45,960 nt of DNA, taken from IMG/VR virus record IMGVR_UViG_3300020049_011007; one strand, 5' to 3'. Below the pieces are notes generated by a model, which was not told the DNA's origin, ran no database searches, and was given only the letters and a program-made list of their open reading frames with translations. The position numbers and the translations under genes are program-made. Within the stretch, counting starts at the first letter, position 1; each line of letters begins with the position of its first letter. Source of the DNA: a virus. Below, piece after piece: positions 1 to 45,960 of the stretch.

Positions 1-121
1 GCCCTGCGGTTCCTAAGACCATAGCTTTAAATGGGCTATCTGGAGGGCAAGGCTCAACATAACAATTAACCATGCGCTCAGCAGAAACCAAGCCAGATTT
101 TGCTCTGTAAGAATTAATTCC
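1..121. repeat. Terminal direct repeat; 1..121 is identical to 45840..45960 (circular assembly overlap)
   Basis: Read directly: both copies run gccctgcggttcctaagacc ... gaattaattcc. The repeat lies inside a CDS. Confidence 0.95.
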
Positions 122-148
122 GAAGTTAATTGGCGTTGTATTTCCCAT
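1..148 (-). CDS. 5' end (N-terminus) of the wrap-around tail hub gene whose body is 44563..45960
   Basis: ATG at 148..146 overlaps the TAA of the upstream ORF (TAATG). Translation MGNTTPINFGINSYRAKSGLVSAERMVNCYVEP continues in frame through the repeat. Confidence 0.7.
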   Translation of the reverse strand, partial: MGNTTPINFGINSYRAKSGLVSAERMVNCYVEPCPPDSPFKAMVLGTAG

Positions 149-1098
149 TATCTGTATGACCCAATATTAACACTTGTTGCAGGTTGGAAGTAAATTGAAG
201 CTGGCTCTCTATCGTAGCCTTGAACATCAGCCAAAGCTTGCTCAGCGTCTCTTCTAAGCTGCTCTCTAAATTCTTGGCTTTTGCCTTTTATTCTGGCTAG
301 TCTTAGAGCTAGATTTAAAACAATTGGATCAACCCATTCGATAGGAAAATCTGGATCTGTCGCGGCAGCATCAATGTCGAAAAACATTTTTTGAAATGTG
401 AAATTAACTGTATCGGCAACTGAGTTTGGAGTAGGCCACAGGTAGATAGTACCATAAGCTAATTGCTTGTCGTAGTACCATTGATTTGGGCGGGCAGAGT
501 TAGTTTTGACTGGAATGTTAAAGTAAGAGTCTCTAGCAAGAGCTGTTGTTGGTAAATCACTTCCTGTAGAACTTCTAACGCGCAAGCTATTGATTAATTC
601 AGGGCGATTGATTTTAGTTTGGTAGCAATAAACATTATTGCCAGATGCTGCTGCATAAGTTAAAGCCGAGTTTAAGGTAATTGTTAGGCCAACAATATTG
701 GTGATTGTTGTCCAAAGAATTGTATTATTGTCTTGTACTACACCAATGTTATAACCAATAACAAAACCAGTAGCGCTGGTCACAACGATTGATGTTGCAG
801 CGGCGGCTGCATCTGCCGTTGTCGTAGTTGAAGAATAACTCTCGGTAGCATTAGCAGTAGAGCCATCAAGAGTATATGCGGCCTGACCATTAACCAAAAA
901 TAAAGTACCTTCAGTTGTTTTCCAAAGGTAATCCTTGGTTTTCCAGCTCTTAATCATGATGTTAAGCTCGTCAGAGGCCTCAGAAACTTCTGAAGCACTA
1001 AGGGCGCGTTGGTCGGTACGAATACCAATCGCAGCCATCGCCCTGTTGATTATCTGATTTCTATTTTGAGAGAATGTGTTTGTGGTTCCTACTGTCAT
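148..1098 (-). CDS. Head-to-tail adaptor, P22 gp4-like N-terminal region
   Basis: N-terminus QIINRAMAAIGIRTDQRALSASEVSEASDELNIMIKSWKTKD follows the gp4 pattern (LV.aAL.kLGV...L...e...a.d.L..Mm.eW). It sits directly upstream of the gp10-like gene. Confidence 0.5.
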   Translation of the reverse strand: MTVGTTNTFSQNRNQIINRAMAAIGIRTDQRALSASEVSEASDELNIMIKSWKTKDYLWKTTEGTLFLVNGQAAYTLDGSTANATESYSSTTTTADAAAAATSIVVTSATGFVIGYNIGVVQDNNTILWTTITNIVGLTITLNSALTYAAASGNNVYCYQTKINRPELINSLRVRSSTGSDLPTTALARDSYFNIPVKTNSARPNQWYYDKQLAYGTIYLWPTPNSVADTVNFTFQKMFFDIDAAATDPDFPIEWVDPIVLNLALRLARIKGKSQEFREQLRRDAEQALADVQGYDREPASIYFQPATSVNIGSYR

Positions 1099-1100
1099 AA

Positions 1101-1487
1101 TTAAAATTCAATTGAATATTCTTCGACTTCTCCGATAGTTGTGCATGCAGTAATTGCATTCATTTCGTCTACTGCAAGCTGGCACTTAGTTGCAACACCA
1201 TCATCAATGGGGCGACCATATTTAGTAAGGGCAGCTGCTTGCCAATCAGTATTTTCAAGATAAACTAGACGAGTAGCTACTCTCTCTGCTTTCGCCTCGT
1301 CTAAATCAATCGCTGGAAATTGTGCTTCGATTCGTTCCCAAGTTGGCTTTTCAAATTCAGTATTTTCCCAAACTAGGCCATCAATAGGATTTTCCCAAGG
1401 TGTTAAATCTTGTTGTGTTTCCCAATAAACAAAACCACCTTGAATGGTTGGATAAATTTTTTGTATTGCTTCGATAACTTTTGACAT
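1101..1487 (-). CDS. Putative tail fibre assembly/chaperone-like protein
   Basis: 128-aa acidic ORF immediately downstream of the fibre gene. The motif YLENTDWQAAALTKYGRPIDDG resembles tail-fibre assembly chaperone domains. Confidence 0.4.
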   Translation of the reverse strand: MSKVIEAIQKIYPTIQGGFVYWETQQDLTPWENPIDGLVWENTEFEKPTWERIEAQFPAIDLDEAKAERVATRLVYLENTDWQAAALTKYGRPIDDGVATKCQLAVDEMNAITACTTIGEVEEYSIEF

Positions 1488-1489
1488 AA

Positions 1490-2857
1490 TTAAGCTGAAT
1501 ATTCGGTTACAGAAATTGAAGTTGCTGATACTCCTCCTAATTGTCTGGCAGAAGAAGTTCCATTAAAATAAATATTATTACCATTGGATCCAGCTCTGAA
1601 CCGAAAGGTTGTGGAAGAGGTAGTGCCAGAGGTCATATAATGACGTAATGTTATTGTGATTGGAAAACTATTTCCTCCTGAAGCCATAGTAGTAGCAGCT
1701 AAAGCATTTGAAGTAGCGTCTTGAAATAACGCTGCCGTTATATAGTCGCTTAGATTGCTTGATAATACTGCAATAATATCAATTACCAACAAACTAGTGG
1801 CGCTCTTGGGAGTTATGGAAACAGTCAAAAATTCTATTCCTTCAGTAATTTGTGGTATGGTATCATCCCATGGAATAGTCGTGGCGCCAGCTCCATATGA
1901 ACCACTTTCGTTCTTTTGTATTTGCAATATATTTTGTGTGAGGGAATTAAATAGAACCAGCCACTTAGCAGATGAAGCTTGATATTGTAAATAAACCTTC
2001 TGGGTAGAAGAGGATAATGGGACATTGCCTAGATTTTCGCTCCAAATGTTACCAGTGCCATGCTTGATATTTACTTTTCTTGCCGCATTAACAAGACCAA
2101 GACAAATAATCTCACCATCATTCCCGCCATTGATTGTGTCTAAATCATCCGTAGCTGCTGCACCTTCGGTATCCAGCAAATAATCACTTCCAACATTAGT
2201 CGTAGTGACCACGCCAGTTGCAATTGTAAGTGTTGGGGCTGTTCCTACATTTAACGGAAGAGAGCGTGGATTTAAAACAACAATATCAACGCCATCATTA
2301 ATCGCTACATAGCGCTGGGTGGCTTGTAAATCGCCAGCTTGAAGAGCAACTTTTGTGCCTTGGCCTGTGTATTTTTTAAGGTTTAAAGCAGGAAGACCAC
2401 TAACCGCCATTGTTGGATTAATGACGTTTGCAACGTGGGCTTGAAAGATAAATGTTTGAACACTTGAGTAAGCAGAAATGCTTGGATTAGCATCTAAAAC
2501 ATAAGCCGAGGTAGTGCCTGTAGTTAAACCCCAATAAGAGGTCGGACGGACGTCTAAGTCATTTAAGCTAGTTGTTGAAGCTGTAGCGCCAATTGGATCA
2601 ACTGTTTCAATTACTACATCATTAGCGTCAGTTAAAACTACTTTTGACGTAGCTAGATTTGAGAGCCAAGCAATGGGGAATCTACCGTTGGCGTCAGCAA
2701 CTAGAGGCCAAGCATTAGCTACAGAAAGAGCTTGTGTTGTGTAAGAGTTAATCGGGGTTGTGGTGCCAGTTGTGTAGAACTTGTATTTATAACCAGCGCC
2801 AACTGCTCCAGTGTTTGTGAATACTCTTGCTAATGGTTCGATAAAGATTTGTGCCAT
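1490..2857 (-). CDS. Tail fibre protein
   Basis: N-terminus YKYKFYTTGTTTPINSYTT...ADANGRFPIAWL is a typical phage fibre anchor motif. The body is Thr/Ser/Gly-rich and looks beta-rich. Confidence 0.6.
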   Translation of the reverse strand: MAQIFIEPLARVFTNTGAVGAGYKYKFYTTGTTTPINSYTTQALSVANAWPLVADANGRFPIAWLSNLATSKVVLTDANDVVIETVDPIGATASTTSLNDLDVRPTSYWGLTTGTTSAYVLDANPSISAYSSVQTFIFQAHVANVINPTMAVSGLPALNLKKYTGQGTKVALQAGDLQATQRYVAINDGVDIVVLNPRSLPLNVGTAPTLTIATGVVTTTNVGSDYLLDTEGAAATDDLDTINGGNDGEIICLGLVNAARKVNIKHGTGNIWSENLGNVPLSSSTQKVYLQYQASSAKWLVLFNSLTQNILQIQKNESGSYGAGATTIPWDDTIPQITEGIEFLTVSITPKSATSLLVIDIIAVLSSNLSDYITAALFQDATSNALAATTMASGGNSFPITITLRHYMTSGTTSSTTFRFRAGSNGNNIYFNGTSSARQLGGVSATSISVTEYSA

Positions 2858-2859
2858 GA

Positions 2860-4950
2860 TTAGTCTCTGTAAAAGCGTTGTTTAATTTTTTTTGATTCTT
2901 CTTCTGGGTTTATATTATATGTCATGCCTGGGTTTTGTTTTTTTCGCTCAATTAAATATTTGCGGATTTCTTCTTCTGACATATCATTGTCTTCTGCCGA
3001 GGAGTTAGGAATAATATCTGATTTGGCTCCTATCATTCCCCCTAGAACGGCTGGATAAATACTGTTAATTACTTTCTGAATTATCGGCTTTTGGGTCGAA
3101 TCGGCTTTATTTACAATGCTCTCTAGCATCTGAATGCTAGCCTTCTTGTTAATAAGAATTTTAGTAAGCTCTTCAGCACTTTTCTTGTTTAATCCATCAT
3201 AATGATGAGTTAAAGCAGTTTTAACTGCATGCATACCTTGAAAAGATACTTTTGACCCAGTAGCAATAGAGGCAACTGCCCCTACTAATTTTGATAAAAT
3301 ATTAGGGTTAGTTTCAACCTCATGTCTATCAAGACCATAATTCTTAATTGTTTTATCATAACTAATTTCCTCTTTCATCTTACGGGAAAAATCATTAAAT
3401 CTATTTTTATCTCCTTTGAAACTAGCTGATAATTGTTTTTGGATATGATGATTGTTAAAAAGCTTTTCAGCGGGAGTCTTAGATTTATCAGCTAGCTCTT
3501 GCATTCTTAATCTTTGGCCTATTCTAAATGAATCGATTTCAGATTGACCTAATTTACTCAATTTTATTTTTATTTCTTCTGGAGATAATTTATCAAATTT
3601 ACGCCCTATATCTTGTGCATTTTGCACAGCAAAATCTCCAGCGTAAATATTACGCGCCTTTTTATAGTCAGGGTTTAATATATCCATCTTACTCAAAAGA
3701 AGATTTTTGTATTGTTGCAATTTTGCACCCTTAGAGGTAATTTTATTTGTCACTGGATCAGTTTCCTTTTCAATCAATGAATCTAGACCCTTTTTTAGCA
3801 TGTCAACATTCCTAGTTGTTGGAGTAAGAAATTTATTTGGCTCAATTTTTATGCCATGCTCAATTTGGAATAGAGATGAAGCTTCTTTTGCAGCCTTACT
3901 GGTAAAATCAGAACGACTGGTAATTAAATGTTCTAATTCATGGTCTTTAAAAATATGATCGCCAAACTCATTAACCTCTCCCCCACTATTAGTAGGCTTA
4001 TAAGAATAAGCTTTATCGTAATTCATAAATCCAAAGGCTTTCTGCGTTGCGCGTTTCTTAGCATAATTACTAAAATAATCCTCAACTGGCGAAATATCTT
4101 TTGATAGAATATCACTTATTCTTTCGGCAACCTTTTCTTTTCTTCCCGCAGCGAATTCAGCGGCGATTTGCTTAGATTGTGGATATTTACTCATCGTTGT
4201 TTTGATGAGATTTTGGAATTCGGGAGAATCAATATCTAAAGCCGTTGTTGGCTGCCCTTCTGGGCTTGTTTTTAGTTGTTTTAAAGCTTTTGAAGCGACT
4301 TCGGGAGAGATTGCCTCTTGAGCTATTTGTTCACCCGTCTTCTTACTTAATAAGCCTTTTACAGCAGATGCGCCTTTTCCAATCATATTAGTCGCGGCAG
4401 GAATAATGCTTGCAATCGCAGGAGCAGCTACAGCTCCAATTGCCCCACTTGCCAAAGCATCTTGAGCAACTCCACCCATAGCTTCTTTTTCACTAACTCC
4501 AGCTCCACCAATTGCACCAAGCATGCCACCAGCAGCAGCTAATTTAGGAATTGAGGAGGTGCCAGTTAATCCAACTTTACCCAAAGCGGCAGCTTCAAAA
4601 GGAATATCCGATGCAAACCCAATAGTGCCAGATTGTATTGGATATGTCTCTTGAGCTTGTTTTAATTTGTTTCTTTCAGAGTTTCTGGCTTCACGATACA
4701 AATCACCAATATCAATATCTTTGGTCGCAGCACCGCCAAAAGTCTTAGCAGTAAGCGCAGCAATACCAGCTTTGATTTCATCGCCAAAGTTTAAAGGGTT
4801 GGTTGCTGTAATGAATGCAGCTTCACCGCGACCCATTTCTGGGGCTTGTGGTTTAACTGGATCCAATTGAAAGCCCGCAGGTAATCCTTGAGGTTGAGAA
4901 GTTTGTTGAGGCTGGTCTAATTGAAAACCTTCTGGGAGTTCTATTGCCAT
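2860..4950 (-). CDS. Large internal virion / ejection protein
   Basis: 696 aa and last of three consecutive large non-enzymatic proteins. Duplicated N-terminal LP.GFQLD motif, a Gly/Ala-rich hydrophobic segment, and a basic tail. Confidence 0.5.
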   Translation of the reverse strand: MAIELPEGFQLDQPQQTSQPQGLPAGFQLDPVKPQAPEMGRGEAAFITATNPLNFGDEIKAGIAALTAKTFGGAATKDIDIGDLYREARNSERNKLKQAQETYPIQSGTIGFASDIPFEAAALGKVGLTGTSSIPKLAAAGGMLGAIGGAGVSEKEAMGGVAQDALASGAIGAVAAPAIASIIPAATNMIGKGASAVKGLLSKKTGEQIAQEAISPEVASKALKQLKTSPEGQPTTALDIDSPEFQNLIKTTMSKYPQSKQIAAEFAAGRKEKVAERISDILSKDISPVEDYFSNYAKKRATQKAFGFMNYDKAYSYKPTNSGGEVNEFGDHIFKDHELEHLITSRSDFTSKAAKEASSLFQIEHGIKIEPNKFLTPTTRNVDMLKKGLDSLIEKETDPVTNKITSKGAKLQQYKNLLLSKMDILNPDYKKARNIYAGDFAVQNAQDIGRKFDKLSPEEIKIKLSKLGQSEIDSFRIGQRLRMQELADKSKTPAEKLFNNHHIQKQLSASFKGDKNRFNDFSRKMKEEISYDKTIKNYGLDRHEVETNPNILSKLVGAVASIATGSKVSFQGMHAVKTALTHHYDGLNKKSAEELTKILINKKASIQMLESIVNKADSTQKPIIQKVINSIYPAVLGGMIGAKSDIIPNSSAEDNDMSEEEIRKYLIERKKQNPGMTYNINPEEESKKIKQRFYRD

Positions 4951-6140
4951 TTTCCTCCTCTAAAAGTAATTCTTTGACCTGTTTGTGGGTTAGTTGCTGT
5001 TTGCCCTTCTTGGAAAGAAGAGACTTGAGAAGACTGAGATTGAGGAACTAAACCAGCTTGTGCTTTGGCTCTTTCAACGCCAGTTTGAATGATAGTTTTA
5101 AGCTCTTCTGCTGACTTCTTAAATTCTTTTTCAGATTGTGCTGCAGACATATCAGAGATTGCTTGAGTAGCTTTTTCACCCTCTTTTTCAGTAATTTGTC
5201 CACCACCCTTAAGTGTTTCAAAAGCTTGTAAGAAATTTTTACCTTGCAACTGCTCAAGTTTAGCTTGGAAGTTGGCAGCTTGAGTGCCGGGCACGGCCTT
5301 GTCTCTGAATGGCAAATATTGTACCGCAGCGCCACTGAAAACATTTTTAGCGCCAACGACACTACTCATGCCTTTGTGGCTAGTAATATCATCAATTAAT
5401 TTAATTGCATTATTTGCCTGGGCTTCAACTTTAGGAAGAGAAATTTGACCTACAGCTCTATTTTCAGCCATTGTTTCTTGGAACTTAGAGTAAGCTTTAG
5501 GAGAGGTAAATCCAGCCTCTTTCATTGCTAATCTATCAGCTTTTAGATTACTTACTTCTTCACCTAGTTTCTGAGTTTCTAAACCAGTTTTAGTGATATT
5601 TGCAGCATAGTTTCTTTGTTGAAAACCTTCAGTGACTGTTTGCGCTTTCAGTTTATCGAGTTCTGCTTTAAACTTAGGAGCTTCGTATTGTTCTTTTGCC
5701 ACATCTTCTACTTGACGAGATTGAGCCACAATTGCTTTCAAATAATTTGCAGCCTCAGGAGAATACTCAGAAGGAACTTGAGGTTTTTCCCCAAATTCTT
5801 TTTCAATTTCAGAAATCATTTCTTGGTATTTCTGTGGTCTAATAGGTTCAGGAACGGAGAGAACGCTATTAGCTAATTGACCACCTCTTTGGATCTTGTA
5901 GTTTTGATATTTTTGAAGACCTTCGTAAGCTTGTGGAGCGGCCATAGCAAGCTGTCTAGTAGCTTGTGGGTTGCCTGTTGCGGCAAGCTTGTAAAGAGAT
6001 TGCAATTGGTTTAATTGGTCAACTTTTTGTTGTTGAGCAAGCATTTGCAGATTATTCTCTCTAGCTTGTTGCCCTATTTGGAACCCGCTTTGGATAGAAC
6101 CTGCAAGATTGACTGGTTGTTGTTGGATGAGTTCTGTCAT
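4941..6140 (-). CDS. Internal virion / ejection protein (coiled-coil, Gln/Lys/Glu-rich)
   Basis: 399 aa with an alpha-helical low-complexity composition. It overlaps the next gene by 10 nt. Confidence 0.45.
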   Translation of the reverse strand: MTELIQQQPVNLAGSIQSGFQIGQQARENNLQMLAQQQKVDQLNQLQSLYKLAATGNPQATRQLAMAAPQAYEGLQKYQNYKIQRGGQLANSVLSVPEPIRPQKYQEMISEIEKEFGEKPQVPSEYSPEAANYLKAIVAQSRQVEDVAKEQYEAPKFKAELDKLKAQTVTEGFQQRNYAANITKTGLETQKLGEEVSNLKADRLAMKEAGFTSPKAYSKFQETMAENRAVGQISLPKVEAQANNAIKLIDDITSHKGMSSVVGAKNVFSGAAVQYLPFRDKAVPGTQAANFQAKLEQLQGKNFLQAFETLKGGGQITEKEGEKATQAISDMSAAQSEKEFKKSAEELKTIIQTGVERAKAQAGLVPQSQSSQVSSFQEGQTATNPQTGQRITFRGGKWQ

Positions 6141-6904
6141 TAATATCTACCTGATTGCAAGGTTGTATTAGGCATGTTAGAGCCACTAAAAACACTGTTG
6201 TTGTATTGTCCACTACCAGCAGAACTAAAGCCAGAAGGTGATTTTGCACCACCACCCATTCCACCTAATCCAGCACCTAACATTGAACCACCAACTTGAC
6301 TTAATCCACCACCAATGATATTGCCCATTTGAGCATCACGATTGGCATAAGCCATGCCCTCTTGTTGGGCATATTGAGCCATTTGTGCCCCAGATCCAAT
6401 TTCAATATTAGACATGTTATTTGCGGCGTTTTGACCCATGCCAGCAAGACCAGATAATTGGTTGATGTAGTTTCCATATTCATCTGAAGCAATACCCTGA
6501 GTATAAGCATTCATTTCTTTCATTGCTCCACCAGATAGCAAGCCACCACGAGCAGCTTGAGATGCGGTTAGGGCATTTTGAGCTTGGTCTAAACGGAATT
6601 GATAGCCTGGACTTTTTTGAAATAGATTAGCTCTATCTTCTTGGCTTAGAGTTGTAAGATTACCATTTTGGTCTGCTTGTTGACCAGTTAAAAGACCGCT
6701 TAGAGCATTAAAACCAGTGCGGCCACCAGCTTCGTAGGGTTTTTGATATTGTAAAGCACGACCTCTCGCAAGTTGCGCTTGATAAGCAGCTTCGCGCGCA
6801 GCCTTGGCGGCTCTTTTAGAGGATTTATTGCCAAAATAAGCTTGCGCTCCCATCCCTCCGCCTATTGCTACCGCTCCGCCTATTGCTACCGCTGCAAAAG
6901 TCAT
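6140..6904 (-). CDS. Gly/Ala/Gln-rich internal virion protein
   Basis: N-terminal hydrophobic AAVAIGGAVAIGGGMG, and C-terminal Gly-rich GGLSQVGGSMLGAGLGGMGGG. The stop overlaps the next start. Confidence 0.45.
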   Translation of the reverse strand: MTFAAVAIGGAVAIGGGMGAQAYFGNKSSKRAAKAAREAAYQAQLARGRALQYQKPYEAGGRTGFNALSGLLTGQQADQNGNLTTLSQEDRANLFQKSPGYQFRLDQAQNALTASQAARGGLLSGGAMKEMNAYTQGIASDEYGNYINQLSGLAGMGQNAANNMSNIEIGSGAQMAQYAQQEGMAYANRDAQMGNIIGGGLSQVGGSMLGAGLGGMGGGAKSPSGFSSAGSGQYNNSVFSGSNMPNTTLQSGRY

Positions 6905-6905
6905 T

Positions 6906-7382
6906 TTAAACTCCTAATAAATTTGTTTCTTTAATCCAAGACAAATCGCTTTCATGGACTATTTCTTTTTCTAGGTCTTCCACAGCAGTATGTTCGCTTT
7001 GGTGGATTGTTGACCAGATTGTTTCTTCATGCACATAAATTAAGCGTTTTGTACCTGCTTTCGATAACCATGTTGCAGGGGCTTTTATGCGTGTAGTTCC
7101 TTCGTCAGTCATGATTGTCACTTCACCCTTAGATAGGATGCTTGTGTGGTCGAAGTTGTGAACTTTACCAGTTAGCAATATGTCTTTGGGTAATGTTATT
7201 TGTCTTACGTATGTTTTGTTGCAGATAAAATGCTCTAGCGGCAACTCTTTGGCTGTTTCTTCAGAACCTTCGAAATAGTTCTTTAGGAAATATTCAGCCA
7301 ACTCTATCTTTTGGATATTGGATAGCGTGGTAATATCTTTGTTGTATTTCTCTGCGATGGCTGGCAGATTAAAACAATCCAT
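6906..7382 (-). CDS. Hypothetical virion-module protein (possible cupin-like beta-barrel)
   Basis: ORF track. The pattern Y.RQITLPKD.LLTGKVH...H..I...G...I is cupin-like, but the match is weak. Confidence 0.35.
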   Translation of the reverse strand: MDCFNLPAIAEKYNKDITTLSNIQKIELAEYFLKNYFEGSEETAKELPLEHFICNKTYVRQITLPKDILLTGKVHNFDHTSILSKGEVTIMTDEGTTRIKAPATWLSKAGTKRLIYVHEETIWSTIHQSEHTAVEDLEKEIVHESDLSWIKETNLLGV

Positions 7383-7546
7383 TATTTTTTACCTTTAGCT
7401 TTTAGAGCGCCAATGTTGATTGATTTTTTCATTGGGTATTTCTCATTTGCCAAACTTTGAGCTTTTGCTTGAGAGCCAGCAGGTAAAGCTTGAAACATTT
7501 TTTTAACGCTTAGTTGTGGTTTTTTAGAGCAATCTTTTACTTTCAT
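7382..7546 (-). CDS. Small basic protein (54 aa, below ORF-track cutoff)
   Basis: ATG at 7546 and TAA at 7384..7382 that overlaps the next ATG (TAATG). MKVKDCSKKPQLSVKKMF... fills an otherwise empty gap in the operon. Confidence 0.4.
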   Translation of the reverse strand: MKVKDCSKKPQLSVKKMFQALPAGSQAKAQSLANEKYPMKKSINIGALKAKGKK

Positions 7547-7549
7547 AAT

Positions 7550-7777
7550 TTATAAATCGTTTGGATTAGGAACTGTGAAGGTGTCAATTTCTGGATCGGG
7601 TCTAGCTTCCATAACTGAAATATCTTCTCTAGTATTTGGTGGAATTAAGTACTCTGGATAAGGATCTACTACATTTTTCCAAACTAAAAGCCCATTCCAT
7701 TCTTTAACACATTGACTGCGATAGAGCTTTTTACCAGTTCTATCGCATATTACTCGGTATTCTTTACCCTTAGACAT
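7550..7777 (-). CDS. Hypothetical structural-module protein
   Basis: The ORF track gives 7550..7801 from a TTG. The ATG at 7777 (MSKGKEYRV...) is more plausible. Confidence 0.5.
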   Translation of the reverse strand: MSKGKEYRVICDRTGKKLYRSQCVKEWNGLLVWKNVVDPYPEYLIPPNTREDISVMEARPDPEIDTFTVPNPNDL

Positions 7778-8390
7778 ATCTTTGAGTGATATTGTATTCA
7801 ATAGTGGCGCCAGAGCTGTAAGAATTAACTACAAGCCTAGTAGCGATAACCGCTGTAATATAATTACCTTTTTGGCTAGTAGTTGCATTAACTAGAGCTG
7901 TATCGTCATTATTCACCCAATTAATAGATGATCTGACTAAGGTTTGAATATTGTCAGAGGTGTCTTGGATAGTGTAGTTAATAGTGCCAGTGACAATCGT
8001 GAAAACACCAACAATACCTGCGTTTCTATCTAATCCAACAGTGGGAGAAATAAATTCATCAACCCAGCCGATGTCCATTGTGTCTGCGCCAATTGTGGCA
8101 GAAGGAACAATAGAAGTTAGGGTTTTAAAATATTTTGTGCTCTCAGTTGTTGCTGAGCCTGCTGGGAGAGTGACTGTATCAGTTAGAGCATGACCATCAA
8201 CGTCTGTGCCAGTTAAAAGGGCTGTTTTGCCAGAGTGGTTTGTTGCGCTGTCGTTTCTGATCGATACTCGGTGAGCCAGAGAATCTGTGGCAGCGGTGGC
8301 GGTTAGTGCCCAAGTTGCACCCGTGACATTACTTGCAAAACCCGTAAGGCTTGCGTCTGCTGGTGTAAATAAATATCTGATTGGAAGCAT
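7770..8390 (-). CDS. Hypothetical virion protein (Thr/Ser/Ala-rich)
   Basis: ORF track. It is the first gene after the terminator at 8403..8430. Confidence 0.55.
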   Translation of the reverse strand: MLPIRYLFTPADASLTGFASNVTGATWALTATAATDSLAHRVSIRNDSATNHSGKTALLTGTDVDGHALTDTVTLPAGSATTESTKYFKTLTSIVPSATIGADTMDIGWVDEFISPTVGLDRNAGIVGVFTIVTGTINYTIQDTSDNIQTLVRSSINWVNNDDTALVNATTSQKGNYITAVIATRLVVNSYSSGATIEYNITQRYV

Positions 8391-8402
8391 TTTAATTTCT
8401 CT

Positions 8403-8430
8403 TTAAAAAAGAGGGGTTTTTAGGCCCCTC
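8403..8430 (-). terminator. Rho-independent terminator after the 8437..9132 gene
   Basis: On the minus strand, GAGGGG-cctaaaaa-CCCCTC is followed by TTTTTT. On the plus strand the stems are 8411..8416 and 8425..8430, with the A-run at 8405..8410. Confidence 0.75.
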
Positions 8431-8436
8431 AATTGA

Positions 8437-9132
8437 TTATCTTTCTTTTGCTACAAAAATGTAGTCAACAGACATATTTTTAGCTACAGCTTCACCATTT
8501 TGTAAGGCAAAAGATACTGTAAGCTCAGTAGTTGGTAAGTTAGTGACAACACTTCTTCCTTTATAAGTTGGATCTAAAGTATCAGTTCCTGTGTAATAAT
8601 TTACATAACTAATGCCATCGTAGTAGAAAGCGACGGTAATGTAAGTATCATTAACAAGAGTAGCAATTGCACTAGCTGTTGTTGCCGTGCTAGAAGCAGC
8701 GACAACAAAATTCATAGTTGCAGCTCCATCTGGCTTGATGAAATAGACGCCATCAGAAACAGCAAGAGGAGTTGTATCGGTGATTTGAAGACCCATAACA
8801 ACATCTGATTGAGTTGCATCAGATACTTTGAACCTAGCTTTGAAGAAAGCTTTTTTCCCAGCTGTAAAAGTAAATGATTCACCTACTTTTTGCAAAGCAA
8901 CTAGATCATCGTCTGCTGCTGAGTTGGTAAGTAAAAGAACGCCGCCGTCAGCATCAGTTAGAGCTTGAGTAGCGCCAGCTTGAGTTTCGGTTACAACCCA
9001 ATTTCCTGCTACATAACTATCAAAATCGTTGAAGTATGTATGCAGAGAAGTCGGATCTAATTGAGTCATCTCGCCAAGACAGTTTTGCGCTGTATTGTTG
9101 GTTAGACCGTTTGGAAAGTTTGTAGTACCCAT
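8437..9132 (-). CDS. Capsid-associated protein (possible jelly-roll decoration / head fibre)
   Basis: Lies directly after the MCP gene. The motif FNDFDSY..GNW...ETQAG...DADGGVLLLT...DDD resembles LamG/concanavalin-like folds. This is an inference. Confidence 0.35.
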   Translation of the reverse strand: MGTTNFPNGLTNNTAQNCLGEMTQLDPTSLHTYFNDFDSYVAGNWVVTETQAGATQALTDADGGVLLLTNSAADDDLVALQKVGESFTFTAGKKAFFKARFKVSDATQSDVVMGLQITDTTPLAVSDGVYFIKPDGAATMNFVVAASSTATTASAIATLVNDTYITVAFYYDGISYVNYYTGTDTLDPTYKGRSVVTNLPTTELTVSFALQNGEAVAKNMSVDYIFVAKER

Positions 9133-9154
9133 GTTTTTACCTTTGATTTATGCT

Positions 9155-9173
9155 GGGGGGAATTTCACCCCCC
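9155..9173 (-). promoter_or_regulatory. G6/C6 stem-loop immediately 3' of the major capsid gene
   Basis: GGGGGG (9155..9160) aatttca CCCCCC (9168..9173). There is no T-tract on the transcribed strand, so it is more likely a stabiliser or attenuator than a full terminator. Confidence 0.5.
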
Positions 9174-9199
9174 TTTACCCAATAGGAACAATATTAGAA

Positions 9200-10111
9200 T
9201 TAGATATTACCGCAACCTACAATACCTCTAAAGTCAGTCCATAAGAATGAGTTTCTGAAAAAGATTTTGTATTTGCTAACTTCTGCGTCGAAAGCTGAAT
9301 CCATAGAGAATTCTGGAGCAGTTCTTTCGAAGTATTTCAAACCATCTGGACAGTCAGTTAAGACGTAGTACATAGTGGTTGAAGTTAAGTATTTGTTAAC
9401 AATGAAACCTTCATCGAAATCACCAAGAGAGGCAATGGCGTTCAAGTCGTTGTTAGCAGTACCACTGCGAAGAGGTGAGCGAGTGATTCTTTCTGCTTGG
9501 TGTTTCAAAGCAGTTGGAACTACAAGCTTCTTAGTGTTGATGTTAGCAATGTTTCCATTGTAATCTTTCATGTTAAGAGCAAGTACGTTCAAGTCTTCAA
9601 GAGCAGCTTCTGACATGGCAACTTGGTTAGCCAAGGTATTAGCTTGGTTGCCAGTTTTAGTTGGGTGAGAAAGAGAGATTAATTCAACTCCATCGCCACC
9701 AACATAAGAAGAGTTATAAGCACGGTTGAAGATATTAGCTCCTTGGTACTCGTTAGTTCTTTTAGCAGCAGTAGCCAATTGACCCATGTATTTTTTCATT
9801 AGGTCGATTTCTTTACCGTCGTCTTTAGCTTCTTTACTAATTTGGAAACCACCACCGAATGAGTTGTGGTTGTAAGTAGTAGTAAATTGTTGAGACGCAG
9901 TTTGGTAAGAAATATTTTGAGCTTCTGGTTTAGCTGGAATAACTGTGAAGTTATCAGTTAAAACATCTAATTCAAACGAACGGTCTGAAGTTAGTTTCTC
10001 AAAAAGTGGTTCCCATTGTGCAGGCCCCATATCAAGTTCACCATAAAACTTAGTAGCGTAGTGTTTGATGCTGTTAGTAGGGAAATTACCCTTAACCATA
10101 ATGTTAGACAT
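9200..10111 (-). CDS. Major capsid protein (HK97-fold candidate)
   Basis: 303 aa, positioned after scaffold-like genes and followed by a strong hairpin. The composition is typical of an MCP. No database check was done. Confidence 0.6.
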   Translation of the reverse strand: MSNIMVKGNFPTNSIKHYATKFYGELDMGPAQWEPLFEKLTSDRSFELDVLTDNFTVIPAKPEAQNISYQTASQQFTTTYNHNSFGGGFQISKEAKDDGKEIDLMKKYMGQLATAAKRTNEYQGANIFNRAYNSSYVGGDGVELISLSHPTKTGNQANTLANQVAMSEAALEDLNVLALNMKDYNGNIANINTKKLVVPTALKHQAERITRSPLRSGTANNDLNAIASLGDFDEGFIVNKYLTSTTMYYVLTDCPDGLKYFERTAPEFSMDSAFDAEVSKYKIFFRNSFLWTDFRGIVGCGNI

Positions 10112-10136
10112 TGTTTAGATTCCTTTAAATTAATAA

Positions 10137-10733
10137 TTAAACACCAGCGACGATGTTAGCGTCAGTGTGATTGTTGATTTTAACCAACCATTCAGCAGCA
10201 AGAGCCAATTCGTTTCCTACTCTGTTGTTCAGACCAAGAATTTTAAGTTGGAAAGTCGCATCAGTAGCAGGAGCTGAAGTATCAAGAGTTGTTGAATCTA
10301 AGCCTGTAAAAGCATTAACGGTTCCAACAGTTAGGTTAGCGTTCAAACCTACAGTAGTCACAGCCAAAAGGTTTGCACCATCATCAATGATAGTAAATTT
10401 TTGCTCAGGGTGATCCGCAACATAAGCGATACGTTGAGTGTTAGCAGCGTTGTAGCCCGCAACAAACAAATTAGTTGGGATAAGCTCGAAACCAACAATA
10501 GCGCCAGTCAATTTGTTGCCATCGCCAGAAGTAGCTACTGCGATAGAAGCTAAAGTTCCAGCTGGATAAACTTGACCGTTGATAGTGTTAACTGAGTTTG
10601 AAGTACCAGATCTAATTACTGGAGTACCGATACCCAAAGAAGCTAGAGAAGCTGGAACGTAGTAAGGATTAACGGAGATAAGGCCGCTAATTCTGCAAGG
10701 TTTTAAACCATAAGCAGCTGTATTATTTGCCAT
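10137..10733 (-). CDS. Capsid-module protein (decoration or second capsid component)
   Basis: 198 aa, Ala/Gly/Thr/Asn-rich, immediately upstream of the MCP and preceded by a 131-nt intergenic region with hairpins. Confidence 0.4.
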   Translation of the reverse strand: MANNTAAYGLKPCRISGLISVNPYYVPASLASLGIGTPVIRSGTSNSVNTINGQVYPAGTLASIAVATSGDGNKLTGAIVGFELIPTNLFVAGYNAANTQRIAYVADHPEQKFTIIDDGANLLAVTTVGLNANLTVGTVNAFTGLDSTTLDTSAPATDATFQLKILGLNNRVGNELALAAEWLVKINNHTDANIVAGV

Positions 10734-10864
10734 TGTAAAAAATATTTGAATTGAAGAAATTATTATTCTTCTAGATCATCAGAAGAGGAGCCATCAAGGG
10801 AGTGTTTACATCAAAGTTCTCTTTTTGCTTAAGTGAAAAAGAGAGAAAAAGCCTTATGAATCAA

Positions 10865-11473
10865 TTATCGAGAAGTAATCACCTTTCCAGCGGCACCACC
10901 AAGCTTCATTTGCTCAGTAGCGTAAATTCCGCTGTCTTCGGATGGTTTTCTCAGAATTTCTTGTTCCTTTTCCGTGATTGCGTTTTGCTTCATTCTTTGG
11001 ATTTCTTTAAATTTAGAAATCGGCATCCACATCGCATAGCTCATGTAAGCTGAACCATCAGGTCTGTATCCAGAGTGCGTTGGGATAGCATGTTCGCAAC
11101 CTTTAGTATTAGTATCCACGAACTCATAACCTTCATTAATTCGATCAGAAATATTATGAGGTCTTTCGTCAGTTTCCCAGAAAATATGGTAGCTGCCTAA
11201 AACGTCTGGATCGGTAATGTAAGGGATTCGTGACGGACTTTTATCTAGGAAATCAGCGTGCTTTTTTGGCTTAGGAATCTTATACTTTCCGTCGGGAGAC
11301 GTAGTATATTCGACATCATCTTTTTTAGATTCTACAACCGCAGCAGGTGCATCAAGTTTTTTTTCTGCGCCGATGGGTGCTAGATTCTCTAGTGCATTTT
11401 CTTTGTCAAGTGTTATTTTCATGTTATTTTCTAAATCATTAATTTGTTTTGTTTTGGGAATTCCTCTAGGCAT
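10865..11473 (-). CDS. Hypothetical head-module protein
   Basis: ORF track; co-oriented and tightly packed. Confidence 0.55.
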   Translation of the reverse strand: MPRGIPKTKQINDLENNMKITLDKENALENLAPIGAEKKLDAPAAVVESKKDDVEYTTSPDGKYKIPKPKKHADFLDKSPSRIPYITDPDVLGSYHIFWETDERPHNISDRINEGYEFVDTNTKGCEHAIPTHSGYRPDGSAYMSYAMWMPISKFKEIQRMKQNAITEKEQEILRKPSEDSGIYATEQMKLGGAAGKVITSR

Positions 11474-11486
11474 AATTTATTTTTAT

Positions 11487-12464
11487 TTAATTGTTTCCGG
11501 GATAAGTTTTCATGAAGTCAGCTTCATTCTTAAAGACCCCAGTTCGTATCATTTGGCGCGCTTGATTTTTCTCAACGTCAGGAAGTTGTGAGAATGTCAT
11601 CGCAACTTTCTTATTAGCTGAGAAATTACCCGCTGTTCTTGCTGGCAATACTGCTGGCTTAGTCACTTTGGGAGCGAAGCGGTCTGGGAAAGAGATTTCG
11701 GCTGATTTAGTGATTAGCTCTAAACGCTCAGAAAGATTCAATTCAGGTCTGGTATTTCTCAAAATATCTTCTTGAGCAATAGCAAACTGCTTCATTTGAT
11801 TATCAGTCCAGAACCATTGATTTCTAGCGCCCCATTCTTTTACTTCAGGTTTTACATCCGTTTCTACAGGAGCTGGCTCTGGCTCATATTCTTTCAAGCG
11901 TAAAGTATTGTTTTGAATCTCTTGTCTTTTAGCAATCAAGCTGTCGTAGCGGTCAAAATCACCGTATTCTCTAGCTTCTTTGATTTGGGCTTCCAAAGAC
12001 TGTTCTTCGCCTTTAAGAGAGCGCTCAAAGTTCATCTTAGCAATCTCGGAAAGCTTACGCATTTCCTTCCGCATTTCTTCCATTTCCTTAGCGTTAGTTC
12101 TTAACCTTTCGTTTAGGACTGGTGAGTTGTCGCGAATAGTTGCGTTGAACTCTTTGTAATCTTTGAAGGGACGAGGAGAGCCATCTTTATTCTTGCCGCC
12201 GTAAAGTGATTCAGGTGACCAGCCATTACGTAATGCAAAAGCTTTCTCGTCATCACCGTTTTCTTCAGCGTCTTCGAGAGCTTTGTTAACTACGAACTTC
12301 TTGATTGAGTCGCGCTTTTCCTTTGGCACTTTAGAGAAGTTTAATTTCTTTTCTTCTAAGGCCTGAACAACTGAGTCAACGTCGTCAAAGTTGTCAATCT
12401 CTTGATGCACTTCTTCAACATGCTCTACTTGCTCAATGTTTTGGTCTAAAATTTCTTCTGACAT
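11487..12464 (-). CDS. Scaffolding protein candidate
   Basis: 325 aa, highly charged (E/K) and helical. It lies between the portal and the capsid genes. Confidence 0.5.
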   Translation of the reverse strand: MSEEILDQNIEQVEHVEEVHQEIDNFDDVDSVVQALEEKKLNFSKVPKEKRDSIKKFVVNKALEDAEENGDDEKAFALRNGWSPESLYGGKNKDGSPRPFKDYKEFNATIRDNSPVLNERLRTNAKEMEEMRKEMRKLSEIAKMNFERSLKGEEQSLEAQIKEAREYGDFDRYDSLIAKRQEIQNNTLRLKEYEPEPAPVETDVKPEVKEWGARNQWFWTDNQMKQFAIAQEDILRNTRPELNLSERLELITKSAEISFPDRFAPKVTKPAVLPARTAGNFSANKKVAMTFSQLPDVEKNQARQMIRTGVFKNEADFMKTYPGNN

Positions 12465-12470
12465 GATTAA

Positions 12471-12836
12471 TTAATTTGATTGATAAATGGCGCGAATTTC
12501 CTTCCAAGTGAGAATGCGGTAGAATTGATCGTCATCACCATAGATATTCATTCCTGCGTAAGGTTTAAAAACTACAGTATCGCCAATTTTAGGGGCTTTC
12601 TTAATATCAGGAAAAACATGCTCTCCCATCTCAACTACAACACCAGTGGTTGATTGGAAGGCTTCTGTTTCGATTTTAGAAAAAGGAATTAGGAGGCTAA
12701 ACGGGGAATCCTTCTTTTTAAAGGTAGGTTTGCCAGCTTGGTCTAATTCCTTGGTAATCTCAAGGCCTTCAGTAGGCTTTTCGATTAGGATAATTAGCTC
12801 TTCGTTTAATGGATGGAAGTTTGATTTATTTGTCAT
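12471..12836 (-). CDS. GroES/Cpn10-like co-chaperonin
   Basis: TTGVVVEMGEHVF...APKIGDTVVFKPYAGMNIYGDDDQFYRILTWKEIRAIY follows the GroES pattern (G.VvAvG.G...vkvGD.V.f..y.G.e......y.il...dIlAi). The ATG at 12836 is preferred over the track start at 12848. Confidence 0.5.
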   Translation of the reverse strand: MTNKSNFHPLNEELIILIEKPTEGLEITKELDQAGKPTFKKKDSPFSLLIPFSKIETEAFQSTTGVVVEMGEHVFPDIKKAPKIGDTVVFKPYAGMNIYGDDDQFYRILTWKEIRAIYQSN

Positions 12837-13146
12837 CTGCCTCCTCAATTTTTAATCTTGCGCAAATTCTAATTTGTCTAGGAGAAAAAGAGCCAGTAAT
12901 TGCTGGGTATTGCCTCCAAAGCAATTTATAAGATTTCTGCGGATTTAAAATTTTTGATTTAATATATTTGTTTAATTCGTCTTTAAAATTATCAAATATA
13001 GCATCAAGAGATGCGGTTTCTATTGAATTAACGTATTCTACAGCTTCAACAAGAAACGGGTCTCCTGTAAAATCATATTCGCCAATTTCTTTTATCTGAG
13101 GATATTTTGCTTTTATAGCTTCTGCTGAGAATACACTATTTGTCAT
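12826..13146 (-). CDS. Hypothetical protein
   Basis: ORF track; short overlaps with both neighbours. Confidence 0.55.
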   Translation of the reverse strand: MTNSVFSAEAIKAKYPQIKEIGEYDFTGDPFLVEAVEYVNSIETASLDAIFDNFKDELNKYIKSKILNPQKSYKLLWRQYPAITGSFSPRQIRICARLKIEEADDK

Positions 13147-13360
13147 CTTCTACCCCCTTATAGCTTTCAATTGCGTCAATTGTAGCTTTGAGGCTTTGAC
13201 AGACTCCAATCGCTCTTTGGATGGATTCTAAGTCTTTGTGGTAATTGCTACCTAGTTGTTCAAGGCAGGAACTCCTTTTGTCGGTAAGGACGCCAACAAA
13301 ATGTTGAGTGGCGGGATTAAAAGCCCACTCTTTAAACTCTTCTCGCGTTAGTTCAATCAT
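13136..13360 (-). CDS. Hypothetical protein
   Basis: ORF track; first gene after the portal. Confidence 0.55.
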   Translation of the reverse strand: MIELTREEFKEWAFNPATQHFVGVLTDKRSSCLEQLGSNYHKDLESIQRAIGVCQSLKATIDAIESYKGVEDDK

Positions 13361-13427
13361 GTCTAAATCAAGTTAATTAATCAAAATGTCTTGCTTTTTT
13401 AAGACAAGACGGGAAGCACAAGAGGTT

Positions 13428-15677
13428 TTAGTCAGACTCCTTTTTTTGAGATTGTTGAGTTGTTTCCGCCTCTTGTTCTTTTTGGTCCAGCTTTCTGTGT
13501 TCGAGCTTTATGTATTCATGCTCGGTGATCGCATCATGGTAGAGTTTGTTTGCCTCTAGCTTAGTTTTAAATTCGCGATCTTTCTCTTTATCTTGGATTG
13601 CGGCTTGTTTTACCATTGCATCAATTTGGTTGTCCAACACATCAAGTTGTTCTTTGCTTTCAGCTAAATCAGTGTCTTTGGCAATTTTGCCAGCAGTTGC
13701 TAGATTCACCATTGAGCGTGTTTGAATTTCAGCAGTCTCAGCTTCCAATTTAGCGATAGTTGCTTTAAGTTGTTCGATGTCTGCAAAAGCTTTTTGTGAC
13801 TCGATGTTATTCTTAGCGTCAAGTTCAGCCATTTTAGTTTGAGCTTGGATCTGAGCTATTTGTAAAGCAGGGTCAACTTGGGGCTGAGGAGCTACAACAA
13901 GTTTGTCGATGTCTGCAACATTAGCCGCACCGAAGATTCTTTTGCGTAGTTCGATTGGATCAGTGAACGGATCTTGCAAGAATGTCATGAAGAATTGCGC
14001 CATTGCCATTCTTTGGAAATTAGTCACTGCATCAATGTCAGCAACTGGGCAAATATCATAACCTTTCTTGTTAAAATCACCTTTTACATCCACTTCGAGC
14101 AAAGGTTCATCTAGAATCTCAGCATATTTCTCGTTTGTGAGATATTTGGAGTTCTCATTGTAAAGAAGGCGTAATTCGTCTTTTTCAGCTTTGTGGATGC
14201 GCTTGTAAATAGAGCGGAACTGTTTCATGCCTTGCTCAACCATTGAAATCATGGTTGTTGCTTGGATATTCCCAGAGTTTTCACCAGAAAGCACGTCAGA
14301 AAGCATACCTAAACCTTTCCCTGCGTCAATTAATGCGCCAAGAAGGGTAAATAAAACGCTTGAAGGTTCTGGGTGAGGAATTGGCACGATACCATTTCTT
14401 AAGTCATCGCTTCCAGCATCAATAATTTTCCATTCACCTGGAGCCAAGGCCATTCTTCCTGCCTTAGTCTTACCGAAACCTTTAGAAATAAAGCCACCGC
14501 CAGTGATGTTTAGATGTCCCGCATCAATCAACTGGTTCAAAGTTGTATTGATGGCATTATTCAGGTTTAAAAGTAAATGACCGAAACCTAGCGAAAAGAA
14601 AGAGCCATCAGGTGATGGGATGAAAGAGTAGTGCACAAAGTATTTTTGCGCTACGATGTCTTTGATTTCTTTCTTGCTGTTGTATTTGATGCTTTCTTTG
14701 TCAAATCTTTTGACGATTCTAACGACCTTAGCACTCTCAGAGTGAACGGTCACAATATACGGCTCAGGAAAACCGTCATCATCTAAATCTAACCACGTGT
14801 GCTGCTCTAAGAACGCATGAAGCTTAGTATTAGAAGAAACTTGCGTGGTTAAGCGCATATCCTGACTTGTCTGCTGCGTTGTGTTGTTTGATTCTTCTGC
14901 ATCTGATTCAAAATCAAAGTCGAAGTCATCAAACATTTCGGATCTAATCCGCTGCATTATCTCTTGTGGATAAAGCTCAATGATTTGCGTGACAATAGCA
15001 GAATCGATGTCTCTTGCGCCGTTATTAATAATCAATTTATCAGGAAAGATAAGCTCAGAAACGGGCATTTCTTTGATTGGGTCGTAATAAACCTTTTTGT
15101 AAAGGTCGCCAACACAAGGTAGAGAATTTACTAGTTTGTCAGTGTCTTTTTCCCACCAAGTTTGTTCTTCCATTAGTTGGAAGTTCATTGTGGTCGCAAT
15201 TCTATCACCGCGGGCTTTCTTAGCGCCAACATTCTGCATGATGGGTTTATTGTCTTCTGGATTCGTCATCGGAATGCCATCAGCATCTTTCATTTGCTGC
15301 CCATCATCCTTACCAATAACTTTGGCCTTTACAACTTGGCCATCTTTGATAATTTCAGGGTAGCAAGTAGCGCCAAACTCAACGCAAGCATTAGCAATTA
15401 GTGGGTAGATAATATTTGAAGCACCAACCCAAGGATAAGTTTTTTGCTCAGAAATAATCATCGCAAGCTTCATTACTTCTTGAAGCTCTTTCATCTTAGA
15501 TGAACACGAAGTTAGGTCGTTGTTGTAATCGCTGAAAACTTGTTGTGATATTTCTTTTTGAGTGTTTGAGTCTAGGATCTCGCAAAGGTTTTCTGCTTTC
15601 AAAATATCTTCAATAGTCAGCTTAACATCTGATTCAGCGATTTCTTGGTCTTGGTCGATTTGGTTTATTTCTTCCAT
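13428..15677 (-). CDS. Portal protein with a long C-terminal coiled-coil barrel (P22 gp1-like architecture)
   Basis: 749 aa, and its start overlaps the TerL stop by 1 nt. The last ~170 aa are heptad-like (AQIQAQTKMAELDAKNNIESQKAFADIEQLKATIAKLEAETAEIQ...). Confidence 0.8.
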   Translation of the reverse strand: MEEINQIDQDQEIAESDVKLTIEDILKAENLCEILDSNTQKEISQQVFSDYNNDLTSCSSKMKELQEVMKLAMIISEQKTYPWVGASNIIYPLIANACVEFGATCYPEIIKDGQVVKAKVIGKDDGQQMKDADGIPMTNPEDNKPIMQNVGAKKARGDRIATTMNFQLMEEQTWWEKDTDKLVNSLPCVGDLYKKVYYDPIKEMPVSELIFPDKLIINNGARDIDSAIVTQIIELYPQEIMQRIRSEMFDDFDFDFESDAEESNNTTQQTSQDMRLTTQVSSNTKLHAFLEQHTWLDLDDDGFPEPYIVTVHSESAKVVRIVKRFDKESIKYNSKKEIKDIVAQKYFVHYSFIPSPDGSFFSLGFGHLLLNLNNAINTTLNQLIDAGHLNITGGGFISKGFGKTKAGRMALAPGEWKIIDAGSDDLRNGIVPIPHPEPSSVLFTLLGALIDAGKGLGMLSDVLSGENSGNIQATTMISMVEQGMKQFRSIYKRIHKAEKDELRLLYNENSKYLTNEKYAEILDEPLLEVDVKGDFNKKGYDICPVADIDAVTNFQRMAMAQFFMTFLQDPFTDPIELRKRIFGAANVADIDKLVVAPQPQVDPALQIAQIQAQTKMAELDAKNNIESQKAFADIEQLKATIAKLEAETAEIQTRSMVNLATAGKIAKDTDLAESKEQLDVLDNQIDAMVKQAAIQDKEKDREFKTKLEANKLYHDAITEHEYIKLEHRKLDQKEQEAETTQQSQKKESD

Positions 15678-17287
15678 TAATAGCCCGTTGTTGAATTGCG
15701 TGTCTCGTCATTGAGACGGTCAAAATCTTCCTCATAGTCATTCGACTCAGGTAAGGGGAAAGACACGCGCAATTCATCATCTTTTATGCGTGCTAAAGCG
15801 TCTAACATGTCATCATGTTGAGGCGTTGGGAAGGTTAAATATTCTTCTTTAATGAAGATGTCAACAAGATTTTGCATTCTGCCTTCATAATTCACCTTCA
15901 TAATTTGGCGAGGTATATAAATCTTGCTTGCTTCAAAGTCTGGCACAAGCTTTCCAATGCGGTCAACCTTAGCCATTTTTCCCCCCAGTTCTCTAATTGT
16001 GAAGTGGTAGTTTAGCTGATCTTGTTTCTCTCTGATATGTTCAATGTCCGCTTGCATGCCATATTGTTCATAGCCCACATGAACGAACCCTTTGTTAATG
16101 TATTGTTTCACCAATTTAAACAAAGCTTCAGTTCTTTCTTTTAGATTCATGCGGTCGCGAATCATATCCACGATGTAGTAATTTTGGTCATCACATGCAG
16201 CGACAACAAACATCACTGTGTAGTCTGAGGATTTCTTTTTTGAGTTAGCGGGGTCAACAATAATGTAGATGTTTCCAGTGTAAGCCCTTGACCAACCACC
16301 ATAATATTTTAACCAAGCTTCTTTAAAGTTCTGGAGGCTTGAGGCTGTGGGATTCAGCAAAAGTTGGCATGAAAAGATGTATTCACCCATCAATTTACGT
16401 TTCTTCTCTAAATCTTCTTGGCTCATCAAAACTGGCTTTCCTTCTGCCGTGCCATCGTCAGTGCAAGGGTAAATTCGAGGCGTTGCAATCTGCTTGTCGA
16501 GCATCACTTGGTAAGTATCGTTGAAATGATAGCGCGTTCCAATGTAGCGAGTTAATCCGCCAGAGGTTCCGAGGTTAGAAGAAAGCTCCCATTTCTCGGT
16601 TGTTTTGAATATCATCTCTGGAGTTGTCACGTTGCCATCTGTCACAACGTCATCGTAAACCATCAAGAAAAAGTGCTTACCAACAGGCATGCCATCAATC
16701 AAGCCCCAAGCTTCAACCGTCGCTTCTTTTGGGTTGCCTTTTCTTTTGACGATTATGCCCTCATCTTCTGACCATTTAGTTGCTTGGCTTGCAGGCTTTT
16801 CGTGTAGAATGTCGGGGAACAAAGACTTTAACAGTTGGTTAGTTTCAAGCTCTTGTTTGATCTGACGCAAGAAGCCTTTAGCAAGTGGGCGAGTTGCAGA
16901 GAATATTCCAATCGTCACTTCTCTGTCCCATTCAGGCAATGGATCATCACCATGCGAAGCTAGGATATCTTGCAGTGATTTACCGAATGTTATGATTGTT
17001 GATTTGTAGTGGTTTCTCGACCATAAGTCTAAGTGATTATTTGGCGCAGCTTCTACTTCTTTGCATCTGTCTAGCAGCCATTGTTTAGCAATATCGTTTC
17101 TCTTGCATCCAAACCAAATCAGCCAGAATAAGTCAGTGCGACAAAGTAAGCGGTTGAGCTTTACCTTTTCCATCTCATCCTCAAAGCTTTCTAGTCTTTG
17201 GGCGAAGTCGAAGTATTCTTGCAGGGTTTTGTAATGCTTGAGGGGCGAAGGTGTTATTTGCAAGAAAAGCCTCCTCTGAAATAACAA
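15677..17287 (-). CDS. terL: Terminase large subunit
   Basis: Walker A-like WSRNHYKSTIIT, Walker B FFLMVYDDVV, and nuclease motif IYIIVDPANSKKKSSDYTVMFVV. The start is apparently TTG. Confidence 0.9.
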   Translation of the reverse strand: MLFQRRLFLQITPSPLKHYKTLQEYFDFAQRLESFEDEMEKVKLNRLLCRTDLFWLIWFGCKRNDIAKQWLLDRCKEVEAAPNNHLDLWSRNHYKSTIITFGKSLQDILASHGDDPLPEWDREVTIGIFSATRPLAKGFLRQIKQELETNQLLKSLFPDILHEKPASQATKWSEDEGIIVKRKGNPKEATVEAWGLIDGMPVGKHFFLMVYDDVVTDGNVTTPEMIFKTTEKWELSSNLGTSGGLTRYIGTRYHFNDTYQVMLDKQIATPRIYPCTDDGTAEGKPVLMSQEDLEKKRKLMGEYIFSCQLLLNPTASSLQNFKEAWLKYYGGWSRAYTGNIYIIVDPANSKKKSSDYTVMFVVAACDDQNYYIVDMIRDRMNLKERTEALFKLVKQYINKGFVHVGYEQYGMQADIEHIREKQDQLNYHFTIRELGGKMAKVDRIGKLVPDFEASKIYIPRQIMKVNYEGRMQNLVDIFIKEEYLTFPTPQHDDMLDALARIKDDELRVSFPLPESNDYEEDFDRLNDETRNSTTGY

Positions 17288-17616
17288 AAGAATTGACCAT
17301 CTTTCTTCTCAATCTTTGGCTTAACTCTCCAAAGGAATGTATCATCTTTGACGCGCTCGTTTTCTATTAAAGCTACAATGATTTTTACCATTGATTTTTC
17401 TAACTCTTGCAACCTGTGGCAGTCATTAACTGCGCCACCATAGGATCTAATCCTTTCATCATAAAGTTTGGTTTTAAGCTGCCTAACTTTATTAACCTTG
17501 AATAATAAACCAATCTTATGTTGTAGGCTCTTATTGTAGAACTCAATCAATGAGTCTTCGGGAAGGGCTGGAGTGATTCCGCAAACTATGTACTCAGCTA
17601 GAAGCTTTTTAATCAT
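17254..17616 (-). CDS. Possible terminase small subunit
   Basis: The call rests on position only: 120 aa, overlapping the terL start by 34 nt. Confidence 0.3.
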   Translation of the reverse strand: MIKKLLAEYIVCGITPALPEDSLIEFYNKSLQHKIGLLFKVNKVRQLKTKLYDERIRSYGGAVNDCHRLQELEKSMVKIIVALIENERVKDDTFLWRVKPKIEKKDGQFFCYFRGGFSCK

Positions 17617-17618
17617 AT

Positions 17619-17903
17619 TTATTTTAGACTAATTAAATATTCAGAGACTTCTCTAAAATCTTTTATACAATTCATGTAGTCAATTCTGTTGCGCTCTAGG
17701 TCATCCTCAATGCAATAGAATAGTTCCAAAATAGAATTTGGCAGAACAATCTTTATTCCCCAGTTATACCAATTAAAAATATTACTTGGATCTATTTCAG
17801 CCACGTTGGGAATTTTAAAAATAGCAACAATGGAATTCAAATCAACCACTACATTACTAGTATTGTTAAATTTAAAGAATTTAGGCTTCATCTGTTTACT
17901 CAA
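17619..17903 (-). CDS. Hypothetical protein
   Basis: ORF track; starts 6 nt after the tRNA-Thr 3' end. Confidence 0.55.
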   Translation of the reverse strand: MSKQMKPKFFKFNNTSNVVVDLNSIVAIFKIPNVAEIDPSNIFNWYNWGIKIVLPNSILELFYCIEDDLERNRIDYMNCIKDFREVSEYLISLK

Positions 17904-17909
17904 ATTAAA

Positions 17910-17985
17910 TGGTGCCAGCAGTAGGATTCAAACCCACGACCTCCGCATTACAAGTGCGATGCTCTATCAACTGAGCTATGCTGGC
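17910..17985 (-). tRNA. tRNA-Thr (anticodon UGU), CCA encoded
   Basis: Folded by hand. Acceptor GCCAGCA/TGCTGGC, D arm GCTC..GAGC, anticodon arm TCGCA-CTTGTAA-TGCGG, T arm GTGGG-TTTGAAT-CCTAC, discriminator A, then CCA. Confidence 0.9.
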
Positions 17986-17986
17986 A

Positions 17987-18062
17987 TGGCTGGCTTGCGT
18001 GGACTCGAACCACGAACAACAAAATTAACAGTTTTGGGCTCTACCAATTGAGCTACAAGCCA
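17987..18062 (-). tRNA. tRNA-Asn (anticodon GUU), CCA encoded
   Basis: Folded by hand. Acceptor TGGCTTG/CAAGCCA (U1-A72), D arm GCTC..GAGC, anticodon arm CAAAA-CTGTTAA-TTTTG, T arm CGTGG-TTCGAGT-CCACG, discriminator G, then CCA. Confidence 0.9.
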
Positions 18063-18068
18063 ATATTC

Positions 18069-18305
18069 TTAAACAATAATCTTAGGTTTATTAACCACAA
18101 TATTCGACTCCTGCTCAATCTGCGCTCCAATCCTCAATTTATCAGGGCAATTCACGCCCATTTGATGCACGAAAGAAAGGATGCCTAGAAGGTCTGAAGA
18201 AGTATCAAACTTAGGTTGCTTTAATACCATGTCAAAACAATCAAGCTCTTTGTTGTGAGTGATTGAGAAGAATTTGTTGTCTTGTTCTTGGATTTTATTT
18301 GTCAT
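18069..18305 (-). CDS. Hypothetical protein
   Basis: ORF track; leftward early operon. Confidence 0.55.
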   Translation of the reverse strand: MTNKIQEQDNKFFSITHNKELDCFDMVLKQPKFDTSSDLLGILSFVHQMGVNCPDKLRIGAQIEQESNIVVNKPKIIV

Positions 18306-18519
18306 TGTTATCTAGGAAGGTTTTTAGAAGTTTTGGGGCTTTATCAAGTTTGCAAATATCACTTTCATTTACATCGTGAAAGTTTTCTGCTTCATACATA
18401 ATTTTACCATCATACTTAATTAGTTTAATGGTGCCAACAATTGCTTGCAATAAAATGTTAGTGCCATTTTTCTTTTGAAAGAAAACAACCTTTTCGCCAA
18501 TTTTAAATTTTGTTTTCAT
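18295..18519 (-). CDS. Hypothetical protein
   Basis: ORF track; overlapping stop and start with its neighbours. Confidence 0.55.
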   Translation of the reverse strand: MKTKFKIGEKVVFFQKKNGTNILLQAIVGTIKLIKYDGKIMYEAENFHDVNESDICKLDKAPKLLKTFLDNNDK

Positions 18520-18784
18520 TTAATACCTCAGTTTTTTTATTTAGTTTAATGGATCTTTCTTTCATTAGTGCGTTTCTCTCTCTTAGTTTTATCTCCCAGA
18601 ATAAACTTCTTCTATAAGAAGTCTCGAAATCACCAAGAAAATGCTCTCCTTTGCTTCTATCAGGTCGAAATGGTTCATCTTCAGTCTTTAATTCTTTTGT
18701 AAGCTTCTCATCCGACATCCCAGCAAGTAAAGCCGCATATTCTCTGTGAGAGTTCTCATAAATCTCAATTTCGTAGTGATGCAT
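18503..18784 (-). CDS. Hypothetical protein
   Basis: The track ORF starts at a TTG at 18829. The ATG at 18784 (MHHYEIEIYE...) is preferred. Confidence 0.5.
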   Translation of the reverse strand: MHHYEIEIYENSHREYAALLAGMSDEKLTKELKTEDEPFRPDRSKGEHFLGDFETSYRRSLFWEIKLRERNALMKERSIKLNKKTEVLNENKI

Positions 18785-18929
18785 AAAATACCATTTGACT
18801 CTTAAAACTAAAAATAAAAGACTTGACAAATCCCCCCGTTTTGGAGGGGAAGGGGTGGTAGCGATAAGCTTATCAAACTACTGCTGTATGCGTTAGTTTC
18901 TAAGCGAAGCGGTTCCAGTTAAATCTTCA

Positions 18930-19292
18930 TTAAATAATCCCTTCAATTCCTTTCTTTACTTCCTTCTTCGGACTCGCAGCAATAAGCCTTTGCACGTTTT
19001 CATTAATCTGATTGCTTGCATTAGCGTAGAAGTTAATTTGTGTATTTTCTTGTTTGATTTCTTTTGGCTCACCAAGTGCCAGTGTTTCTCTGATTTCCTT
19101 CGCTGCTTTTAATTGAATGTCTTCTGATTCTGCCGATAATGCTAAACTATAAATGTTATTAAGTACGTTAGCTATCTTTGTTGTGCCGCTTGCATCTGTT
19201 TGTGCGAAATGTTCTCTTGCATATTCGCCAAGTGTTTTTTCTTTTTCCCACTTTACAATGTTGCTTGCTATTTTCTCCCTCATTTTACTCAT
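18930..19292 (-). CDS. Hypothetical protein (helical; DNA-binding or TerS-like role possible)
   Basis: ORF track. It is followed by a GC hairpin (CCCC..GGGG around 18830..18860) in a 145-nt gap. Confidence 0.5.
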   Translation of the reverse strand: MSKMREKIASNIVKWEKEKTLGEYAREHFAQTDASGTTKIANVLNNIYSLALSAESEDIQLKAAKEIRETLALGEPKEIKQENTQINFYANASNQINENVQRLIAASPKKEVKKGIEGII

Positions 19293-19542
19293 TCCAAATC
19301 AAATTCATTTTTTCATCATACTGTTTTTTGTAGTACCTTGCTAATTCCTCTCTTATTACGCTTAAAGTATTCAAAGGAGCTTTTCCTTTTTTCTTCCAAC
19401 GATAATAAGAGCATCTACTACAACAAAGACTTATAAAGTCCGAATCACTTAGGTCAAGTCTTTCTTGCAAGTCAATGATTTCGTCAAAGCTTGTCCATTC
19501 CTTTTTTGGTACTTTCTTTCTGTATTGTTGCCCCATACCCAT
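19285..19542 (-). CDS. Hypothetical protein
   Basis: ORF track. Confidence 0.5.
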   Translation of the reverse strand: MGMGQQYRKKVPKKEWTSFDEIIDLQERLDLSDSDFISLCCSRCSYYRWKKKGKAPLNTLSVIREELARYYKKQYDEKMNLIWNE

Positions 19543-19550
19543 AATGACAC

Positions 19551-19742
19551 TTAATTATTGTTTTCCAGTATTTTGTTGGTTAGTTCAATCAATTCCTCGG
19601 TCTTTTTGGTAGTGCCAAAGACTGTTAGCTCTGCCTTTCCCATGATTCTTGTTAACTCTCCGAACTCCCTCGCATCATTTCCACTTGGAATAAAACTAAA
19701 TCCTCCTAGTTTAAACTCCTTCTCGCCTCCTTTTATTTTCAT
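19551..19742 (-). CDS. Hypothetical protein
   Basis: ORF track; ATGA-type overlap with the upstream gene. Confidence 0.5.
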   Translation of the reverse strand: MKIKGGEKEFKLGGFSFIPSGNDAREFGELTRIMGKAELTVFGTTKKTEELIELTNKILENNN

Positions 19743-20071
19743 AATGTCTTCAGCATTTTGTTAGTAATTTGTATTAGATCCTCTTGGCAAGTGTCAAACT
19801 TATCTTCCCAAGCAATCCTTCCAATCTTATGAAAGGCAAACTCTCCTTTCTGGTGGCAATTATCACACAAGCTCATTGTTAATCTGTCACTAGCTTTCTT
19901 TCCCATTCCTCCACCGTGTAAATGATGGGCAGTGGTGGGGCTTTTCTGTTGCCAGCCTTTCAAATAACAAAGTGAGCAAGGCAAATCATGGATCTTAGCC
20001 AATCTCTCCTTATCCTTAAATCCGTTTCTTAGTTCGGGACTGGGCTTAAGATAGCTTTTCATTCTCAACAC
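19739..20071 (-). CDS. Cys/His-rich HNH-type nuclease, Ref/YbcO-like
   Basis: LPCSLCYLKG...TTAHHLHGGGMGKKASDRLTMSLCDNCHQKGEFAFHKIG matches the C..C...AHH...G.G.K.sD...LC..CH....H..G pattern of prophage DUF968/DUF1364 nucleases, as far as I recall it. Confidence 0.45.
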   Translation of the reverse strand: MLRMKSYLKPSPELRNGFKDKERLAKIHDLPCSLCYLKGWQQKSPTTAHHLHGGGMGKKASDRLTMSLCDNCHQKGEFAFHKIGRIAWEDKFDTCQEDLIQITNKMLKTL

Positions 20072-20309
20072 CGATTCCGATTACATGTCCGACCATTACT
20101 TTTGCAATGCAAAATCTTTCGATTCCTTTTATTTTCTTGCCCATAAAGTCTTGACCAACCAACGAATCCAATTCCTCTACGTCAGCCGATTGCTGGCCGT
20201 TAGGCAATCTAAGAATAGTGGCTGCATAACATAACAAGTTGCCGGCCTTGTAAGCGGGTTGTGGGCAAAGGATTAGTTCAAATCCGACAATTTCCAATGT
20301 TTTCTTCAT
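20046..20309 (-). CDS. Hypothetical protein
   Basis: ORF track. Confidence 0.5.
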   Translation of the reverse strand: MKKTLEIVGFELILCPQPAYKAGNLLCYAATILRLPNGQQSADVEELDSLVGQDFMGKKIKGIERFCIAKVMVGHVIGIGVENEKLS

Positions 20310-20473
20310 AGCTTTTCATCTCTCTTCTTCTTTTCTTCTAGCATAGCGTCGGCTCGATCATAGCAATCTTTAGCCATATCGGCATAGTTATAACATTGGA
20401 CGGATGAAAATATGCTGTGCATCGCCCTCATCGCACATTCATCTCTAAATTTAATCTCTTCTTCTCTAGTCAT
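20306..20473 (-). CDS. Small early protein (55 aa, below ORF-track cutoff)
   Basis: Strong RBS GAGGGGGG 4 nt before the ATG at 20473. MTREEEIKFRDECAMRAMHSIF... The stop overlaps the next ATG (ATGA). Confidence 0.6.
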   Translation of the reverse strand: MTREEEIKFRDECAMRAMHSIFSSVQCYNYADMAKDCYDRADAMLEEKKKRDEKL

Positions 20474-20723
20474 TTTCCCCCCTCATTTATTAAATTACTA
20501 ACCCCCACACAATACACACACAAATTTTATTCTTCAACCCCTTTTCTCTCTAGCCCCCAAAGTATTTACTCAGTCAATACTTTGTATATACATTTTGCCT
20601 TTTCTTACCTAAAATCTCCCCCAAATCTTTTTTCATTTATTTTTAACCCACTCTCTCAAAATACCCCAGCAATCCTTCTGGCTCTAGTCTCTAATTTATT
20701 TGCAAATTCTTTTAAATAATCGC

Positions 20724-20752
20724 TTGCATAATAAAAAGGTGTGTTGCACAAT
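20724..20752 (+). promoter_or_regulatory. Rightward early promoter
   Basis: TTGCAT (20724..20729), N17 containing AAAAAGGTGTGTT, then CACAAT (20747..20752). The spacer is shared with the promoters at 30926 and 35014. Confidence 0.55.
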
Positions 20753-20798
20753 GCTTTCACACCAAACAGCAAATCAAAAACAAATGAGGGTAATGAAA

Positions 20799-21020
20799 AT
20801 GAAAACAATTTCAGTTGCATTAATAAAAACACAAAGTGGCAAGATTGGTTTAGAAGTTTTTAAACGGGTTCATGCTTCGGGTGTTGCGACTTTCTCTTAC
20901 GACGGCAAGTTTAATGCGGGATCTGGTAATTGTGACCAAGCAAGAATAGCAATCGCTTGTGCAAAATACCGCTACTCCCGCGCTAAGGTGATTTATGATT
21001 TAATTTCATTCAACAAATAA
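20799..21020 (+). CDS. Hypothetical early protein
   Basis: The track ORF 20700..21020 starts upstream of the predicted promoter. The ATG at 20799 follows GAGGG (20787..20790). 20784 is an alternative start. Confidence 0.5.
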   Translation: MKTISVALIKTQSGKIGLEVFKRVHASGVATFSYDGKFNAGSGNCDQARIAIACAKYRYSRAKVIYDLISFNK

Positions 21021-21035
21021 ACGAGGGCAATAAAA

Positions 21036-21155
21036 ATGAAAACTTTAACAATATACGGCTTATCAGACGGAGACCTTGAACTAATTAAGAAACTCATTGC
21101 AGATAATTTCTTTACTTCTCCAGACATGGGAGTTTCTGAAGAGGAGGAATTTTAA
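21036..21155 (+). CDS. Micro-ORF (39 aa, acidic)
   Basis: ATG preceded by GAGGG. MKTLTIYGLSDGDLELIKKLIADNFFTSPDMGVSEEEEF. Confidence 0.4.
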   Translation: MKTLTIYGLSDGDLELIKKLIADNFFTSPDMGVSEEEEF

Positions 21156-21156
21156 A

Positions 21157-21237
21157 ATGAAAACATTAATCAATTTTGCTTGGGCTGCTAGCCCATTCCT
21201 TTTCATCTTAGTTGCTGCGGCAATCAAATTTAACTAG
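21157..21237 (+). CDS. Micro-ORF (26 aa, single TM helix)
   Basis: RBS GAGGAGG is upstream. MKTLINFAWAASPFLFILVAAAIKFN. Confidence 0.4.
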   Translation: MKTLINFAWAASPFLFILVAAAIKFN

Positions 21238-21246
21238 AGGCCAACC

Positions 21247-21381
21247 ATGTCACCTTTTCAATTCATCGACCAAATATTCGCAAAAGACTCTAACGATGTC
21301 CGCGAGCTTCTAAAATCAATTCTAATCATGGCTGCTGGTGCGGCTGTGATGATTGGTTGGTTTACTTTTATTCAACTTTAA
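21247..21381 (+). CDS. Micro-ORF (44 aa, C-terminal TM helix)
   Basis: MSPFQFIDQIFAKDSNDVRELLKSILIMAAGAAVMIGWFTFIQL; RBS AGAGG is upstream. Confidence 0.4.
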   Translation: MSPFQFIDQIFAKDSNDVRELLKSILIMAAGAAVMIGWFTFIQL

Positions 21382-21393
21382 TATTTTAACAAA

Positions 21394-22932
21394 ATGAAAA
21401 ACAAATTAATTAATGAAATAACAAAATACGCTCAAGGCATGAATTGCCAAGCGGATGTTTTTGAATGGATTGAGAAACATTTAACAGGCCATCTTGCAAA
21501 AAATAACTCTGAGCAAGGAGAAATCGAGCATATTATCGACTATCTAGCTTCAGATAAAAGACCAAAGCGCTTGAGTAAAATGTCTTATGAGCAAGCTAAA
21601 ACAAACGGCGAGAAATGGCTCAAAGTGTTAGCAAAGAAAGGCAAAGACATTAAAGAAGTTGAGGGCGATGTTGAGGTAATCAAGGATTTTGGTGACGGCT
21701 TTAGAATCGTGAAGCTTATCGGCGAATCTGCTTACAAAAGAGAGGGATTTTTGATGGCTCATTGCGTGGCGAGCTATTACGGATCTAGTAAAGAAATTTA
21801 CTCACTGCGCGATTCTAAAAATATGCCTCATTGCACCATGGAAAAAGACCAGCAAATTAAAGGCAAGGGCAACGGCTCTATTTCTCCCAAATACATTGGC
21901 TACGTTGTTGCTTTTTTGGAAGAGGTCGGGATGTCGGTTGGTGATTCAGAAATGAAGAATCTTGGTTATATTAATGTTGAGAAAATTAAGACCAAACTGC
22001 ACCAAACAGAAAATAAATTCTTTAATAACAAATACCTATTCCAGCAAGCTCAATGGCTGGATTTGGAGGGCGAAGAATATTCCGACTTAGATATTTTTGA
22101 TTACAAAGAGCTGATCTCGGAAACAAAAAGCTCTTCTCTTGAATTCAATCTGAAAATCAATTTCAATCTTTCTGTTTTTTTGAAAAAATCTATTACTCAT
22201 TTTTTTTCTTCTACAAAAGAAATTAGCTCAGGTAATTACAGCCAGAATGCTAGCTCAGGTAATTACAGCCAGAATGCTAGCTCGGGTGATGACAGCCAGA
22301 ATGCTAGCTCGGGTGATCGCAGCCAGAATGCTAGCTCGGGTAATTACAGCCAGAATGCTAGCTCGGGTGATCGCAGCCAGAATGCTAGCTCGGGTGATGA
22401 CAGCCAGAATGCTAGCTCGGGTAATTACAGCAAGAATGCTAGCTCGGGTAATTACAGCCAGAATGCTAGCTCGGGTGATGACAGCCAGAATGCTAGCTCG
22501 GGTAATTACAGCAAGAATGCTAGCTCAGGTTATGGCAGCAAGAATGCTAGCTCGGGTGATGACAGCCAGAATGCTAGCTCAGGTAATTACAGCCAGAATG
22601 CTAGCTCGGGTGATGACAGCCGGAATGCTAGCTCGGGTAATTACAGCCGGAATGCTAGCTCGGGTGATCGCAGCAAGAATGCTAGCTCAGGTTATGGCAG
22701 CAAGAATGCTAGCTCGGGTAAAAATTCTGTGTTAATGGCTTGTCATCATGAAAGCCAAGTAAAAGGCTCTAATGGAACTCTGATTGCGCTAGTTCTTCAT
22801 AAAAAAGAAGGCGATTTCTTGATTCCAAAAAAAATAACTACTGGAGAGATTGGCAAAAATGGTTTAAAAGAGAATGTTTGGTATAAATTAGACGACAATG
22901 GCAACTTTATTGAGTCGGGAGATAAAGATTAA
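21394..22932 (+). CDS. PcfJ-like domain protein with 18 x 9-aa tandem repeats and a conserved C-terminal domain
   Basis: YKREGFLMAHCVASYYGSSKEIYSLRDSKNMPHCTME resembles the PcfJ-like core. Next come (SSG-xx-S-x-NA) x18, then a C-terminal ...VKGSNGTLIALV...GEIGKNGLKENVWYKLDDNGNFIE. Confidence 0.6.
   Translation: MKNKLINEITKYAQGMNCQADVFEWIEKHLTGHLAKNNSEQGEIEHIIDYLASDKRPKRLSKMSYEQAKTNGEKWLKVLAKKGKDIKEVEGDVEVIKDFGDGFRIVKLIGESAYKREGFLMAHCVASYYGSSKEIYSLRDSKNMPHCTMEKDQQIKGKGNGSISPKYIGYVVAFLEEVGMSVGDSEMKNLGYINVEKIKTKLHQTENKFFNNKYLFQQAQWLDLEGEEYSDLDIFDYKELISETKSSSLEFNLKINFNLSVFLKKSITHFFSSTKEISSGNYSQNASSGNYSQNASSGDDSQNASSGDRSQNASSGNYSQNASSGDRSQNASSGDDSQNASSGNYSKNASSGNYSQNASSGDDSQNASSGNYSKNASSGYGSKNASSGDDSQNASSGNYSQNASSGDDSRNASSGNYSRNASSGDRSKNASSGYGSKNASSGKNSVLMACHHESQVKGSNGTLIALVLHKKEGDFLIPKKITTGEIGKNGLKENVWYKLDDNGNFIESGDKD
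22225..22710 (+). repeat. 18 perfect-phase tandem copies of a 27-nt unit (agctcRggt NNNNNN agc VRg aatgct)
   Basis: Counted directly: 486 nt = 18 x 27, in frame within the CDS. Confidence 0.95.
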
Positions 22933-23184
22933 ATGAACATCAAACAACTCTACGAACTAAAAGTTAAGGAAAACCTAACTAACGCACAACTAGCTGCAAT
23001 ACTAACCCCGAAACTAACGCATCAAGGCTTACGCTATCACCTTTCTAAATACTGCAAAGAGAATGGCTTGAAAATGCACCGCGTTAAACAGGGGAGAAAG
23101 CCGAAAGTGGCTCAGTTTAAACTTAAAGAGGTCAAAAAAAAACATGAAACATCCAATCAACATGGCACCGCAAGAACTAATTGA
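22933..23184 (+). CDS. Putative helix-turn-helix DNA-binding protein
   Basis: NLTNAQLAAILTPKLTHQGLRYHLSKY is HTH-like, and the C-terminus is basic. Confidence 0.45.
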   Translation: MNIKQLYELKVKENLTNAQLAAILTPKLTHQGLRYHLSKYCKENGLKMHRVKQGRKPKVAQFKLKEVKKKHETSNQHGTARTN

Positions 23185-23413
23185 AAACGGATTTGATCGC
23201 CCAGTAAATATTCACGCCACAAAATTAATCAATCAAAAATATGAGGGAGAGAAAATCTTTGGCGCTCTTAAAATTGGAAAACTAAGGCCAACAAGGATTT
23301 ATTTTAATAATATGCCTGTTTTTCTGACAGAAAATGGGAAGTTAGTATTTTGTGAGGCACAGATGGCTGAAAGGATTGAAGAGCGTTTAAATCTAATAAA
23401 AATGGGGGTTTAG
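23144..23413 (+). CDS. Hypothetical protein
   Basis: ORF track. Confidence 0.5.
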   Translation: MKHPINMAPQELIENGFDRPVNIHATKLINQKYEGEKIFGALKIGKLRPTRIYFNNMPVFLTENGKLVFCEAQMAERIEERLNLIKMGV

Positions 23414-23556
23414 TGCGTAAATTCATAAAATGGTGCGACAAGTGTGAGGAAAGAATCTATCAGAATAAACTTTTGTTAGCGATTTCGGTGCTTGCTACGC
23501 TGTCGTTTTTGTGGGCTTTGGCTTGGTTGGCTAAGGCTTTTGTTCAATGTTATTAA
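23413..23556 (+). CDS. Possible small membrane protein (47 aa, GTG start)
   Basis: The GTG overlaps the preceding TAG by 1 nt. VRKFIKWCDKCEERIYQNKLLLAISVLATLSFLWALAWLAKAFVQCY. Confidence 0.3.
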   Translation: MRKFIKWCDKCEERIYQNKLLLAISVLATLSFLWALAWLAKAFVQCY

Positions 23557-23619
23557 TGAGGTAAAAATGGAAATGGATTTCACGCTAGATTTTAAATTAG
23601 AAAAAAACAAATCGCATAC

Positions 23620-24144
23620 TTGCAAGCAACTAAAAACTACTACCCGCCGCAATATTTGCAGCAATTCAATCATCACTATCAAGAAAAGTTGATTGCAGCA
23701 ATACCTGAAGCTTTGACTTACTGCCTGCCTAAGTACAAATCAAAAACCCATCCTTGCAATTGTGTCAAATGCGGTAAAATCTATGCTTCCGAGCAATCAG
23801 CGGAAGAAATGGGCATGTGCTGGGCTTGTCACTTTAGTGAGTCTCAGAAATGCCTCGAAGAAATGGAAAGATTCGTGATTGAGGGAGTTGAAAAAAGAAA
23901 CTATTCGTGCCGCAATCAAGAAAGCTTTATGCCAAATCGCATTGGTGAAGAAAAGAAGTGGGAAGTGCAAAAATATTTTAAAGAACGGCTAGAGGGAAGG
24001 ATGAAGAAAAACGAGGTTTACAAGGTGTTAAATAAGGTTTTCAATCTTGATTTAACGCCAAGGGAGACACTCTCTTTACTAGACGTTAGCGCAATAAAGC
24101 TAGTGGCGAAAAAAAGGGGCTATTTATTCAACAATGAGGCTTAA
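23620..24144 (+). CDS. Cys-rich (zinc-ribbon-like) hypothetical protein; the true 5' end is uncertain
   Basis: CNCVKCGKIY...MCWACHF. The only in-frame start is the TTG at 23620. A strong RBS plus ATG at 23567 lies in the +1 register relative to it (see finding). Confidence 0.55.
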   Translation: MQATKNYYPPQYLQQFNHHYQEKLIAAIPEALTYCLPKYKSKTHPCNCVKCGKIYASEQSAEEMGMCWACHFSESQKCLEEMERFVIEGVEKRNYSCRNQESFMPNRIGEEKKWEVQKYFKERLEGRMKKNEVYKVLNKVFNLDLTPRETLSLLDVSAIKLVAKKRGYLFNNEA

Positions 24145-24370
24145 AATGAAACTAACAGAAAAACAATTGAAGGCTAAAAAACTAGAAATTCTAAGGCTTA
24201 AGCACGAATCAGTTCTTTTGAAAGAAGATATCGCCGCGCTAGTGGAAAAAAGAAACGCAATTAGAAGAAAGGGTTCTGCTCTTGTTAAAAAACCTTTAAG
24301 AATTTTAGAGGAAAAGCTTTTAGTGACTGATGGTCAAATTGAGAAACTTTTACAGGAGATTTTAAAATGA
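24134..24370 (+). CDS. Hypothetical coiled-coil protein
   Basis: ORF track. Confidence 0.5.
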   Translation: MRLKMKLTEKQLKAKKLEILRLKHESVLLKEDIAALVEKRNAIRRKGSALVKKPLRILEEKLLVTDGQIEKLLQEILK

Positions 24371-24555
24371 GCGAAAAACTTCAAGAAATTTTAGTTGCGG
24401 TAGTATTAATTGCAGCTTTGGTGGCTTTTATGGTTTGGAATGTAATAGTAGAAATCGAAGAAACCGAGCAAGAGCAGTTTGGGCAAATTATTGAATCAAC
24501 TTGGAATCAAGAGTTTAATCAAGAAAAAGAGTTGACATTTCCTTGGATTTATTAA
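24367..24555 (+). CDS. Small membrane protein
   Basis: ATGA overlap with the upstream gene; TM helix ILVAVVLIAALVAFMVWNVIV. Confidence 0.5.
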   Translation: MSEKLQEILVAVVLIAALVAFMVWNVIVEIEETEQEQFGQIIESTWNQEFNQEKELTFPWIY

Positions 24556-24561
24556 TAAATG
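24532..24561 (+). promoter_or_regulatory. Sigma70-like promoter facing the ORF-free structured region
   Basis: Perfect -35 TTGACA (24532..24537), N18, then TAAATG (24556..24561). Compare the TAAAGT -10 of the other early promoters. Confidence 0.45.
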
Positions 24562-24566
24562 AGGAG

Positions 24567-25020
24567 CGGTTTTTTTCATTCCCGCACGTTAGCGTAGTCC
24601 TCACCTTTCATAGGCCAGCGGTTCGAATCCCTGCTACGCTAACATTTCAACTTTACTGGTTCCAGCGACTCCCTCACTTTATTATTTTGGAGTTATTCAC
24701 TGGAACTTGTAGAGCTGAAAGGTTCTAAACACTACGTCTTTAGACGGAGGCTTGTTCGTGATACAATGGCTGCAATTCTTAGAATTGATGGGTGCTATTG
24801 GCGGAACTCACGCGCTAAATGGTGCACTCGTTTAGCAAGCTGCAAGCGATGGAGAATCTGTGGGAGTAATTACCTGCCATTTTCTGGGGCTGCGAAGGTG
24901 TGAACTTCGCTAGTGTTTGCTTGAAATCACTGCGTAGCGGGGGTTTTGAGTCACACGCTTCCTTAAAAAAGAAGTGTGCCTTAGTAAATTCTAAGGCCAA
25001 CCCCAAGTACAGAGGCGGGC
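24567..25020 (+). ncRNA. Candidate large structured RNA or long structured leader (unclassified)
   Basis: There is no credible ORF. The region is locally GC-rich (35/60 G+C in 24581..24640) and has several stems of 6 bp or more (see findings). Confidence 0.45.
24588..24643 (+). ncRNA. tRNA-like minihelix (not a canonical tRNA)
   Basis: 10-bp acceptor-like stem GTTAGCGTAG/CTACGCTAAC and canonical T-loop GGTTCGAATCC (24620..24630). The T stem needs a bulged C, there is no D arm, and the whole element is only 56 nt. Confidence 0.5.
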
Positions 25021-25072
25021 TTCATGCTCGGCGCATTGATGGCTTGGAATTATAATTTAAAGAGAAGAAAAA

Positions 25073-25315
25073 ATCGAAGAAACAACTACTATCGGAGAAT
25101 TTAGGATAAGAACAAAAATTAACCCGTCTCAAGAAGATATTGTTGACCATATTAAACAAAAAACGGCTGATATCATTAATTTAGTTTCCGAAATAAGATA
25201 TGAAGGAGAAGCGGATTATATTGCCAAAGAGAGGGCGAGATTAGTAGCTTTAGCTCTTACATCTTACGAACAGGCTGCTATGTGGGCTGTTAAAGCTGCG
25301 ACATTATCATTATAA
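25073..25315 (+). CDS. Conserved-looking small helical protein with no canonical start codon (ATC at 25073 proposed)
   Basis: The frame is open over 25061..25315 (84 codons) with no ATG, GTG or TTG before codon 74. ...INPSQEDIVDHIKQKTADIINLV...RARLVALALTSYEQAAMWAVKAATLSL. Confidence 0.4.
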   Translation: MEETTTIGEFRIRTKINPSQEDIVDHIKQKTADIINLVSEIRYEGEADYIAKERARLVALALTSYEQAAMWAVKAATLSL

Positions 25316-25322
25316 TTAGATT

Positions 25323-25493
25323 ATGAAAAAATACGAAATTATCTATCAAGCGAAGGTGACTATTGTAGTTGAAGCTTCTAATGAACAGGCGGCTCTTAAT
25401 AAAGCCCAAAAGGCAACATTGAAGGCTAGTGAGCAAGATGGTATTTATCTTGAGCCAATTGGTACTGAATTTAAATTTAATGAGATCGAATAA
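25323..25493 (+). CDS. Small hypothetical protein (56 aa)
   Basis: ATG 7 nt after the preceding stop. MKKYEIIYQAKVTIVVEASNEQAALNKAQKATLKASEQDGIYLEPIGTEFKFNEIE. Confidence 0.5.
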   Translation: MKKYEIIYQAKVTIVVEASNEQAALNKAQKATLKASEQDGIYLEPIGTEFKFNEIE

Positions 25494-25572
25494 AGGAACG
25501 CACTAACTTCATATGAAAGACTCGACAAAGACAGCGGGTTGAAAGAGGGAGGAAATGCAGGAGTTGTGAAGA

Positions 25573-25818
25573 TTAGTGCGAATAATCATGCAACTCAATT
25601 TCCTCAATGTCTTTAAATAAACCCAGAAAGTCCAATACTGCTAATGCCGCTTGAGGGCTTAAAATTCTCAAGTAATTATCGCAGCACGGCTTCTGGGTTA
25701 ATTTCTTCGTATTTCTATGCATGTCTAAAAAACGTGTATAGAAAAGCGCGGAAATGCGTGGGCTTTCTGACAAATCTTCGTGGTCAATGAAGGGCAGTTC
25801 AAACCCATCATACTGCAC
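25573..25818 (-). CDS. Lone opposite-strand ORF inside the rightward module
   Basis: It is the only ORF of 60 aa or more on either strand across 25500..25830. 81 aa, ATG start. Confidence 0.4.
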   Translation of the reverse strand: MQYDGFELPFIDHEDLSESPRISALFYTRFLDMHRNTKKLTQKPCCDNYLRILSPQAALAVLDFLGLFKDIEEIELHDYSH

Positions 25819-25833
25819 AATTTTATTAAAACT

Positions 25834-26118
25834 ATGACTGAAATTTACAATCGCGAAAAAGGATTAACTTTAAGCGCAGAAAAAAGCAATTCACTTACTA
25901 CTTTTAAAATTTTCCGCGATGTTATTATTCGAGATAATCTTAAGAAGAGGCTAGACATCACTGGTCAAGTTGATGCAAAAGGACTTATTGATTTTAAAGT
26001 AAACGTACCCTTAAATTCCAGCAGTTATTTTGACGGATTTTGCAGCGATATGCAATGGGTATCTAGTGAACTTAAAAAAATAGTTGAAGCACTGGACGCG
26101 ATGACCCCAACGCCGTAA
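25834..26118 (+). CDS. Hypothetical protein
   Basis: The track ORF is 25780..26118. The ATG at 25834 (MTEIYNREKG...) avoids overlap with the antisense ORF. Confidence 0.5.
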   Translation: MTEIYNREKGLTLSAEKSNSLTTFKIFRDVIIRDNLKKRLDITGQVDAKGLIDFKVNVPLNSSSYFDGFCSDMQWVSSELKKIVEALDAMTPTP

Positions 26119-26172
26119 GAACGGGGCAAATAATTCTTGATTCTTAGGAATAGGGGTTGAGAGTAGTAGAAG

Positions 26173-26216
26173 AAATTAATCATCAGGGCACGGAGATTAA
26201 TTTTGATTTCTTTTTT
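26173..26216 (+). terminator. AT-rich hairpin plus T-tract (weak terminator or operator)
   Basis: AAATTAATC (26173..26181) pairs with GATTAATTT (26195..26203) and is followed by tgatttctttttt. Confidence 0.3.
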
Positions 26217-26271
26217 ATGGTCGGGATGAGTGCCCTTGTTCCGACCGCCAAACTACAAAGGGCACATACTA

Positions 26272-27054
26272 ATGTCAGAAAAAATCAGAGATAGCTTCAT
26301 ATTTTATCGAAGCTTCTACCAATCAGCAAAAAAACTACCAAAAGAAGACAAGGCAGAGCTTTTTGATGCTATTTGCTCTTATGCCCTTGATGGCGAATCA
26401 GTTGAAATGTCAGTAGTCCCAGAAGCTATTTTTACAGTAATCAAACCTAACTTAGACGCAAACAGGCGTAAGTGGGAGAATGGGTGCAAAGAGAAGAAGA
26501 AGTCTAGCGAAAGTGAAGCTGAAGAAGATCAAGAAATAAGCAAAGACGAAGCAAACGATAAGCAAACTATAAGCAAAGCACAAGGCAATGTAAATGTAGA
26601 TGTTAATGATAATGAAGAATGTAAATCAGAATTAAAATCTAAATCAGAATCTAAAAGATTTTTCCGCCCAACTCTCCAAGAAGTTTCAGATTATTGCCAA
26701 GAAAGAAAAAACACAGTCAATCCTCAAAAGTGGATTAACCACTATGAAAGCAATGGATGGAAAGTAGGTAAAAACTCAATGAAAGATTGGAAAGCTGCTG
26801 TAAGAACTTGGGAAGGTAATAGTTTTAATTCTACTCCAAAACCAGAAACAACCAAAGACTCATTCTGCCAAGACCTAAACCAATCACTAGGTCAAGACTT
26901 AATCAAAAGCCTAATCGAAGGCGAAATAATCACAATAAAACTAACTGGCGCTTCTGCAAACGATAAATGGGACGCATTGAGTCAAGATTTAAAAGAAAGC
27001 GTTCTTGCAAAAGTGAAAGCCAAATTCGGCAAAGAAACTAAAATCTCATTTTAA
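26272..27054 (+). CDS. Replisome organizer / helicase-loader-type replication protein
   Basis: N-terminus DSFIFYRSFYQSAKKLPKEDKAELFDAICSYALDG (DUF6291-like). C-terminus FRPTLQEVSDYCQERKN...WINHYESNGWKVGKNSMKDWKAAVRTWE is typical of phage replication-initiation proteins. It lies directly upstream of dnaB. Confidence 0.6.
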   Translation: MSEKIRDSFIFYRSFYQSAKKLPKEDKAELFDAICSYALDGESVEMSVVPEAIFTVIKPNLDANRRKWENGCKEKKKSSESEAEEDQEISKDEANDKQTISKAQGNVNVDVNDNEECKSELKSKSESKRFFRPTLQEVSDYCQERKNTVNPQKWINHYESNGWKVGKNSMKDWKAAVRTWEGNSFNSTPKPETTKDSFCQDLNQSLGQDLIKSLIEGEIITIKLTGASANDKWDALSQDLKESVLAKVKAKFGKETKISF

Positions 27055-27056
27055 GC

Positions 27057-28352
27057 ATGATTCACACTACAACTTTTTTTAACACAGAGGCAGAGCAATC
27101 AGTGCTTGGAACGATAATTCTGCATGATTATTACTTGCCTAAGGTTATCGATTTCTTAGAACCTAAGCATTTTTACCACATAGAACATCAAGAAATTTTC
27201 TCTAACATCATTCAAACTTCTTCAATTGGGCCAGTAAATATGGTCACAATGAGAGAGTTTTTTATCAATAGCGAAGCAACTAAACCTAGTGGAGGATTAG
27301 AATATTTATCTAATCTTTTAGGTGCAGCTTCTTCAATTATCGACATTCGTGATTATGCTAAAATCATAGTCGATCGCTGGAAAAAAAGAGAAATAGAGTT
27401 TTTGTTGAATAAATCACTAAACGACATTAAAGACCACAAAAATTCTCTTAGTGCTGTAGTTGCAAATATTGAGAATGAGTTGCGCGGTCTTTCTACTCAT
27501 TCAGATAAAAGAAAAACCCATCATATCTCAGAGATGATTGATTTGATTGATTATAAAAGAAAAAACAAGATTGAGCCAAAAATAATTCCGTCTGGCTTTG
27601 ACGCTTTAGATAAAAAATTAAACGGCGGTTTCTATTCAAAGCAATTAGTGATAATTGGTGCGCGCACAGCAGTTGGTAAGACCACCCTTTTGCAAGACAT
27701 AGTGCTTAGGGTTTCTCGATCTCGCAAAAAATGTTTGCTAATTTCTTTAGAGGTTGATTCGGAAAGAGTCACTTTGAAATTTGTATCAAATGCAGCCAGC
27801 GTTCCTGCTTGGAAAATACAAAGAAATATTTTAACTCCGATGGAATATGAAAATGCCGCTAGGGCAGAGAAGGAAGTTAGAGAAATTGGAATTTACATCA
27901 ACGATTCTGGCGACTTAAAAGCTAGTGATATTGAGGCGATTATTAAAAACCAAATTGAGAAGCAGCCAGTTGACCTTGTGGCGATTGATTACATTCAACA
28001 CATCAAATACGAGAATGATAAAAACCTCAGCGCAACAATGGAAATCAGCAAAAACGTGGTAGCCCTCAAAGCTATGGCGCAGAAATTTGACGTGGCAATG
28101 ATCGCTGCTGCACAGATTAATCGAGCTGGAACAGACAAACCTACCTTAGCACATTTTGAAGGCTCTAGTGCGATTGAAAAGAACGCTGACGTGGCAATTA
28201 TTATTCACAGAGAAGAGCTAAAGGAAGAAGAGCGAGGAGATAGTTATTATTCAAATAGTGGCCTTTGGATAGTAGCTAAAAATAGAGATGGAAAAACTGG
28301 CGACATACCTTTCAAACTTGACGGAGAGTTTGGAAGATTTACTGAAATTTAA
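27057..28352 (+). CDS. dnaB: Replicative DNA helicase, DnaB family
   Basis: N-terminus AEQSVLGTIIL, Walker A GARTAVGKTT, Walker B LVAIDYIQ, AAAQINR, and the ending VAKNRDGKTG. Confidence 0.9.
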   Translation: MIHTTTFFNTEAEQSVLGTIILHDYYLPKVIDFLEPKHFYHIEHQEIFSNIIQTSSIGPVNMVTMREFFINSEATKPSGGLEYLSNLLGAASSIIDIRDYAKIIVDRWKKREIEFLLNKSLNDIKDHKNSLSAVVANIENELRGLSTHSDKRKTHHISEMIDLIDYKRKNKIEPKIIPSGFDALDKKLNGGFYSKQLVIIGARTAVGKTTLLQDIVLRVSRSRKKCLLISLEVDSERVTLKFVSNAASVPAWKIQRNILTPMEYENAARAEKEVREIGIYINDSGDLKASDIEAIIKNQIEKQPVDLVAIDYIQHIKYENDKNLSATMEISKNVVALKAMAQKFDVAMIAAAQINRAGTDKPTLAHFEGSSAIEKNADVAIIIHREELKEEERGDSYYSNSGLWIVAKNRDGKTGDIPFKLDGEFGRFTEI

Positions 28353-28365
28353 TTTTTGAGGGAAA

Positions 28366-28494
28366 ATGATTCACATTAAAGATCTACTAGACCGCACAGT
28401 AGAAAGAGCAAGCAAAGCTAAGTTCTACCGCACTAACCGAGACATCTTCCTGCGCTATTTTGATAGCCTTGAGCAATATGAGGCTAAAAAATAA
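28366..28494 (+). CDS. Micro-ORF (42 aa)
   Basis: GAGGG RBS then ATG. MIHIKDLLDRTVERASKAKFYRTNRDIFLRYFDSLEQYEAKK. Confidence 0.35.
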   Translation: MIHIKDLLDRTVERASKAKFYRTNRDIFLRYFDSLEQYEAKK

Positions 28495-28539
28495 GTAATA
28501 ATTATTGCTACTTATTTCTCGCGATTTATATTCTATAAT

Positions 28540-29718
28540 ATGAAAGCATACAAAGTTAAAATCTATCCAAACAAAACACAGCAAAAAGCACTAGATGCTA
28601 ATTTTGGATGCTGCCGTTTTGTTTATAATAAGATGATAGAGATTAACCAGAAAAAGTATCATAGGACTGGCAAAGGGTTATCTAGTTATGAGATGAGTGC
28701 TTACTTACCAAAGATTAAGAAACAATACACTTTCTTAAAAGAAGCTAATTCTCAATCTCTTCAAGTAGTTTGCCACAATCTTGCTGATGCTTATAGTAAA
28801 TTCTTCCAAAAAAGAAGAGGGTTCCCTAATTTTAAGAAAAAGAATCATAAACAATCTTTCTCAACAACTAATAATTGTCGATTACTTGAGAATCGTTTGA
28901 GTTTACCAAAGATAGGTTTAGTAAAATTTAGAGGCGGAGAAAGACCCGAGGGTAAAACTAAGGCTTTCACTATCTCAAAAGATGCCACTGGTTATTATGC
29001 CAGCATTTTATTTGATGATGGTAAAAAAAACATTCTTGAGCAGGAAGTTAATAATGTTTTGGGAATTGATCTCGGAATTAAGGATTTTGCGATTTTGAGT
29101 AATGGCAAGAAGGTGAAGAATATGAGATTCACCAAGACCCATGAAAGAAAATTAAGAAAGTGGCAAAAAGCTTTGTCAAGAAGGGTCAAAGGAGGCAAGA
29201 AGAGAGAGCAAGCTAAGATAATGGTTGGCAGGATTCATAAGAATATTGCTAATCAAAGATTGGATTTTGCTCACAAAGTTTCAAGGCAGATTGTTAATAG
29301 TTGCGATAACCAAACAGCTATTGCGGTCGAGTCGTTAGCAGTTTCAAACATGATGAAAAACCACAGTTTAGCAAAAAGTATTGCTGATTGTGCTTGGAAT
29401 CAGTTTGGAACTTTTCTGAAATACAAAGCCGCCGATGTTGGCAAACAAGTGATTGAGATTGGGAGATTTTACCCAAGCTCGAAAACCTGTTCATCGTGTG
29501 GAGTTGTAAATGGTGATCTGAAGTTGAGTGATAGGAATTGGAAGTGTAGCAGTTGTGAATCAGAGCATGATCGCGACCTAAATGCTGCAATCAATATCGC
29601 AATGGAAGGCGCTAGAATATACAAAGCGGGCAGGAAGCTCGCTGGTGGAGAGGATGTTAGCCTTGGGATGATATTGCAAAATATCGAACAAGCTACCTCT
29701 GTGAAGCCGTTAAACTAA
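28540..29718 (+). CDS. tnpB: TnpB RNA-guided endonuclease (IS605 OrfB family)
   Basis: MKAYKVKIYPNKTQ...FGCCRFVYN N-terminus. RuvC D in GIDLGIKDFA, E in AIAVESLAV, zinc ribbon CSSCGVV...CSSCESEH, and RuvC-III HDRDLNAAINI. Confidence 0.9.
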   Translation: MKAYKVKIYPNKTQQKALDANFGCCRFVYNKMIEINQKKYHRTGKGLSSYEMSAYLPKIKKQYTFLKEANSQSLQVVCHNLADAYSKFFQKRRGFPNFKKKNHKQSFSTTNNCRLLENRLSLPKIGLVKFRGGERPEGKTKAFTISKDATGYYASILFDDGKKNILEQEVNNVLGIDLGIKDFAILSNGKKVKNMRFTKTHERKLRKWQKALSRRVKGGKKREQAKIMVGRIHKNIANQRLDFAHKVSRQIVNSCDNQTAIAVESLAVSNMMKNHSLAKSIADCAWNQFGTFLKYKAADVGKQVIEIGRFYPSSKTCSSCGVVNGDLKLSDRNWKCSSCESEHDRDLNAAINIAMEGARIYKAGRKLAGGEDVSLGMILQNIEQATSVKPLN

Positions 29719-29800
29719 TTTATTAGGAAATCCGAGAGGCTTTGATTTTAGCGGGTAATTTTGAGAAGTTAGAGGGTATTATTGGAGAGCAGAGTAATTT
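29570..29800 (+). ncRNA. Predicted omega-RNA (reRNA) scaffold overlapping the tnpB 3' end and right end
   Basis: Inferred from the known TnpB architecture only. I could not define the fold or the exact 3' boundary by eye. Confidence 0.3.
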
Positions 29801-29816
29801 TAGAATGGGGGAATAA

Positions 29817-30197
29817 ATGAATTTAGAAAAGTTAAAACATATTTTGAATTTAGAATCGAGAGACGAAGTGAAGGAAGTTTTATTTTTAGAGCAGCTTTCT
29901 AAAGAAGAGGATATCATACCGAAAATACTTCAACTTCTTCAGGCGGAAAGGAGTAGGAATCAAAACATCATTTCAGATATGAACTTTGAGCTTTCACGCA
30001 CTTTTGCCTACATCACTGAAGCAGGATTTGATAAAAAGAAAAAAGGATTTAGCGCAGAATTTGTTCTTGGTGAAATCAAGGCCTTTTATCGCAAATACAA
30101 AACAACGATTTCACATACTTACAGAGGCAGTGAATGGGGCAAGAAACATTTAGCAGATGTTTATTCTCAAGACGTAAAGAAAAAAGGGGGAAGATGA
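29817..30197 (+). CDS. Hypothetical protein
   Basis: ORF track. Confidence 0.55.
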   Translation: MNLEKLKHILNLESRDEVKEVLFLEQLSKEEDIIPKILQLLQAERSRNQNIISDMNFELSRTFAYITEAGFDKKKKGFSAEFVLGEIKAFYRKYKTTISHTYRGSEWGKKHLADVYSQDVKKKGGR

Positions 30198-30532
30198 AAA
30201 CATTTGAAGTTCCAATAATCTGGGAAGCAGCTCTCCAATACCTAAGCTACGACCTTTGCCGAGTAATGGGGAATAAAACCCAGCAAGATTATCCTTCACC
30301 TTTCAGCAACTCTGGCAACAAATTCAAGTGCGATGTTTTTGAAGTTGAAGCTTATTCTTGGGGTGATGATGAACAGCCTTTTAATTTTAAATGGCGTGAT
30401 GTTGAGATTAGCTGGTATAAATGGTGCGGTAGGGGCATGAGTTCTAACGTTGAGCTAACTGCTGACTTAGCAAGTGAAATGCTGAGAGAGTGTTTGGAAT
30501 GTTTGCAGATCATGGATAAGATAGAACTATGA
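30194..30532 (+). CDS. Hypothetical protein
   Basis: ATG at 30194 (ATGA overlap); MKTFEVPIIWEAALQY... Confidence 0.55.
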   Translation: MKTFEVPIIWEAALQYLSYDLCRVMGNKTQQDYPSPFSNSGNKFKCDVFEVEAYSWGDDEQPFNFKWRDVEISWYKWCGRGMSSNVELTADLASEMLRECLECLQIMDKIEL

Positions 30533-30750
30533 GAGTCCCAAAAAAACTTTGTGACGACTTAAGGAAATACGATTATTTCGTCTCGACTACAGGTAAAAGT
30601 AGATTTAATGGCGGTCGCATGATTAATGATGCAACTCTTAAAGCTCTCATAAAAGAATACAAAAAAGGTGGAGATATTAACAGCTACAATTCTCAATTTC
30701 CACCATCTCCTGCCAAGTCTAGTTGGGGAAAACTTTTAAGAGGCTTATAG
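30529..30750 (+). CDS. Hypothetical protein
   Basis: ORF track; ATGA overlap. Confidence 0.5.
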   Translation: MRVPKKLCDDLRKYDYFVSTTGKSRFNGGRMINDATLKALIKEYKKGGDINSYNSQFPPSPAKSSWGKLLRGL

Positions 30751-30751
30751 C

Positions 30752-30916
30752 ATGCAAAGTATATACATCGTCAATACTCCATTCCTCAAAAAATTAAAGC
30801 TAAAATTATTCGGCGAATTAATCTCAAAAGAAATTGTTGATTATGGAACTTTTAAGATTGAGTCCACCTGCTACGACTACAACGGGCTGCATTGGCTGAT
30901 TCGTAAAATAATTTGA
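30752..30916 (+). CDS. Small hypothetical protein (54 aa)
   Basis: ATG 2 nt after the preceding stop; MQSIYIVNTPFLKKLKLKLFGELISKEIVDYGTFKIESTCYDYNGLHWLIRKII. Confidence 0.45.
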   Translation: MQSIYIVNTPFLKKLKLKLFGELISKEIVDYGTFKIESTCYDYNGLHWLIRKII

Positions 30917-30925
30917 AATAAGGGG

Positions 30926-30954
30926 TTGCAAGTTAGAAAAGGTGTGTTTAAAGT
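30926..30954 (+). promoter_or_regulatory. Early/middle promoter with a shared operator-like block
   Basis: TTGCAA (30926..30931), N17, TAAAGT (30949..30954). The 24-nt block AAAGGTGTGTTTAAAGTGTGTTTA (30938..30961) is identical to 35026..35049. Confidence 0.6.
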
Positions 30955-30987
30955 GTGTTTATCGAACAACAACAAATGAGGGACAAA

Positions 30988-31209
30988 ATGAAAGAACAAC
31001 AAAGTGCGTTTTTAAAAGATATTACTAGCCTATCAAAAACGGAATTTAACGAATTACTGGTTGAGGATTTTATCGAGGAAGCTGAGAAAGCAAAACAAGT
31101 TCTGCAAAACTTAATCGACCAAGCCCAAGATTTAATCAACGCTAAAGTTGAAAGATTAGTTGATAGTTTTGGTGGTGGAGTTTCTGCCAGAGAAATAGCG
31201 GGGGATTAA
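30988..31209 (+). CDS. Hypothetical acidic helical protein
   Basis: GAGGG RBS then ATG at 30988. The track start at 30955 lies inside the promoter. Confidence 0.5.
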   Translation: MKEQQSAFLKDITSLSKTEFNELLVEDFIEEAEKAKQVLQNLIDQAQDLINAKVERLVDSFGGGVSAREIAGD

Positions 31210-31454
31210 TGCCAAAATATAAAGTAGGTGACGATGTTTTTATCTGCCGCACGGATGCTATCGGATTTTCTGTAAAATATCACAAAGTAATGGAAGTTAG
31301 GATTCTAAAAAAATTTACTAGATATTCCGTAAATCAAGAACGTTTCTGGCCAAGAAGAACCGATTGGTCTGATTACCTAGAAGGAGAGTTATTTACTGAA
31401 GAAGAAGCAAAGGAGCAATTTAATCAATGGTTGAGGCAAGATGCCAAAGTATAA
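31209..31454 (+). CDS. Hypothetical protein
   Basis: ORF track. Confidence 0.5.
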   Translation: MPKYKVGDDVFICRTDAIGFSVKYHKVMEVRILKKFTRYSVNQERFWPRRTDWSDYLEGELFTEEEAKEQFNQWLRQDAKV

Positions 31455-31623
31455 AATCCTAGTCACTAAAATCACCGAACACTACGAAGTTGTAGAAGTT
31501 GATGGCGAAACTGACTTAGAAGCTAGAACAAATGCGATTAGAGATTTAAGAGATGACGAGAGCGAGTTAAGATGGAATAGGGACGATAAGATTAAATTTA
31601 AAGCGGAGGTTGTTCATGGATGA
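31441..31623 (+). CDS. Hypothetical protein
   Basis: ORF track. Confidence 0.45.
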   Translation: MPKYKILVTKITEHYEVVEVDGETDLEARTNAIRDLRDDESELRWNRDDKIKFKAEVVHG

Positions 31624-31682
31624 GAGGGATTCACAGGAATATTATTACTATTGGGCAAGTCAAATTAACAAATAGGTAAAAC

Positions 31683-32381
31683 ATGACAGAAAAAACAATC
31701 AACAATTTCGCAAAAGCTTTTATTGCAGCGCAATCAGAAATGGGCAATGCTACAAAAGACAGCAATAATCCGTTCTTCAAGTCAAAATACGCTGACCTTA
31801 ATTCAGTTCGTGAAGCTTGCCTACCAGCCCTTAATGCTCACGGTATTGCGGTGTTGCAACCAATCGTTCAAATAGATGGCAAGAACTTTGTTAAAACGCT
31901 TCTGCTCCATGAAAGCGGGGAGTCAATGGAAGGCCTTACAGAAATCATTTACAGCAAACAAAACGATGCTCAGGCTCAAGGTTCAGGGATTACCTACGCA
32001 AGACGCTATGGTTTGCAGTCTTTGGTTAATATTGGCGCTGAGGATGATGACGGCAATAAGGCCTCAGAAAAACCAAAAGGTAATGACAGAGGCTTTATGA
32101 AAGAAAAGCCATCAAACAGCATCGCTGACGACCAAGGTATGCAAGAACTCAAAAGTCAGAAAAAAGAAACTAGCTTGGCAGATAAGAAGAAGAAAGCCGA
32201 GGATTTCTTTGCTAAAACAAAAATCCAACTTGAGCTATGCGAGAACTTAGAGCAAGTGCAAGCTTTAGAGAAAGAGAACCAAGTGGCTATTAACGGCCTT
32301 AACAAGCCTGAATATGGCAGCCTTTACTCAACGCTTTTAGAAGCGATTGATTATGTTAAACTTGGATTTGCGGGGGAGTAG
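31683..32381 (+). CDS. erf: ERF-family single-strand annealing recombinase
   Basis: NPFFKSKYADLNSVREACLPALNAHGIAVLQP ... GSGITYARRYGLQSL are hallmark ERF motifs. Confidence 0.8.
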   Translation: MTEKTINNFAKAFIAAQSEMGNATKDSNNPFFKSKYADLNSVREACLPALNAHGIAVLQPIVQIDGKNFVKTLLLHESGESMEGLTEIIYSKQNDAQAQGSGITYARRYGLQSLVNIGAEDDDGNKASEKPKGNDRGFMKEKPSNSIADDQGMQELKSQKKETSLADKKKKAEDFFAKTKIQLELCENLEQVQALEKENQVAINGLNKPEYGSLYSTLLEAIDYVKLGFAGE

Positions 32382-32498
32382 ATGACCTTAGAAGAAAAAT
32401 TAAGACTAGCTACGGAGGCTTTAGTAGAAATTGCCGAGTGGTCAGAGGGTAAAATTAGGGCGATTGCCGAAACTGCTTTAGAGGAATTGAAAAAATGA
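32382..32498 (+). CDS. Micro-ORF (38 aa, helical)
   Basis: The ATG is adjacent to the erf stop; MTLEEKLRLATEALVEIAEWSEGKIRAIAETALEELKK. Confidence 0.35.
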   Translation: MTLEEKLRLATEALVEIAEWSEGKIRAIAETALEELKK

Positions 32499-32528
32499 AA
32501 GTGAAAGAACTAATATTGGTAAATTGAA

Positions 32529-32960
32529 ATGAAACTCCTCTTCAACTTCCAAAACAAATCCACCTTCGGCCAGCTTCAAAAACAACTAAGCGATACTCTT
32601 TGCTCAATGCTGGCTGTGGGTAAGGATTTTTCGGTGGAGTTTAAAGAAGAGAAGAAAACTAAATCACAGGCCAGCCTTAATGGTTATTGGCGTTTATGCA
32701 CTTTGCTTGTGCCGTACGTTCGCAAGAGTTATGGAGAGATATTTGATAAAGAAATGGTAAGTGACTTGGCTAAGATTAGCGCGGGGTATTGTGTTAAAAC
32801 TAAAACAAGTTTATTGCCAAAGAGTTTAAAGACTATCAGCCAAGAGGATATGAACCTTTTGATTGAGAAGCTTTATTTTATGTGCAATTTTTATGGGCTA
32901 GAGGATTATGAGTTGGTGTCGTATGAGTTGCAGGAGATTAATAATTATTTTAAAGAATAA
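32529..32960 (+). CDS. Hypothetical protein (weak NinB/Orf-like resemblance)
   Basis: Lies between erf and ssb. KSQASLNGYWRLCTLL vaguely resembles NinB RSLDQNRKLWACLGDV. Confidence 0.3.
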   Translation: MKLLFNFQNKSTFGQLQKQLSDTLCSMLAVGKDFSVEFKEEKKTKSQASLNGYWRLCTLLVPYVRKSYGEIFDKEMVSDLAKISAGYCVKTKTSLLPKSLKTISQEDMNLLIEKLYFMCNFYGLEDYELVSYELQEINNYFKE

Positions 32961-33155
32961 ATGGGTTTCTTTGAAGTTCTAACACTAATATTCGTCACCC
33001 TTAAGCTAACCAACACAATAGATTGGTCTTGGTTCTGGGTGCTGCTTCCAGCTCTTCCAGTGATTATGATTTTTGGATTATGGTTGTTGGCGTTAATTCT
33101 AGGCGTGTGCTTAGGTGGTAAGGTTAAAATAACAAAAACTAAAAGGGAGAAATAA
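32961..33155 (+). CDS. Small membrane protein (2 TM)
   Basis: MGFFEVLTLIFVTLKL...WFWVLLPALPVIMIFGLWLLALILGV. Confidence 0.5.
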   Translation: MGFFEVLTLIFVTLKLTNTIDWSWFWVLLPALPVIMIFGLWLLALILGVCLGGKVKITKTKREK

Positions 33156-33587
33156 ATGTCAATTAATCGTGTAATTCTAGTGGGAACGCTAGGCAGAACT
33201 CCAGCTATTGGTCAAACACAAAACGGCAAAGACTATGCCAACTTTTCACTTGCAACAAGTAAAAAATGGAAAGACGCCAATGGGGAGAGACAAGAAAAAA
33301 CATCTTGGCATAATATCTCTTGTTGGGGTTCATTGGTTAAGGTTTGCCAATACCTAGACAAGGGAAGCAAGGTTTATTTAGAAGGGGAGCTTGAATATGG
33401 CACTTACAAGAACAAAGAAGGTGTTGAAGTCCCGAGTACTAAGATTGTTGCCAGCGTGATTGATATTATTAAGGGTAAGGAAAGAGAAGAGGGAATCTCG
33501 CAACATGCCCAAGACAAAGGAAATGGTTTTGCCCCAGAGTCTAATCATGTTGAAGAAGATTCTGACGAATCCACGATCCCATTTTAA
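33156..33587 (+). CDS. ssb: Single-stranded DNA-binding protein
   Basis: OB-fold N-terminus MSINRVILVGTLGRTP...TSWHNISCWG and an acidic tail ending DESTIPF. Confidence 0.9.
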   Translation: MSINRVILVGTLGRTPAIGQTQNGKDYANFSLATSKKWKDANGERQEKTSWHNISCWGSLVKVCQYLDKGSKVYLEGELEYGTYKNKEGVEVPSTKIVASVIDIIKGKEREEGISQHAQDKGNGFAPESNHVEEDSDESTIPF

Positions 33588-33611
33588 TTTAACCTACAGC
33601 CTGTAAGCTTC

Positions 33612-33779
33612 ATGGAAAAAACAGAAAAATACATCGACAACCTAAAGCAAAAAATCACCGTCCATTACTTCAATGGTATGGCTCAGTATGAATACGAAGG
33701 CAAGAAGGTGAAGTATGCTGTCCCTAAAAAGAATTTACAGGCAAAGATGGATAGAGAGCAATGGAGGCAGATTGTCTAA
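33612..33779 (+). CDS. Small hypothetical protein (55 aa)
   Basis: MEKTEKYIDNLKQKITVHYFNGMAQYEYEGKKVKYAVPKKNLQAKMDREQWRQIV. Confidence 0.4.
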   Translation: MEKTEKYIDNLKQKITVHYFNGMAQYEYEGKKVKYAVPKKNLQAKMDREQWRQIV

Positions 33780-34082
33780 TAAAAAACTAACCGCTTGGCA
33801 AAAAGCAACTAACAATCTTGCTCAAGAGTTCTGCGATAAATACTTTGATGGAACTAAGAAATGGCGTTGGACTGGCGATGATATTGGGGGGAATTTTGAA
33901 GTAGGAGATTATTTCTTTGGCTTAAGTAAATCGTAGAAGCTTTGGAAACAAACTGCTCCTACGAGCTTCTAATCCAGTTTTATGACTACGAGATTCAATG
34001 CTACTATGACAAAAGCTTGCCAAGGTATAATTTTAAGACTTGGGTAAAATATTTTGCGGGGTTTAGTTATGGTAAAGAATAA
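33715..34082 (+). pseudogene. Frame-split gene: 33715..33936 (frame 1) continues as 33930..34082 (frame 0)
   Basis: ...WRWTGDDIGGNFEVGDYFFGLSK then IVEALETNCSYELLIQFYDYEIQCYYDKSLPRYNFKTWVKYFAGFSYGKE. The two parts read as one protein after a -1 shift at aaa-tcg. Confidence 0.45.
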
Positions 34083-34644
34083 TGAGCAGAAATTTATTGA
34101 TTTAAAAGATTTAGATCAATTAGTGCCAATCTACTGGAGAGACAGAATCAACTTACTTGTCAATAAGGATATTCCTAAGCAACCAAAAACCAGCGATGAT
34201 GTTTTGATTACTAAGTTTGCGACATTTAACGAAACTGACATACAACAGAATTTTTACAAATCATTCAATGCGATAGCTTCAGAGATAAAGCTAAAAAGTA
34301 AATTTAATGAGCTCGAATTTGTGCAGAATGACAATGGAGACACTGCTGGCGGTAGTTTAACTCAGATTCAAAGAATGGTTCTTTACAAAAGAAAGAAAGC
34401 TGAAGGTAGCCGCAAGGGTTTTCCAGACTGCTCAATGCTGCTGTTTAATCAAAGTCTTAATCTCAGAGATACCATATTCTGCGAGGTAAAGAAGATTGCA
34501 GCACCAAGTTCAATCCATATCAGAGAAGAGCAGTTAGAATGGTTTCTGAAGCTTAACGGCATGGGCTTTCAATCATACATTACCAACAATCCAATTTTCT
34601 TTAGAGATAGAGTATTGGGAGAGGTAAGAAACTTTTATAAATAG
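34069..34644 (+). CDS. VRR-NUC domain nuclease
   Basis: SRKGFPDCSMLLF...IFCEVKK...REEQLEWFLKLNGMGFQSYI matches the VRR-NUC G.PD...E.K...Q..W pattern. Confidence 0.6.
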   Translation: MVKNNEQKFIDLKDLDQLVPIYWRDRINLLVNKDIPKQPKTSDDVLITKFATFNETDIQQNFYKSFNAIASEIKLKSKFNELEFVQNDNGDTAGGSLTQIQRMVLYKRKKAEGSRKGFPDCSMLLFNQSLNLRDTIFCEVKKIAAPSSIHIREEQLEWFLKLNGMGFQSYITNNPIFFRDRVLGEVRNFYK

Positions 34645-34647
34645 AAA

Positions 34648-35001
34648 ATGAAAAAACTTAAATTTACCATCTACTACCTACAAGAACTTGCCATGCAATG
34701 TATATACAATGTAAAGCTTTTGTCACAAAAAGTATGTCATGGCTTTAACGAGCAGGAAATCTACGGACTCAACAATACCATAGCTGATTTCATCATTCCT
34801 AGACTTAAAGCTTTCAGAGGATACACTCGCATTCCACAGAAAGAAATAGACGCGATGATATTTAGTTTTGAGAACTTTCTGGAAGTTGAGAAATTTATGG
34901 ATAAAGGGCAATTAGATAAAAGTAAGTTTGGTAGTCATCAGAAGAAACTTGCCAAGGGTTTCGCCTTATTTGGCGCGCGTTTTCAGGATTTGTGGGAGTA
35001 G
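34648..35001 (+). CDS. Hypothetical protein
   Basis: ORF track. Confidence 0.5.
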   Translation: MKKLKFTIYYLQELAMQCIYNVKLLSQKVCHGFNEQEIYGLNNTIADFIIPRLKAFRGYTRIPQKEIDAMIFSFENFLEVEKFMDKGQLDKSKFGSHQKKLAKGFALFGARFQDLWE

Positions 35002-35013
35002 TCAATTTAGCTG

Positions 35014-35042
35014 TTGACTAATAAGAAAGGTGTGTTTAAAGT
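35014..35042 (+). promoter_or_regulatory. Promoter with the shared operator-like block
   Basis: TTGACT (35014..35019), N17, TAAAGT (35037..35042); the 24-nt block is at 35026..35049. Confidence 0.6.
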
Positions 35043-35067
35043 GTGTTTAACAATTAATTCTAAAAAA

Positions 35068-35226
35068 ATGAAAGCAGTAAGAAAAAAAGGGGTTAGGCGA
35101 AACATTTATCTAACTGAAAACCAGAATGAAAAATTGCTAGTTTTATCAAAGAAAGCTGGGTTGTCAGTTTCTGGCTTTATTAGGCTCTCAATGATGAGAT
35201 TGTTAGCAAAAAAGAATACCTTATAA
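35068..35226 (+). CDS. Ribbon-helix-helix DNA-binding protein
   Basis: RRNIYLTENQNEKLLVLSKKAGLSVSGFIRLSMMRLL is a typical RHH beta-alpha-alpha. The ATG at 35068 is downstream of the promoter. Confidence 0.55.
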   Translation: MKAVRKKGVRRNIYLTENQNEKLLVLSKKAGLSVSGFIRLSMMRLLAKKNTL

Positions 35227-35234
35227 CCCAAGGG

Positions 35235-35264
35235 CAATCGCAGTAATAGCGGTTGTTATTTTGT
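35235..35264 (+). terminator. Rho-independent terminator-like hairpin after the RHH gene
   Basis: CAATCGC (35235..35241) agtaata GCGGTTG (35249..35255), then TTATTTTGT. Confidence 0.45.
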
Positions 35265-35539
35265 AAAAAAAATGGAAAGGGTGGGTTATAAGGGAAAAGC
35301 CCCACGAGTTAAATTTATCTTTTTGTTAAGGTCTGTTTTGAATGGCTTGTGGGGTTGAATATTTTCATGACAAAGTAAAGCGTGGCTGCACATCAATGCA
35401 GAGGAGGCGCTAAACACCGTCTTTAAAGCGAGCTTTGCTTTGTCTTGTGAATATTCTTCAATGGCTCCACGGCCTTATTAACTTAAGGGAATTTTATTTT
35501 CCGTGGGGCTTTTCAATAATAACAATAAAGGGGGGGGAA

Positions 35540-36019
35540 ATGAACATTACATCGGTTTATTGGGTGACTAACGGGAAAACAATTGGCGAAATGAAAGAAA
35601 ATCTACTCACAGAAAGCAAAGAAGATTTAGTAAGTTTGATCATAAACGAAAGATACAATGGGTTCACCTCTTCCCTTGCTGATTATGAAGAAGACGAAGA
35701 GCCTCAAGACCCAATTTCCTCCAATGGAAAGGATATGGAAAAGAGAGTTCCTTACATAGGTTGGTTTTGGCGTTCGGCTGATTTTGCTAATAAGTTAATT
35801 TCGATTGGGGATTGCGGTGAGTTCATTGGCATTATGGAAAACAACAAGTGGGACCATCCAGAGAGATTGCTTACTGAAGAGGAGTGTGACAATGTGATTG
35901 CTATTATTGAAAATGCAATGCGTGAGCAAGAGAAAGGTGGGGATGTGTCTCAAATGGTAAAAAAAACTAGGCTAGAGTTAGAAAAATTATGGCCCTATCT
36001 TCAGACCCTCTCAATTTAA
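35540..36019 (+). CDS. Hypothetical protein
   Basis: RBS AAAGGGGGGGG then ATG at 35540. The track start at 35435 (TTG) is unlikely. Confidence 0.55.
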   Translation: MNITSVYWVTNGKTIGEMKENLLTESKEDLVSLIINERYNGFTSSLADYEEDEEPQDPISSNGKDMEKRVPYIGWFWRSADFANKLISIGDCGEFIGIMENNKWDHPERLLTEEECDNVIAIIENAMREQEKGGDVSQMVKKTRLELEKLWPYLQTLSI

Positions 36020-36041
36020 CCAACCTCAATCAATAATTAAC

Positions 36042-36143
36042 ATGACCGAAATCGAATTATTACGTCAAATATGGGGGTGCCTTGCTTTGCAAAATATCGC
36101 ATTAGGTGTAATTATTATTTACCTAGCGTTTAGAATAAAATGA
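36042..36143 (+). CDS. Micro-ORF (33 aa, TM)
   Basis: MTEIELLRQIWGCLALQNIALGVIIIYLAFRIK; ATGA overlap with the next gene. Confidence 0.4.
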   Translation: MTEIELLRQIWGCLALQNIALGVIIIYLAFRIK

Positions 36144-36484
36144 AATACCTCCTAATCCTACTCCTAACCTCTTCCTGCTGGGCTACTATGGACACCAATG
36201 GAGAAGATATTTGTAGGTTTACTAGGAGTTTGGAGTGTGGGAATTATCGGTTAATTAAAAGTGAAGGTGAAATGAAGGGTGAAATATTTAGCACACAAGA
36301 AGCTTTTGAACAGCTGTATTTGCAGAAATATAATGGTGCCGAGGCCATTCGAGACAATATTTTTCCAAAATATATCCATAAAAAAACGGGCAAGATGGTA
36401 GCGGTCGAATATGCAAAATCGTATCACGATGAATGGCTCTACTGGGTCAAAAATCCAGTAGAAAAAGAGCATAAAATTGGGTAA
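36140..36484 (+). CDS. Secreted or lipoprotein-like early protein
   Basis: Signal peptide MKYLLILLLTSSCWATMD, with a Cys at position 13 after LLTSS. Confidence 0.5.
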   Translation: MKYLLILLLTSSCWATMDTNGEDICRFTRSLECGNYRLIKSEGEMKGEIFSTQEAFEQLYLQKYNGAEAIRDNIFPKYIHKKTGKMVAVEYAKSYHDEWLYWVKNPVEKEHKIG

Positions 36485-36503
36485 TTAATTTTAAGGTAGT
36501 GAA

Positions 36504-36749
36504 ATGAAAAACTTCGCTCAACATGGTGATATAGTTTTTGTAGTCAGGGACAGCAGAGTTGGTAAATATACTTGCCACTCAAGAAATATCCTAGCTGAAA
36601 AACATTTATTAACTCAGCCAATAGGGCAAAACTACGCGACAGAATGGTTCGCCATTAATGGCCTAGAAGAATATGTTTTTGATAACTGGTTTTCGGCTAA
36701 AATTTATCAAATAAAGCAAGTGCTAAAAATACTAAAAAATCTATTTTAA
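36504..36749 (+). CDS. Hypothetical protein
   Basis: ORF track. Confidence 0.5.
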   Translation: MKNFAQHGDIVFVVRDSRVGKYTCHSRNILAEKHLLTQPIGQNYATEWFAINGLEEYVFDNWFSAKIYQIKQVLKILKNLF

Positions 36750-36763
36750 CGAGGGGGAATAAC

Positions 36764-37186
36764 ATGGACAAGACACTAGAAGAGAGAATCACAGCTTTTA
36801 ACGAAACTAAAAACGAAATCCAAAAACTTTCTGAAGAAGGTGAGGACTTTGATTATTCAATTCCGATGGAAATGATGGAAACTGCTTCGGAAATAATCAC
36901 TGAGCTTCAAGAACAAAATAAAGCTTGGCAAGGAATGGTTGAATCAACTTGTCAGACTAATAAAGCACTATGCGAACGCTTAAAAGAAGGTGCAGACGCT
37001 TTTTACTCACAAAAAAAGAAGCTCGATGAGGCTTTAGCTAAGGTAGAGATTGCGAAGGAAGCATTGGAATTTATTGCCGATAAAGAAAGGCCGAGTGGAA
37101 ACTTAACGTGTCAGATAATTGATGCTAGAGAAAAAGCCAAAGAAGCTTTAGAACAACTCAACAAACAAGGAGAAAAGCATGAATAA
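36764..37186 (+). CDS. Acidic coiled-coil protein
   Basis: ORF track; GAGGGGG RBS. Confidence 0.55.
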   Translation: MDKTLEERITAFNETKNEIQKLSEEGEDFDYSIPMEMMETASEIITELQEQNKAWQGMVESTCQTNKALCERLKEGADAFYSQKKKLDEALAKVEIAKEALEFIADKERPSGNLTCQIIDAREKAKEALEQLNKQGEKHE

Positions 37187-37280
37187 GGGATTCTTGAAAG
37201 ACTTTTCAGTCGGTTGTGGTAAAGCCGCCCTTTGGGGAATGGCTATTTTTGGAACGTTTAAACTTTTTGGAGTGATTTAA
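37179..37280 (+). CDS. Micro-ORF (33 aa, TM)
   Basis: MNKGFLKDFSVGCGKAALWGMAIFGTFKLFGVI. It exactly bridges the gap to the next ATG. Confidence 0.35.
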   Translation: MNKGFLKDFSVGCGKAALWGMAIFGTFKLFGVI

Positions 37281-37281
37281 T

Positions 37282-37974
37282 ATGGAGAATAAATTACCAG
37301 TAGTAGGGAAGAGATATAAACTTAGAAACCAACTTGGAAGCGGCAACGGTGATATAGTGATGGTTGTTAGCGTGGATAATGATTTTTCTTGCAAGCTTTA
37401 CTTTGAAAAGAGTGACAGTGTTTCTAGTGATCCGCTACCACTAGCATCTTTTTGTAATATTTGCGAAGAACTCCCAGACTCTAACTCGCAGAAACCAGAG
37501 GAAGTGCAAGTTGACCTTGATAAGAAGAAAGTCAGCGAAGTTGAAAGTGCTTTAAAAACATTAAAAAAGCATTTAGCTACGGTAGAAGAAAATGATTTAG
37601 CGAAGCAATATGTTAATAAAGCTTTTTCATTTTTTTTCATGAGGCTTTATTATGTAGCGCAGAATATTGTTAATGCTTTAGAGGCTGAGAAAAACATGTC
37701 GAAACCAGAGTCCAAAATCGACATGAAAGAAGAACGTGTCGAGCCAATGAATAAGTCCCTTATTTACCCAGAATCTCCTCCAACCTTAGGGGAGAGTGTT
37801 CATTGGAATTCTAAGGTCACGCAAGACTCAGACGAGCCAGTGAGTATTTGGAATGATGTCGGGCAGCGACTTGATAAAGCAAATATACCCGTAGAAACTA
37901 AAAAGATGTTTGAGGTAATGGCTATTTATATGGCTGCATTGCAGAAAGACATTGAGGAGCTTAAGAAAAAATGA
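37282..37974 (+). CDS. Hypothetical protein
   Basis: ORF track. Confidence 0.55.
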   Translation: MENKLPVVGKRYKLRNQLGSGNGDIVMVVSVDNDFSCKLYFEKSDSVSSDPLPLASFCNICEELPDSNSQKPEEVQVDLDKKKVSEVESALKTLKKHLATVEENDLAKQYVNKAFSFFFMRLYYVAQNIVNALEAEKNMSKPESKIDMKEERVEPMNKSLIYPESPPTLGESVHWNSKVTQDSDEPVSIWNDVGQRLDKANIPVETKKMFEVMAIYMAALQKDIEELKKK

Positions 37975-38696
37975 AAACTAAACTGATTGAATTTCTAAAC
38001 CATGATAAATCAACCAGATTCCTAGAATACAAAGGGGGAGACGGCAATTCTGTGGGATTATTTGAAGAAATAGCCTCGCAACATAGCGACAACATAGAGG
38101 TGCATGCCTTTGATCCGAGAGGTAATGGCAATCTGATAAATAAGCTAAACGAAAGGGGTTTTTCGAGAAGAGCCAATACTTTCAAGAAAGGTAATTTGTA
38201 TTTCTACCCAATGATACTAGAAAATTATGACGCACAAAGCATTAAAGATAATGCCGCAATCTGTGATGTAGCAGTTTGTTTTGATGAAAAAATATGCGAG
38301 AATATTAGATCATCTGATCGAAGCTTGATATTAGAAGCATTGGCAACTGTGGCAGATAAGGTAATGTATTCGGTTCCGACTAAAGCAATGGTTTCAAGTG
38401 TCTATGTCACTAATGAAGCAGTGGATTTACTCGTTAATGCGGTATTGGGGCAGCCAGATCCTAACCAAAGAGTAGTTATCGATAACGGCCAAGTTAGAAG
38501 AATGTCGATAATGGATGCAGAAGCCATACAAAAAGAATCTTCTGATAGCGGGTGCACCATTCAGGAGTCATTTGTAGATAAGCCAAGCTCTTGGTTTGGG
38601 TGCTTAAGAACTTGTGAACCCGCGAATACTTATGGAGTTATTTTAAAATCAGTCTCAAAACTAAGCACTGACCAAGAAGTAATGCGTGATAGGTGA
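37971..38696 (+). CDS. Hypothetical protein (weak class-I SAM methyltransferase-like motif)
   Basis: FLEYKGGDGNS ... VHAFDP loosely fits motif I and the acidic end of beta-2. This is a low-confidence call. Confidence 0.3.
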   Translation: MKTKLIEFLNHDKSTRFLEYKGGDGNSVGLFEEIASQHSDNIEVHAFDPRGNGNLINKLNERGFSRRANTFKKGNLYFYPMILENYDAQSIKDNAAICDVAVCFDEKICENIRSSDRSLILEALATVADKVMYSVPTKAMVSSVYVTNEAVDLLVNAVLGQPDPNQRVVIDNGQVRRMSIMDAEAIQKESSDSGCTIQESFVDKPSSWFGCLRTCEPANTYGVILKSVSKLSTDQEVMRDR

Positions 38697-38701
38697 TGAT
38701 G

Positions 38702-39031
38702 CTATTTAAAGCTCTTATAAAGCCGATAACAAGTGAAGCTAAGAGCCGCTACAACTACAAATTCAGCAATGATATCAATGGCAAATTGTAGTGAGCCTTT
38801 GAAGAAATAAACCAGAAGCACGACAATCAGCAAGACGAAATACTGCCAAGTCTTTTCTAGGCCAAGTCTAACCCAGTTCTCAGAAGCTGGTTTAGCGTTG
38901 GTTAGAGCATCTTTCCAAGACTTAAAAACAAAATCAACTAGGCTTGGTATGCGGTAAGTGTTTACGACTTTCTTAAATAGCTCTTTGACTGTTTCAGTTA
39001 AGCGAGTAATAAGGGTTTTATTGTCTTCCAT
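38702..39031 (-). CDS. Membrane protein (last gene of the late operon)
   Basis: TM helices WQYFVLLIVVLLVYFF and IIAEFVVVAALSFTCY. Confidence 0.5.
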   Translation of the reverse strand: MEDNKTLITRLTETVKELFKKVVNTYRIPSLVDFVFKSWKDALTNAKPASENWVRLGLEKTWQYFVLLIVVLLVYFFKGSLQFAIDIIAEFVVVAALSFTCYRLYKSFK

Positions 39032-39174
39032 TTTGATTCGTATTGATGTTGGGGGATATAAGTGATTTTTCCTTTGCGGTCTTTCTTACCAATAGCTTTT
39101 GGCTTTTCAGCTACGAAGTACTTAACTACTAGCTTTTTGTCAATGTGAATGAAATTATTTTCTACTTGCACCAT
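38998..39174 (-). CDS. Possible small basic protein (58 aa)
   Basis: ATG at 39174. MVQVENNFIHIDKKLVVKYFVAEKPKAIGKKDRKGKITYIPQHQYESKW... It overlaps both neighbours. Confidence 0.3.
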   Translation of the reverse strand: MVQVENNFIHIDKKLVVKYFVAEKPKAIGKKDRKGKITYIPQHQYESKWKTIKPLLLA

Positions 39175-39575
39175 GATTTCTTTTTTTCTCCATGATATTC
39201 GCGAGCTACACCCGCTTTTATTAAGCTGACAGCCAGATCAACACCATCAATACTTACATTAGCTAGAACTCTCCCACCATACTTGTCCCATTTAATTTTA
39301 GAAAACGCTACGTCTTGAGATTCTGATATAAGCTTTCTAGTGAGCTTAGTAGCAGCCTCTCCGAGTTTGCCTTCTTTAACACAAAGAGCCTTAGCCCCTT
39401 TTTCTGGTGTGTCGATGTTATTTACCCTGACAGAAAGCTTTAATTCTTTTGGAAGAAAAGGCGCTTCTACTTTCAGAGTATCGCCGTCAGTAACCTCAAT
39501 TACTTTCCAGCGGTACTCAGCGGCATGGGCAGAAAAGCTTATTAAGGTTAAAAGTACTGACAAAAATATTCTCAT
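39162..39575 (-). CDS. Secreted thermonuclease (staphylococcal nuclease / SNase family)
   Basis: Signal peptide MRIFLSVLLTLISFSAHA. SNase motifs VTDGDTLKV, RVNNIDTPE, DKYGGRVLANV and LIKAGVAREY. The ATG at 39575 overlaps the endolysin TAA. Confidence 0.8.
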   Translation of the reverse strand: MRIFLSVLLTLISFSAHAAEYRWKVIEVTDGDTLKVEAPFLPKELKLSVRVNNIDTPEKGAKALCVKEGKLGEAATKLTRKLISESQDVAFSKIKWDKYGGRVLANVSIDGVDLAVSLIKAGVAREYHGEKKKSWCK

Positions 39576-39958
39576 TATGCAAGCTCCCAATGTGGTCGGT
39601 CAGAAAAGGATTTAAAGTCTCCGCCCCAGACAATTTTAATTCCGTGCTGTTGTGCCGTAGCTTTAACAGCACGGGCGAAATCTTCATGACTTTTTTTGTC
39701 GTCCCATTTTAGAGGAAATGGTAAAACATCGACAGCGAGCGATAAAGGTTGCTCTTTACTGATTTGGTGCTTTGATTTCTTTTTGACCCCGTCAAGCTTA
39801 GAAAAACCCCCTGCAAATGCTTTCTTTTGTTCTTCTAATGTTCTGGAGCCGCAAATTATTGTGCAGTCACGAGTCTGGATTATGTCGTTAAATATTTTTT
39901 GCAAATCTGAGTGACAGGTTGCTAATCTTTCGGCAGATTTTTTACTGAATTTTGGCAT
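39575..39958 (-). CDS. Endolysin, peptidase M15 (VanY / L-Ala-D-Glu peptidase-like)
   Basis: ICGSRTLEEQKKAF..., SKHQ...LAVDVLPFP, and HWEL at the C-terminus fit the Zn-binding H..D..H arrangement of M15 lysins. Confidence 0.75.
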   Translation of the reverse strand: MPKFSKKSAERLATCHSDLQKIFNDIIQTRDCTIICGSRTLEEQKKAFAGGFSKLDGVKKKSKHQISKEQPLSLAVDVLPFPLKWDDKKSHEDFARAVKATAQQHGIKIVWGGDFKSFSDRPHWELA

Positions 39959-40127
39959 TTTATAGACCTCTTTTATAAACTTTTTTATAAACTTCTTTGA
40001 TTTATTTCACAGATTTTTGGTTAATAGCAACCCCAACAGGCAGTAGAGTTGGTGAGATTTTTATTACTAAATCTTTAATTTTTTATTAACTTTTTATAAC
40101 TTAAATCACAAAGAATGGTTAATAAAA

Positions 40128-40334
40128 TTATTCTTCATTCTTGCAGGTTGAGTTCCATAAATCGTTGTGATTAACGATTTGCTCGATAAATTGTTTTGAA
40201 ATGGTAGATTGTTTTAGAGCCTGCTTATCTGGTTGGCTAGCTGTAATAGGGCTGGCAACAATGCAGTAGTCATGGACATAAATAGTCTTTGATCTACAGC
40301 TTGTCAATAAGCGCGTCCCGCTCAAGAGAAGCAT
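40128..40334 (-). CDS. o-spanin candidate (outer-membrane lipoprotein)
   Basis: The internal ATG at 40334 gives MLLLSGTRLLTSC with lipobox LTSC. The gene starts inside the 3' end of the i-spanin gene in another frame. Confidence 0.5.
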   Translation of the reverse strand: MLLLSGTRLLTSCRSKTIYVHDYCIVASPITASQPDKQALKQSTISKQFIEQIVNHNDLWNSTCKNEE

Positions 40335-40509
40335 TATTTCTAACAATAGTCTTAGACTTTTTAACGACTTGGATTGTCTCATTTTGAGTTTCGATTATTT
40401 CTGCTTGTTGAGTGACTACTTCCGCTTCTTTACCAATTTTTTTACCTTCAAAGAAAATCGCGGCTAGAGCTGCAATTAAAACTAAAGCGGCAATTATGTA
40501 GCGGGTCAT
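40294..40509 (-). CDS. i-spanin candidate
   Basis: N-terminal TM helix YIIAALVLIAALAAIFF followed by a charged helical periplasmic segment. Confidence 0.55.
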   Translation of the reverse strand: MTRYIIAALVLIAALAAIFFEGKKIGKEAEVVTQQAEIIETQNETIQVVKKSKTIVRNNASLERDALIDKL

Positions 40510-40745
40510 TTCTTTTTGCCGAATATTTTTAAAAGTATTTCAGATGTCACCATGCCACCGAGTAAGCTTGAGTAAGTGCAATATGCAACAAATACTTTGT
40601 AAGCTGTTTTTGGGTCAGTAGGAGCCAATTCTTTAATTAGGTATAAAGCCATCACAATGATAAAAGGCTGGCAAAGCATAAACGCAAGTCTCTTTGAAGA
40701 ATTAACTCCAGATGCAGCTTGTAGAAAACCTGTGTTTTCTGTCAT
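40506..40745 (-). CDS. Holin candidate (2 TM)
   Basis: 79 aa; TM segments LAFMLCQPFIIVMALYLI and VFVAYCTYSSLLGGMV; basic C-terminus; ATGA overlaps on both sides. Confidence 0.5.
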   Translation of the reverse strand: MTENTGFLQAASGVNSSKRLAFMLCQPFIIVMALYLIKELAPTDPKTAYKVFVAYCTYSSLLGGMVTSEILLKIFGKKK

Positions 40746-40906
40746 TTAAAAGCACCAATAATAATTGCCACTTTATCAGCGTAAGTGATAGCGATGCCCA
40801 TACCGCAAAGCATAAGGAAGGTAAAACTAAAGAAGTTGTGTTTATCAAGAAAATCTATAAAGCGAAGCAGAATTGTTTCTGCAATCTCGAATCTATTTTT
40901 TTTCAT
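40742..40906 (-). CDS. Small membrane protein (54 aa; holin/antiholin candidate)
   Basis: MKKNRFEIAETILLRFIDFLDKHNFFSFTFLMLCGMGIAITYADKVAIIIGAFK. Confidence 0.4.
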   Translation of the reverse strand: MKKNRFEIAETILLRFIDFLDKHNFFSFTFLMLCGMGIAITYADKVAIIIGAFK

Positions 40907-41306
40907 TTAAATGCTCTCTGATGATTTTGATTAATTCTTCATCATTTTCTTGGATCATTTGTTTCAAATACTTATTTTCTGTCTCGATGTTATGCTTTAC
41001 ATTTTTGTATTTCTCAACTGATTTTTTTACTTCAGCTAGTTCAGATGTTAGGGTTCTTATGGTATCATCTTTGAATTCCTTAATTTTACTTTCAACATAT
41101 TCAGCAATCGAGGGCATTAGTTTTTCCACCAAATCCTTATTCGCTCCTTCTGCAATCTTTCTGCCACACCATTTTAGGATTTTTCCCAAATAGAATAAGG
41201 CGGCAAGTGTTATTGCCCCATAGACTTGCAAGGCAATATCGCTAAAAGTGTCAATTGGTTTATCCATTTGATCCTTGGTCATAATTTGAGAAATCAGAAC
41301 CTTCAT
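40893..41306 (-). CDS. Membrane-anchored coiled-coil protein
   Basis: TM helix VYGAITLAALFYLGKIL followed by a charged helix. Confidence 0.5.
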   Translation of the reverse strand: MKVLISQIMTKDQMDKPIDTFSDIALQVYGAITLAALFYLGKILKWCGRKIAEGANKDLVEKLMPSIAEYVESKIKEFKDDTIRTLTSELAEVKKSVEKYKNVKHNIETENKYLKQMIQENDEELIKIIREHLNEKK

Positions 41307-41520
41307 TTATACTTAATGCCAAACTATCAGATTCTACTATTCCGAATTGCAATAATCTTGCTTCGTATGATTCTTTATCATAGAATACTTCTAAATTGTC
41401 TAAACCAGTAGTTAAGCATTGATGTGATTCTATGTAGCCGTATGAGATAAGTAGTGGAGTTCCTTCTGACCAAGCGATAAACCATTCTGGAGGAATAGGG
41501 TAGTTAATATCTTGTACCAT
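41260..41520 (-). CDS. Hypothetical protein (possible fibre chaperone by position)
   Basis: The ATG at 41520 (MVQDINYPIPPEW...) is preferred over the TTG at 41574. Confidence 0.45.
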   Translation of the reverse strand: MVQDINYPIPPEWFIAWSEGTPLLISYGYIESHQCLTTGLDNLEVFYDKESYEARLLQFGIVESDSLALSINEGSDFSNYDQGSNG

Positions 41521-41543
41521 AAATAAGTATTGAGTGTTTAAAT

Positions 41544-42908
41544 TTAAGGAGTCCCACCATCGGTGATTGTCCAAGAATTTGTTGTTGTTAGAATAGCTCT
41601 TCCCGCTGTGCCGTTATATCCGCCACTAGTAGCGTCATAGTGAGAGTTTCCGCCTGAGAACGTAACATTGTTTTTTCTATTTGGGTTTGCCGCCCATCCA
41701 GCCAAAAGAGCGTTATAATTTGCATTTGTCAGGGTTGTGCTAGTGAACATATCAGTTGCGTTAGTTAATGCCGCTATGTTCCAATTTCCTAGATTTTGCT
41801 GGAAGGAAGTAGCTAAAAGGAACATTCCTGACATATTTGTAATTTTAGAAACATTCCAACCACTAATATTCTGGTTAAATAGTGTTGCTCCTGCAAACAT
41901 AGCATTAGCTACAGTGACTGAGCTCATATCCCAGCCACTAATATCTTGGTTGAAAGGGCAAAGCTGAAATAACCCTATCATGTTTGTGACTTTTGAAATA
42001 TTCCAACTTCCAATATTTTGATTGAATGCGCCAGCGTTACCAAACATGCTTTCAAGAGTAGTAGCTGCTGATACGTTCCAGCTTCCGATATTACGATTGA
42101 ATACAGATGCGCCATAAAACATCGCGCCAAAGTTGGTAACTTTTGAAACATTCCAAGTCGTAACGTTGCCATTAAATACTGGACATTCACGAAACATATT
42201 TGACATGTCCGTGACATTGGAGACATCCCATGAGCTGAAATCTTGATTCAGAAGACTACAGCCTCGGAATGTTACTGACATATTAGTGACTTTTGAAACA
42301 TTCCAACTAGCTACAGAAAAGTTTATCTTAGTCCCAAAAAATGCGCCTGACATGTCCGTGACATTGGAGACATTCCATTGCGATAAATCAGAAGAAAAGT
42401 TGCCACATGCATTAAAAGCATTTTGTAGAGTGGTAACGCTAGAAATATCCCATTTACCTATGTTTGGAATAGTAGTGAGGCTAGAGCAACCAATAAATGT
42501 GCCACCAAAATTCGTTAGCCCAGATGTGTTAAGTATATCCGTTGCGGTTATTGTTAAATTACTGCACCCCCAGAACGAAGCTCCGAGATTACCTAATTTA
42601 AAACTTGGCCCCCATTGGCTAATATTTAGAAGTTTTAACTTATCCCCGCCAGCTGCAAATCTAAACCCCTCGAATTTACCGTATATTCTAACAGTGTAAG
42701 TTCCTGCTGATGGGTAAGTGTGCGTTGTAGCTGCATCGTTATATGCTGTGATGAAGCTTGAAGTGCCATCTCCCCATAATATGGTGCAAGAATATGATCC
42801 ACTTGGAGAGGTGGGAATAAGTATTTGATTACTGGCAGAAGTTCCCGCATTATCCGTTTTCCAAGTACTGACGAAAGCGTTATCTTGTAAGAATCCAACT
42901 GGGATCAT
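41544..42908 (-). CDS. BspA-family / DUF285 leucine-rich-repeat tail fibre (receptor-binding candidate)
   Basis: About 10 tandem 25-27-aa units with the core sWNVSkVTnMsgMF (for example QWNVSNVTDMSGAF, SWDVSNVTDMSNMF, GWNVSKITNMSGMF). Confidence 0.7.
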   Translation of the reverse strand: MIPVGFLQDNAFVSTWKTDNAGTSASNQILIPTSPSGSYSCTILWGDGTSSFITAYNDAATTHTYPSAGTYTVRIYGKFEGFRFAAGGDKLKLLNISQWGPSFKLGNLGASFWGCSNLTITATDILNTSGLTNFGGTFIGCSSLTTIPNIGKWDISSVTTLQNAFNACGNFSSDLSQWNVSNVTDMSGAFFGTKINFSVASWNVSKVTNMSVTFRGCSLLNQDFSSWDVSNVTDMSNMFRECPVFNGNVTTWNVSKVTNFGAMFYGASVFNRNIGSWNVSAATTLESMFGNAGAFNQNIGSWNISKVTNMIGLFQLCPFNQDISGWDMSSVTVANAMFAGATLFNQNISGWNVSKITNMSGMFLLATSFQQNLGNWNIAALTNATDMFTSTTLTNANYNALLAGWAANPNRKNNVTFSGGNSHYDATSGGYNGTAGRAILTTTNSWTITDGGTP

Positions 42909-43994
42909 TTACGCCCCCATATTTGGATTAAAGACAATACTAACAGCCATATTTGTAGCAGTATGCGTGCCAGATTGTGAACCAGAGGTTGCCACATAAG
43001 TTGCCGCTTGGAGGTTTGGGAGTGTTGTGGATAGGTTAAAAGTATTCGCATCTATTACGTTAACATAATAGCCAGTGTTAGCAGTGATTCCTGTTGGCAA
43101 TGCCCCTGTAGTTGTAAAGGCAACCCTTTGACCAGAAACCAAGCCGTGTCCAGTCCAAGTGACAACACATGGTGTAGCGATAGTCATGGTGGCTGTTGCA
43201 GTTGCATAACTATCAACAATGTAGCTCAATTTATCTAAAGCATATTTCTCTGGTGACATCGTAGGAGCTGTCAAACCAGAAAAGATGTAGGGCCATGCAA
43301 AAGTTAAAGCGCGGCTGCCTGCTGAGTCTTGCCTCACATTTATAATTCCTGATTGTCCAACACTTACATTCGAAGGAACGCCAAGTTGTCTGGTTGCGCC
43401 AACAGCAGAAGTAGTGGTAAGATTAAAGAGTGATGACGCAGTTAAGTTAAGCGATACAGTTGCAGCATCTGTTAACTCAACCTTGGCACAATTTACAGAT
43501 TTATAAGTTAGGGCGTTGATAGTTGAGTTGCCTGATACGTTTCTGACCATAACAGAGCCACCATTTACGCCACCAGAAGTTCCTAATAAAACGTCCCAAG
43601 ATGACGAGCCTGTTCCTGCTGTGCCGTTAAATACTACGAGAGCGTAGCCTGACAATGAAATAGTGGTGACTAAACTACCACCAGAACTGTTAATTGTGAC
43701 ATCAGATGAACCTGTGCCAATGTATCTAATCAGAAATCCTTGCCCTACTTGCAAAGTAGATACCACTGGCAATACAACTGTGTGAGCAGATGAGCCAGAG
43801 ATAGTTTGTTGGTAATTGCTATTAACATCTAATGTTAAAGTGCCACCTGATGCAGTGGTTTTAGTGAGTCCTGTGATGACATTTGGTGCAGACAAATTGC
43901 CAGTCATTGCGCCGCCAGTTATTGGAACTGATCCTGTTGAAGCTGCTGTTGGATTGACGCCAGATGCGCCTTTGTTAATATCTGAAACTGACAT
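42909..43994 (-). CDS. Tail fibre protein
   Basis: N-terminal PITGGAMTGNLSAPNV fibre motif and a Ser/Thr/Gly-rich beta body. Confidence 0.55.
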   Translation of the reverse strand: MSVSDINKGASGVNPTAASTGSVPITGGAMTGNLSAPNVITGLTKTTASGGTLTLDVNSNYQQTISGSSAHTVVLPVVSTLQVGQGFLIRYIGTGSSDVTINSSGGSLVTTISLSGYALVVFNGTAGTGSSSWDVLLGTSGGVNGGSVMVRNVSGNSTINALTYKSVNCAKVELTDAATVSLNLTASSLFNLTTTSAVGATRQLGVPSNVSVGQSGIINVRQDSAGSRALTFAWPYIFSGLTAPTMSPEKYALDKLSYIVDSYATATATMTIATPCVVTWTGHGLVSGQRVAFTTTGALPTGITANTGYYVNVIDANTFNLSTTLPNLQAATYVATSGSQSGTHTATNMAVSIVFNPNMGA

Positions 43995-44566
43995 TATGTG
44001 CTAGGGGTTAGATTGATTTTGAGAGCGTATTGTGTAATATCTGAGCTTGCTCCGCCTGTTCCTATGCATCTAATTGTGAGGGCGGTTGTCAGATCTTGTG
44101 TCCCCGCTGTTCTGGTAGCGGAATCAACGACACTTGAGTTGGAAGATAGTATTTCACTGACTATTTCCTGTGTAGCAGAAGTCTTTCTTATTATTTTGGC
44201 CTTAATAGACCATGTTCCATCATTTGCGGCAATTGCGCCTGTAGTGAGAATTGTCTGCCCACCAAATGCTAAAACAACAGTTTTGTTGTTTCCATTGGCA
44301 GCATAAGTTCCCCATGCGTCGATTTCTAAAATATCGCCATTATTTGTCAAGCTGTTTGCTGGCAAAGAATAGGTAATTAAATCAGTTGCCCCAACTCCAG
44401 AATTTGCCACAGAAGTTGTGTTGACGCTTAACATCCCACCAAGGCTTAATCCTAAATCACCCCTGATTGCACGCCATACATTTTGAAAGAAGGTAAACCA
44501 GACTGTTGTAGAATAGAATGTTTCATCAGTTATTGTTTCTGAGGCCGAAGGTATTGCTACTCTCAT
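43994..44566 (-). CDS. Tail-associated protein (needle/plug or fibre adaptor by position)
   Basis: 190 aa, immediately after the gp10-like gene, where P22 has gp26. Confidence 0.35.
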   Translation of the reverse strand: MRVAIPSASETITDETFYSTTVWFTFFQNVWRAIRGDLGLSLGGMLSVNTTSVANSGVGATDLITYSLPANSLTNNGDILEIDAWGTYAANGNNKTVVLAFGGQTILTTGAIAANDGTWSIKAKIIRKTSATQEIVSEILSSNSSVVDSATRTAGTQDLTTALTIRCIGTGGASSDITQYALKINLTPST

Positions 44567-45960
44567 GAGTCTCCTAATGTAGAATTTAAGAAGGCTCCAA
44601 CGATTGCAAATTTAGTAGGCTCGCTGTAAGTCACTTCAAAAATAGCGCTTCTTCCATAGCCAAGACTTGTCCAAAAAACTTCCCGCATGTATTGCCCTAC
44701 AGTTCCAATTGGCTCAGTAGCTAGAAAGCCCCAAGTTTGTCCGCCATCGGTAGAAACGCTAAGCATTATTTGAGGGTCTGAACCTTGTCCAGTAATTAGG
44801 CCAACTCCCGTGTCCATCATTAAAGTAAAGCGGTCTAGGGTAGCTCTGGAGAAATCTGCGAACTGAGTGGCGCTGATAATTTTGCGTAAAATGGTAGAGC
44901 CATTCTCGGTGTAAACATCTGCATCTGCTTGATAAATAACTCCAGTTTCAAAATCACCAAAGAGATTCAAGCCATTGAAGAAAGCATGAGTAGTAGCTCT
45001 CCACTGCCCTTGACTTTGTTGAGCGTTTAAACTTTCTCTTTCGTGCCAAAGATTGGTTGTGATATTATACTGCCAAGTTTTATTTTCGCTTGGAAAGGTT
45101 AAAGTGTAGAATTTATGACCGTTTATTACGTGGGTAAAGCCATAAGCGTCTGAAACTGTAGAGTATTTCTCAATTTCTTGAGAAATAGGAAAAGTAGAAA
45201 TAGGAACTAGCTGATAGCCATTTGTTTGATAAATTAATCTATCATTTCCTAAGAAGAAAAATCCACCATCAAGACTTGCCACAGAATACTTTGCAGCGCA
45301 ACCCTTCTGAATAAATACACCTTCTTTACGGTCGAAGATGTACCCTGGACGAGCAGAATTATAATAGACTTCGGTAATATTTTCTTTAAAAAACCAAAGC
45401 TCTAAATTATTCATTGCAACACGTACAATATTAGAAGAATCCGCTTCGACTGATTGAAAATTTAGCGCTCCATAAGACTCGGTAGCATTAATATTAGACC
45501 ATTGAAAGGTGCGACCTTGTTGTTTAGTGAAAACTGTATATCCGTCAAGAGTTGCCACAGAGTCAGACAATTGGTAATCAGAGTCGGTAATTTGGGTCAA
45601 TGAAGATGCGGTAGATGTGCAATAATAAGCAGTTCCACTATCTGTAAGAATAGTGACTTGCGTGCCATTGTTCGTCATCATTACGCGGCTTGGCGCTGTT
45701 GCGATAGTGCCTAAGCTAGTGACGGTTTTGGTAGAGTCTATTTTATAAACATTTGGGCCTGCTACAACGTAAAGATTCTCACCCATTATCTCCATTCCGT
45801 AGATAGGAAAACCAATGTTTAAATCTTTCCAGACGGAAAGCCCTGCGGTTCCTAAGACCATAGCTTTAAATGGGCTATCTGGAGGGCAAGGCTCAACATA
45901 ACAATTAACCATGCGCTCAGCAGAAACCAAGCCAGATTTTGCTCTGTAAGAATTAATTCC
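44563..45960 (-). CDS. Tail hub protein, P22 gp10-like (5' end continues past the window edge, equivalent to 122..148)
   Basis: About 474 aa when wrapped. The N-terminal ERMVNCYVEP parallels gp10 YLPVNMLATP. The body looks beta-propeller-like, and the gene follows the gp4-like gene. Confidence 0.5.
   Translation of the reverse strand, partial: GINSYRAKSGLVSAERMVNCYVEPCPPDSPFKAMVLGTAGLSVWKDLNIGFPIYGMEIMGENLYVVAGPNVYKIDSTKTVTSLGTIATAPSRVMMTNNGTQVTILTDSGTAYYCTSTASSLTQITDSDYQLSDSVATLDGYTVFTKQQGRTFQWSNINATESYGALNFQSVEADSSNIVRVAMNNLELWFFKENITEVYYNSARPGYIFDRKEGVFIQKGCAAKYSVASLDGGFFFLGNDRLIYQTNGYQLVPISTFPISQEIEKYSTVSDAYGFTHVINGHKFYTLTFPSENKTWQYNITTNLWHERESLNAQQSQGQWRATTHAFFNGLNLFGDFETGVIYQADADVYTENGSTILRKIISATQFADFSRATLDRFTLMMDTGVGLITGQGSDPQIMLSVSTDGGQTWGFLATEPIGTVGQYMREVFWTSLGYGRSAIFEVTYSEPTKFAIVGAFLNSTLGDS
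45840..45960. repeat. Second copy of the 121-bp terminal direct repeat
   Basis: Identical to 1..121. Confidence 0.95.

Follow-up and report, generated by a model that had tools for sequence, protein, structure and literature searches.

Locus and coding status

The window, a stretch of 45,960 nucleotides of viral DNA (IMG/VR record IMGVR_UViG_3300020049_011007), was found to contain a non-coding region at 24556-25050, which folds on the + strand into self-contained modules. The modules form a chain in the order H0, tRNA-like element, H2, H3, D2, invariant-tip hairpin, H5, H6 and block 4 (Table 1). The chain makes up the left-hand portion of a mosaic region that extends over 24556-26270. In a group of uncultivated phages, this region separates a small membrane-protein gene from the replication genes DUF6291/DnaB. 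All genes between 20.4 and 38.7 kb point in the same direction. At the other end of the mosaic region, just before the DUF6291 start codon, there were two constant elements, an invariant 28-nt motif and a pseudoknot; the motif is single-copy in the window and the pseudoknot covaries by eye. Genes of tRNA-Thr and tRNA-Asn were called by ARAGORN at 17.9 kb on the other strand, 6.5 kb from the locus.

Table 1. Features of the locus and its immediate neighbours in the window.
Feature	Position	Strand	Description
Promoter-like site	24532-24561	+	TTGACA 24532-24537, spacer, A/T-rich ATAAAT/TAAATG; putative function
5' hairpin H0	24566-24585	+	GCGG 24566-24569 pairs with CCGC 24582-24585; 12-nt U-rich loop
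tRNA-like element, no D-arm	24588-24644	+	Covariance model, covariation; z -3.75 folded alone
Hairpin H2	24659-24706	+	GUUCCAG/CUGGAAC around ACUCC/GGAGU; z -3.43 alone
Small hairpin H3	24711-24726	+	AGAGCU GAAA GGUUCU, GAAA tetraloop; z -2.92 alone
Closed multi-branch domain D2, about 190 nt	24728-24919	+	AACACUA 24728-24734 pairs with UAGUGUU 24910-24916
Invariant-tip hairpin	24919-24951	+	Tip CACUGCGUAGCGGGGG; core CACTGCGTAGCGGGGG at 24928-24943; 45.4 bits with model R2
Hairpin H5	24955-24977	+	ACGCUUC 24955-24961 pairs with GAAGUGU 24971-24977
Hairpin H6	24978-24997	+	GCCUUAG 24978-24984 pairs with CUAAGGC 24991-24997
Closed domain block 4, 45 nt	25003-25047	+	CCAAGU 25003-25008 pairs with GCUUGG 25042-25047; inner GGGCU-UCAUG-CUCGG
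Acb2/Tad1 hairpin-domain open frame	25061-25315	+	Pfam PF24729, E 1.2e-10; neighbour, outside the RNA

The G+C content was 46% in 24556-25060 against 38.6% in the whole window, and the local enrichment claimed by the original prediction (35/60 in 24581-24640) was confirmed. None of the candidate ORFs in 24556-25072 was credible (a 61-aa ORF from TTG, an antisense ORF of 63 aa and two others of 45 and 51 aa), and each of the three forward frames contained 8-12 stops. When the locus was compared with that of the related contig L069 (83% identical), the substitutions were spread over the three codon positions as 23/18/24 (p = 0.62), whereas the same comparison of the upstream 174-aa gene gave a strongly periodic 25/22/87 (p = 8e-14). 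Because stops were present in every frame and the substitutions were aperiodic next to a strongly periodic gene, the locus is non-coding, as originally predicted; the 3-nt periodicity that had been named beforehand as speaking against the prediction was absent in this comparison.

The open frame that follows the locus is related to the Acb2/Tad1-type protein family, which soaks up immune signalling molecules. In the window this frame has no ATG, GTG or TTG start, for which reason an intron was considered. The codon ATC at 25073 stands where an 81%-identical homologue in contig L001 has its ATG, so that the Acb2-like gene is complete without an upstream exon; no intron model matched, and a group I or group II intron was ruled out. 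The gene was missed by the gene caller on the twin contig L187, and an Acb2-like ORF was found near the modules in two phages only (the window and L001). A BLASTN search of 24400-25200 against 50,697 phage records gave no match. Genome contigs, when scanned with the upstream protein and the end motif, likewise contained no match and thus gave no clue to a host or prophage.

tRNA-like element and 5' hairpin

The hairpin H0 folded by itself (z -2.78) and was retained in all relatives that carry the tRNA-like element; since its stem is invariant, it allows no covariation test. The tRNA-like minihelix of the original prediction was borne out as a covarying acceptor-like helix with a T-arm. The acceptor-like helix contains 10 bp (24588-24597 with 24634-24643), followed by the linker UCCUCA in place of a D-arm and a mini hairpin of 3 bp (CCU 24604-24606 with AGG 24612-24614) with a 5-nt loop. 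In the T-arm, C24616-A24617-G24618, a bulged C24619 and G24620-G24621 face C24629-C24630-C24631-U24632-G24633 around the canonical loop UUCGAAU (24622-24628). The GG-UUCGAAU-CC of 24620-24630, with no spacer between the T-arm and the 3' strand of the helix, was present in 8/8 contigs. At the 3' end A24644 is unpaired and CCA is not encoded. The element can be written as CCTCRCC N{13,16} GGTTYGANTCC N{2,3} CTRCRCTRRC, with an observed gap of 14 nt.

A covariance model (R1) built solely from the contigs L188, L070, L069 and L183 recovered the copy of the window with 35.5 bits (E 1e-6 to 1e-7) and those of L186, L197 and L229, so that seven contigs besides the window were found to contain the element. 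In the alignment of seven sequences the acceptor-like helix was 100% paired, and 4 of its 10 pairs were changed on both sides, with U-G intermediates. The covariation score was 0.331 compared with 0.190 in shuffles, and none of the 500 shuffles reached it; a part of this covariation could reflect shared ancestry, because the carriers are only eight contigs, which are mutually related.

The element is not a tRNA gene of the usual kind. No tRNA or tmRNA was called by ARAGORN at the locus, nor did the Rfam tRNA model match 24588-24644 when E was relaxed to 10. The cloverleaf is incomplete, as the D-arm is missing and the loop at the anticodon position contains 5 nt instead of 7. In place of a 7-bp acceptor stem, the helix has 10 bp in all seven aligned sequences, which together with the T-stem of 4-5 bp gives a stack of 14-15 bp, compared with 12 in tRNA. 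RNase P and EF-Tu measure the stacked acceptor/T-stem length; therefore, canonical tRNA processing may not apply here.

Invariant-tip hairpin

The invariant-tip hairpin consists of a basal helix followed by a U-G pair, a C-G pair, an A/G mismatch and then CUGC-GUA-GCGG; in the window, UUGAAAUC.../...GGUUUUGA pair around the tip. The exact 16-nt core was found in 74 IMG/VR contigs. About 22 high-G+C contigs were set apart, where the 16-mer stands in a fixed context (CGCACCAC.CGGAG, the core, then TCGAGCTGCTCGACCG) without a basal helix and is probably coding. Viral contigs showed about 38 distinct contexts, in which the core caps, in exact register, helices whose sequences are unrelated, always with one copy per contig and one in the window. 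The alignment had 90% of its cells paired and a covariation of 0.556, against 0.166 when shuffled (0/500 shuffles reached it).

At least five unrelated groups of phages, with no protein family in common, carried the hairpin, and its position in them varied; in some it follows tail-fibre or outer-membrane-protein-like genes. In about 10 of the 38 copies elsewhere, which lie just past a co-oriented gene, the hairpin was followed by a T-run. The G+C content of the loci as fetched ranged from 0.29 to 0.66, and very different hosts are implied by the presence of an identical 16-mer across this range. A tip that is unchanged across phages of such different base composition points to a conserved binding partner. 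Among the proteins encoded near the hairpin, no family was common beyond the phage group of the window itself. The model R2 found no diverged variants of the tip in 718 kb of other phage DNA, and a full-text search of the literature for the core gave chance matches to primers and aptamers only.

In the basal helix, G-U pairs outnumbered A-C by 89 to 12. The + strand of the RNA is indicated by this G-U excess, by the U-G intermediates of the tRNA-like helix and by the T-runs after copies of the tip hairpin elsewhere, and not by the folding energy of the whole region, which did not discriminate between the strands (z -2.95 and -3.24).

Other hairpins and closed domains

At the position of H2, with the flanks conserved, the contigs L070, L069 and L183 contained a hairpin of unrelated sequence (GUUAGAUUAA/UUAAUCUGAC); the structure was thus preserved and the sequence exchanged. 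H3 was present in 8/8 contigs with the tRNA-like element, and its sole changes were G-C to G-U and U-A to U-G. The domain D2, which includes the hairpin GCGAAG/CUUCGC (24892-24910), was shared by the window and L069 alone, and was missing as one exact block from L070, L186, L188, L197 and L229. In the consensus fold of the two sequences, three pairs were changed on both sides, including GCGAAG/CUUCGC to GCCAAG/CUUGGC, and about 13 one-sided substitutions retained pairing; this support is modest because it comes from two sequences only.

The hairpins H5 and H6, with z -5.21 when folded together, follow the tip hairpin in L085, L196, L242 and L233 and were absent in L069, L070, L186, L188 and L197. 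In the relatives that carry them the stems were identical and the loops differed. By direct reading, every complementary segment listed in the original prediction is present at its position. The three-way junction that it had drawn around these two hairpins was not upheld, as the closing stem GGGGTT/AACCCC draws on bases of the tip hairpin, which is far better supported by covariation. Both inner hairpins were present in L085 and L196, from which the GGGGTT/AACCCC stem is missing. The junction was given up for three consecutive hairpins on the evidence of covariation, relatives and module folding.

Block 4 was 93-96% identical in L069, L070 and L183, where the flanking genes were 73-80% identical, and its closing stem contains 10 bp in L069 and L070. 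In L229 the flanks of the block were retained and the inner hairpin was swapped for an unrelated one. The block lies about 25-30 nt upstream of a small gene in L229 and, likewise, of a gene in the window; no gene follows it in L069, L070 and L183. A metagenome scan with the invariant 20-mer of block 4 returned 30 contigs of 55-71% G+C with 21-32 nt matched, which are chance or unrelated matches.

Modular organisation

Folded by themselves, with H5 and H6 taken together, the hairpins gave z values from -2.8 to -5.2. Across relatives the modules were 93-100% identical, against 73-80% for the flanking genes, and D2, H5/H6 and block 4 were gained or lost as exact blocks. The relatives carry different subsets of modules with small accessory genes interleaved (in the window and L001 the Acb2/Tad1-like ORF, in L229 the small gene after block 4), and in L229 the order was altered. 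A given module either was nearly unchanged in sequence or retained its fold by compensatory changes. The original prediction of structure at the RNA level was thus supported by covariation on the + strand, in the tRNA-like element, D2 and the tip hairpin, though not in the three-way junction; its single RNA of about 500 nt gave way to self-contained modules, the subsets and orders of which differ among related phages.

Promoter-like site and transcription

The promoter-like site shares bases with the final codons and the stop codon of an ORF encoding a 62-aa membrane protein (24367-24555). The hexamer TTGACA was confirmed, with TAAATG 18 nt downstream, as the original prediction stated; the -10 part is weak, with 3-4 of 6 consensus positions matched (3 of 6 in TATAAT for either candidate, TAAATG or ATAAAT), and the site was not called by a consensus scan. 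TTGAC(A/T) was invariant in 8/8 contigs with the tRNA-like element, and the invariant TTGAC doubles as the conserved Leu-Thr codons at the end of the upstream gene. The site may serve as a promoter.

It was also predicted that no terminator follows the locus, and indeed no module in the window precedes a T-run. A scan for terminators called two on the + strand (24860 and 24892), both with weak tails, and the total was 4 compared with 3.0 in shuffles. Since no terminator follows it, the locus would share its transcript with the downstream genes. The ends of this transcript, its processing and an action in trans are all putative.

Possible functions of the modules

In our preferred reading, to which we give a probability of about 0.4, the modules are accessory RNAs that are portable and target host factors, in the neighbourhood of a gene of the Acb2/Tad1 type. 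The array would be transcribed rightward by the host RNA polymerase, either from the conserved TTGACA site or by read-through from the co-oriented genes before it, and every module would be an autonomous portable RNA unit and not a part of one large fold. The tRNA-like element would act as a tRNA mimic, because the features that are read by tRNA-handling proteins (the coaxial acceptor-like helix and the canonical T-arm) are kept and the D-arm and the anticodon loop are lost. Having kept only the acceptor/T half, it is a candidate for a handle or a decoy of enzymes or toxins whose target is the tRNA end: as a handle it may recruit tRNA-end processing enzymes, which would free the units from the transcript, and as a decoy it may bind proteins that recognise the acceptor/T half of tRNA. 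The invariant-tip hairpin would be a sequence-specific site for a broadly conserved and probably host-encoded partner. The whole array would then consist of accessory RNAs, equivalent at the RNA level to accessory ('moron') genes, and would act on host or defence factors.

A further proposal is more speculative, and we would not bet on it. The locus may be an undescribed feature, an 'RNA accessory island', in which shuffling autonomous RNA modules are exchanged between phages like anti-defence genes and each of them, here the D-arm-less tRNA mimic and the tip hairpin, binds a conserved host or immune component. The island would lie beside protein sponges such as Acb2/Tad1, and the tip hairpin would be a new RNA motif, very widespread among viruses, whose partner in the cell is universal.

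The locus could also be a long structured leader acting in cis, which stabilises, processes or anti-terminates the early-to-replication transcript and so tunes the Acb2-like ORF, DUF6291 and DnaB, with the tRNA-like element and the 5' hairpin as punctuation or stability signals. The lack of a terminator before the co-oriented downstream genes is consistent with such a leader, as are the position of block 4 shortly before a gene in the window and in L229 and the constant far-end motif and pseudoknot, which suit regulation in cis. This explanation is possible, though we lean against it: it is weakened because no module of the locus is constantly upstream of the replication genes in relatives, where the modules are gained, lost and reordered, and also by the varied positions of the tip hairpin elsewhere and by the copies of block 4 that no gene follows. 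The length of the ORF-free structured stretches (0.5 kb in the window, 1.2 kb in L070 and 1.5 kb in L229), the phage setting, the GNRA tetraloops and the tRNA-like element alongside would suit a single large ornate RNA with one global fold, like GOLLD or ROOL. One conserved tertiary architecture fits poorly with a module content and order that vary among relatives, no Rfam match was obtained at any threshold, and we regard such an RNA as very improbable. Even less credit is due to a decayed tRNA gene cluster or neutral junk with chance hairpins, which was already disfavoured; clusters of tRNA genes with degenerate copies are frequent in phages, the T-arm resembles that of a tRNA and the top Rfam matches were tRNA-like families, but compensatory changes maintain pairing in eight diverged contigs, the modules are conserved above the neighbouring genes, and the real tRNA genes are distant and on the opposite strand.

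A role at the level of DNA is unlikely, either as a replication origin or as conserved linkers that drive recombinational shuffling. The locus is directly upstream of the DUF6291 and DnaB genes, G-runs in the non-template strand could favour R-loops, and blocks of 30-60 nt with 93-100% identity flank variable genes and are shuffled in the manner of the PeSL cassettes of T4-type phages, which are short conserved intergenic promoter-plus-terminator units with stem-loops, present many times per genome (PMC2839356, PMC4122927). Against this, the G-U pairing is strand-specific, the T-loop is that of a canonical tRNA, and the compensatory changes preserve pairing and not sequence; none of the modules of 24556-25050 recurs within the window, and neither iterons nor an A/T-rich unwinding region were seen at the locus. 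The tip hairpin, and perhaps other modules, might instead mimic a CRISPR repeat and sequester Cas proteins as an RNA anti-CRISPR (Racr). The tip presumably resembles type I-F repeats in their 5' half (GUUCACUGCC...) and type I-E repeats in their 3' half (...CAGCGGGGAUAAACC), and the hairpin is single-copy in an accessory region, 130 nt upstream of the Acb2/Tad1-like ORF. Such a setting would suit Racrs, which are solitary repeat-like hairpins of phages and often stand immediately after a promoter, in the vicinity of anti-defence genes (PMC10651486). We nevertheless consider a Racr improbable, even more so than a DNA element: CRISPR repeats differ between hosts, whereas the same 16-mer spans loci of very different G+C content, with no diverged variant in the 718 kb searched with R2, and the variable basal helix is foreign to CRISPR repeats.

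Portable accessory RNAs remain our preferred reading. About 0.5 kb of RNA under clear structural selection behaves here like accessory genes, being modular, exchanged and shuffled, at a hot spot shared with a gene of the Acb2/Tad1 type. The usual reading of phage genomes proceeds one gene at a time, and most of the stretches that do not code are passed over. Should the modules act in trans, phages would manipulate their hosts through RNA in more ways than by mimicking CRISPR repeats and antitoxins; if they act in cis, they would be a new portable set of RNA processing or stability signals.

Comparison with known RNA classes

The window, L001, L070 and 31 further loci were searched against Rfam at the gathering threshold and with E up to 10; this gave only the two real tRNAs and sub-threshold noise, and no family reached E = 0.1 or better at the locus or in its relatives. 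The families that the original prediction proposed to check (GOLLD, ROOL, YrlA/Y RNA, tmRNA, group I intron and tRNA-like families) gave nothing at threshold at the locus. Its suggested likeness to GOLLD, ROOL or Y RNAs found no Rfam match in the window or the relatives, and the modules were in no RNA catalogue searched. The best Rfam match was mascRNA-menRNA, which aligned end to end with 19.3 bits against a gathering threshold of 42.5 (E 0.49). The mascRNA and MEN-beta RNAs, small RNAs that are cut out of longer transcripts, resemble our element in having a canonical T-arm together with an acceptor-like helix and a shrunken 'anticodon' hairpin, all within a long non-coding transcript. However, the helix here contains 10 bp and the D-arm is wholly absent, whereas the mascRNA family consists of vertebrate nuclear RNAs; the resemblance is one of form and not of ancestry.

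A tmRNA was excluded, as none was called by ARAGORN or Rfam, permuted forms included. Y-RNA-like RNAs (YrlA) with a tRNA-like domain are also known from phages, and the likeness is that of a tRNA mimic with a T-arm inside a non-coding RNA. They were likewise excluded, since Rfam gave no match and no long Ro-binding stem closes the tRNA-like element; a Ro/Rsr (TROVE) domain was found in 0 of the 20 ORFs scanned with Pfam, which are a part of the ORFs of the window.

GOLLD and ROOL are long ORF-free structured RNAs of phages and prophages, often near tRNAs and of unknown function (10.1101/2024.12.08.627333). The locus resembles them as a long ORF-free structured RNA in a phage genome and differs in that their models do not match and that it consists of autonomous shuffled modules and not of one conserved architecture. 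With PeSL cassettes it shares the short conserved stretches with stem-loops beside variable accessory genes and the signs of modular shuffling. However, each module here is single-copy, and several have complex folds, namely the tRNA mimic, the multi-branch domain and the closed domains; they are thus not PeSLs. Racrs and the pseudo-ToxI antitoxin mimics are similar as small structured phage RNAs of accessory or anti-defence neighbourhoods, which imitate a host RNA to bind its protein, whereas the only imitated host RNA that was recognised here is a generic tRNA half. Unlike these RNA decoys, the identity of the tip across phages of very different G+C content argues for a universal and not a host-specific partner.

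Absence of a Gene and Predicted Transcription of the Region

The window was probably a complete (~45.8 kb) or nearly complete phage genome, circularly assembled or terminally redundant; its ends were identical over 121 nt (1-121 and 45840-45960). All sequence elements listed in the original prediction were present at their coordinates, and the high local G+C was reproduced (35/60 in 24581-24640; 46% over the region versus 38.6% in the window). The proposal that the region lacks a gene also held: the sole ORFs were of 45-63 aa, with 8-12 stops per forward frame. Against the 83%-identical contig L069 (L numbers denote other uncultivated viral contigs), substitutions were evenly distributed over the codon positions (23/18/24, p=0.62), whereas the adjacent 174-aa gene gave 25/22/87 (p=8e-14). 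The periodic substitution that the original prediction named as refuting was thus absent, and the region hides no ORF.

The promoter predicted at the start of the region was supported in part. TTGAC(A/T) was invariant in 8/8 contigs containing the tRNA-like element, but these bases double as Leu-Thr codons where the upstream gene ends; in addition, the -10 was weak and the site was not called by a consensus scan. No phage RNA polymerase was found among the window ORFs scanned. As predicted, no terminator was found downstream, and the genes from 20.4 to 38.7 kb all run in one direction; this layout makes it almost certain that transcription crosses the region rightward.

Modular Organization of the Array

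Relatives were gathered through neighbouring proteins (L069, L070, L183-L188) and through the conserved end motif (L197 and others); L229 was also included. The region proved to be a non-coding mosaic in which autonomous, + strand-specific RNA folds follow one another in a chain. In the aligned relatives each block was gained or lost whole, and block identity was 93-100% where that of the flanking genes was 73-80%. The array extended past the region, with more conserved non-coding blocks at 25494-25835 and 26119-26270, and its full length was 0.6 kb in L069, 1.2 kb in L070 and 1.5 kb in L229. The order of modules was not fixed, since the palindrome block preceded the tip hairpin in L229 and followed it in the window.

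Features of the non-coding region and its right-hand end
Feature	Position	Strand	Remark
ORF-free stretch	24555 (stop of 62-aa membrane-protein ORF) to ~25061 (Acb2/Tad1-like frame)	+	No credible gene
Block 1 (H0, tRNA-like element, H2, H3)	24556-24727	+	In eight contigs
Acceptor-like helix, 10 bp	Part of 24588-24644	+	Structural alignment
Linker (U/A)CCUC(A/G)	Part of 24588-24644	+	Conserved
Mini hairpin, 3 bp	Part of 24588-24644	+	Both-sided changes
T-arm, canonical GG-UUCGAAU-CC loop	Part of 24588-24644	+	Runs straight into helix 3' strand
D2	24728-24919	+	Window and L069 only
Hairpin with invariant tip	24919-24951	+	Most relatives
H5 and H6	Within 24955-24997	+	Only window, L085, L196, L233, L242
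Block 4	25003-25047	+	Window, L069, L070, L183; variant form in L229
Motif CTTGATTCTTAG(A/G)AATAGGGGTTGAGAG	26135-26165		Invariant; ~100 nt 5' of DUF6291 gene
Pseudoknot helix 1, GGUCGG with CCGACC	26219-26224 with 26241-26246	+	Pairing kept in relatives
Pseudoknot helix 2, loop GUGCCCUU with AAGGGCAC	26230-26237 with 26258-26265	+	Pairing kept in relatives

In three relatives H2 was swapped for a hairpin of unrelated sequence, with conserved flanks on either side. D2 was sealed by AACACUA/UAGUGUU, which accounts for its absence elsewhere as one exact block. Between the window and L069, two sequences only, D2 showed three compensated pairs (for example, GCGAAG/CUUCGC to GCCAAG/CUUGGC) and ~13 one-sided changes with pairing kept. 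Block 4 was closed by CCAAG/CUUGG, and in L229 it carried a different inner hairpin between unchanged flanks. Folded alone, the hairpins gave z of -2.8 to -5.2, and D2 (z -1.4) and block 4 (z -1.1) did not stand out.

Further non-coding modules, absent from the window, were observed in L001 (3344-3988), L070 (5190-6135) and L229 (3300-4800, minus strand); they include a pseudoknot-like AAUAGUGCCUCC...GAACCCGAAAGGAUCGCACCAGUGGGGGA, GCGAUUAGACGCUGAAA and GGACUAAGGGGCUGGCAAGUCUCCUGCCGUGAGGCGAAAGCC, and none matched Rfam. L229 also contained, at 6797-6991 (minus strand), a sub-threshold match to the Rfam isrG Hfq-binding sRNA family (32.4 bits versus a 100-bit threshold, E 6e-5).

The tRNA-Like Element

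The predicted tRNA-like minihelix was borne out as a 10-bp acceptor-like helix with a canonical T-arm. A covariance model built from L188, L070, L069 and L183 only recovered the copies in the window, L197, L186 and L229 (33-40 bits, E 1e-6 to 1e-8) and gave nothing comparable on ~1.5 Mb of other phage loci. In a seven-sequence structural alignment 100% of the cells of the long helix were paired, with both-sided change in 4/10 pairs (U-A to C-G) and U-G intermediates; such changes were also found in the T-stem. Covariation was 0.331 versus 0.190 in shuffles (0/500 reached it; slid controls 0.02-0.14). Only eight contigs, all related, carry the element. The element had neither a D-arm, a 7-nt anticodon loop nor an encoded CCA, and its stacked helix was 14-15 bp, whereas that of tRNA is 12 bp. 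Its predicted structure imitates the acceptor/T half of a tRNA, yet it is not a tRNA.

The Invariant-Tip Hairpin

The tip hairpin has the helix UUGAAAUC-A-CUGC-GUA-GCGG-G-GGUUUUGA, which overlaps GGGGTT/AACCCC, the closing stem of the three-way junction in the original prediction. The hairpin base of L085 and L196 read UUUAUUC/GGAUAAA; this different paired base means that covariation backs the tip hairpin and not the junction. An IMG/VR search placed its 16-nt core, CACTGCGTAGCGGGGG, in 74 contigs, and the core stood at a helix tip in exact register in 38 distinct contexts with helices unrelated in sequence, a count that leaves out ~22 high-G+C contigs with one fixed, non-hairpin context. The loci fetched ranged in G+C from 0.29 to 0.66. 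In the alignment 90% of cells were paired, with up to six pair types per position, and covariation was 0.556 versus 0.166 in shuffles (0/500 reached it). G-U exceeded A-C in the basal helix (89 to 12), which shows that one strand folds, as RNA would.

The hairpin was present in a single copy per contig. About ten copies were followed by a T-run and lay directly 3' of a co-oriented gene, such as a tail-fibre gene in relatives of T7-like pelagiphages or an outer-membrane-protein-like gene. Outside the window's own group, no protein family was common to the loci; a model of this hairpin found no diverged tips on 718 kb of other phage DNA. The motif was absent from Rfam, and its core was not printed in the literature searched. 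From these sequences, the hairpin seems to be a viral RNA motif that is widespread and previously undescribed, and the unchanged tip argues for a putative sequence-specific, broadly conserved partner. In the high-G+C contigs (L200, L203, L206, L208 and ~18 more in IMG/VR) the core lay within a fixed 46-nt context, CGCACCAC.CGGAG[core]TCGAGCTGCTCGACCG, without a basal helix, and probably belongs to a coding segment conserved in that phage group.

Neighbouring Features of the Window

An H-type pseudoknot (26219-26274) was observed just 5' of the ATG (26272) of the DUF6291 replication gene. Both helices differed in sequence with pairing kept in L069, L070 and L085 (covariation by eye), and the linker CGCCAAACUACA was invariant. 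It looks like a translational operator, in which case the GTG listed as the start (26230) is probably incorrect. At the right-hand end of all the mosaic non-coding arrays stood the motif seen at 26135-26165 in the window; its 23-nt core, GATTCTTAG(A/G)AATAGGGGTTGAG, was found in 11 IMG/VR contigs, once in the window and with a second, partial copy in L085. A role as a promoter or within an operator is possible.

The Acb2/Tad1-hairpin ORF (25061-25315) had no ATG, GTG or TTG start. In the alignment with its L001 homologue (81% identical), the ATG of the latter stood opposite ATC 25073, and on L187, a twin contig, the gene caller passed over the ORF. Translation may begin at a non-canonical codon, or the gene may have been disabled recently. 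The second ORF-free stretch (25494-25835), with conserved blocks notably at 25713-25747, contained the near-palindrome TTTCTATGCATGTCTAAAAAACGTGTATAGAAAAG, conserved in L001, L070, L085, L183, L190, L194, L196, L197 and L229. Because its pairing changes did not tell the strands apart, the palindrome may be bound by a protein as DNA and not form an RNA hairpin. For the 112-aa ORF listed with GTG at 25780, a start at ATG 25836 is more likely.

Further away, ~26 tandem copies of a 27-nt unit (9-aa repeat) occupied 22116-22817 inside a 512-aa ORF (21394-22932), with local G+C up to 0.5. A TnpB/Cas12f-like (IS605 OrfB) gene (28540-29718) directly followed the DnaB gene; the guide RNA region of such a gene is expected at its 3' end. 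The exact 24-nt direct repeat AAAGGTGTGTTTAAAGTGTGTTTA occurred at 30938-30961 and 35026-35049, 4 kb apart and both intergenic-looking.

Interpretation and Comparison with Known RNA Classes

We infer, with a probability of about 0.4, that the modules are portable accessory RNAs which would act in trans on the host or its defences, and that the tRNA-like element, as an acceptor/T-half mimic of tRNA, would serve either as a decoy or as a handle for processing. This reading is suggested by the exchange and reordering of modules in the style of accessory genes, by the recurrence of one module in unrelated phages at other positions, and by the gathering of accessory protein genes in the same region (the Acb2/Tad1-hairpin ORF in the window and L001; a small gene after block 4 in L229). 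No module was a constant feature upstream of the replication genes, which favours the trans-acting reading over its main rival, a cis-acting leader with functions in stability, processing or anti-termination. Such a leader seems only somewhat less likely; it is supported by two clearly cis-looking elements where the array ends, the invariant motif and the pseudoknot that precedes the start codon of DUF6291.

Less likely still are DNA-level roles, as an origin or as PeSL-like recombination linkers, as well as CRISPR-repeat mimicry and debris of tRNA genes. The same applies to a single GOLLD/ROOL-like fold: the predicted resemblance to GOLLD, ROOL or Y-RNA-like RNAs failed in the Infernal/Rfam comparison, with no model matching in the region or its relatives.

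Rfam 15 found two true tRNAs at 17.9 kb in the window and nothing else; when E values up to 10 were admitted, the region matched best the vertebrate tRNA-like mascRNA family (19.3 bits versus a 42.5-bit threshold). ARAGORN found neither tRNA nor tmRNA in the region, the tmRNA and intron models had no match in the region or relatives, and the GenBank phage collection contained no similar DNA. In the comparisons made, the locus could be assigned to no named RNA family. There is a real chance, though well below even, that the array is a new category, an RNA accessory island. Two components, the D-arm-less element with its 10-bp helix and the invariant-tip hairpin, appear to be undescribed; the separate ingredients all have precedents in tRNA-like RNAs, long structured phage RNAs and shuffled intergenic cassettes.
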